Shown here: piece after piece, positions 1 through 21,283 of the stretch | Layout: each line of letters starts with the position of its first letter | Numbering within the stretch: the stretch's first letter is position 1 | Assembly: GCA_964459805.1 (NCBI GenBank) | Contig: CAYWOD010000034.1 | Location: 1 to 21,283 of the forward strand | Direction of reading: 5' to 3' | DNA length: 21,283 nt | Source of the DNA: an uncultured Pirellulales bacterium | Lineage (GTDB): Bacteria; Planctomycetota; Phycisphaerae; Sedimentisphaerales; Anaerobacaceae | Made by a program: the position numbers and the translations under genes | The notes under the pieces: generated by a model | What the model saw: the letters and a program-made list of their open reading frames with translations, nothing else | What the model was told of the DNA's origin: nothing | The model's database searches: none

Positions 1-41
1 GGGCGGTCCGGGTCCTGGAGCAGCGGGACGACGCTGAGGCG

Positions 42-1241
42 TTAGAGGTGCGCGGGGACGGGCAGGCGGCAGAGCTCGCAGAGGGTGGGGTACATATCGA
101 CGTATTCGGTCAGTGCGCCCGTGCGTTTGCCGGCGGTTTTCGTTGCCGGGACGCTGAGGATCATAGGCACGTGCGTATCGAGCTCGAAGTTGGTGTGTTT
201 GCACCAGCCTGCGTGCTCGCCGAGTTTCCAGCCGTGGTCGCCCCAGAGAATGATTACGGTATTCTTGCGGAGACCGAGGCGGTCGAGCTCGTCGAGCAGC
301 AGACCTATCTGGGCGTCTATATAGGAGACGCAGGCGTAGTAGCCGTGGATCAGTTGGCGGGCCAGGGCGTCGGAGCAGGGGCCCTTTTTCGGGATGCCGT
401 AGTAATTGCGCAGCTCGCCCCAGCTCGTAGTGGCATAGCTCGGCGCGTTTTTGGGGATAAACGGATTGTCGGCGAGCTTGATTTTGGCGCGGTCGTACAT
501 GTCCCAGTACTTTTTCGGCGCGTTGAAGGGCAGATGGGGTTTGTAGAGGCCCATCGCCATGAAGAATGGCTTGTCTTTCAAGCGATTTAGCTGCTTGATG
601 GCGTGGACGGTGTTGGCGCCGTCGGGATAGGCGCTGTCGGGGACGTCTGCCGCGTCGAAGGCCGGGCCTCTGCCTTTCATTTTGGGGTAGGCTTTGTTGT
701 ATTCGGCCATTTGGGCGATGGCTTCTTTGCTGAGGTAGCCGCGTCCCTTCCAGGCGCCTTCGGGGAAGGTTCCTGCCCGGTAGGGCTCGGCAGTCCAGCC
801 CTGGCGGTCGTCTTGGGCGTGATGATAGATTTTGCCTATTGACAGCGTTTCGTAGCCGTGGTTTTTGAAGTGTTCAGGCAGCGTCAGGACGTTGGGCATG
901 GCTTTGCGGAGCGGGGTGTTGAGGTCGTAGATTTTGGTGGTGTCGGGTCGAGTTCCGCTGAGGATGCTGGCCCGTGAGGGTGCGCAGACGGCCTGCTGGC
1001 AATACGTGCGCTCGAAGAGGAGGCCTTCAGCTGCGAGGCGGTCGATGTTGGGTGAGATGATTTGCTTTTGGCCATAGCAGCCTAATTGCGGGCGCAGGTC
1101 ATCGACGGCGATGAACAGGACGTTCATTTTGTGGGCTTTCGCTTTTCGCCCGGCCATGCCCGGAGCGGGACCAATAACGGGCATCGCCGCGGCCGCGGCA
1201 ATCACGGAGAGGAAGTTTCGTCGTGTCAGATTGGCTTTCAT
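42..1241 (-). CDS. Sulfatase (formylglycine-dependent, Tat-secreted)
   Basis: 399-aa ORF. The N-terminus has a twin-arginine signal (TRRNFLSVIAAAAAMP...). Sulfatase active-site signature C-A-P-S-R-A-S-I-L-S-G is present (CxPxR FGly motif). GGAGG lies ~10 nt upstream of the ATG at 1241. The start overlaps the stop of the upstream gene (ATGA at 1238-1241). Confidence 0.88.
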   Translation of the reverse strand: MKANLTRRNFLSVIAAAAAMPVIGPAPGMAGRKAKAHKMNVLFIAVDDLRPQLGCYGQKQIISPNIDRLAAEGLLFERTYCQQAVCAPSRASILSGTRPDTTKIYDLNTPLRKAMPNVLTLPEHFKNHGYETLSIGKIYHHAQDDRQGWTAEPYRAGTFPEGAWKGRGYLSKEAIAQMAEYNKAYPKMKGRGPAFDAADVPDSAYPDGANTVHAIKQLNRLKDKPFFMAMGLYKPHLPFNAPKKYWDMYDRAKIKLADNPFIPKNAPSYATTSWGELRNYYGIPKKGPCSDALARQLIHGYYACVSYIDAQIGLLLDELDRLGLRKNTVIILWGDHGWKLGEHAGWCKHTNFELDTHVPMILSVPATKTAGKRTGALTEYVDMYPTLCELCRLPVPAHL

Positions 1242-2503
1242 TTTTTTTCGCCTCCTATGGAGAACAATTGCGAATATGTACGTAAGTACATCCTGCCGTC
1301 TGCGACTGCGGGTGTGGCCTGGCTCTTCTCGCCCAGTGGATTGACCGCCAGCAGTTCGTACTGGTCGCCAGCCCGGATCACGACGACGTTGCCGTCCATC
1401 GTGATACAGTACAGGCGGCCATCAACCCACACCGGAGACCCTCCGAATCGCCCGCCGGGCTTGGCCTCCCAGAGCTGCTCGCCCGTGGAGCCGCGCAAGC
1501 AGTAAGCGCGTCCGTCGTCGCGGAAGATGAACAGCAGCTCGTCTTTTGCCAGCGGGGTGGGACAGTAGGAGTACGGGCCCTTCTCGCGGGCGACGGTCGG
1601 TTGGCCGGAAGCAGTCGCAGGCGGCTGGACCGCGACGTAGTTCCGCCCGGAGCTGCCGATCAGCAGCCCATCGGCGAGAACCGGCGAGGCCACCACACGC
1701 CACCGGAAGGCCGACTTGAGCTCCCATACCACTTTGCCTGTCTGCGGCTCGACTGCCGTCATGCCGTGGGCCAGGCTCGTGAAGATAAGCTGCGGCGGGC
1801 GGCCCTTCGGAGCAAACAGGCAAGGCGTCGAATAAGCTGTCTTGATGCTCGTGTCCCGCTCCAGTTCCCAGCGGGTCTTGCCCGTCTTGCGGTCCACCGC
1901 AACCCAACTGCTCGGGTTCGGGCCCTGACGCTCGTGCTCGCGGGTGAACACCACGAGGTCGTCCACGACGGTCGGGGAGGTGGCGGGCCCGTGCGGGCAG
2001 TTGACGCCGGCGAATGTTCTCTGCCAGAGATCGGCGCCCTCGTGGTCGAGCGCCACCAGGCGCGTCTGGTTCGGTGTTGTCCAGAGCGCATAGACGTGGT
2101 TGGCGTCCACGGCGGGCGTGGATGCGGCGTAGCTGTTGCGTCCGTGCAGCGAGTATTTCACCGGCGGGTATTGCTTGGACCAGAGGAGTTTGCCGTCAGA
2201 AGCACTCAAGGCCGCGAGCATGCGCCGGCCGGTCGCCCGGTGGTCGCAGGTCAGGAAGACCTTGTCTGCCCAGACCACGGGGGACGATTCGCCGCTTCCG
2301 GGCAGGGTGACTTTCCAATTGTAGTCATCCTGCGTCCATTTGACGGGGATGGTTTTGGCGTGACTGATACCCTGGCCGTTGGGACCGCGGAACCGCGGCC
2401 ATTGCTGCGCTTGGGCGGCCGAGGCCAGCAGAATAGCCGATACCAGCAAAAAACGCTTGGATATTTCTGCGTTGCCTATCGCCAAGGGGGCTTGTCCTTT
2501 CAT
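1238..2503 (-). CDS. PQQ-like beta-propeller repeat protein (BamB-like fold), secreted
   Basis: The track ORF is 1238..2557. I prefer the internal ATG at 2503 (MKGQAPL...) because GGAGA sits 6 nt upstream and a signal peptide (KRFLLVSAILLASAAQA) follows immediately. The W-x-R-F-R-G-P-N-G-Q-G motif and repeated W/G propeller blades fit the PQQ-enzyme-repeat family. The stop overlaps the sulfatase start (ATGA), implying an operon. Confidence 0.78.
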   Translation of the reverse strand: MKGQAPLAIGNAEISKRFLLVSAILLASAAQAQQWPRFRGPNGQGISHAKTIPVKWTQDDYNWKVTLPGSGESSPVVWADKVFLTCDHRATGRRMLAALSASDGKLLWSKQYPPVKYSLHGRNSYAASTPAVDANHVYALWTTPNQTRLVALDHEGADLWQRTFAGVNCPHGPATSPTVVDDLVVFTREHERQGPNPSSWVAVDRKTGKTRWELERDTSIKTAYSTPCLFAPKGRPPQLIFTSLAHGMTAVEPQTGKVVWELKSAFRWRVVASPVLADGLLIGSSGRNYVAVQPPATASGQPTVAREKGPYSYCPTPLAKDELLFIFRDDGRAYCLRGSTGEQLWEAKPGGRFGGSPVWVDGRLYCITMDGNVVVIRAGDQYELLAVNPLGEKSQATPAVADGRMYLRTYSQLFSIGGEKK

Positions 2504-2756
2504 CGAAGGTCTCCTTATTGGTCGTAAATGTGCCGCTTGTCCAAGTGTTTTTGTCAAAATACCGCCGAATCTATTGATTAAATGTCATTGTTCGAGCGTC
2601 TTGTCTTGTGTGTTCTCAGAAGAGATTATATTCAACAACGGACTCCTCGTCCACAGAATTGTGTGGATAAGCCTCGGCTGGGTGTGGCCGGGTCTTCTTG
2701 CAAGTGATTGCGGCGCTCGTCAATACTTGGTCACGAGACGCAACACAGCCGCTATC

Positions 2757-2792
2757 GTCATTGCGAGGCCCCCTTGGGGCCGTGGCAATCTC
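2757..2792 (+). repeat. REP-like palindromic repeat copy (GTCATTGCGAGG-[GCCCCcttGGGGC hairpin]-CGTGGCAATCTC)
   Basis: It shares the conserved ends GTCATTGCGA / GCAATCTC with copies at 2810-2847, 6591-6626, 20922-20957, 21014-21047 and 21110-21147. The variable core is itself a hairpin. Confidence 0.7.
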
Positions 2793-2809
2793 CCGCTTTG
2801 GAGTGGTTT

Positions 2810-2847
2810 GAGATTGCCGCAGTCGCCTACGGCTCCTTCGCAATGAC
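2810..2847 (-). repeat. REP-like repeat copy, inverted relative to 2757-2792 (GAGATTGCCGCAGTCGC...TTCGCAATGAC)
   Basis: Its reverse complement reads GTCATTGCGAAGGAGCCGTAGGCGACTGCGGCAATCTC. This is near-identical to the copy at 20922-20957. It forms a head-to-head pair with 2757-2792. Confidence 0.7.
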
Positions 2848-3092
2848 GCAGTGTGGAATCCTTTGTCAGAAAGAGTCTTACAGTGCGCCAGAAAAATTAG
2901 CCACACCCCCTCGGCTGGGTGGTGGCGAGGCGGCATAGCCCGGCGGGCAACGGCGTTTAGGAATGACGGCTTGCGGGGGGCGTATTTTGTTGATGAAAGG
3001 CCCTTGAGAAATAGAGCGGGGTATGGTACATTGCGGCATCTGATTGTTGCGTTGAACGTGAGGATTACTTGATTTGGATGAAAGGGCCAAAA

Positions 3093-4109
3093 ATGGACAG
3101 GATGAGCAAAGTGATTAAGGTGTGGGTGCTGATGGTTGTGGGGCTGTGCTTTGTGGGTTGCGAGGCGGTGAGCGCGGGGCCGGGAGTTGTCTTCAAGGGC
3201 GGCAAAGGACCGGGTAAGGGCAAGCACGTCGTTTTTGTTATTGGCGACGATGAGTACCGGTCGGAGGACTTGATGCCGATGCTTGCCAAGATAATGGCAG
3301 TGCACCACGGGTTCAAGTGCACGGCGCTTTTTGCCCTCGACAAAGAGACGGGCGAGATCGACCCGGCCGAGCAGGCCAATATCCCCGGGCTCGAGGCCCT
3401 GGAGACTGCGGACCTGATGGTGATATTCACGCGTTTTCGTGAGCTGCCCGATGAGCAGATGAAACATATTATCGATTACACCAATTCCGGCAAGCCGATC
3501 GTCGGTTTGCGGACGGCGACCCACGCGTTCTATTACAGAAAGAACATGAAGAGTCCGTACGCTAAGTACAGTTTTCGCAACAACGAGTTCAAAGGCGGGT
3601 ACGGACGTCAGGTTTTAGGAGAGACCTGGGCCGGGCATTATGGAGGCCACGGAAGAGAGAGCACTCGCGGAGTGGTGGCAAAGGGTATGGAGAACCATCC
3701 CATTGTCAAGGGCTGCGAGGATATCTGGGGGCCGTCCGATGTCTATACCATCACGACGCTGACTGGTGACAGCAAGCCGTTGATTATGGGACAGGTGCTC
3801 GTGGGGATGAATCCTGACGATGAGGTCAACAAGAAGAAGCCGCCGATGCCTCTCGCCTGGACGAAGACTTACACCGGTGATACGGGTAAGACGTGCCGGG
3901 TTTTTGCCACGACGATGGGGCATTCGTTCGATTTCAACAGCGAAGGCTTCCGGCGTCTTCTTGTGAACGGGTGCTACTGGGCGCTGGAGATGGAGGACAA
4001 GATACCGGCCAGGAGTAAGGTCGATTTTGTTGGCGAGTACAAGCCGAACAATATTGGCATGGGCGGGCACAAAAAAGGCCTGAAGCCGATCGACCACAAG
4101 ATCAAATAG
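3093..4109 (+). CDS. ThuA-domain (trehalose-utilisation-like, class-I glutamine-amidotransferase-like fold) protein, secreted or lipoprotein
   Basis: The track ORF is 3069..4109. The ATG at 3093 (MDRMSKVIK...) is preferred because AAAGGG lies ~8 nt upstream. 3102 is an alternative start. The N-terminus has a signal peptide ending in a lipobox-like LCFVGC. Conserved ThuA-like blocks are present (VVFVIGDDEYRSE, ADLMVIFTRF, GKPIVGLRTATHAF, ATTMGHS). The overlapping minus-strand ORF 2616..3524 is a low-complexity shadow ORF. Confidence 0.8.
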   Translation: MDRMSKVIKVWVLMVVGLCFVGCEAVSAGPGVVFKGGKGPGKGKHVVFVIGDDEYRSEDLMPMLAKIMAVHHGFKCTALFALDKETGEIDPAEQANIPGLEALETADLMVIFTRFRELPDEQMKHIIDYTNSGKPIVGLRTATHAFYYRKNMKSPYAKYSFRNNEFKGGYGRQVLGETWAGHYGGHGRESTRGVVAKGMENHPIVKGCEDIWGPSDVYTITTLTGDSKPLIMGQVLVGMNPDDEVNKKKPPMPLAWTKTYTGDTGKTCRVFATTMGHSFDFNSEGFRRLLVNGCYWALEMEDKIPARSKVDFVGEYKPNNIGMGGHKKGLKPIDHKIK

Positions 4110-4145
4110 GGCGTAACACGCCGGTGCTCGACTGAAGAAACCGGG

Positions 4146-4183
4146 CGCACAGTTATTGCGCGATTTGCCGGAATAACTGCGCG
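4146..4183 (+). terminator. Imperfect 12-bp stem / 14-nt loop hairpin downstream of the ThuA gene (cgcaCAGTTATT...AATAACTGcgcg)
   Basis: The inverted repeat has one mismatch. No U-tract follows it (the downstream sequence is G-rich). It may be a non-canonical terminator or a protein-binding site. Confidence 0.25.
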
Positions 4184-4248
4184 GTGGGGGGGAGACCGGC
4201 TGGTATCTTGGCCTTTGGCTCATTTGAGAGAGAAAGGAGAGTAGTGCG

Positions 4249-4797
4249 ATGTTGTTAATAATTTATGCGGCGGTGTGTGTATGTTCCGGGGCCCTTCTGT
4301 TTCTGATGGCCTTTCTCGGCAGCGATTATGACACGGATGTGGATGCAGACATTGACATAGACATAGACGGTCTGGATATGGACGCGGGCGAATTCGGCGG
4401 GCCCGGCATACTGAGCATTAAGCTGATAATGTTCTTTCTGATTGGTTTTGGGCTTTGCGGTTTCATGGCTGTGCACTTCGATTGGCCAGTGTATCATGTT
4501 GTTTGGGCGCTGGCCGGCGGGTTGGTTCTCTGGTACATTGGCTATAAACTGCTCAGCTTGCTCTACAGCCAGCAGTCAAACAGCCAGATCAGGGCGCGTC
4601 AATTCGTGGGGAAAGATGGAAGAGTGACCGTTCCGATACCAAAAGGAGGGGGCACGGGCGAGATAGAGGCGACCGACAAGGACACCGGGCGAAGTGCCTA
4701 CTTTAGCGCGAGGGCAAAAGATCCGGACAAGGAATATCAGAGGGGAGAAACTGTGAAGATAAAGTCCGTTACAAGCGGAACCGCCGTAGTAGAGTGA
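4249..4797 (+). CDS. NfeD-family membrane protein (YqiJ-like; OB-fold C-terminal domain)
   Basis: 182 aa. Hydrophobic helices are present (LLIIYAAVCVCSGALLFLMAFLG, IKLIMFFLIGFGLCGFMAV, VVWALAGGLVLWYIGY). An acidic D-x repeat loop (DYDTDVDADIDIDIDGLDMD) lies between them. The C-terminal NfeD-like beta domain reads GKDGRVTVPIPKGGGTGEIEA...GETVKIKSVTSG. AAGGAG lies 9 nt upstream of the ATG. The gene sits directly upstream of a flotillin gene, which is the classic NfeD/SPFH pairing. Confidence 0.8.
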   Translation: MLLIIYAAVCVCSGALLFLMAFLGSDYDTDVDADIDIDIDGLDMDAGEFGGPGILSIKLIMFFLIGFGLCGFMAVHFDWPVYHVVWALAGGLVLWYIGYKLLSLLYSQQSNSQIRARQFVGKDGRVTVPIPKGGGTGEIEATDKDTGRSAYFSARAKDPDKEYQRGETVKIKSVTSGTAVVE

Positions 4798-4804
4798 AAA
4801 TGAG

Positions 4805-4969
4805 TTCTGCAAAATTGCAGGTTAGGCCTATATTGTTGAAGAATTGCTTTTTTATGATTTTCTTCAATAATTACCTAACCACTTATGGCACAATACATTG
4901 CTGTTAAAAAGAAAAAATCAAAAAACGATTTTTCTTTTCTAAGTAGGCCTAACCTGTAATTTTGCAGAA
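4805..4969. repeat. 165-bp AT-rich element bounded by 26-bp near-perfect inverted repeats (TTCTGCAAAATTGCAGGTTAGGCCTA ... TAGGCCTAACCTGTAATTTTGCAGAA)
   Basis: The left arm is 4805-4830 and the right arm 4944-4969. They match at 25 of 26 positions as reverse complements. The interior is ~25% GC in a ~58% GC genome. It contains nested hairpins (TTGAAGAA/TTCTTCAA and AAGAAAAAATC/GATTTTTCTT). Each arm carries a CTGCAAnnTTGCAG-type palindrome. Confidence 0.65.
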
Positions 4970-5037
4970 GCCTTAGAATAGAAAGGAATTGAGAATTCGT
5001 TAACAGGCAACTTAGAAACCATAGAAAGGGATAAATC

Positions 5038-6486
5038 ATGGAAAACTTAGGTTTGATTGTCGTAATTGCGGTGGCTTTTATTGGTGTGATTTCCGGTATT
5101 TTCATTTTCGCAGCCAACTATATAAAAGCCGAGCCGCACGAGGCCCTGGTATTTACGGGCAGAAGGCACAAAGCCACGAAAAGAGGATGGGTGGCCGTCG
5201 TCGGCGGCGCCAAGTTCAGGATTCCCGTTTTGGAGATAGTCAACAAGATCTCTCTAAAAACGATGAATCTTCCGGAGGTGCGCGTCGAGGCGGCATATTC
5301 GGCCGAAGGCGTGCCGGTAACTATCGAGGCCGTTGCCAACGTGAAGATCTCCAGCGAGCAGGAAATGCTCGGCAAGGCAGTGGAGCGATTTCTCGGGACT
5401 TCTGATCAACAAATAAAGCAGATTATCAAGGAGACCTTGGAGGGCCAGCTTCGTGATATTATTGGCGTTATGACCGTCGAGCAGCTTTATCAAGAAAGAG
5501 ATATGTTTGTCAATAAGGTGCTTCAGCAGTCGGGCGAAGAGCTGGCGAAGATTGGCGTGATTATTGACATCATCAATATCCAGGACATCCGCGATGAAAG
5601 AGGTTATCTCGAGGCCCTCGGCAGAAAAAGGACCGCTGAGGTAATAAGAGACGCTGAAATCGGCGAGGCCGAGGCAAAAAGAGATGCGATGAAGGAGTCT
5701 GAGACCGCCAGGAGGGAAGGTGAAGTCGTACGGGCCGAGCAGGAGAGACAGATTGCCGAGGCCGAGAAGGGCCGCGATGTTGCAAAGCAGCACTATGTCG
5801 GCGAGACTCTCGCTGCGACGAGAAAGGCCGAGCAGCAAGGGCCACTTTCCGAGGCAAAGGCCAAGCAGGAAGTGGTTGTTGAGCAACAGAAGGTATTAGA
5901 GGAGCAACAAAAGGCGAGAGAGAAAGTCGAGTCCGCCAGGGCCGAAGCCGAAGAACAGAAGTACCGAGCGGACCGAGTGATTCCCGCCGAGGCCGACCGG
6001 CAGGCGGTCATTCTCGAGGCAGAAGGTCAAGCCGCCGCCATTTTCAAGCGGGCCCAAGCACAGGCAAAAGCTATCCAACTCAAACTCGAAGCCGAGGCCG
6101 AAGGCCTTAGAAAGAAAGCGGAGGCCTGGAATACCTACGGAAAGGCGGCCCAGCTTAATCTGGCGCTGGAAGCGATTAAAGAGGTTGCTGGAAAGGGCGC
6201 CGAGGCCCTCGGTGCGATCAAGTTCGATAAGGTCATTGCGATTGACAGCGGCGGCGGCGACGGTGAGACCGCGGTCAACAGGATGCTGACGGCAACGCCT
6301 GCGGGGCTCGTGAAGTTCCTTGAGCAGATAAAGGCCGCCACCGGGATCGACCTGGCGGAGATTCTTAAGAATGTTAATTCTATGGAAGATGAATCTACTG
6401 ACGCATCGCAGATCACAGGCGAAAAAGAGGATGCCAAGGCTAAAGCGGATGCCGGACCCAAATCCAGGAAGGGCGAAAAGGCTTAG
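5038..6486 (+). CDS. Flotillin-like SPFH/band-7 domain protein (YqiK/FloT-like)
   Basis: 482 aa. An N-terminal TM helix (LGLIVVIAVAFIGVISGIFIFAANY) is followed by an SPFH domain. A long Ala/Glu/Lys/Gln-rich coiled coil with flotillin-type EA repeats follows (EAEAKR..., EQERQIAEAEKGR..., AEAEEQKYRADR...). AAAGGGA lies 7 nt before the ATG. Confidence 0.9.
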   Translation: MENLGLIVVIAVAFIGVISGIFIFAANYIKAEPHEALVFTGRRHKATKRGWVAVVGGAKFRIPVLEIVNKISLKTMNLPEVRVEAAYSAEGVPVTIEAVANVKISSEQEMLGKAVERFLGTSDQQIKQIIKETLEGQLRDIIGVMTVEQLYQERDMFVNKVLQQSGEELAKIGVIIDIINIQDIRDERGYLEALGRKRTAEVIRDAEIGEAEAKRDAMKESETARREGEVVRAEQERQIAEAEKGRDVAKQHYVGETLAATRKAEQQGPLSEAKAKQEVVVEQQKVLEEQQKAREKVESARAEAEEQKYRADRVIPAEADRQAVILEAEGQAAAIFKRAQAQAKAIQLKLEAEAEGLRKKAEAWNTYGKAAQLNLALEAIKEVAGKGAEALGAIKFDKVIAIDSGGGDGETAVNRMLTATPAGLVKFLEQIKAATGIDLAEILKNVNSMEDESTDASQITGEKEDAKAKADAGPKSRKGEKA

Positions 6487-6590
6487 CACATCTAACACAA
6501 TAAGCGCGAATGCGTTATAAAGGCAGAGATTGCCCCGTTCGCCTCCGGCGGACTCCTTAGAAAATACCTGGTTCTTGTAGTCTGAGGATT

Positions 6591-6626
6591 GAGATTGCCG
6601 CAGTCGCTGCGCTCTTTCGCGATGAC
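6591..6626 (-). repeat. REP-like repeat copy (GAGATTGCCGCAGTCGCTGCGCTCTTTCGCGATGAC)
   Basis: It belongs to the same family as 2810-2847 and 20922-20957. It lies downstream of the flotillin gene. Confidence 0.65.
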
Positions 6627-6655
6627 ATATTTGGGCTATTTTCTCCTACGTGCAT

Positions 6656-6692
6656 CATGCATCCTGAGAATCCGGTGAGGTGCTCGCAATGA
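6656..6692 (-). repeat. 37-bp repeat (ATGCATCCTGAGAATCCGGTGAGGTGCTCGCAATGAC), inverted copy of 20860-20896
   Basis: Its reverse complement is GTCATTGCGAGCACCTCACCGGATTCTCAGGATGCAT. The copy at 20860-20896 reads GTCATTGCGAACACCTCACCTGATTCTCAGCAGGCAT. The two match at about 33 of 37 positions and share the GTCATTGCGA end. Confidence 0.7.
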
Positions 6693-6984
6693 CATTCTTT
6701 TTGTTAGATGTTTCATAGTGTTTTGCCAAGTATAATACTCGCCGCCGCCAGAGAAGCACGCAAGGCGAAACGCAGAACATCGTGATGAATAACGACTTGA
6801 CAATAATCGAAGAGATGATAACAATGCCGTTGGCCGGTGAAACGCAAGCACGCTCGCATCAGGTGCAACCTGCCAGCGATAGACGGCTGGGTGTGACCGA
6901 TTACCGTATGGGTGGCCGTTTCCAAATCGGCCGCCCACCACACTTTCTCGAAACGGTAATCCAGAACTCCCTTATGCCTAAAAA

Positions 6985-7011
6985 AACCTCCTTGCCGAAA
7001 GCAAGGAAAGT
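6985..7011 (-). terminator. Minus-strand intrinsic-terminator-like hairpin (CCTTGC-tttcg-GCAAGG followed by AGGTTTTTTT)
   Basis: The plus strand reads aaaaaaaCCTCCTTGCcgaaaGCAAGGaaag. On the minus strand this is a 6-7 bp GC-rich stem with a 5-nt loop followed by a T7 run. No minus-strand gene is called upstream of it. Confidence 0.35.
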
Positions 7012-7020
7012 CTCTTAACT

Positions 7021-7189
7021 GTGAACTGGATTTGTCCGATTCACGCTGAACCAGTACAGGAAAGGAAAGGGCGATATCTATATGACAACAATTCCAAAAG
7101 CAATAGAATATCAGAAAGACATCAAACCCGCCTAGAACCACGTCAGCATCCTCACCCCAAAAGCCAAATCGAAGACCAAAGACGAGTAA
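7021..7189 (+). pseudogene. Decayed 3' remnant of a third HAF-repeat paralog (frameshifted, internal stop)
   Basis: Frame-2 translation of 7142-7189 gives VSILTPKAKSKTKDE*. A TAG stop precedes it after ...NH. This matches the HAF1 C-terminus NHIVILTPKPESKTEDE* and the HAF2 C-terminus HRVVILTPKPKQ*. Frame 1 at 7069-7110 gives GRYLYDNNSKSNRI, which matches HAF1 GIIELDAISKSNGA. The nucleotide motif AAATCGAAGACCAAAGACGAGTAA (7166-7189) matches AATCGAAGACGGAAGACGAGTGA (8254-8276). Confidence 0.5.
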
Positions 7190-7202
7190 CTCGAGCCGCC
7201 CA

Positions 7203-8276
7203 ATGAAACTGAAAACAGCCAAACGCTTGATAATCGCCGCCATAATCGCCGTCGTGGTGACCGCCACCATTTCCACCTGGCCGCCGCCCCCACCAGAATA
7301 CGAAATCACTGACCTGGGTTTCTGCGGCACATCAGGGCACGTCAGCGCCATAAACAACGCCGGTCAGGTCGCCGGCTGGTCCCCCTATTACTCCGGCTCT
7401 CCCGCCCGGAACATTGCCTTCGTCTGGGACGCAGTCAATAAAAGAAAGGACATCGAGACGCCCGAAGGAAAACAAAGCTTCGCCAATGACATAAATGACA
7501 AGCCCCAGGTGGCCGGTTACCTCTTAGAACCTCAGACCAAACACACCTCCGCCTTTATTTGGGACGAAGAAAACGGCATAACCGAACTCGACACTCTCGG
7601 CGGAAACTCGAGCAGCGCCACCGCCATCAACAACAAAGGCCAGCTCGTGGGCTTCGCAGAGACTTCGGAGGGTGTAAAGCATGCCTTTATCTGGGACAAG
7701 ACCCGCGGAATGCGAGACCTCGGCACCCTCGGAGGACGCTGGAGTAGGGCCAGCAACATCAATGACAAGGGGCAGGTTGTGGGCATTTCAACGCTTGCGA
7801 ACGGCGACGCTCACGGCTTTATCTGGCAGGAAGATACGGGAATCGTCGATCTGGGCACACTTGGAGGCCAAACCATTTATGCCGCGAGTATCAACAACTC
7901 GCACCAGGTGGTCGGGGCAACTTACAAGAAAGGGCGCACGCATGGTTTCATCTGGGAGACGAACAAGACTATTACAGAACTCAACTTACCCGGCCTGGGA
8001 AGCTTCCCTGTCAAGATTAACGATGCAGGCCAAATCATCGGTTACTTCCAAACGCGAAAATTTCTGTTCTTCAAAGGCCGCCAAACCTGGTTTTTGTGGC
8101 ATTCTGACCGCGGAATTATCGAACTGGATGCCATATCGAAATCGAATGGTGCCCAGTTTAAGCCAGTGGACATAAACAACAGAGGCCAGATCGTTGGAAC
8201 TCAAATCTCCAAAAGCGGTCAAAACCACATTGTCATTTTGACACCCAAACCCGAATCGAAGACGGAAGACGAGTGA
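7203..8276 (+). CDS. HAF-family extracellular repeat protein (N-terminal membrane anchor)
   Basis: 357 aa. An N-terminal TM anchor (LIIAAIIAVVVTATI) is followed by ~7 tandem ~45-aa repeats. Each repeat has INNxGQVVG ... H(A/G)FIWD ... G(M/I)xDLGTLGG. This is the signature of the 'HAF' extracellular repeat family. Confidence 0.85.
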   Translation: MKLKTAKRLIIAAIIAVVVTATISTWPPPPPEYEITDLGFCGTSGHVSAINNAGQVAGWSPYYSGSPARNIAFVWDAVNKRKDIETPEGKQSFANDINDKPQVAGYLLEPQTKHTSAFIWDEENGITELDTLGGNSSSATAINNKGQLVGFAETSEGVKHAFIWDKTRGMRDLGTLGGRWSRASNINDKGQVVGISTLANGDAHGFIWQEDTGIVDLGTLGGQTIYAASINNSHQVVGATYKKGRTHGFIWETNKTITELNLPGLGSFPVKINDAGQIIGYFQTRKFLFFKGRQTWFLWHSDRGIIELDAISKSNGAQFKPVDINNRGQIVGTQISKSGQNHIVILTPKPESKTEDE

Positions 8277-8289
8277 ATGGAGCTGTAGC

Positions 8290-9330
8290 ATGAAGCCAAG
8301 AACGACCAAGAGATTAATAGTAGCTGCGATCATCGGGGCAGTCTTGGCAGTTTTTCTGATTTTCCGTTCTGTTGCCCCGCTGGAATGTGAAGTCACCGAT
8401 CTTGGCTATATTAAAGGGTACGGATGTGCCAACGCTATAAACAATGAAGGGCATGTCGTCGGCTGGACGCAGATAGACGCTCTGGCTACGGCCTTTATTT
8501 GGAGCCCCGAGAAGGGCAGAAGGAGTATCCCGGCCCTTGAAGGAAAAGAAAGCCGGGCCTACGACATAAACGACAAAGGCCAGGTAGTAGGCTATTTCGA
8601 CGAGCTGGATAAGAAAACGCCTGACCGTGCTTTTATCTGGGACGAAGAAACAGGGCTGACCGAACTCGGGACACTCGGCCGCAGTTCACAGGCATTCGCG
8701 GTCAATAACAAAGGACAAGTCGCAGGTGCCTCAATGACTCCCGACGGTCAATGGCACCCTTTCATTTGGGACAAAACAAACGGAATGCGAGACCTTGGAA
8801 CGCTCGGCGGAAAAAGCTACGCCCAGGATATCAACGAAAAGGGACAGGTCGTAGGTATCTCGTACCTCCCAAATGGACAACAACACGCGTTCATCTGGCA
8901 GCAAGGCACCGGGATAGTCGATATCGTAACACCTGGCGGCCCGCCAAGCCGCGCCATGAGTATCAACAATGCAGGCCAAGTGGGTGGGCAAATTGCGAAA
9001 AAGGGGACCGGAAGGGGTTTCATCTGGGAATTAAATACGGGCATGACCGTCCTTGGTATAAAAGGTCAGATACACAGGGGGATGAGGATTAATGATTCAG
9101 GCCAGGCCGTTGGCTACTACTTCACTGACAAACTTCTCTTCTTCAAGGAGCGGCATTCTGTCTTCCTTTGGGATCCGGATCGGGGCGAGGTAGAGTTGAA
9201 TCTGGGGCCGGAGAATGTCAACGATATTTTAGGACTCGATATCAACAACAAAGGCCAAGTCCTCGCGACTTTTCAGGTCACCCGGCAAGAGCACCGCGTG
9301 GTAATCCTGACGCCTAAACCCAAGCAGTAG
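8290..9330 (+). CDS. HAF-family extracellular repeat protein, tandem paralog
   Basis: 346 aa. It has the same architecture and repeat signature (AFIWSPE, AFIWDEETGLTELGTLG, HPFIWDKTNGMRDLGTLGG, HAFIWQQGTGIVD, GFIWELNTGM). GGAG lies 8 nt upstream. It is 13 bp downstream of HAF1 and ends with the shared ILTPKPK tail. Confidence 0.85.
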   Translation: MKPRTTKRLIVAAIIGAVLAVFLIFRSVAPLECEVTDLGYIKGYGCANAINNEGHVVGWTQIDALATAFIWSPEKGRRSIPALEGKESRAYDINDKGQVVGYFDELDKKTPDRAFIWDEETGLTELGTLGRSSQAFAVNNKGQVAGASMTPDGQWHPFIWDKTNGMRDLGTLGGKSYAQDINEKGQVVGISYLPNGQQHAFIWQQGTGIVDIVTPGGPPSRAMSINNAGQVGGQIAKKGTGRGFIWELNTGMTVLGIKGQIHRGMRINDSGQAVGYYFTDKLLFFKERHSVFLWDPDRGEVELNLGPENVNDILGLDINNKGQVLATFQVTRQEHRVVILTPKPKQ

Positions 9331-9380
9331 CCAAACAACAGCAAGTCCATGCCCTCGAATTGCCGATGCAATATCAGGCC

Positions 9381-9409
9381 TTTATCCTCGGCGAGCTTCT
9401 CGGTATAAT
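9381..9409 (+). promoter_or_regulatory. Candidate sigma70-like promoter for the sulfatase gene (TTTATC-17nt-TATAAT)
   Basis: A perfect TATAAT lies at 9404-9409. A weak -35 (TTTATC) sits at 9381-9386 with a 17-nt spacer. This is ~55 nt upstream of the start codon. It is a pattern match only. Confidence 0.25.
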
Positions 9410-9464
9410 GTTGGAACAGAAGGCCAGAGTCACCTAATTGCTTGCAGTTTCAGGAGTTGTCGTT

Positions 9465-11138
9465 ATGAAATCGAGGAAGATGAATCGACGTCGCTTCTTA
9501 AACACCATCACCGCCGGTGCAGCGGTCGTTGCCTTACCAAGCCGCCTCGCCACCGCCCGCCGGGCAAGCAGCAACCCCAACATACTGTTCATTATGGCCG
9601 ACGACCACGCAGCCAACGCAATCAGTTGCTACGGCTCCCGCCTTGCCCAGGTGGCCAAGACGCCCAACATCGACCGCATCGCCGCCGAAGGCGCGCGCCT
9701 GCTCAACTGCTTCTGCACCAACTCTATATGCGTCCCCAGCCGAGCCACCATCCTCACCGGCCAGTACAGCCACGTCAACGGCGTTTATACACTCGCAGAC
9801 AACCTGGACCCCGAACACCAAAACGTCGCCAAGCTCCTCCAGCAGGCAGGCTACCAGACCGCCGTCATCGGAAAGTGGCACTTGAAAACCGACCCGGCCG
9901 GATTCGACCACTGGAATATCCTGCCCGGACAGGGCCGATACCACAATCCCATTATGAAAGAAAAGGGCGACGGCAAAAAAACCCGCGAACCCTCTCGTTT
10001 GGATATGATAATCCACCTCGCTAACCAATGGCTGGCCGAGCCGCCCCATTTCGACCGCCCCGTCCGCCCGGGACAGAGCCGCTTCGACGACCTCTATAAC
10101 AAAGAAATGCCCAGCGGCAACAAGACACACGAAGGTTTTTCCACGGACGTGATAACCGACCTTTCCCTCGAATGGCTCAAGGACCGCGACAAGACCAGGC
10201 CCTTCTTCCTGATGACCCACTTCAAAAATTCTCACGCCCCCTGGCACTTCGCCGAGAGGCACGCCAACCTTTATAAGGACGTCGAAATCCCCGAACCACC
10301 AAGCCTATGGGAAGATATGTCCCATCGCTCGCCCGGCTCAAAGGACTACGGCTACACCATCAGCGGAATCCAGCTCTCTCGAATGCAGAAAAAGAACTAC
10401 CCCACCGGCCCCCTTGACACAACCGGTATGGACGAGAAGCAAAAAATCAAGGCCGCATACCAGAAATACCTCAAAGACTACCTCCGCTGCGTAGCAGCAA
10501 TCGACGAAAATGTCGGCAGACTGCTCGACTTGCTCCGCACCGAAGACCTCGACACCAACACCGTTGTCATTTACACCTCAGACCAGGGCCTCTTCCTCGG
10601 AGAGCACAACTACATAGACAAACGATGGATGTATGAAGAGTCACTCCGGATGCCCTTTCTCGTCCGCTACCCCAGAGAGATAACACCCGGCACCGTCAAT
10701 GACGACATCATTATCAACGCCGATTTCGCCCCGACCTTTCTCGACTACGCCGGCCGGCCCACTCCTTCGGATATGCAGGGCAGAACCTTCCGCCCCAATC
10801 TACACGGAAGAACGCCGCGCGACTGGCGCACCTCGATGTACTATCGCTACTGGCAGCACTGCAGCCGACCCGCCCACTACGGAATAAGAACAAAACGCAA
10901 CAAGCTAATCTTCTTCTACGGCTTGCCCCTCGGTGCCAAAGGCGCCGAAAAAACGCCCACAAAACTAGGATGGGAGCTCTATGATCTAAAACGCGACCCC
11001 TATGAGCTCAACAACGTTTACAACCATCCCCCCTACGCCAAGGTCCGAAAACGCCTCAAAGCAGAACTGCTCGAAAAGAAAGCCGAACTCGGCGATACCG
11101 ACGACAAGTATCCCGAAATGCTCGAAATCGTAAAATAA
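9465..11138 (+). CDS. Sulfatase (formylglycine-dependent, Tat-secreted)
   Basis: The track ORF starts at 9438. The ATG at 9465 (MKSRKMNRRRFL...) is preferred because GGAG lies 7 nt upstream. A Tat motif RRRFLNTITAGAAVVALP is present. The sulfatase signature reads C-V-P-S-R-A-T-I-L-T-G-Q. Other conserved sulfatase blocks are IMADDH, GKWHL and DQG. Confidence 0.9.
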   Translation: MKSRKMNRRRFLNTITAGAAVVALPSRLATARRASSNPNILFIMADDHAANAISCYGSRLAQVAKTPNIDRIAAEGARLLNCFCTNSICVPSRATILTGQYSHVNGVYTLADNLDPEHQNVAKLLQQAGYQTAVIGKWHLKTDPAGFDHWNILPGQGRYHNPIMKEKGDGKKTREPSRLDMIIHLANQWLAEPPHFDRPVRPGQSRFDDLYNKEMPSGNKTHEGFSTDVITDLSLEWLKDRDKTRPFFLMTHFKNSHAPWHFAERHANLYKDVEIPEPPSLWEDMSHRSPGSKDYGYTISGIQLSRMQKKNYPTGPLDTTGMDEKQKIKAAYQKYLKDYLRCVAAIDENVGRLLDLLRTEDLDTNTVVIYTSDQGLFLGEHNYIDKRWMYEESLRMPFLVRYPREITPGTVNDDIIINADFAPTFLDYAGRPTPSDMQGRTFRPNLHGRTPRDWRTSMYYRYWQHCSRPAHYGIRTKRNKLIFFYGLPLGAKGAEKTPTKLGWELYDLKRDPYELNNVYNHPPYAKVRKRLKAELLEKKAELGDTDDKYPEMLEIVK

Positions 11139-11413
11139 TACTGGTAATCCGCATTACGATGCCGACTACCAGCCACTAATCCCAAGCTGCCGACCACCTC
11201 CTATTTTACCACCCGGCCCAACCGTCGCAATAATAATTCGGCCCGTTTCGGCCATCCCCAAGCCTACGACAAGCTCAGGCGGCGCGCTGCGCTTGAGGCT
11301 GCCACCCGGTTGACTATGACGCAAATGGCCTCGCAATCAGCAAAACGCCTGCTCTTTTGTACCCCGCCCTATTCCGACCAATCAGCATCAATGGGCATAA
11401 TCCCACCGCGTGG

Positions 11414-11493
11414 CACGGGCATCCTGCCCGTGTCTTCGAGATCATCGGCAGGATGCCGATGCTACGATAGGCACCGGGCCCTTCAACGGTGCC
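11414..11493. other. Three consecutive short GC hairpins in a 527-bp non-coding spacer (CACGGGCAtccTGCCCGTG; CATCGGCAggaTGCCGATG; GGCACCgggcccttcaacGGTGCC)
   Basis: Two 8-bp-stem/3-nt-loop hairpins of the same design lie 10 nt apart, followed by a third hairpin. They sit inside an implausible ORF (11310..11579). They may be a structured RNA or a protein-binding array. Confidence 0.3.
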
Positions 11494-11653
11494 GCCGGCT
11501 TATGAGCTTATGCTGGTGCCCGAAAAGCGATAAATCCTCTTATAATCATGCGTTAATCAACCAACTTTTTTGCAGTTGAGCCTCCTTTCTCAACTATTTA
11601 CTTCGGCCTTTCTTCTTCGAACGCTTACGGCGAAGCTCATTGTCCCCGCCAGG

Positions 11654-11690
11654 CCCCAAGGCCCCTTAGTGGGGGGTCCTTGGGGCTTGT
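11654..11690 (-). terminator. Hairpin straddling the stop codon of the 11666..12667 gene (CCCCAAGGCCCC-ttagt-GGGGGGTCCTTGGGG)
   Basis: A 12-bp GC stem with one bulge. The loop contains the TAA stop (reverse complement of ttagt). No U-tract follows it. It may be a U-less terminator or a stabilising stem. Confidence 0.3.
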
Positions 11691-12667
11691 TTAGCTTTTT
11701 CGATCAGATCTGTGACCGAAACCGCAGCCCCGCCTTTTGCCTTGGATTCGTCGGCAGCCGACATAAAGGCAAAGATCTCAATCGTCTCTTCCGCCGACAC
11801 GGGCACACGACCTGTTTTGAAGAACTTGACGACCTCATCGATCAAAGGCCCGTAGCCGGCGTACTTGCCGGCCGGCATTATGGCCTTGCCGCCGAAGATC
11901 GTGGCGCCGTAACCGCTCTTGCCCTTGCGCAGGCCTCTGAAAGTCCCGATTCGCCCGTCACCCCATTCCCCTACCACAAACTCGAAATCTTTGGTCTGTG
12001 TGCGTGTGACTATCCGGCAGCCGGGGCCCATAACGGTAAAGAGCATCTCGACTCCGTGCACCCCGTACCAGTACAGGTCCGGGTGATGGGCCTCCAGAGA
12101 GCAGGGGCCGTAGGCATCGCACCCGAGAACCTCGCCGACATTCGGGTCGCTTCTCATGCCGATCACGCCGGGACCAAAACGCAAAGATGAGCTCGACCAG
12201 CACGGCACCTTGTTCTCTTTAGCAAGGCGGAATATCTCAACCACATCGGCCAGACTACCGGCCATGGGCTTATCAATGAACAGCGGTATTCCTCCCTTGA
12301 TGACGGGCCTTGCCTGCTTTAGATGAGGACGGCCATCGACGCTCTCGAGCATTACGCCATCGACTTTGCGGCAAAGCTGCTCGATGGTCTCAACAATCTC
12401 GACGCCATACTTATCGCGCAACTGCTCCGTGTAACCCTCGACGCGATTGGCCGAGGAAGCGATATCGGGTGAGCCCCCCGGATAGCCGGCAACGACCTTG
12501 CAGCCGTAGTTCTTGGCCGGGTCGTTGATGGCTTTTGTAAAGGCGATGACGTGGGAAGTGTCAAGGCCGATCATACCGATACGAAAGACCTTCTGCTCTG
12601 CGGCCTCACTCGCCGACAGGGCCGCAAGCACTATCAATAAAGTTGTCCATAAAACAATCCGTCGCAT
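11666..12667 (-). CDS. Gfo/Idh/MocA-family oxidoreductase (signal peptide)
   Basis: 333 aa. It has an N-terminal signal sequence (LLIVLAALSASEA). A Rossmann start FRIGMIGLDTSH is present, followed by a Gfo/Idh/MocA-like layout with a C-terminal alpha/beta domain. AGGAGG lies 9 nt upstream of the ATG at 12667. It sits 32 bp downstream of the next oxidoreductase gene on the same strand. Confidence 0.8.
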   Translation of the reverse strand: MRRIVLWTTLLIVLAALSASEAAEQKVFRIGMIGLDTSHVIAFTKAINDPAKNYGCKVVAGYPGGSPDIASSANRVEGYTEQLRDKYGVEIVETIEQLCRKVDGVMLESVDGRPHLKQARPVIKGGIPLFIDKPMAGSLADVVEIFRLAKENKVPCWSSSSLRFGPGVIGMRSDPNVGEVLGCDAYGPCSLEAHHPDLYWYGVHGVEMLFTVMGPGCRIVTRTQTKDFEFVVGEWGDGRIGTFRGLRKGKSGYGATIFGGKAIMPAGKYAGYGPLIDEVVKFFKTGRVPVSAEETIEIFAFMSAADESKAKGGAAVSVTDLIEKAKQAPRTPH

Positions 12668-12699
12668 AGTTTAGACCTCCTGCTAATTGCCATATAGTT

Positions 12700-13974
12700 T
12701 TATGTTTTACGTGTCGCTTGCCCGGGCCGGTCGTACTGCGGGACCTTCAGCAGCTCGCCTTGTTTCAGGGCCGACTGATGTGCGACTATACCCGGCACTG
12801 TATAAGCGAGAGATTCACATACGTCTATCGCAGGTGAGCGGTTGTGCACCAGGGCATCGATGAATTCATGCGTCAGGAAGGTGTGCGAGCCTTCGTGGCC
12901 GCTGTTGTGCCGCAAAGGCTCGGGCAGCATGTCCGTTTGCCACCAGTGGGGCTGCTTGTAATGCTCGAAGTTCGGTGCCCTGCGGACAAACCCCGCGTCA
13001 TCTTTTTCCATCTGTGCGCCGCTGCGGATGATAACGGGGCCGACGCCGTTGGGATGCGACGCATAGAAGCTCATCTTATCGCCGATCCACTGTGCCCGCT
13101 CACAGCCTCGATGCGCACCCTTCCACCATATATTGACACGAAACGCATTGCCGCGGTCGGTCCTAAACATAGCCGATTCGTTCCAGAACGGGTTCTTGTA
13201 AACGTTATCTTTCAGTATGGAGCTGTCGTCGCCCCAGCCGTGGCACACCACTTCGGTGAGCCGCTCGCCGCTGACGCCGATAAGCTGGCTCGTGCAGTGC
13301 GTCGGATAGTGCATCGGCGCAACGCCGTGACGCCAGGTCCGCTTGCCGTTCCAATAGTAGAGCGATTCCAGGCCGGGGTGCTGATACTCGGCCTCGCAGT
13401 AATACAGGGCCCCGAACTTGCCCTGCCGATAGAATTTCCTCGCCGAGATCGTGGACTGCTGGTAGTACCCGGTCTCGGCCATCATATACGTCAGCCCATA
13501 CTTTTTGACGGTATCGGCCAGCAGCTCGGCCTGGTCGATTGTACCCCACGCCGCCGGGACCGCCGAGATTACGTGCTTGCCGTTTTTCATTGCCTCAACA
13601 GTGTGCTGAACGTGGAGCGGACCGTCGGTGAAAATAGCCACCGCGTCGATATCTTTCGCAAGCACCAGCTCCTCAAGGCTGTTATATGCCTTCTCGCACC
13701 CATAAACCTGCATCAATCGCTTGCGACGGTCCTCGCGAAGGTCGCTAACGGCCACAACAACGCAATCCGGGTGCTCGTGCCACTGAAATGAACACCCGAA
13801 CCCACCGCCCACAACACCTATGCGAACCTTCTTTGGCGCGGTGTTCACTGCAAGCGCCGCCTGCCCCTTGGGGGCCTGCGACACCAGCATCGCCCCGGCC
13901 AGCGCGCCGCCGCTTTTCTTGAGAAACTCACGTCGTGAACAGTCTTTTTCTGATTTCTCTGGAGTTTGTGCCAT
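12700..13974 (-). CDS. Gfo/Idh/MocA-family oxidoreductase (Tat-secreted)
   Basis: The track ORF extends to 14127, but those extra 51 codons are encoded by a REP-like repeat (..ILRFAQNDN..). I place the start at the ATG at 13974 (MAQTPEKSEKDCSRREFLKKSGGALAGAMLV). GGAAGGAG lies 8 nt upstream and a Tat motif RREFLKK follows. The Rossmann start is VRIGVVGGGFGCS. The Gfo/Idh/MocA core follows. Confidence 0.82.
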   Translation of the reverse strand: MAQTPEKSEKDCSRREFLKKSGGALAGAMLVSQAPKGQAALAVNTAPKKVRIGVVGGGFGCSFQWHEHPDCVVVAVSDLREDRRKRLMQVYGCEKAYNSLEELVLAKDIDAVAIFTDGPLHVQHTVEAMKNGKHVISAVPAAWGTIDQAELLADTVKKYGLTYMMAETGYYQQSTISARKFYRQGKFGALYYCEAEYQHPGLESLYYWNGKRTWRHGVAPMHYPTHCTSQLIGVSGERLTEVVCHGWGDDSSILKDNVYKNPFWNESAMFRTDRGNAFRVNIWWKGAHRGCERAQWIGDKMSFYASHPNGVGPVIIRSGAQMEKDDAGFVRRAPNFEHYKQPHWWQTDMLPEPLRHNSGHEGSHTFLTHEFIDALVHNRSPAIDVCESLAYTVPGIVAHQSALKQGELLKVPQYDRPGQATRKT

Positions 13975-14049
13975 AGTCACACTCCTTCCTGCCCAAAAAT
14001 CAGCGGGGCAGAGATAACTACTATTCTGTGACACCTGAATCGATAAGTT

Positions 14050-14117
14050 GTCATTCTGAGCGAAGCGAAGAATCTGGCCTGCGAATCCCGGATACTTCGC
14101 CTCCGGCTCAGCATGAC
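14050..14117. repeat. 68-bp imperfect palindromic REP-like element (GTCATTCTGAGCGAAGCGAAGAATC...GCTCAGCATGAC)
   Basis: The ends GTCATTCTGAGC / GCTCAGCATGAC are near-perfect reverse complements. The internal GCGAAGCGAAGAATC block is related to the GAGCGAAGCGACGAAGCAATC core of the copy at 21014-21047. It lies in the 180-bp spacer between two convergent genes. Confidence 0.6.
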
Positions 14118-14155
14118 GGCCTCTCAAAACATATCTAACACGGCACTACGTTGGG

Positions 14156-16102
14156 TCAATCCAGCTCCTTGATATAGATATTTGCAAACTGCACGCGGTC
14201 GCCGTGGTGCTGCAGGGCAACAGGCCCTTTTTCAGGCATGCCGGGCAGCTTCGCCTCATTGATCACCGTCTTGCCGTTAAGCACAATCGTCACCTTATCG
14301 CCCATCGCCGTAATCACGAATCGGTTCCATCGCCCGACCGGGTTATCGGCATTGAGCATGGGCGTCGCGCCCCTTCGCACCTCCGCCGGCATGTTCTTGT
14401 CCGTGCGATATCCCCATATCTCACCGGAGCCGACAGGCCAGTTCCAGATATTGATCTGACTTTTCGATGATCCCCGCAGGTAAATCCCGCTGTCCCCGGC
14501 GTCCTTCACCGCAACGGTTCGCGGTTTACCGTCGGCATCAACGGCTTCGCTGCCGTCCGGCAAAATCACAGGCGCCTGCTCGATCTTCGGCTCGCCGGGC
14601 AGCCGCCAGTCCACGATGAGAACGAAGTCGCCGAAAGATTCCTGCGTCCAGAGGCTCTTATCGCCCTTTGCTTCGCTCTTTCCATCGTAATCGAGGACCC
14701 AATTCTTCGCCTGCCAATGTCCCTCGTGGCCCGGCGCCATCTTCCACCCGCGGAGGTCCAGCCCGTTGTATAGTATGCGGAAGCCCTCGGCCTTTCTCGC
14801 AACCATCTCAGCAGACGGATTAGAACTCGGCAATCGGCGAATTCGGATGTTGCGGAAATGCACTTCGCTGCCTTCGGATTCCAGACAGATATATCCTTTC
14901 CGCGGATTAGCGTCGTAGGCGCGGGTAACGACTTTTCCGTTGACCGCTAAGCTGATCGCCCCATCCCGGCTCTCGACGCGGTAATGGTTCCACTGCCCCG
15001 CCGGTTTGCAGCGTCGCTCGCTCGGAAGAGACCGCATCCAGCCATTTGGATGAGGTTTGTCCGGTTTCATAGTCGCGCCGTGAATAGCAAATACATCACC
15101 GTCACTGGTGTAGTTTTCAGTATTGCGGCTGTCCAGTATCTGCACTTCGATAGAACGAGTAAACGGCTGTCCAGGTGCGGTAATCGGATCTGAGTGCACG
15201 AATAAACCTGCGTTGCCCCCCTTTTTTATATGCCGCCATTCCAGTTCGAGAGTGTAGTTCTCATACATCTTCTCGGTCCGCAGCACGCCGGTCGGGATCC
15301 CGGTGCAGACGACCATTTCGTCCTTGACCGTCCATGTTTCCGGCGCGCAGTTGACGTTCACCCAGCCGTCAAGGTTCCTCCCGTTGAACAGCGGCACAAA
15401 TTCCGTCTCACTCGCATCGAGGGTCTTTATCACAAGGTTCCGCAGCGTGATAGAGCCGTTGAGGTTCTGGAAGCCGATGTGGCCGGCCAGCGGACGTTCC
15501 GCCAGGGCCGGGCCCTTTTGCTGACGAGCTTTAGTGTGCTGCGAAAGGTCCTCGTCGATAATCTTCTGGCCGTTGAGCACAATCGCCACCCGGCTGCCAC
15601 GACAGGTAATCTCCCACGAATTCCATTCGCCCACCGGCTTGACCACTTCTTTGCTCGGAGCAATCTCGTCGTAAATCGACCCGGTCCGCTGATTGGGCCG
15701 CGAGCTGCCGCTATAGTAAGCCTCCGAATCGACAACCTGAATCTCCATCGCCTTGTACGACGGATCACCATCCGGCGGAAACCGCAATCCTATCCCACCG
15801 TTGCTGCCCCGCGTTACTTGGGTCTCCAGTTTCAGGACGAAGTCGCCGTACTCCTTCGGCGAGATGATCCACGTGCGTTTGCCGAGCCCGTAGAGAACGC
15901 CGTTTTCGATTCGCCACGGCACTCCGGCAACCCTCTGAGGCGTCCTCACGTTCGACCAATCGCTTACCTTCCACCCGGCGAGACTATCGCCCGGAAATAG
16001 CGGCACAAAACCATCGTCAGCCGCCCGCAAGACGGTTGTGCAGCCAACAAGGACCGCGAATCCAACAACGCCAGCGAGAATAAAAGAGTTAATCTGCTTC
16101 AT
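14156..16102 (-). CDS. Secreted protein with three tandem DUF1080 (3-keto-disaccharide-hydrolase-like, LamG-type jelly-roll) domains
   Basis: The track ORF starts at 16246. The ATG at 16102 (MKQINSFILAGVVGFAVLVGC) is preferred because AAGGAG lies 9 nt upstream and a signal peptide follows. Three ~200-aa units each start with (F/G)xPLFNGxxLxGW and end with ...HxGxxVxFRNIxIKxL. This is typical of DUF1080. Confidence 0.82.
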   Translation of the reverse strand: MKQINSFILAGVVGFAVLVGCTTVLRAADDGFVPLFPGDSLAGWKVSDWSNVRTPQRVAGVPWRIENGVLYGLGKRTWIISPKEYGDFVLKLETQVTRGSNGGIGLRFPPDGDPSYKAMEIQVVDSEAYYSGSSRPNQRTGSIYDEIAPSKEVVKPVGEWNSWEITCRGSRVAIVLNGQKIIDEDLSQHTKARQQKGPALAERPLAGHIGFQNLNGSITLRNLVIKTLDASETEFVPLFNGRNLDGWVNVNCAPETWTVKDEMVVCTGIPTGVLRTEKMYENYTLELEWRHIKKGGNAGLFVHSDPITAPGQPFTRSIEVQILDSRNTENYTSDGDVFAIHGATMKPDKPHPNGWMRSLPSERRCKPAGQWNHYRVESRDGAISLAVNGKVVTRAYDANPRKGYICLESEGSEVHFRNIRIRRLPSSNPSAEMVARKAEGFRILYNGLDLRGWKMAPGHEGHWQAKNWVLDYDGKSEAKGDKSLWTQESFGDFVLIVDWRLPGEPKIEQAPVILPDGSEAVDADGKPRTVAVKDAGDSGIYLRGSSKSQINIWNWPVGSGEIWGYRTDKNMPAEVRRGATPMLNADNPVGRWNRFVITAMGDKVTIVLNGKTVINEAKLPGMPEKGPVALQHHGDRVQFANIYIKELD

Positions 16103-16278
16103 CTTAAGGACTCCTTTGCAAATAAACGTTCCGGTCATTTGTCGCTTCTTTACTCTCAACCAAGCAATATGATACCTGAATCGCCCAACAGATGCCAACA
16201 CGTTTTCCAAGCACCCGGCCCACGACAAATGGCAGCCATCATTCATCCTATGACAAAGCAGAGGCTAATAACGGGGCT

Positions 16279-16686
16279 CTACGAGGAGAGAAATGCTTCG
16301 ACTCTTTCTGTGAGTTTCATCAAGTCGCGGGTCTGACATTCCCAGACAATGAGAACCTTCCACCCAAGCCTTCGCAGCTTCCGCAAATTGCGCTTGTCGC
16401 GAGCAACATTACCGCTAAGCTTATTCGTCCAGTAGTCTCTGTGGCTGGCTGGCATGCGATTGCCGCGGTGACAGCGATGTTGGTGCCAAAAGCAACCATG
16501 CACGAAGATGATCTTCCTTGGGCCGGGGAAAACCAGATCTGGATTCCCCGGAAGGTCCCGGCGATGCAATCTGAATCGATGGCCGAGAGAATGCGCCAAC
16601 TTGCGGACGACCATCTCGGGTTCCGTGTCTTCAGAACGGACCTTTCCCATAATAAGTCGGCGCTTCTCAGGAGTTACGGTGTCCAA
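16279..16686 (-). CDS. vsr: Very-short-patch-repair (Vsr) T:G mismatch endonuclease
   Basis: 135 aa. It has diagnostic Vsr blocks: TEPEMVVRKLAHSLGHRFRLHRRDLPGNPDLVFP, IIFVHGCFWHQHRC and WKVLIVWEC. The track start is TTG at 16686. An in-frame ATG at 16650 is an alternative. It lies 4 nt downstream of the preceding gene's stop. Confidence 0.85.
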   Translation of the reverse strand: MDTVTPEKRRLIMGKVRSEDTEPEMVVRKLAHSLGHRFRLHRRDLPGNPDLVFPGPRKIIFVHGCFWHQHRCHRGNRMPASHRDYWTNKLSGNVARDKRNLRKLRRLGWKVLIVWECQTRDLMKLTERVEAFLSS

Positions 16687-16690
16687 AACC

Positions 16691-17671
16691 CTAATCCTCT
16701 GCTGATTTCAGTGCCGCTGGAAGTTCTATTAGGAGCGAATCATCCGTCTCAACTTCCGCAACTCGGCGATTGTATTCTTGAAGGAGACCGGCCAGCTGCG
16801 CGGCGAACTTCGCTGGAGCGAACTCTGCGAGTTCGGACAGATTCTGACCAACAAAAGATTCCAAAGACTCGGCAACAACTTTACTTTGGAGGCTTTCAGT
16901 TTCCAACAATGCGCGTGCTGCTGTGAGTTTGGAATCCACGACCAAAACTACTGCGGACAAACCGTCTTTTACATTTTGAGCACATCGCTTGACATGCCCC
17001 ATGTTTGGCGCTACAGTCACATGGAAGGCTGTGTTCCCAACGTGGTAGTCTCCCGCCCTTCCAGATTGCTCGTCGGCCGCACTGTACGAAGAGTTCCCAA
17101 CTGTAAGGTGAGGGAAGCGGATTGCGAGCTTAGCGCCAACCAGGTGCTGTGCCACGGGGCCTCCCTGGTTGCGCTGCTGTGCCGCAGCCAATATGTCCGC
17201 TATAACGTTGCGTGGCGGTTTGGAGCGATCGAAGGCAAAGCACACTCTTTCGAGGGCGTAGTATGCGTCAAGCGACTCGACAAGAAAACCCTGGAACTCG
17301 TCGAGCAACCGCACACGGTCTGTTTTCGAAAGGGCCGCGAAACCCGCCTGAGACAACGATTCAAGCAGTAATCGAATCGCACGGTTATTTCCTCGGTTGG
17401 TTCTGCCCCCCTCGCTCGGGAACTGGCGCGATTCGCCAAACCGGCGCAATATCTTTCTCAGTGAAGAAAGGTTTAAGCCCGCTATCTGTGCGCCGCCTTC
17501 AGCAAGATGCCCCTCGATGCTCAGTTCACACTTGGTGCGAAGGCGCTCAAGCACGACCAAGGCTGCTGCAACAGCACCTTTGGCGGGTCTTCCTCCGTAG
17601 CGCTTCATTGGCCTAAGGGTGCTATACCAAGATTGAAAGTTCTTTCTTATTTGGGCATCGGCATCAGTCAT
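16691..17671 (-). CDS. Candidate Type II restriction endonuclease (no family assignable from sequence alone)
   Basis: The track ORF is 16691..17776. I prefer the ATG at 17671 (MTDADAQIRKNF...) because it overlaps the MTase stop in an ATGACTGA arrangement, which implies translational coupling. The ~326-aa protein sits between a C5-MTase and vsr. That position is held by the REase in M-R-V systems such as HpaII. A possible D...K catalytic segment reads GDYHVGNTAFHVTVAPNMGHVKR. Confidence 0.5.
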   Translation of the reverse strand: MTDADAQIRKNFQSWYSTLRPMKRYGGRPAKGAVAAALVVLERLRTKCELSIEGHLAEGGAQIAGLNLSSLRKILRRFGESRQFPSEGGRTNRGNNRAIRLLLESLSQAGFAALSKTDRVRLLDEFQGFLVESLDAYYALERVCFAFDRSKPPRNVIADILAAAQQRNQGGPVAQHLVGAKLAIRFPHLTVGNSSYSAADEQSGRAGDYHVGNTAFHVTVAPNMGHVKRCAQNVKDGLSAVVLVVDSKLTAARALLETESLQSKVVAESLESFVGQNLSELAEFAPAKFAAQLAGLLQEYNRRVAEVETDDSLLIELPAALKSAED

Positions 17672-19160
17672 TTTTGGCGTCTCCCAACAAACGTGGCTGG
17701 TTTGCCGCCGCAACCAGCAGATCGAGGTAGTTCTCGGCAATCCAGGTAAGAGCCGGAACGCAGACGGCATCACCAAAACCGAACAGGGCCTGATTCAGCT
17801 TTGCTTTGATGGTGAAATCGTCAGCGCCCATAAGACGCGCGCATTCACGCGGCGTCAGGAGGCGCGCAGCATACGTGCCAAATCCCGCCTTGAACAGTAT
17901 TTGGCGCCCACTGCCGCCTTTTGGGGTGCGTAGACATCCAGCAAGCCCATCAGATCGAAGTTCGGCCATAGAGCGTTTATGCCCTTCTGGTTGGCGGCGG
18001 ACTCTTCGGAAGATCGTCCCGTAGCACCAGTCTTCTTGAGCCATCCAAGCTTTTGCAATCGCCTGGTGGCGAGCGCTCATCTGATTGTAGAGATATTCTC
18101 TTCTTTCCTTTGACCACCATTCGGGGGCACTCTCATCCAAATCGTCGAGGATTTCCGATAGATACAGTCGAGAATAGAGAGGGGGTTCCGGGAGTCCTCG
18201 CAAAGACCACCGGATGTCAGGATGCGACGTTATGAATTCTACGATCGCCGGCGGCCTCGTTCGGCAAGGCACTGCCTCGCCCACATAGCTGGTGCGTTCG
18301 CAATCAAGCATCGAAGCCACCACAAACAATCTGGGACGGCTCTGGGGAACAAACCATTTCGCGTCCAATATCAACGGATCTACGGAATAGCCAAGTTCAT
18401 TCAATTCGAGCATTGCCTGATGAAAATCGTTTCCCCGGTGAGAGGTCAGAAAAGCTGTAACGTTCTCAAGAAGAACCAAGGGCGGCCGACGTTTCCCCAT
18501 CTCTTTGAGTACGCGCACAAAGCCAAAAAAGGATGAAGACTGTCCCCGATTAAGGCCTTTTCTTCCACCGGCTAAAGAGAGGTCTGTGCAGGGAAAGGAT
18601 GCTGTCGCCAGCGTCGCTCCCGGGATTGCCCCAGCGTCAACCTTGTGAATGTCAGAGAGTTCAAAATGTATGTCAGCATCTTGAAAATGCGCGTCATACA
18701 TTTCCCTTTTCTGCGGATCGATATCATTTGCGTACAGCAGTTGCCATCCTCTCTTTTCAAGTCCGAGGCGCACCAAGCCTATTCCTGCGAAGAACTCCAG
18801 GAAAGTCTGGTCAGGTCGCCGGCGCGATGCCTCTTGAATCCCGAGCCTGTACACTCTCTCATTCACGCGCTCAAGAGTCAGAAGGTCCCCCGCTGAGAGG
18901 TTGTGCGAGCGTACAAAATCCTTCACCCAAGCACGTTCCCTGAAAAGCCAGCGCGGCCTCCCCGTACTTCTATCCCTTGGAATATCTGTCCTGACTGGGT
19001 GGGGAAGTCCGTCGGCTACGATCATAACCTGCTTGCCCGATTGAGCTTTTGTTGAGCCCCCGATCGCATCTTTTGGGAAAAACCCTGGTCCACACGGCGC
19101 AATATTGAGATTGCCGTGCTTTTCAGCTGCCGCCGTTAGTTTGATCACGCATGATTCCAT
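17664..19160 (-). CDS. DNA (cytosine-5)-methyltransferase with N-terminal B3/EcoRII-N-like DNA-binding domain
   Basis: The track ORF begins at a TTG at 19316 inside an AT-rich stretch. I prefer the ATG at 19160 (MESCVIKL...) because AAGGAG lies ~11 nt upstream. C5-MTase motifs are present: I FLEFFAGIGL, IV SFPCTDLSLAG, VI LLENV, VIII QSRPR, X GDAVCVP. Residues ~5-115 match the B3 pseudobarrel signature: KLTAAAEKHGNLNI..FFP ... RWLFRERAWVKDFVRSHNLSAGDLLTLER (compare plant RAV1 WRFRYSYW...FVKEKNLRAGDVVSFER). Confidence 0.82.
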   Translation of the reverse strand: MESCVIKLTAAAEKHGNLNIAPCGPGFFPKDAIGGSTKAQSGKQVMIVADGLPHPVRTDIPRDRSTGRPRWLFRERAWVKDFVRSHNLSAGDLLTLERVNERVYRLGIQEASRRRPDQTFLEFFAGIGLVRLGLEKRGWQLLYANDIDPQKREMYDAHFQDADIHFELSDIHKVDAGAIPGATLATASFPCTDLSLAGGRKGLNRGQSSSFFGFVRVLKEMGKRRPPLVLLENVTAFLTSHRGNDFHQAMLELNELGYSVDPLILDAKWFVPQSRPRLFVVASMLDCERTSYVGEAVPCRTRPPAIVEFITSHPDIRWSLRGLPEPPLYSRLYLSEILDDLDESAPEWWSKERREYLYNQMSARHQAIAKAWMAQEDWCYGTIFRRVRRQPEGHKRSMAELRSDGLAGCLRTPKGGSGRQILFKAGFGTYAARLLTPRECARLMGADDFTIKAKLNQALFGFGDAVCVPALTWIAENYLDLLVAAANQPRLLGDAKND

Positions 19161-19459
19161 TTGCAGTAGAACTCCTTTTCGTAAGATGATTATATCACTT
19201 TTTTGGGTAATCCACAAATTTCTTTGAGTTAAAATCTGAAAACAAGAAGATGCCAGTGCAATCACGACAGTGTCGAAACAACAGAAGGGATTTTTTGCTT
19301 GACTTGAGCGGATCAATGGCGAAAATTGGGGTCCGAAGCTCGGCAGCCCCGTAAGGCTGCGTTTATCAGAATAGAAACCGAATTCTTAAACTCTTTGGGT
19401 CCCAAAGTGCGCTGCTGTGCGTTTAGAGGGGCTCTCAAGACAACAAGGGAGATACGACC

Positions 19460-20806
19460 ATGTCCATAGACCGTCGCACTTTTCTAAAAGGCTCAATAGC
19501 GTCCGGCTTGGCGCTGAGTTTCCCCAACATCGTCACAGCCGCCCGGGCAAAAACATATCGCACGGCTTTAATCGGCAGCGGATGGTGGGGAATGAACATC
19601 ACCGGAGAAGCGATTGCCTCGGGCCGCTGCAAAATCGTCGCAATGTGCGATGTTGACGACCACCAGCTGAACCCCGCCGTCGAAAAGGTCAAGGGCCTTA
19701 CCGGTGACACACCCAAGAAGTACAAAGACTTCCGAGAGCTTCTCCAAAAGGAAAAGCCCGATATCGCAATCGTGGCTACGCCCGACCACTGGCATCCTTT
19801 GTGTGCCATCGCCGCAGTCAAGGCCGGCGCGCACGTCTATGTGGAAAAGCCCATCGGCCATACCATCGCCGAGGGCCGCGCAATGGTAAATGCCGCCCGC
19901 GCCGCCAATCGCGTCGTCCAGGTCGGGACCCATCGGCGGATTTCACCGCACTGTATCTCCGGCAGGAAGTTCATCCGGCAAGGCCACGCCGGCAAGATCG
20001 GCTCGGTCCGAGCATTCGTTCTTTACGGCGGCGGACCGGAAAAGCCTAAGAAGAATATGGAGCCGCCGAAAGGCCTGGACTGGAATATGTGGTGCGGCCC
20101 GGCGCCGCTGCGCCCATTCAACGGCAACATCGATAATCCCTGGGGCGGCGGAATCCACCCGAGAGGGTTTCGTCAGTACCTCGACTACGCCAACGGCACA
20201 CTCGGCGACTGGGGCGTGCACTGGGTGGACCAGATCCTCTGGATTATGGAAGAGAAATGGCCCAAAACCGTATATTCGACCGGCGGACGACCGATCAAGG
20301 GACCGCCAATACTCACCGCAGAAGAGCAGACCAGCGACGCGCCGGACCACCAGATCGCAACATACGAATTCGAGAAATTCACCGCGCACTGGGAGCACCG
20401 TAACTTCGCAGGCAACACAGCCGAGAAAGCCGAAAACGTCGGCTGCTACTTCTACGGAACCAAAGGCACCTTCCACATGGGCTGGCAAAGGGGCTGGACC
20501 TTCTACCCACTCGCCAAAGGACAAAAGGAGATTCACGAGGAACCCCGGTTGAACGACCCGGACAGCCAGAACATCAAGGAGCTGTGGGCCGACTTCCTCA
20601 ACGCAATCGAGACCGGCAAACGCCCCGTCTGCGACATCGAGCTAATCCATCGCTCGACGAATATGAGCCTGTTAGGAATGCTTTCGTACAAGCTCGGCCG
20701 AAGCGTAAAGTGGGACGGCGAAAAAGAGACAATCGTCGGCGACAAACCGGCCAACAAACTCCTCCGCCGTAAGTACCGCAAGCCATGGGTCTATCCCAAG
20801 GCTTGA
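19460..20806 (+). CDS. Gfo/Idh/MocA-family oxidoreductase (Tat-secreted)
   Basis: 448 aa. A Tat signal MSIDRRTFLKGSIASGLALSFPNIVTAARA is present. The Rossmann start is YRTALIGSGWWG. The conserved EKP motif reads VYVEKPIGHT. AAGGGAG lies 8 nt upstream of the ATG. Confidence 0.9.
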   Translation: MSIDRRTFLKGSIASGLALSFPNIVTAARAKTYRTALIGSGWWGMNITGEAIASGRCKIVAMCDVDDHQLNPAVEKVKGLTGDTPKKYKDFRELLQKEKPDIAIVATPDHWHPLCAIAAVKAGAHVYVEKPIGHTIAEGRAMVNAARAANRVVQVGTHRRISPHCISGRKFIRQGHAGKIGSVRAFVLYGGGPEKPKKNMEPPKGLDWNMWCGPAPLRPFNGNIDNPWGGGIHPRGFRQYLDYANGTLGDWGVHWVDQILWIMEEKWPKTVYSTGGRPIKGPPILTAEEQTSDAPDHQIATYEFEKFTAHWEHRNFAGNTAEKAENVGCYFYGTKGTFHMGWQRGWTFYPLAKGQKEIHEEPRLNDPDSQNIKELWADFLNAIETGKRPVCDIELIHRSTNMSLLGMLSYKLGRSVKWDGEKETIVGDKPANKLLRRKYRKPWVYPKA

Positions 20807-20859
20807 TAAAACAGGAGTAACCGTTCACAGGGTGATATGTTGAATTTTGCCCGTTTTTC

Positions 20860-21147
20860 GTCATTGCGAACACCTCACCTGATTCTCAGCAGGCATACAG
20901 AGAAGAAAGTAGCCCACGCACGTCATTGCGAAGGAGCGCAGCGACTGCGGCAATCTCAACCCTTACACTGCAAGAACCGGCTATTTTCTTAGGAGGAGCG
21001 AAGCCCGTTTTTTGTCATTGCGAGGAGCGAAGCGACGAAGCAATCTCGAAGTCTGGGATTGCTTCGCTGCGCTCGCAACAGGCTCCGCAATCTCGATTTT
21101 CGAGTGTTTGAGATTGCCACGGCCTTTGAAAAAGGCCTCGCAATGAC
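20860..21147. repeat. Cluster of at least six REP-like repeat copies in alternating orientation
   Basis: Copies: 20860-20896 (37-bp subfamily); 20922-20957 GTCATTGCGAAGGAGCGCAGCGACTGCGGCAATCTC; 21014-21047 GTCATTGCGAGGAGCGAAGCGACGAAGCAATCTC; 21056-21080 inverted partial copy; 21083-21118 GCAATCTCGA...TTGAGATTGC hairpin; 21110-21147 GAGATTGCCACGGCCTTTgaaAAAGGCCTCGCAATGAC. This last one is an inverted copy with its own GGCCTTT/AAAGGCC core hairpin. The cluster generates spurious ORFs 20926..21111(+) and 21015..21197(-). Confidence 0.75.
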
Positions 21148-21283
21148 ACAGAAACGCAATTTATACCCCCTGAACGGTTACAAACGTACTTGATCATCGA
21201 CCCACAACCATTCTCGTGGTAAAAGGCTATGCCTTAATATTAGGTACTCACTCATGATATTGGTAAGGAATAACAACAAAATT

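Follow-up and report, generated by a model that had tools for sequence, protein, structure and literature searches.

A probable MITE copy in the spacer between an NfeD-like gene and a flotillin gene belongs to a dispersed Sedimentisphaerales family that may target sites upstream of ribosome-binding sites

Several small dispersed repeats of bacteria invite comparison with the inverted repeat analyzed here. Correia elements (CREE/NEMIS) of Neisseria bear IHF sites and outward promoters, and their co-transcription yields long stem-loops with possible effects on the genes nearby (PMC2649163, PMC3184786). MITEAba12 of Acinetobacter, which is associated with ISAba12, generates 9-bp duplications that are kept in about 40–50% of its copies and has a core unrelated to any IS (PMC6382973). 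QMITE2 of Coxiella burnetii combines direct repeats of 7–9 bp, inverted repeats of 23–29 bp and a core of 113–145 bp, and its RNA is predicted to fold very stably (PMC10969869); for Nezha, a cyanobacterial MITE with the parent ISNpu3, mobility was deduced from filled versus empty orthologous sites (PMC3184786).

The repeat under study occupies positions 4800–4974 of the window, by which we mean the whole stretch of DNA that was analyzed (21,283 nt). Its left arm TTCTGCAAAATTGCAGGTTAGGCCTA (4805–4830, plus strand) and right arm TAGGCCTAACCTGTAATTTTGCAGAA (4944–4969, minus strand) are 26 nt long each, spaced by 113 nt and reverse-complementary at 25 of 26 positions, which reproduces the value given in a preliminary description of the locus. 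The single mismatch is TGTAAT for TGCAAT in the right arm, a variant that is also found at three other loci (L017, L063 and L098). With up to three mismatches allowed, the 26-mer has no further match in the 21-kb window, and it has none in 100 dinucleotide-preserving shuffles. The preliminary description had placed the limits of a 165-bp element at the arms; while the inverted repeat itself stands, the alignment of more than 40 copies shows that the element extends 5 nt further at each end, so that the unit reads ATGAG-arm…arm-GCCTT and measures 175 bp. The two tips, ATGAG (4800–4804, plus strand) and GCCTT (4970–4974, plus strand), are conserved, mutually non-complementary and flip together with the orientation of the element. 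Among the matches listed, the tip reads ATGAG at 62 of 169 ends and AAGGC, the reverse complement of GCCTT, at 67 of 169.

The interior has a GC content of 24.8%, in line with the earlier estimate of about 25%, and the whole unit one of 30.9%, whereas the surroundings, previously put at about 58%, amount to 55.2% across the window. The left arm, which is nearly invariant over 41 aligned copies, contains the palindromes CTGCAAAATTGCAG and TAGGCCTA; the palindrome CTGCAAnnTTGCAG occurs in both arms, perfect in the left and with one mismatch in the right, as had been noted in outline. The nested smaller hairpins that had been perceived between the arms are likewise present. Hairpin A (TTGAAGAA...TTCTTCAA, consensus TTGAAGAAAATC...GATTTTCTTCAA; 4832–4871, plus strand) is paired in 99% of its cells across copies, and hairpin B, composed of A and T only (AAAAAGAAAAAATC n7 GATTTTTCTTTT, consensus AAAAAGAAAAAATC n7 GATTTTTTCTTTT; 4904–4942, plus strand), is almost invariant and paired in 97%. 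Between them lies a variable centre of about 32 nt (4872–4903, plus strand), which has the lowest column conservation and sets genome-specific subfamilies apart. The unit has no evident coding capacity, with stops in all six frames and a longest ORF of 35 codons. In this architecture QMITE2 is the closest described element and nearly identical, a likeness that is drawn by description and concerns an unrelated host. An independent JGI contig contains the element in identical form. A Logan contig has its start inside the element, a break of the kind that repeats typically induce in assemblies, and for this reason too annotators should mask the element as a repeat.

The element is flanked by a gene for a 182-aa membrane protein (4249–4797, plus strand) and by a flotillin gene (5038–6486, plus strand). 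Of the names given to them before, flotillin rests on a solid Band_7 (SPFH) match, while nfeD is weakly supported: the Pfam NfeD C-terminal domain is covered in full and at the C-terminus of the 182-aa protein, with E=0.1 and 13.3 bits, below the cut-off. We hence refer to this gene as NfeD-like. For an empty-site comparison we used the loci of five flotillin orthologs that are 86–94% identical. All five share the gene order of the window, ThuA-like, an ORF of 180–187 aa and flotillin, with the NfeD-like ortholog in the same position. The spacer between the NfeD-like and flotillin genes measures 240 nt in the window versus 56 nt in five of five orthologs, none of which carries the element, and this difference corresponds to roughly 175 plus 9–10 nt. 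The ortholog empty site reads ...GTAG TAGAGTGAAA CGCAATTGAG... (preceding stretch CCGCCGTAG) with one target copy only, and the filled site of the window reads ...GTAGT AGAGTGAAA [ATGAG...GCCTT] AGAATAGAAA GGAATTGAG.... The alignment thus reveals one clean insertion in the window and the duplication of a 9-bp target that overlaps the stop codon of the upstream ORF. The left copy of this duplication, AGAGTGAAA (4791–4799), holds the TGA stop of the upstream ORF, and the right copy, AGAATAGAAA (4975–4984), has decayed by one substitution and one inserted base. It is this decay of the right-hand repeat that explains why no clear target-site duplication had been visible beforehand. A direct repeat further on, ATAGAAAGGAAT / ATAGAAAGGGAT (4978–4989 and 5021–5032), was considered as a second duplication and rejected, since in the empty-site alignment its first copy is the decayed target duplication abutting native spacer.

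Neither gene was damaged by the insertion, and the stop codon of the upstream ORF and the flotillin RBS were preserved; 45 nt of native spacer with the native RBS (5025–5031) were kept downstream of the element. The preliminary description had named the retention of the inverted repeat in orthologous spacers as a check, its loss counting against a mobile element if the repeat were unique; all five spacers are empty and the insertion is lineage-specific. The element is dispensable in these five related lineages, and the MAG of one empty locus (L107) harbors the MITE elsewhere, at L009. Mobility is deduced here in the same manner as for Nezha, which resembles the present element also in its inverted repeats, direct repeats and stable fold.

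An exact scan with 20 nt of the arm, covering one genome per species, retrieved at least 101 DNA stretches. Among the matches listed, six MAGs are represented, with 43, 22, 19, 8, 8 and 1 stretches; five of these MAGs bear the label Sedimentisphaerales and one the label Pirellulales. When the listed loci were searched again with mismatches, 157 arm hits were obtained, among them 44 copies with both arms at a distance of 159–270 nt; the arm-to-arm length has its mode at 166–167 nt, and most full copies are 176–177 bp long, with 79–97% identity to the one in the window. The window copy is 94–97% identical to copies in the MAG CSMAG_1600 and 78–83% identical to the most distant ones, and the subfamilies follow genomes, which argues for amplification within genomes. 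A direct repeat of 8–12 bp with at most one mismatch flanks 31 of 62 paired copies (15 of 9 bp and 9 of 10 bp), compared to 0.6 per 62 expected when left and right flanks are shuffled among elements. Moreover, filled and empty forms of a second locus exist: L098 and L114 carry the element there, L113 lacks it and L112 has a remnant. A recurrence of the repeat elsewhere, suggested earlier as a way to recognize a mobile element, is thus found in six MAGs and next to unrelated genes.

Taken with the empty orthologous spacers and the family-wide target-site duplications, these many copies bear out the earlier reading as a MITE-like mobile element. We consider it highly probable that 4800–4974 is a copy of a non-autonomous MITE of about 176 bp which inserted into the 56-nt spacer in this lineage, and the inverted repeat of the window would accordingly be what a transposon left behind in the spacer of an operon and not an element designed for control. 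Each end of this MITE would consist of a 5-nt tip and a 26-nt terminal inverted repeat enclosing an AT-rich, hairpin-forming and non-coding core. All testable features that define a MITE are present save an identified parent; less in keeping with this explanation are the 5-nt tips, in which the two ends show no inverted complementarity, the imperfect duplication in the window and the strong conservation of the internal hairpins. The literature searched describes no MITE in Sedimentisphaerales or other Planctomycetes, and we suggest that this family of Sedimentisphaerales (Phycisphaerae, Planctomycetota) is undescribed so far, while being an ordinary kind of element.

In its genomic behaviour the family is closest to the Correia elements, which are also non-coding MITEs (about 100–160 bp) with terminal inverted repeats, a conserved core and many copies near genes. 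Correia elements duplicate TA, and their repeat sequence is unlike the arm in the window. The Sedimentisphaerales family differs from them in its 9–10 bp duplications, shows no sequence similarity to them and resides in another phylum, and the window element lacks the IHF consensus and the σ70-like promoter; hence it is not a member of the Correia family. MITEAba12 is likewise small, AT-rich and non-coding and comes closest in duplication length. It is, however, only 113 bp long with 16-bp inverted repeats, versus 176 bp and 26+5 nt here, and it has a target that is merely AT-rich, predicted outward promoters and a known co-resident parent IS, whereas the Sedimentisphaerales MITE has a precise target, 6 nt from GGAG, and yielded no parent in the collections searched. 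Nezha differs in the same respect, as its inverted repeats are common to an identified IS. Overall, the window element belongs to none of the Correia, QMITE2 and MITEAba12 families.

The length of the duplications together with the long inverted repeats points to mobilization in trans by a DDE-type transposase, which would bind the ends of about 31 bp and cut with a stagger of 9–10 bp. An autonomous IS with matching ends or a candidate transposase was found neither in the listed loci nor in one metagenome scan, a plasmid collection and viral contigs. The metagenome scan was aimed at arms that continue into non-MITE sequence and yielded only a further MITE copy; an all-against-all BLAST of the loci showed no common IS-sized repeat, the plasmid collection and viral contigs contained no parent element, and a relaxed search with the tips alone recovered just short variants and remnants. 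Unpaired arms in the listed loci, checked for an adjoining transposase gene, proved to be mostly truncated copies, short variants and contig ends. The sole transposase adjoining an arm is an IS701-family protein of 433 aa at L003, and its element was rejected as the parent because it has its own unrelated inverted repeats (GTAAACTTTCGCACTTTT). This IS701-family insertion sequence (L003 3953–5378) lies directly against a solitary MITE arm, exactly flush with its inner side. There is a loose resemblance between the tip GGCTTCTGCAAAA and the inverted repeat GGCTTTGTTGCACAAA of the ISAba12 type, which goes along with 9-bp duplications (PMC6382973), and we mention this as a lead only.

Besides full copies, the family comprises shortened forms. 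A form of 83 bp with a truncated arm accounts for 14 paired copies and is abundant in the MAG CAYGZM01, and a form of 54 bp consists of the tips and a perfect 44-bp palindrome, as would arise by slippage between the two TAGGCCTA copies. Loci with such derivatives are L002 (5177–5259), L018, L028 and L065 of CAYGZM01, among others, and L004, L014, L047 and L076. Further decay products are copies missing one arm and scars of 20–28 nt between intact duplications. Such scars (ATGAG-TTCTGCAAAATTGCAGAA-GCCTT or shorter, 20–28 nt) also lie between duplications just upstream of the RBS of the NfeD-like gene in orthologous loci (L105/L106 ~833–860, L108 ~834–855 and L109 ~845–875), and positions 4210–4239 of the window may keep the uncertain trace of one (GGCTC ATTTGAGAG AGAAAGGAG). 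Many contigs of CAYGZM01 end 20–25 nt inside an arm, which indicates that the repeat fragments this assembly. Full copies, the 83-bp and 54-bp derivatives and the 20–28-nt scars together provide a marker of recent genome change in these uncultured lineages. The MAG CAYGZM01, which is labelled ‘uncultured Pirellulales’, has the MITE family and an ortholog of about 83% nucleotide identity in common with a Sedimentisphaerales MAG (L039 versus L083), and on these grounds its label is probably wrong.

To describe the insertion sites, flanks were read outward from every element tip among the matches listed. GGAG starts 15–20 nt outward from the tip at 54 of 171 ends, compared to about 3.5 expected from background frequency, and 27 of 62 elements have the start of a long, Shine-Dalgarno-preceded ORF 25–32 nt from a tip. 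Pre-insertion targets were rebuilt for the 31 copies with clear duplications, and 17–18 of these, by our count, conform to the pattern of 9–10 duplicated bp, 6 nt (usually nnnAAA) and GGAG. The precise insertion is exemplified by L011 2061–2237, L037 3100–3276, L089 901–1076 and L098 6207–6382, and either tip may face the gene. In the last of these, 28 nt separate the element from the ATG of a DUF6786 gene. The corresponding site in L113 (~570–600), whose ortholog is 83% identical, is element-free and reads ...GGTTCTCAAA caagta AGGAG acaaaca ATG, and from this comparison of empty and filled sites it follows that the RBS belongs to the target. In L114 (~398–572), a close relative of L113, precisely this site is occupied in the orientation seen in L098, by a member of another subfamily. 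In L112 (96% ortholog, ~480–510), all that is left between the duplications is 28 nt of the element. Such a history calls for either independent insertions at one site or precise excision. Since TTGACA-N17-TATTCT and TATAAT boxes lie upstream of the DUF6786 site, canonical insertions are located inside 5′UTRs. The window copy is non-canonical, as its duplication directly abuts GGAAT and the true flotillin RBS follows 51 nt further on. Another non-canonical site would be L111, where a MITE copy (1–185) lies, judged by eye, about 15 nt from the 3′ end of an apparent tRNA gene on the opposite strand (~195–270).

In most family members the target would thus be located 6 bp upstream of GGAG. The proposal that the MITE is site-specific, its transposase reading Shine-Dalgarno-encoding DNA (~AAAGGAG) and cutting exactly 6 bp upstream of GGAG, whichever end faces the gene, seems to us evenly poised between right and wrong. 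If it is true, the element has been built into the 5′UTRs of many genes, 25–32 nt before their start codons, which would represent a new mode of target selection for a bacterial cut-and-paste element and a natural system that plants large stem-loops beside RBSs genome-wide. The literature searched, MITE reviews included, describes no MITE or IS that targets the RBS region, and for QMITE2 no RBS-adjacent targeting is reported in the review (PMC10969869). The REP2 repeats of Neisseria and the IR repeats of Borrelia contain a promoter, an RBS and an ATG themselves and have no terminal inverted repeats, whereas the RBS next to the Sedimentisphaerales MITE is that of the target and is already present in the empty site. 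Landing next to RBSs points to an unusual sequence-directed transposase or to a widespread effect on 5′UTR structure or translation.

The 56-nt spacer suggests that the NfeD-like and flotillin genes were an operon, and the element would then be co-transcribed and add a very stable stem-loop, with a stem of 26 bp and more, to the intercistronic RNA. The long-stem RNA anticipated by the preliminary description holds as a prediction for a transcribed element: the predicted fold reaches −66.9 kcal/mol (z = −10.3) for the plus strand and −58.8 kcal/mol (z = −8.2) for the minus strand. There is no σ70-like promoter in 4600–5200 and no intrinsic terminator on the plus strand of the same interval, in which one weak minus-strand match falls into the left arm; the element contains no IHF consensus site, and Rfam gives no gathering-level match in the window, relaxed searching yielding generic long-hairpin miRNA-precursor matches that are far below threshold (28 versus 171 bits) and spurious.

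One could suppose that the MITE copy has a post-transcriptional role, here or family-wide, with the long double-stranded stem, located in the transcript of the NfeD-like and flotillin genes or in the 5′UTRs at canonical sites, acting as an RNase III processing or stability element. This reading is compatible with the MITE explanation and does not exclude it. It would fit the very stable predicted fold of both strands, the location of more than half of the copies inside 5′UTRs, 15–20 nt from the RBS, and the precedent of the Neisseria Correia elements (PMC2649163). Across copies, 96% of the helix cells are paired, and hairpin A exists in a compensated variant (L008 and L043, also L016 and L068). 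Most pairs, however, never vary, so that there is little true covariation and a covariation test says little on RNA function in these nearly invariant helices; complementarity is expected anyway of terminal inverted repeats, and the element is dispensable in five orthologs. Across six genomes the conservation of the internal hairpins equals that of the arms, which could reflect a function beyond transposition or merely recent spread. On balance, we regard such a role as unlikely, and at the flotillin locus the element is most likely a near-neutral passenger.

The asymmetric tips bear on a different idea, namely that the element is an inverton whose 26-nt inverted repeats serve as recombination sites and whose 113-bp core flips to switch expression. 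Oriented by the core, the tips read ATGAG...GCCTT in 33 of 41 copies, are swapped in 4 of 41 and are of the same type at both ends in a few (L048, L086, L083 and L031). The four copies whose core runs opposite to the tips all stem from the MAG CAYGZM01 (L074 4547–4722, L088 3203–3378, L089 901–1076 and L094 4483–4658) and would agree with flipping. Yet ordinary recombination can be expected to invert the segment between 26-nt inverted repeats now and then, and the A/A and B/B tip combinations cannot be made by inversion. The core furthermore contains no σ70-like promoter, neither the ten window ORFs that were scanned nor the genes called near the element contain a recombinase domain, and target-site duplications and empty sites show transposition. 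We thus consider an inverton very improbable; the combinations of tips and core suggest inversion between the arms together with repair or recombination at the tips of a MITE.

The preliminary description had offered a second reading, in which the repeat is a locus-specific module of two palindromic operators about 140 bp apart that bracket an AT-rich promoter and loop the DNA to control the flotillin gene. The AT-rich interior and the interrupted palindrome CTGCAAnnTTGCAG plus TAGGCCTA in each arm would suit it. It is hardly credible, however, given that the element is missing from five orthologous spacers, one of them next to a 94%-identical flotillin gene, that the same MITE unit adjoins many unrelated genes in six genomes, that no σ70-like promoter is present in 4600–5200 although TTGACA/TATAAT-type boxes occur elsewhere in these genomes, and that no transcription-factor gene adjoins. 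Equally implausible is a REP/BIME palindrome moved by a RAYT transposase or a palindromic element derived from IS200/IS605, as these classes match the dispersed, intergenic, hairpin-forming repeat with asymmetric tips but lack target-site duplications and long terminal inverted repeats, whereas half of the copies here have 9–10 bp duplications and the unit has 26-nt arms and 176 bp instead of 20–40 bp.

Apart from the MITE, the window contains a second dispersed repeat family, which is GC-rich (GTCATTGCGAGG ... GAGATTGCCGCAGTCGC ... CTCGCAATGAC). Its members at 2746–2826, 6553–6647, 20901–20995 and 21008–21153 are all intergenic, and between the two 95-nt copies there is 84% complementarity. 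In addition, two paralogous genes with DUF3466 matches stand in tandem at 7203–8276 and 8290–9330. They contain internal repeats of about 129–135 nt, seven to eight units in total, which probably encode a repeated beta-propeller-like or similar protein module.

What the first reader, a model, noticed from the sequence alone, without database searches (positions are those of the whole stretch)
17664..19160. C5-cytosine methyltransferase fused to an N-terminal B3/EcoRII-N-like DNA-binding domain
The ~120 residues before MTase motif I match the B3 pseudobarrel signature very well: W-x-F-R-x-x-x-W ... F-V-x-x-x-N-L-x-A-G-D-x-L-x-L-E-R, plus the upstream KLT..(K)HGNL.I...FFP block. That fold is known in bacteria from the effector/recognition domains of REases such as EcoRII (N-terminal) and BfiI (C-terminal). 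Here it sits on the methyltransferase of an M-R-V operon instead. A B3::Dcm fusion is, to my knowledge, at most rarely described. It suggests a second sequence reader attached to the modification enzyme. That could tether the enzyme or sense its site. The EcoRII parallel (CCWGG, Dcm, Vsr) is tempting but unproven.
Basis: partly seen in the sequence, partly recalled or inferred. Interest (0 to 1): 0.72.

Follow-up and report, generated by a model that had tools for sequence, protein, structure and literature searches.

The report
B3-fold head on restriction-modification methyltransferases
The cytosine methyltransferase of a three-gene restriction-modification operon carries an N-terminal domain of about 110 residues with the B3/EcoRII-N DNA-binding fold; the same domain sits on methyltransferases of four unrelated classes in Planctomycetota, so it probably reads something other than each enzyme's own target site.

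Summary

Translation from ATG 19160 is supported by a Shine-Dalgarno site, an extended -10 promoter, and protein-level conservation with free synonymous variation.

The rest of the protein is an intact C5 methyltransferase. It is coupled by an 8-nt overlap to a DUF4928 protein that matches a Type II restriction-enzyme model, and Vsr follows.

The new result is that this domain defines an apparently undescribed family. In 130 loci, with every genome hit from Planctomycetota, it sits at residue 1 of C5, N4/N6 (PF01555), D12 and Eco57I-type methyltransferases. These are followed by many different restriction enzymes. Its putative DNA-contact arms are nearly invariant throughout, and orthologous methyltransferases often lack it. 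It is therefore an accessory head that does not depend on the enzyme's target, not a second reader of that target.

I found no shared operator. Whether the domain anchors the enzyme on DNA or represses its own promoter remains open.

The parts
19212..19217 (-). -35-like hexamer TTGTGG of the methyltransferase promoter
   Evidence: Read. It lies 17 nt upstream of the -10 element. The homologous element in syntenic orthologues L056, L057 and L060 is TTGTTG. It matches the consensus at only 3 of 6 positions, so the generic scan did not call it.
19205..19210 (-). TTACCC motif in the promoter spacer (candidate site, unproven)
   Evidence: In the forward orientation, TTACCC occurs 11 times in the 120 nt upstream of the 53 related genes, against 1.44 expected. 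It usually abuts the -35 element. It may be only a -35 variant or flank.
19189..19197 (-). Extended -10 element TGaTATAAT
   Evidence: Read. It is conserved as TGTTATAAT in orthologues. Of 66 non-redundant related genes, 89% have a sigma-70-type match of at least 9 of 12 within 130 nt, against 14% of shuffles and 39% of control ORFs.
19172..19177 (-). Shine-Dalgarno site AAGGAG, 11 nt before the ATG
   Evidence: Read. AAGGAG is present in 27 of 41 non-redundant upstream regions, against 0.8 expected.
18837..19160 (-). N-terminal B3-type DNA-binding pseudobarrel (residues 1-108). The putative N-arm is residues 10-20 (AAAEKHGNLNI). The putative C-arm is residues 56-76 (VRTDIPRDRSTGRPRWLFRER).
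18807..18836 (-). Short linker (residues 109-118, QEASRRRPDQ)
   Evidence: In the full-length model, pLDDT dips to 73 for residues 111-120. Linkers in relatives are 10-60 residues long and variable.
17664..18806 (-). C5-cytosine DNA methyltransferase catalytic and target-recognition part (residues 119-498, plus stop). Motif I is FLEFFAGIG, motif IV is FPC (Cys191), motif VI is ENV and motif VIII is QSRPR.
   Evidence: PF00145 1.8e-46, TIGR00675 1e-45, PADLOC MTase_II 5e-108. The motif residues are invariant in 45 orthologues. The fold matches M.HhaI at 7e-22.
16691..17671 (-). Restriction endonuclease candidate (DUF4928, 326 aa). Its ATG overlaps the end of the methyltransferase gene by 8 nt.
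   Evidence: PF16280 3e-80. PADLOC REase_II PDLC03543 7.9e-50. Orthologues are called at 326 aa with the same overlap.
16279..16686 (-). Vsr very-short-patch repair endonuclease (135 aa from TTG 16686, 4 nt after the restriction enzyme's stop codon)
   Evidence: PF03852 4e-29 and TIGR00632 7.6e-42, both matching from residue 1 of the TTG-start form.

Best explanation
Shown:
- The gene encodes an intact Type II C5-cytosine methyltransferase. Its first roughly 108 residues form an accessory B3-type DNA-binding pseudobarrel, joined to the catalytic part by a short linker.
- It is the first gene of a promoter-proximal M-R-Vsr operon, and the restriction gene is translationally coupled to it.
- The head domain belongs to a family that appears to be undescribed. 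In Planctomycetota this family has been joined to the extreme N-terminus of Type II methyltransferases of at least four classes.

Inferred: the two loops that contact bases in known B3-like domains (N-arm and C-arm) are almost invariant whatever methyltransferase and restriction enzyme follow. The head therefore does not read the system's target site. It binds one constant ligand, most likely DNA, either a fixed short word or DNA in general.

Proposed mechanism (my best guess, not shown): the head acts as a DNA anchor. It keeps the methyltransferase on the chromosome and speeds its one-dimensional search, so that modification stays ahead of the co-expressed restriction enzyme.
For: - Fold.
- Intact methyltransferase and operon.
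- Family size: 616 representative clusters at E<=1e-3 and 277 at E<=1e-10. There are 44 genome loci, all in Planctomycetota MAGs, and 194 metagenome stretches.
- Partners in 130 loci: 88 PF01555-type, 25 C5, 4 D12 and 2 Eco57I/N6. The head always starts at residue 1.
- Of 39 downstream neighbours, many match different REBASE-derived REase_II models; at least 12 models are represented.
- The arms AAxK(H/Y)GNLN(I/L) and TDIPxDxxTG(R/K)PRWxFRxR are nearly invariant across all partners.
- The head is accessory. About 70 of the 120 closest methyltransferase orthologues lack it and carry only a 5-45-residue leader.
- Linkers vary in length.
- No shared cis-element was found upstream or inside the coding region. 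That fits an anchor better than an operator-bound repressor.
- Recent 5'-end swaps between different methyltransferase classes show the head is portable: 94% identity over -231..+86 (L068/L079), 87% over -352..+227 (L022/L131) and 85% over -112..+85 (L021/L043).
Against: - DNA binding is inferred from the fold only; nothing here shows it.
- Invariant Asn, His, Asp and Thr residues in the arms look more like base-specific readout than backbone-only contact. That would call for a fixed site, and I could not identify one.
- The phylum-restricted distribution is not explained by a generic anchor.
- These genes carry unusually strong promoters, which a simple anchor does not require and which fits autoregulation.
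- The one clearly head-less orthologue whose locus I could read (L050) also lacks the restriction gene. This hints at a role tied to R-M control, but it is a single case.
Confidence: 0.4

Rival explanations
1. SsoII/Ecl18kI/EcoRII-type dual-function methyltransferase. The B3 head binds the gene's own promoter and represses transcription of the M-R-V operon once enough enzyme has accumulated. It would do the job that an N-terminal helix-turn-helix does in M.SsoII.
For: - Fused repressor domains on C5 methyltransferases are an established way of controlling R-M systems (PMC12707154 section 11; PMC3978073).
- These genes have their own near-consensus promoters and short leaders far more often than controls: 89% against 39% reach at least 9 of 12.
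- The restriction gene is translationally coupled, so the promoter sets the level of both enzymes.
- Some recent swaps carry the promoter and head together.
- TTACCC is enriched next to the -35 element and lies in the window's promoter spacer.
- Stand-alone or truncated heads persist in front of other genes.
Against: - The arms are nearly invariant, so one operator should recur. Yet position-specific information outside -35, -10 and the Shine-Dalgarno site is low in 59 anchored promoters. K-mer enrichment finds only core promoter words plus TTACCC, in 11 of 53 loci.
- DNA homology between loci with different methyltransferase classes starts at a median of -2. Only 8% of pairs reach -30, so the promoter is not generally co-inherited.
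- There is no synonymous-site suppression inside the domain's coding region.
- Several systems in one genome share nearly the same head. They would cross-repress one another.
Confidence: 0.25
2. One reading: the head is a second reader of the system's own recognition sequence, as EcoRII-N and BfiI-C are for their nucleases. It would sense or pre-bind the target site.
For: In every characterised bacterial case (EcoRII, BfiI, NgoAVII, UbaLAI, LlaJI.R1) the B3-like domain reads the system's target (PMC3973309). The C-arm is long, about 21 residues, as in sequence-specific B3 domains.
Against: - Heads 70-84% identical, with the same arm residues, sit on unrelated methyltransferase classes that have different restriction-enzyme families.
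- One methyltransferase orthogroup carries two head subtypes or none.
- The (D/E)xR motif that reads TGG in EcoRII-N and BfiI-C is not present in the same register (from the sequence).
Confidence: 0.07
3. The head does not bind double-stranded DNA in a functional sense. It could be a protein-protein or RNA-binding module, for example for localisation, oligomerisation or partner binding, or a decaying relic.
For: No cis-element was found. The distribution is lineage-restricted. Truncated remnants are frequent.
Against: - Strong purifying selection acts on the whole domain.
- The most conserved segments coincide with the DNA-binding arms of B3 domains and are rich in Arg, Lys and Asn.
- Every solved homologue of this fold binds DNA.
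Confidence: 0.12
4. Annotation artefact: translation starts downstream, for example at ATG 19025, and the B3-like segment is not made.
For: An in-frame ATG exists at residue 46.
Against: The Shine-Dalgarno site and promoter lie in front of ATG 19160. All 130 relatives start at the same M-E/D-S. Residues 1-45 show amino-acid conservation with free synonymous change. AlphaFold2 needs residues 3-49 to complete the barrel.
Confidence: 0.02

Closest known systems
B3-like DNA-binding domains of restriction enzymes: EcoRII-N, BfiI-C, R.NgoAVII/CglI C-domain, UbaLAI-N, LlaJI.R1-N
   Different: Here the domain is attached to the methyltransferase, not the nuclease or motor. Sequence identity is only 9-15%. 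There is no hit to the EcoRII-N Pfam family. The domain is the same across systems of different specificity, so it cannot be the target reader that it is in those enzymes.
Plant B3 transcription-factor domains (FUS3, RAV1, TEM1, ARF, VRN1; Pfam PF02362)
   Different: The scores stay well below the Pfam cut-off (at most 18.5 bits against 30.1). The protein is bacterial and fused to an enzyme. Its ligand is unknown.
Dual-function C5 methyltransferases with an N-terminal repressor region (M.SsoII, M.Ecl18kI, M.EcoRII, M.MspI)
   Same: The architecture is the same: an N-terminal DNA-binding region, a flexible linker and a C5 methyltransferase of a Type II system (PMC3978073; PMC12707154). This is the most obvious functional analogue.
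   Different: Those regions are helix-turn-helix, bind a defined inverted repeat in their own promoter, and are restricted to C5 enzymes. Here the fold is B3, no operator was found, and the same head also sits on N4/N6, D12 and gamma-class enzymes.
Dcm-Vsr and M.HhaI-type C5 methyltransferases
   Same: The catalytic part has all the C5 motifs and an M.HhaI-like fold. A Vsr gene follows, as it does with E. coli Dcm.
   Different: It is not an E. coli Dcm orthologue: PRK10458 scores 82 bits against a cut-off of 710. Its specificity is unknown. A DUF4928 restriction enzyme lies between M and Vsr.

Membership tests
B3 / DNA-binding pseudobarrel fold superfamily | Seven-stranded open pseudobarrel with two short helices, superposable on solved B3-like domains | tested here: met
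Pfam B3 (PF02362) | Score at or above the curated gathering cut-off (30.1 bits) | tested here: not met
   13.7 bits for the full protein and 16.6 bits for the isolated domain. The best family member reaches E=0.0026.
Pfam EcoRII-N (PF09217) | Any profile match | tested here: not met
   Not listed at E<=1 for the window protein or for 43 family members.
B3-like DNA readers | Binds double-stranded DNA through the N-arm and C-arm cleft | not testable with these tools
   Only inference is available. The most conserved segments (residues 10-20 and 56-76) fall where the arms lie in EcoRII-N and BfiI-C.
C5-cytosine DNA methyltransferase | PF00145/TIGR00675 match with motifs I (FxGxG), IV (PC), VI (ENV), VIII (QxRxR) and X | tested here: met
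   159.5 bits against a cut-off of 22, and 156.9 bits against 100.65. F124, G126, G128, P190, C191, E232, N233, V234, Q273, R275 and R277 are invariant in 45 orthologues.
Type II restriction-modification system | A cognate restriction endonuclease gene next to the methyltransferase | tested here: met
   The DUF4928 protein matches PADLOC REase_II PDLC03543 at 7.9e-50 and overlaps the methyltransferase gene by 8 nt. Nuclease activity itself was not testable.
Vsr very-short-patch repair endonuclease | TIGR00632 or PF03852 above the cut-off | tested here: met
   142.4 bits against 97.85, and 100.6 bits against 27.
SsoII-type dual-function methyltransferase | The N-terminal region is a helix-turn-helix | tested here: not met
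   The fold is a beta-barrel of the B3 type.
SsoII-type dual-function methyltransferase | A defined operator for the N-terminal region in the gene's own promoter | tested here: inconclusive
   No inverted repeat was found in window 19100-19470. No family-wide motif appears beyond -35, -10 and the Shine-Dalgarno site. TTACCC is enriched but occurs in only 11 of 53 loci.
E. coli Dcm / EcoRII (CCWGG) system | Dcm-equivalog score, and an EcoRII-C-type nuclease partner | tested here: not met
   PRK10458 scores 82 bits against a cut-off of 710. The partner is DUF4928, not PF09019.

The most novel reading that the evidence does not exclude
A single B3-type head, with one fixed binding specificity, has been grafted onto the methyltransferases of most kinds of Type II restriction-modification system in Planctomycetota. 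It would act as a common handle linking otherwise unrelated systems in a cell, either as a shared repressor or sensor, or as an address for one DNA word or structure.

It may also be the closest bacterial sequence relative of the 'plant-specific' B3 transcription-factor domain. It gives sub-threshold PF02362 hits, and FUS3 and RAV1 are among its top structural matches, whereas EcoRII-N and BfiI-C match less well.
Probability: 0.3. Interest if true: 0.78.

Novelty: new variant of a known kind. Interest (0 to 1): 0.62.

Why it matters
- B3-like domains in bacteria are known only as the target readers of restriction nucleases and motors. DNA-binding heads on methyltransferases are known only as helix-turn-helix autorepressors on C5 enzymes.
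- Here a B3 head sits on the modification enzyme. It is shared by four methyltransferase classes and many restriction-enzyme families within one phylum. This points to a layer of R-M biology (control, or anchoring to DNA) that does not depend on target specificity and has not been studied.
- The family offers a compact domain of about 108 residues whose specificity can be measured directly.
- It also adds a large bacterial family to the question of where plant B3 domains came from.

Tried and rejected
- **Operator search.** Repeats in the window's 300-nt intergenic region showed nothing convincing. K-mer enrichment in 41 non-redundant upstream regions gave only the Shine-Dalgarno site, -35, -10 and extended -10 words, plus TTACCC. 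Information content in 59 promoters anchored on -10 and -35 showed nothing beyond core elements and a likely start-site A. Alignments of promoter classes and of syntenic orthologues added nothing. TTACCC is enriched but resembles a -35 variant or flank, and its presence does not track any head-sequence variant.
- **A claim I dropped.** I first thought the promoter, leader and head formed one co-inherited cassette. With 1297 pairs of different methyltransferase class, homology starts at a median of -2. I withdrew the general claim and kept only the few recent swaps.
- **Element hidden in the coding region.** Synonymous-site entropy is close to expectation except at codons 2-5.
- **Correction.** I took L052 for a head-less M-DUF4928-Vsr operon. 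In fact P0204 is a mis-called start, and the head lies in frame upstream.
- **Sequence-only homology to solved structures.** Results were insignificant. The first profile was contaminated by methyltransferase motif I.
- **Searches that returned nothing.** The afdb50 fold library was unavailable. No relatives were found in IMG/VR viral contigs. No Rfam family matches in the window. The domain has no PADLOC or NCBIfam hit.
- **Full-length model.** It shows both domains folded (pLDDT 86, pTM 0.82), but without PAE the inter-domain pose cannot be trusted.
Full report
**What is at the coordinates**

Translation from ATG 19160 gives 498 residues, and public gene calls carry exactly this protein on a 21283-bp contig (P0166).

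Several lines support this start:
- AAGGAG at 19177-19172 lies 11 nt upstream of the ATG.
- TTGTGG (19217-19212), 17 nt and TGaTATAAT (19197-19189) form an extended -10 promoter that sits inside the longer ORF.
- All 130 related genes collected later begin M-E/D-S at the same position.
- Codons 1-45 show strict amino-acid conservation with nearly free synonymous change. Leu18, for example, has 2.49 bits of codon entropy against 2.53 expected.

Residues 119-477 match PF00145 (1.8e-46) and TIGR00675 (1e-45). Motifs I, IV (Pro190-Cys191), VI, VIII and X are invariant in 45 orthologues, so the enzyme looks active.

**Is the N-terminal part a B3-like domain?**

By sequence alone the case is weak:
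- Pfam B3 gives E=0.06 and 13.7 bits against a cut-off of 30.1.
- A 43-member profile of the domain finds TEM1-B3 (E=0.19) and RAV1-B3 (E=0.63) as its best PDB sequences, through the W..FV..NL.AGD..v.ER block.
- 15 of 43 family members give sub-threshold B3 hits, and none hits EcoRII-N.

**The operon**

The next gene (16691-17671, 326 aa) is DUF4928 (3e-80). It matches a REBASE-derived PADLOC model for Type II restriction enzymes (PDLC03543, 7.9e-50). Its ATG overlaps the last codons of the methyltransferase gene by 8 nt, as in its orthologues.

Vsr follows, starting 4 nt after the restriction gene's stop codon from TTG 16686. 'M-R-V operon' is therefore right.

The operon lies in a stretch of slightly lower G+C (0.50-0.55 against 0.57-0.60). 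It is flanked by a divergent GFO/IDH/MocA oxidoreductase gene and a DUF1080-type gene, and the same flank is found in orthologue L056.

**The domain defines a large family on many methyltransferases**

A search with residues 1-118 found conserved relatives. A profile search over 1.84 billion representative proteins found 616 at E<=1e-3 and 277 at E<=1e-10. That profile also carried about 40 positions of methyltransferase motif I, so the weakest hits may be spurious; the listed 150 all cover the domain.

Among 59 longer members, Pfam finds:
- C5 methyltransferase in 19;
- N6_N4 (PF01555) in 19;
- D12 in 3;
- Eco57I/N6_Mtase in 1-2;
- a few ASCH, HNH and HTH partners.

A scan of one genome per species returned 44 loci, all from Planctomycetota MAGs (Pirellulales, Sedimentisphaerales, Phycisphaerae). 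Five MAGs had two copies. This scan used one peptide pattern, so it samples only the close subfamily. A metagenome scan found 194 more stretches.

In the 130 loci analysed, the domain always starts at residue 1. It is followed by PF01555-type (88), C5 (25), D12 (4) or Eco57I/N6 (2) methyltransferases; 9 loci are short or truncated. One protein (L038, 944 aa) has the head followed by both C5 and Eco57I-type modules.

The gene immediately downstream is tightly linked. In most cases it matches one of at least 12 different Type II restriction-enzyme models. These are ordinary Type II systems of diverse specificity.

More distant members occur elsewhere, for example as a stand-alone protein in a helicase/ATPase operon on a Bradyrhizobium plasmid. 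None was found in IMG/VR viral contigs.

**What the head cannot be**

In EcoRII-N and BfiI-C, base contacts come from an N-arm (helix plus strand) and a C-arm (beta-hairpin) (PMC3973309). The corresponding segments here are AAxK(H/Y)GNLN(I/L) and TDIPxDxxTG(R/K)PRWxFRxR. They are the most conserved parts of the family and are almost invariant regardless of methyltransferase class.

Three observations bear on this:
- Heads 70-84% identical sit on different classes.
- Among the window's 120 closest methyltransferase orthologues, the head is this subtype in 8, a second subtype about 35% identical (RLIxVTAGNLRNxHIYITGHHDFFP) in about 40, and absent in about 70. Those 70 carry only a short leader.
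- One 'head-less' call, P0204, was an annotation error, because the head lies in frame upstream.

This double dissociation argues that the head does not read the system's own target. It is accessory and independent of the target.

**Portability**

Some pairs of loci with unrelated methyltransferase cores share nearly identical 5' ends:
- L068 (C5) and L079 (PF01555): 94% over -231..+86.
- L022 (C5) and L131 (PF01555): 87% over -352..+227.
- L021 (D12) and L043 (C5): 85% over -112..+85.
- L030 and L049, two systems in one MAG: 82% over -106..+340.

These look like recent recombination events in which the head's coding sequence supplied the homology. I first read this as a co-inherited promoter-plus-head cassette. 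Over all 1297 pairs of different class, however, homology begins at a median of -2, and only 8% of pairs reach -30. The promoter is therefore not generally conserved with the head.

**Mechanism: what was tested**

The obvious analogue is the N-terminal repressor region of M.SsoII, M.Ecl18kI and M.EcoRII (PMC12707154; PMC3978073).

In its favour, these genes almost always carry their own strong sigma-70-type promoter and a short leader. Of 66 non-redundant upstream regions, 89% reach at least 9 of 12, against 14% of shuffles and 39% of control ORFs. The restriction gene is also translationally coupled.

Against it, an invariant DNA-binding surface predicts a recurring operator, and none was found:
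- K-mer enrichment returns only core promoter words and TTACCC, which occurs 11 times against 1.44 expected, usually abutting the -35 element. In the window it lies at 19210-19205, inside the spacer.
- Information content outside -35, -10 and the start site is low.
- No synonymous-site suppression marks a site hidden in the coding region.

A DNA anchor fits more of the data: it needs no cis-element, works for any methyltransferase class, is dispensable, and tolerates variable linkers. It does not explain the strong promoters, the invariant polar and acidic arm residues, or the restriction to one phylum.

My estimates are anchor about 0.4, autorepressor about 0.25, own-site reader about 0.07, non-DNA or relic about 0.12, and mis-annotated start about 0.02. 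The remainder is unassigned.

**Comparison and novelty**

The fold is that of the B3-like readers of EcoRII, BfiI, NgoAVII/CglI, UbaLAI and LlaJI.R1, and of plant B3 factors. The architecture resembles SsoII-type dual-function methyltransferases. The catalytic part is an M.HhaI-like C5 enzyme.

What differs is the combination:
- a B3 head on the modification enzyme;
- the same head on four methyltransferase classes;
- a phylum-restricted distribution;
- no link to target specificity.

Four literature searches found no description of this combination. The Pfam, NCBIfam and PADLOC libraries have no model for the domain. I class it as a new variant of a known kind.

Noticed in passing
window 20849-21153: A cluster of short repeats. 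GCCCGTTTTT(C/T)GTCATTGCGA occurs twice (20849 and 21003). CGTCATTGCGA(A/G) occurs three times and GAGGAGCGAAGC three times. An inverted copy lies at 21136-21153. This is a small intergenic repeat element downstream of the oxidoreductase gene. It has no Rfam match.
   Followed up: partly
window 16691-17671 (-): DUF4928, a Pfam domain of unknown function, matches a REBASE-derived Type II restriction-enzyme model (PADLOC PDLC03543, 7.9e-50). It recurs as M-DUF4928-Vsr in relatives. No solved structure matches by sequence. Its fold and specificity are unknown.
   Followed up: partly
L001:909-3327 (also L002, L003): A degraded relative: the head plus a C5 methyltransferase truncated just after motif IV (206 aa), then an oppositely oriented HNH_2 gene, a 95-aa EcoRII-C fragment and an intact Vsr. 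It looks like an EcoRII-type system disrupted by an insertion. The same arrangement appears in three samples.
   Followed up: no
L005:3172-4620: The head is fused to only about 70 residues of an N4/N6 methyltransferase (189 aa in total). A PLDc_2 (phospholipase-D family) protein of 286 aa follows. This recalls the PLD nuclease plus B3 pairing of BfiI and NgoAVII, here split over two genes.
   Followed up: no
L068 vs L079/L077; L021 vs L043: Recombination breakpoints fall inside the head's coding region, near +86. Upstream DNA plus the first 86 nt are 85-94% identical, while the rest of the gene encodes a different methyltransferase class.
   Followed up: partly
L050:4001-5654: The only truly head-less orthologue whose locus could be read is an M-Vsr pair without the DUF4928 restriction gene. 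It starts 50 nt after a UDP-glucose dehydrogenase gene. Whether loss of the head goes with loss of the restriction gene could not be tested further.
   Followed up: no
P0205-P0284 (head-less orthologues): Many head-less orthologues share a short basic N-terminal leader, roughly KNGQLxLxW(K/R)...GPR, immediately before motif I. Its role is unknown.
   Followed up: no
L055:3896-4324 (Bradyrhizobium barranii plasmid pB323S2c): A distant stand-alone member of the head family, annotated as a hypothetical protein. It lies in a co-directional gene row between a helicase-related protein and a large ATPase on a conjugative plasmid. It may be part of another defence system.
   Followed up: no
P0122, P0124 (ASCH + head); P0158 (HTH_31 + head): In other members the domain is C-terminal to an ASCH (PUA-like) domain or an Xre-type helix-turn-helix. 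In these members and in the stand-alone forms, the C-arm loop is about 7 residues shorter (TDIAGDKKIFRKR) than in the methyltransferase-fused forms.
   Followed up: no
L064:5898-6755: In one subtype-b relative, the M-DUF4928-Vsr operon is followed directly by a second methyltransferase of the N6_N4 class.
   Followed up: no
window 19158-19172 and relatives: The first codons are unusually fixed at nucleotide level: GAA in 51 of 55 Glu2 codons, Ser3 always TCN, and GTA in 42 of 54 Val5 codons. The 2-3 bases before the ATG are purines. This is probably a translation-initiation constraint, but a regulatory site is not excluded.
   Followed up: partly

Follow-up and report, generated by a model that had tools for sequence, protein, structure and literature searches.

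The 21,283-nt stretch of DNA analyzed here (the window), from an uncultured Pirellulales bacterium, carries short hairpin-forming repeats between its genes, and the question raised by this locus is what kind of element these repeats are. An initial annotation had described them as a REP-like family with at least nine copies in five intergenic sites. Matches to GTCATTGCGA with up to one mismatch occurred 10 times in the window (1.5 expected) and matches to GCAATCTC also 10 times (1.1 expected), and the joint pattern GTCATTGCGA-N10-30-GCAATCTC was found five times versus 0.00 in 100 shuffles of the window. Reading of the sites, together with a relaxed finder run over the window, resolved the repeats into eight complete units and ~4 fragments spread over four intergenic gaps (Table 1), the gaps being set by Pfam-supported ORFs and by JGI gene calls on an overlapping contig. 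All eight complete units are intergenic, at a density of 0.38/kb (8 in 21.3 kb). The description of a structured, dispersed, intergenic family, enriched relative to shuffled sequence, therefore stands, with four sites in place of five. The head-to-head pairing that had been pointed out is also real: the window contains mostly such pairs, plus one mosaic cluster. The three inner hairpins that had been quoted are all present, but an ATTGC/GCAAT stem is not common to all copies, as had been claimed, because the pair at 14050-14117 and the unit at 6591-6626 differ. Units are located just after the stop codons at 6486 and 20806, and some are in a divergent promoter gap. Further matches at 6232, 15660, 18198 and 19107 are lone half-motifs within genes and most likely occurred by chance.

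Table 1. Repeat units, fragments and composite modules in the window, in order of position.
Feature	Position	Strand	Details
Complete ATTGC-type unit	2757-2792	+	Core hairpin GGCCCC-CTT-GGGGCC
Doublet, head-to-head	2757-2847		Left half 2757-2792(+), right half 2810-2847(-)
Complete ATTGC-type unit	2810-2847	-	Core CGTAG-GCGA-CTGCG, one T-G pair
Split recipient unit	6526-6693	-	5' box 6684-6693; core and 3' box 6526-6553
Composite module	6554-6683	-	Inserted directly after GTCATTGC(GA); holds unit 6591-6626
Complete unit	6591-6626	-	5' box degenerate, GTCATCGCGA; stem ATCGC/GCAAT, C-A mismatch
Doublet	14050-14117		Left half 14050-14076(+), right half 14089-14117(-)
Variant unit	14050-14076	+	Compensatory outer stem ATTCT/AGAAT, minimal core GCGAAGCGA
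Variant unit	14089-14117	-	Outer stem ATGCT/AGTAT, one G-T pair, core GCCGGAGGC
Truncated unit, 5' box	20860-20869	+	Rest of core at 20993-21002
Composite module, 123 nt	20870-20992	+	GA at both borders; holds complete unit 20922-20957
Complete unit	20922-20957	+	Within module 20870-20992
Complete unit	21014-21047	+	Commonest core type, GGAG-C-GAA-G-CGAC-GAA
Truncated inverted unit	21055-21078	-	Without terminal TGAC; head-to-head with 21014-21047
Orphan 3' fragment	21079-21094	+	CAGGCTCC-GCAATCTC, faces unit 21110-21147
Complete unit	21110-21147	-	Core GGCCTTT-TTC-AAAGGCC

The repeats had also been said to corrupt gene calls, and this was borne out. The 51-codon over-extension of the gene at 12700 holds the peptide RFAQNDN (JGI call, 12700-13974), with unit 14089-14117(-) lying 76 nt upstream of the true start of that gene, and the ORFs 20926..21111 and 21015..21197 exist as claimed. 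Recurrent bad gene calls, recognizable by ...RFA(P)RND..., ...SLRSQ and ...LLAMT peptides and by over-long starts, are explained in this way.

Comparison of the units revealed a common plan, with the consensus (T)GTC-ATTGC-GA-[G...hairpin...C]-GNR-GCAAT-CTC. In each, GTC precedes a short basal stem that is fixed (ATTGC/GCAAT, or a compensatory variant). An internal loop of purines, GA facing GNR, leads into a distal hairpin that varies freely, and C(TC) follows on the 3' side. All eight complete units in the window have the form GTC-A-stem ... stem'-T-C. In 169 exact units from the genome loci described below (at least 120), both boxes were common to all and the core almost never was. Cores are 9-39 nt long and units 26-60 nt, and outside the unit only position -1 is conserved (T in 60%, C in 28%). 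Although cores differ in sequence, they tend to remain self-complementary. Perfect stems of at least 4 bp were present in 47% of 444 distinct cores, pooled from the genome, Ssn-selected and viral loci fetched up to that point, versus 13% of shuffles, and stems of at least 5 bp in 31% versus 3%. Units 21110-21147 and 2757-2792, for example, have the same frame with different yet still complementary stems. The commonest core frame, GGAG-x-loop-x'-CGAC, judged by its sequence, could continue the helix through tandem G-A pairs.

The outer stem covaries, with the combinations TGC-GCA (438/503), CGC-GCG (26/42) and TCT-AGA (18/27) and, in rarer subfamilies, CCT-AGG (8/15) and TCC-GGA (7/11). Nearest-neighbor energies made only two of the eight window units more stable than shuffles; as ssDNA, unit 2757-2792 was computed at -9.9 kcal/mol (z -2.45) and unit 21110-21147 at -9.6 kcal/mol (z -3.27). 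Because this energy support is weak for individual units (2/8), our structural argument rests on covariation. The 311-nt cluster as a whole folds at z -5.5 and -4.6 on its two strands, and 21055-21078(-) forms a long hairpin in the computed fold. The strand asymmetry of core stems, 16 G-T versus 10 A-C pairs, is uninformative. Adjacent units were head-to-head 22 times and tail-to-tail once. We collected 47 gene-less doublets of the form GTCATTGCGA...TCGCAATGAC, which have 10-nt inverted ends, are 74-179 bp long and have two cores that are usually unlike each other. Single units and tandem units are both common.

Two of the arrays in the window are related to one another by more than their boxes. 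A single larger composite is present twice, at 20860-21047(+) and at 6526-6693(-), with 84-89% identity between the copies, and the same identity holds for the modules at 6554-6683 (130 nt) and 20870-20992 (123 nt). In the second copy, the recipient unit 6526-6693(-) is in two parts, separated by its 130-nt module. One locus (L023), from a Sedimentisphaerales MAG, matches the end of the window at 97-98% identity, so that the window comes from a Sedimentisphaerales-like planctomycete. This locus lacks the 123-nt module at the orthologous site, where the counterparts of 20860-20869 and 20993-21002 are contiguous. This comparison places the module exactly between GTCATTGC(GA) and the unit core, with GA on both sides, and the 130-nt copy at 6554-6683 is in the same position in a different unit. 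A search for filled and empty sites, all against all in 320 loci, revealed one further case, a 262-nt multi-unit block in one of two related loci (L146 versus L145). There is thus evidence that the arrays are dynamic, as they are polymorphic between relatives.

The initial annotation had proposed a genome-wide search to count copies, and the family proved to extend very far beyond the window. In a scan of genomes limited to one per species, the same 18 flank bases were found in at least 120 loci of about 20 bacterial phyla, as assigned from record titles. The phylum-level groups include Chloroflexota, Planctomycetota, Desulfobacterota, Nitrospirota, Bacteroidota, Bacillota, Patescibacteria, Omnitrophota, Cyanobacteriota, Alpha- and Gammaproteobacteria, Atribacterota and others. 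Chryseobacterium and Sporomusa were among the genera with matches. At least 120 viral contigs also carry the 18 flank bases, at 0.41 units/kb. That the copies might be fragments of one larger IS or prophage, which had been named as the alternative, was not the case.

Clustering of the ORFs in these motif-selected loci (at least 120) yielded no transposase family. What recurred was an ORF of ~96 aa located exactly between inward-facing units, found in members of the Oscillospiraceae (Firmicutes; L035), the Planctomycetota (L038) and the Omnitrophota (L090) and, in an interrupted form, in a member of the Falkowbacteria (Patescibacteria; L074). Its product consists of one GIY-YIG domain (PF01541, E 1e-16 to 1e-18). 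We then approached the association independently of the motif, with 80 metagenome loci picked by the GIY-YIG protein alone. Within 250 nt of the gene, a correctly oriented unit lay on the upstream side in 57/73 evaluable loci and on the downstream side in 61/78, and 47/71 had one on each side. The resulting 78% per side is a figure for this clade only, as the 80 loci are 50-70% identical to three query proteins, which were themselves first found adjoining ATTGC units. The units point inward, the gap between unit and gene has its mode at 0-25 nt, and the background density, taken beyond 400 nt from the gene, is 0.55 units/kb. The commonest map around the gene is >[gene]<, and 32 of the 80 loci are compact unit-gene-unit modules of 342-472 bp (median 381) with unrelated flanks. 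No target-site duplications were observed at these 32 modules or at the 47 doublets.

The nuclease family is large, with 7,985 of 8,000 scored candidates at E up to 1e-10 and, at the same threshold, 3,423 clusters at 50% identity. Many of the cluster representatives are N-terminally over-extended, which is probably the same gene-call artifact caused by the repeats. By sequence, the only relatives of the nuclease in the PDB were two UPF0213 proteins (1zg2 and 1ywl). The planctomycete protein (L038) matches a 94-aa GIY-YIG ORF of N. gonorrhoeae at 44% identity (E 2e-26), and seven canonical NTS lie around that ORF within 1.67 kb. The matched gonococcal chromosome stands in PLSDB typed as a plasmid.

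The link to a known system was reached through the CDD family name cd10448 in the literature. Searches of the literature with the repeat sequence itself returned primer coincidences or nothing, and searches for GIY-YIG together with REP, MITE or RAYT returned nothing relevant. In Neisseria, the NTS (CGTCATTCCCGCGMAVGCGGGAATCYRG) is an oriented subset of the dRS3 repeat (Chenal et al., Nat Commun 2025, PMC11893778). It is bound and cut by SsnA, a single-domain GIY-YIG protein of 94 aa (cd10448), which acts only on ssDNA and not on the reverse strand, dsDNA or RNA (PMC11893778). Cleavage takes place a few nucleotides 5' of the NTS and depends most on the three bases that precede the palindrome; for binding, the C directly after it is most important, and split-hairpin and extended-loop experiments showed that deletion or extension of the loop is tolerated (PMC11893778). 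Homologues of ssnA across phyla are flanked by “Ssn-related motifs” (SRM), and ssn is present in 81% of genomes with >200 SRM (PMC11893778). In N. meningitidis the system reduces transformation by NTS-bearing DNA, and the authors left the physiological role outside Neisseria open (PMC11893778).

The published SRM search pattern, HGTCWYN(0-2)YYVSBRHN(0-5)WNVSBRGN(0-2)RNCYNB (PMC11893778), had no match in the window, though the canonical NTS matches it, and it was found within 1 kb of only 2/80 Ssn loci of this clade. This is because its “YY” stem positions and its maximum hairpin length exclude the ATTGC units; its two ends taken separately fit 622/642 (HGTCWY) and 441/642 (RNCYNB) of them. The pattern is a search tool and not a biological definition. 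Overall, our data strongly support that the repeats in the window are SRM, relatives of the Neisseria NTS/dRS3 hairpin repeats. Because the published pattern is not matched, the basis for this membership is the homology of the partner gene together with the flanks that the units share. The arrangement in the window is one of gene-less doublets together with a NIME-like mosaic. An ssn gene was found neither by tblastn (E up to 1) across the 21 kb of the window nor in the 8-kb loci from the two Sedimentisphaerales MAGs, and we infer that a Ssn homologue encoded elsewhere in the genome may act on the window units.

How such a system might work can be proposed from the enzymology of the Neisseria and Wolbachia enzymes, extended here to the ATTGC units. 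The hairpin would form when the GTCAT strand becomes single-stranded, as in transforming or conjugative DNA or in replication or repair intermediates. The ~95-aa Ssn nuclease would then bind the base of the hairpin and its flanks and nick the GTCAT strand a few bases 5' of GTC. Specificity for the ATTGC units is an assumption in this scheme, because the activity of SsnA varied with the sequence of the stem (PMC11893778). Nicking could fragment incoming ssDNA near the units and locally alter recombination around the genes that they flank, and we propose that these effects would also account for arrays that are mosaic and polymorphic between relatives. We have less confidence in any particular physiological role than in the class assignment. 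Of the functions suggested for the repeats at the outset, recombination sites come closest to our reading, and roles as terminators or stabilizers are without support. The composite modules are inserted 3' of GTCATTGC, that is, downstream of the published Ssn cut position. The position of insertion, alike in two units, is left unexplained by that cut site.

The chief alternative is that the units are primarily a selfish, IS-like mobile family, a reading compatible with much of our data. In it, the ~380-bp unit-ssn-unit module would be autonomous, with the nuclease mobilizing it via ssDNA hairpins, and the gene-less doublets of the window would stand to it as REPINs stand to RAYT, being derived from it and non-autonomous, with no host function required. 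The authors of the Ssn study themselves remarked on the IS-like NTS-ssnA-NTS architecture (PMC11893778). The 32 compact modules with inward units and unrelated flanks, the 47 gene-less doublets with the same orientation of their ends and the presence/absence polymorphisms between relatives can all be understood in this way. So can the presence of the same 18 flank bases in ~20 phyla as well as in viral contigs, a distribution suggestive of horizontal spread. However, neither the doublets nor the modules have a target-site duplication or any conserved target beyond the T/C at position -1, and GIY-YIG nucleases are not known to catalyze strand transfer. The two cores of a doublet are unlike each other and nearly every copy has a core of its own, which is unlike faithful copying out of a master element. 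Despite the units being common in viral contigs, ssn is nearly absent from them: none was found in the motif-bearing viral loci (at least 120), and the whole viral collection contained five ssn loci. An effect on transformation at the level of the host has also been shown in Neisseria (PMC11893778). We regard a primarily selfish family of this kind as possible, but less likely than not. A more far-reaching version holds that the ATTGC class is a distinct pan-bacterial Ssn lineage, that the ~380-bp module is the smallest autonomous mobile element known, mobilized by its 95-aa GIY-YIG ssDNase, and that the hairpins are modular, with fixed flanks for recognition by the protein and the distal stem as a free slot that can receive other sequence, further units among it. 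A free slot would account for cores that can be swapped, for the nesting of the 123-nt module and for the mosaic make-up of the arrays, but we consider this version unlikely as a whole. If it were true, the ATTGC class would be of higher interest, as a minimal mobile element with a modular hairpin.

That the units act mainly at the level of RNA, as terminators, 3'-end stabilizers or processing sites, is suggested by their positions just after stop codons (6486 and 20806) and between genes, and by the fold of the 311-nt cluster on both strands (z -5.5 and -4.6). No T-run follows any unit, however, and 0 of 25 terminator-like calls overlap one. Units occur in both orientations, including in the divergent promoter gap, and none has a match in Rfam; at E up to 1, the window as a whole gave only two weak and unrelated matches, away from the units. 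The non-palindromic GTC and C(TC) flanks are moreover kept across phyla, and they coincide with the features that SsnA, an ssDNA enzyme with no binding to RNA, requires. An RNA-level function is thus very unlikely to be the main one, although incidental effects of the units on transcripts are possible.

The REP/BIME likeness that had been noted initially holds for the arrangement and not for kinship. As short, imperfect palindromes that lie between genes and are grouped into inverted pairs and clusters, the units look as REP/BIME or REPIN elements would if a RAYT (Y1 HUH) transposase from elsewhere in the genome maintained them. Every unit has the head GTCAT, not GTAG, and its flanks are identical across phyla, whereas REP families are lineage-specific. 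The near-identical inverted arms that characterize REPINs were not seen in the 47 doublets, the cores of which usually differ. Clustering of neighboring genes gave no transposase family. The search for a RAYT that had been advised was carried out with jackhmmer, seeded with E. coli RayT and iterated over the repeat-bearing loci (2.04 Mb, 14,080 ORFs), a procedure by which very distant RAYTs are poorly detectable. It returned 2 Y1-like ORFs, neither bracketed by units, versus 84 Ssn ORFs, 80 of which come from loci chosen for Ssn and 4 from motif-selected loci. We consider a RAYT-maintained family highly improbable. Still further from the data is the reading of the units as MITEs of a conventional transposon with terminal inverted repeats GTCATTGCGA...TCGCAATGAC, to which we assign almost no weight: the 10-nt inverted ends and the 74-179 bp length of the doublets fit it, but the 47 doublets lack target-site duplications, units commonly occur singly or in tandem, DDE-type transposases do not recur as a family nearby and the sole recurrent cargo between the ends is the 95-aa nuclease. 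CRISPR (no spacer arrays), integron attC (no R'/R'' boxes) and hammerhead-like elements (no catalytic-core motifs) were dropped by judgment from the anatomy of the units.

Assigning the repeats to the SRM gives what was an anonymous REP-like repeat of an uncultured planctomycete an annotation that can be tested, as a candidate binding and cleavage site of an ssDNA-specific nuclease. It also reveals that a very large class of these elements, in ~20 phyla and in viral contigs, is missed by the published SRM pattern. The ATTGC class, in which 18 flank bases are fixed and the distal hairpin is arbitrary, represents a natural counterpart of the “programmable” split and extended hairpins that the Ssn authors engineered, and for this reason the units and their nuclease are well suited as a candidate pair of substrate and enzyme for developing ssDNA tools and for studies of spread.

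Comparison with other known systems helps to place the ATTGC units. Like the ends of IS200/IS605 elements and the palindrome-associated derivatives of these, they combine subterminal ssDNA hairpins with a small nuclease and the absence of target-site duplications; unlike them, they have symmetric ends, no TnpA/TnpB and no conserved tetra- or pentanucleotide target. With REP, BIME and REPIN elements they share short intergenic palindromes in inverted doublets and clusters, a partner gene flanked by its own repeats and a hairpin recognized in ssDNA, but the fold of the partner is GIY-YIG rather than HUH, a GTAG head is lacking and the flanks are kept across phyla. A closer likeness is to the NIMEs, described as Neisseria-specific, in which dRS3 hairpins separate diverse RS elements of 19-214 bp and arrays vary between strains (PMC1797815). 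The spacers of NIMEs form repeat families of their own, and the arrays have been proposed to be substrates for recombination (PMC1797815). The cluster at 20860-21147, with its 123-nt indel relative to the related MAG, resembles such an array, although its hairpin sequence differs and its composite spacer module is inside a unit and not between units.

The closest likeness is to the NTS/SRM themselves. In both, an oriented hairpin has (H)GTCAT at its 5' side, ATC(Y) at its 3' side and a palindrome between them, and many copies are present between genes, some bracketing a ~95-aa single-domain GIY-YIG gene. The loop region of the ATTGC units is tolerant of change, and so was that of the published engineered hairpins. 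The two differ in the basal stem, which is 9 bp (ATTCCCGCG) in the NTS and 5 bp (ATTGC) here, and in the ATTGC class this stem is followed by an internal loop with conserved GA/GNR, beyond which the distal hairpin is hypervariable. The units nearest to the gene point towards it (>[ssn]<), whereas the nearest NTS in N. gonorrhoeae point away. The hosts differ as well, the ATTGC units being mostly in uncultured anaerobes and candidate phyla and the NTS/SRM in symbionts or pathogens. The type of system has been known since 2025, and the ATTGC class is a new sequence type of it in a new host lineage.

Two different units of the repeat family were found to be interrupted by the same composite module, in each case at the identical position, 3' of GTCATTGC(GA). 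Both copies of this module hold one full unit together with a 12-bp stem, GAAGAAAGTAGCC / GGCTATTTTCTT, and the orthologous site in L023, a locus from another Sedimentisphaerales MAG, is without it. Partial tandem duplications of the 5' box and the first bases of the core recurred in the loci fetched for comparison (L023, L038, L109 and L203); for example, GTCATTCTGAGTTCTCCTGTGCT is present three times in the Planktothrix plasmid, L203. Successive rounds of breakage at the box, each followed by repair, may have left these duplications behind.

Positions of the composite module, the AT-rich element and the 5'-box duplications
Feature	Location	Length	Termini
Composite module, copy 1	window 20870-20992	123-130 nt (two copies)	
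Composite module, copy 2	window 6554-6683	123-130 nt (two copies)	
AT-rich element	window 4805-4969	~165 bp	26-nt terminal inverted repeats TTCTGCAAAATTGCAGGTTAGGCCTA ... TAGGCCTAACCTGTAATTTTGCAGAA
5'-box tandem partial duplication	L023 2498-2548		
5'-box tandem partial duplication	L038 5022-5052		
5'-box tandem partial duplication	L109 1293-1355		
5'-box tandem partial duplication	L203 1036-1100		

The AT-rich element is a MITE-like repeat and is distinct from the ATTGC units. Comparison with L023 revealed a second copy (5138-5320) that is 90% identical and has unrelated flanks.

In the metagenome contig L146, a 262-nt block (1831-2092) that includes a doublet and a single unit adjoins ssn, the gene for the small GIY-YIG nuclease; this block is missing from the near-identical contig L145, and there is a 5-nt overlap at the junction. 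The ssn of a Falkowbacteria MAG (L074) is split by a palindromic insertion of ~128 nt, CGGCCAGGCGAGGAAAACCAGCGAAATGATTT ... AAATCATTTCGCGCCAGTTTGACGAAGCCTGGCCG (2727-2854). Many representatives of the Ssn-clade protein clusters (P0122-P0270) are 120-170 aa in length, with the match beginning only at residue 30-75. The start codons of these long representatives have probably been placed too far 5', so that the called gene runs across the unit preceding it; the window shows the same kind of miscall.

ATTGC-type units were common in the IMG/VR viral contigs (at least 120 loci, L204-L323; 0.41 units/kb). No Ssn-encoding gene was detected among these unit-bearing viral loci, and the entire viral collection held only five Ssn-like loci.

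Elsewhere in the window, two neighbouring genes (7203-9330) are made of 129-135-nt repeats (~44 aa) and have Pfam matches to DUF3466. On the minus strand (16691-19316), a gene for a C-5 cytosine DNA methylase adjoins one for a DUF4928 protein, and the two are likely a restriction-modification pair.

The ssn homologue of locus L203 (Planktothrix agardhii plasmid NZ_LR882964, 18150-19813) is flanked by an MmeI-type restriction-modification gene and the DISARM gene drmA, and its setting is a defence-gene neighbourhood.
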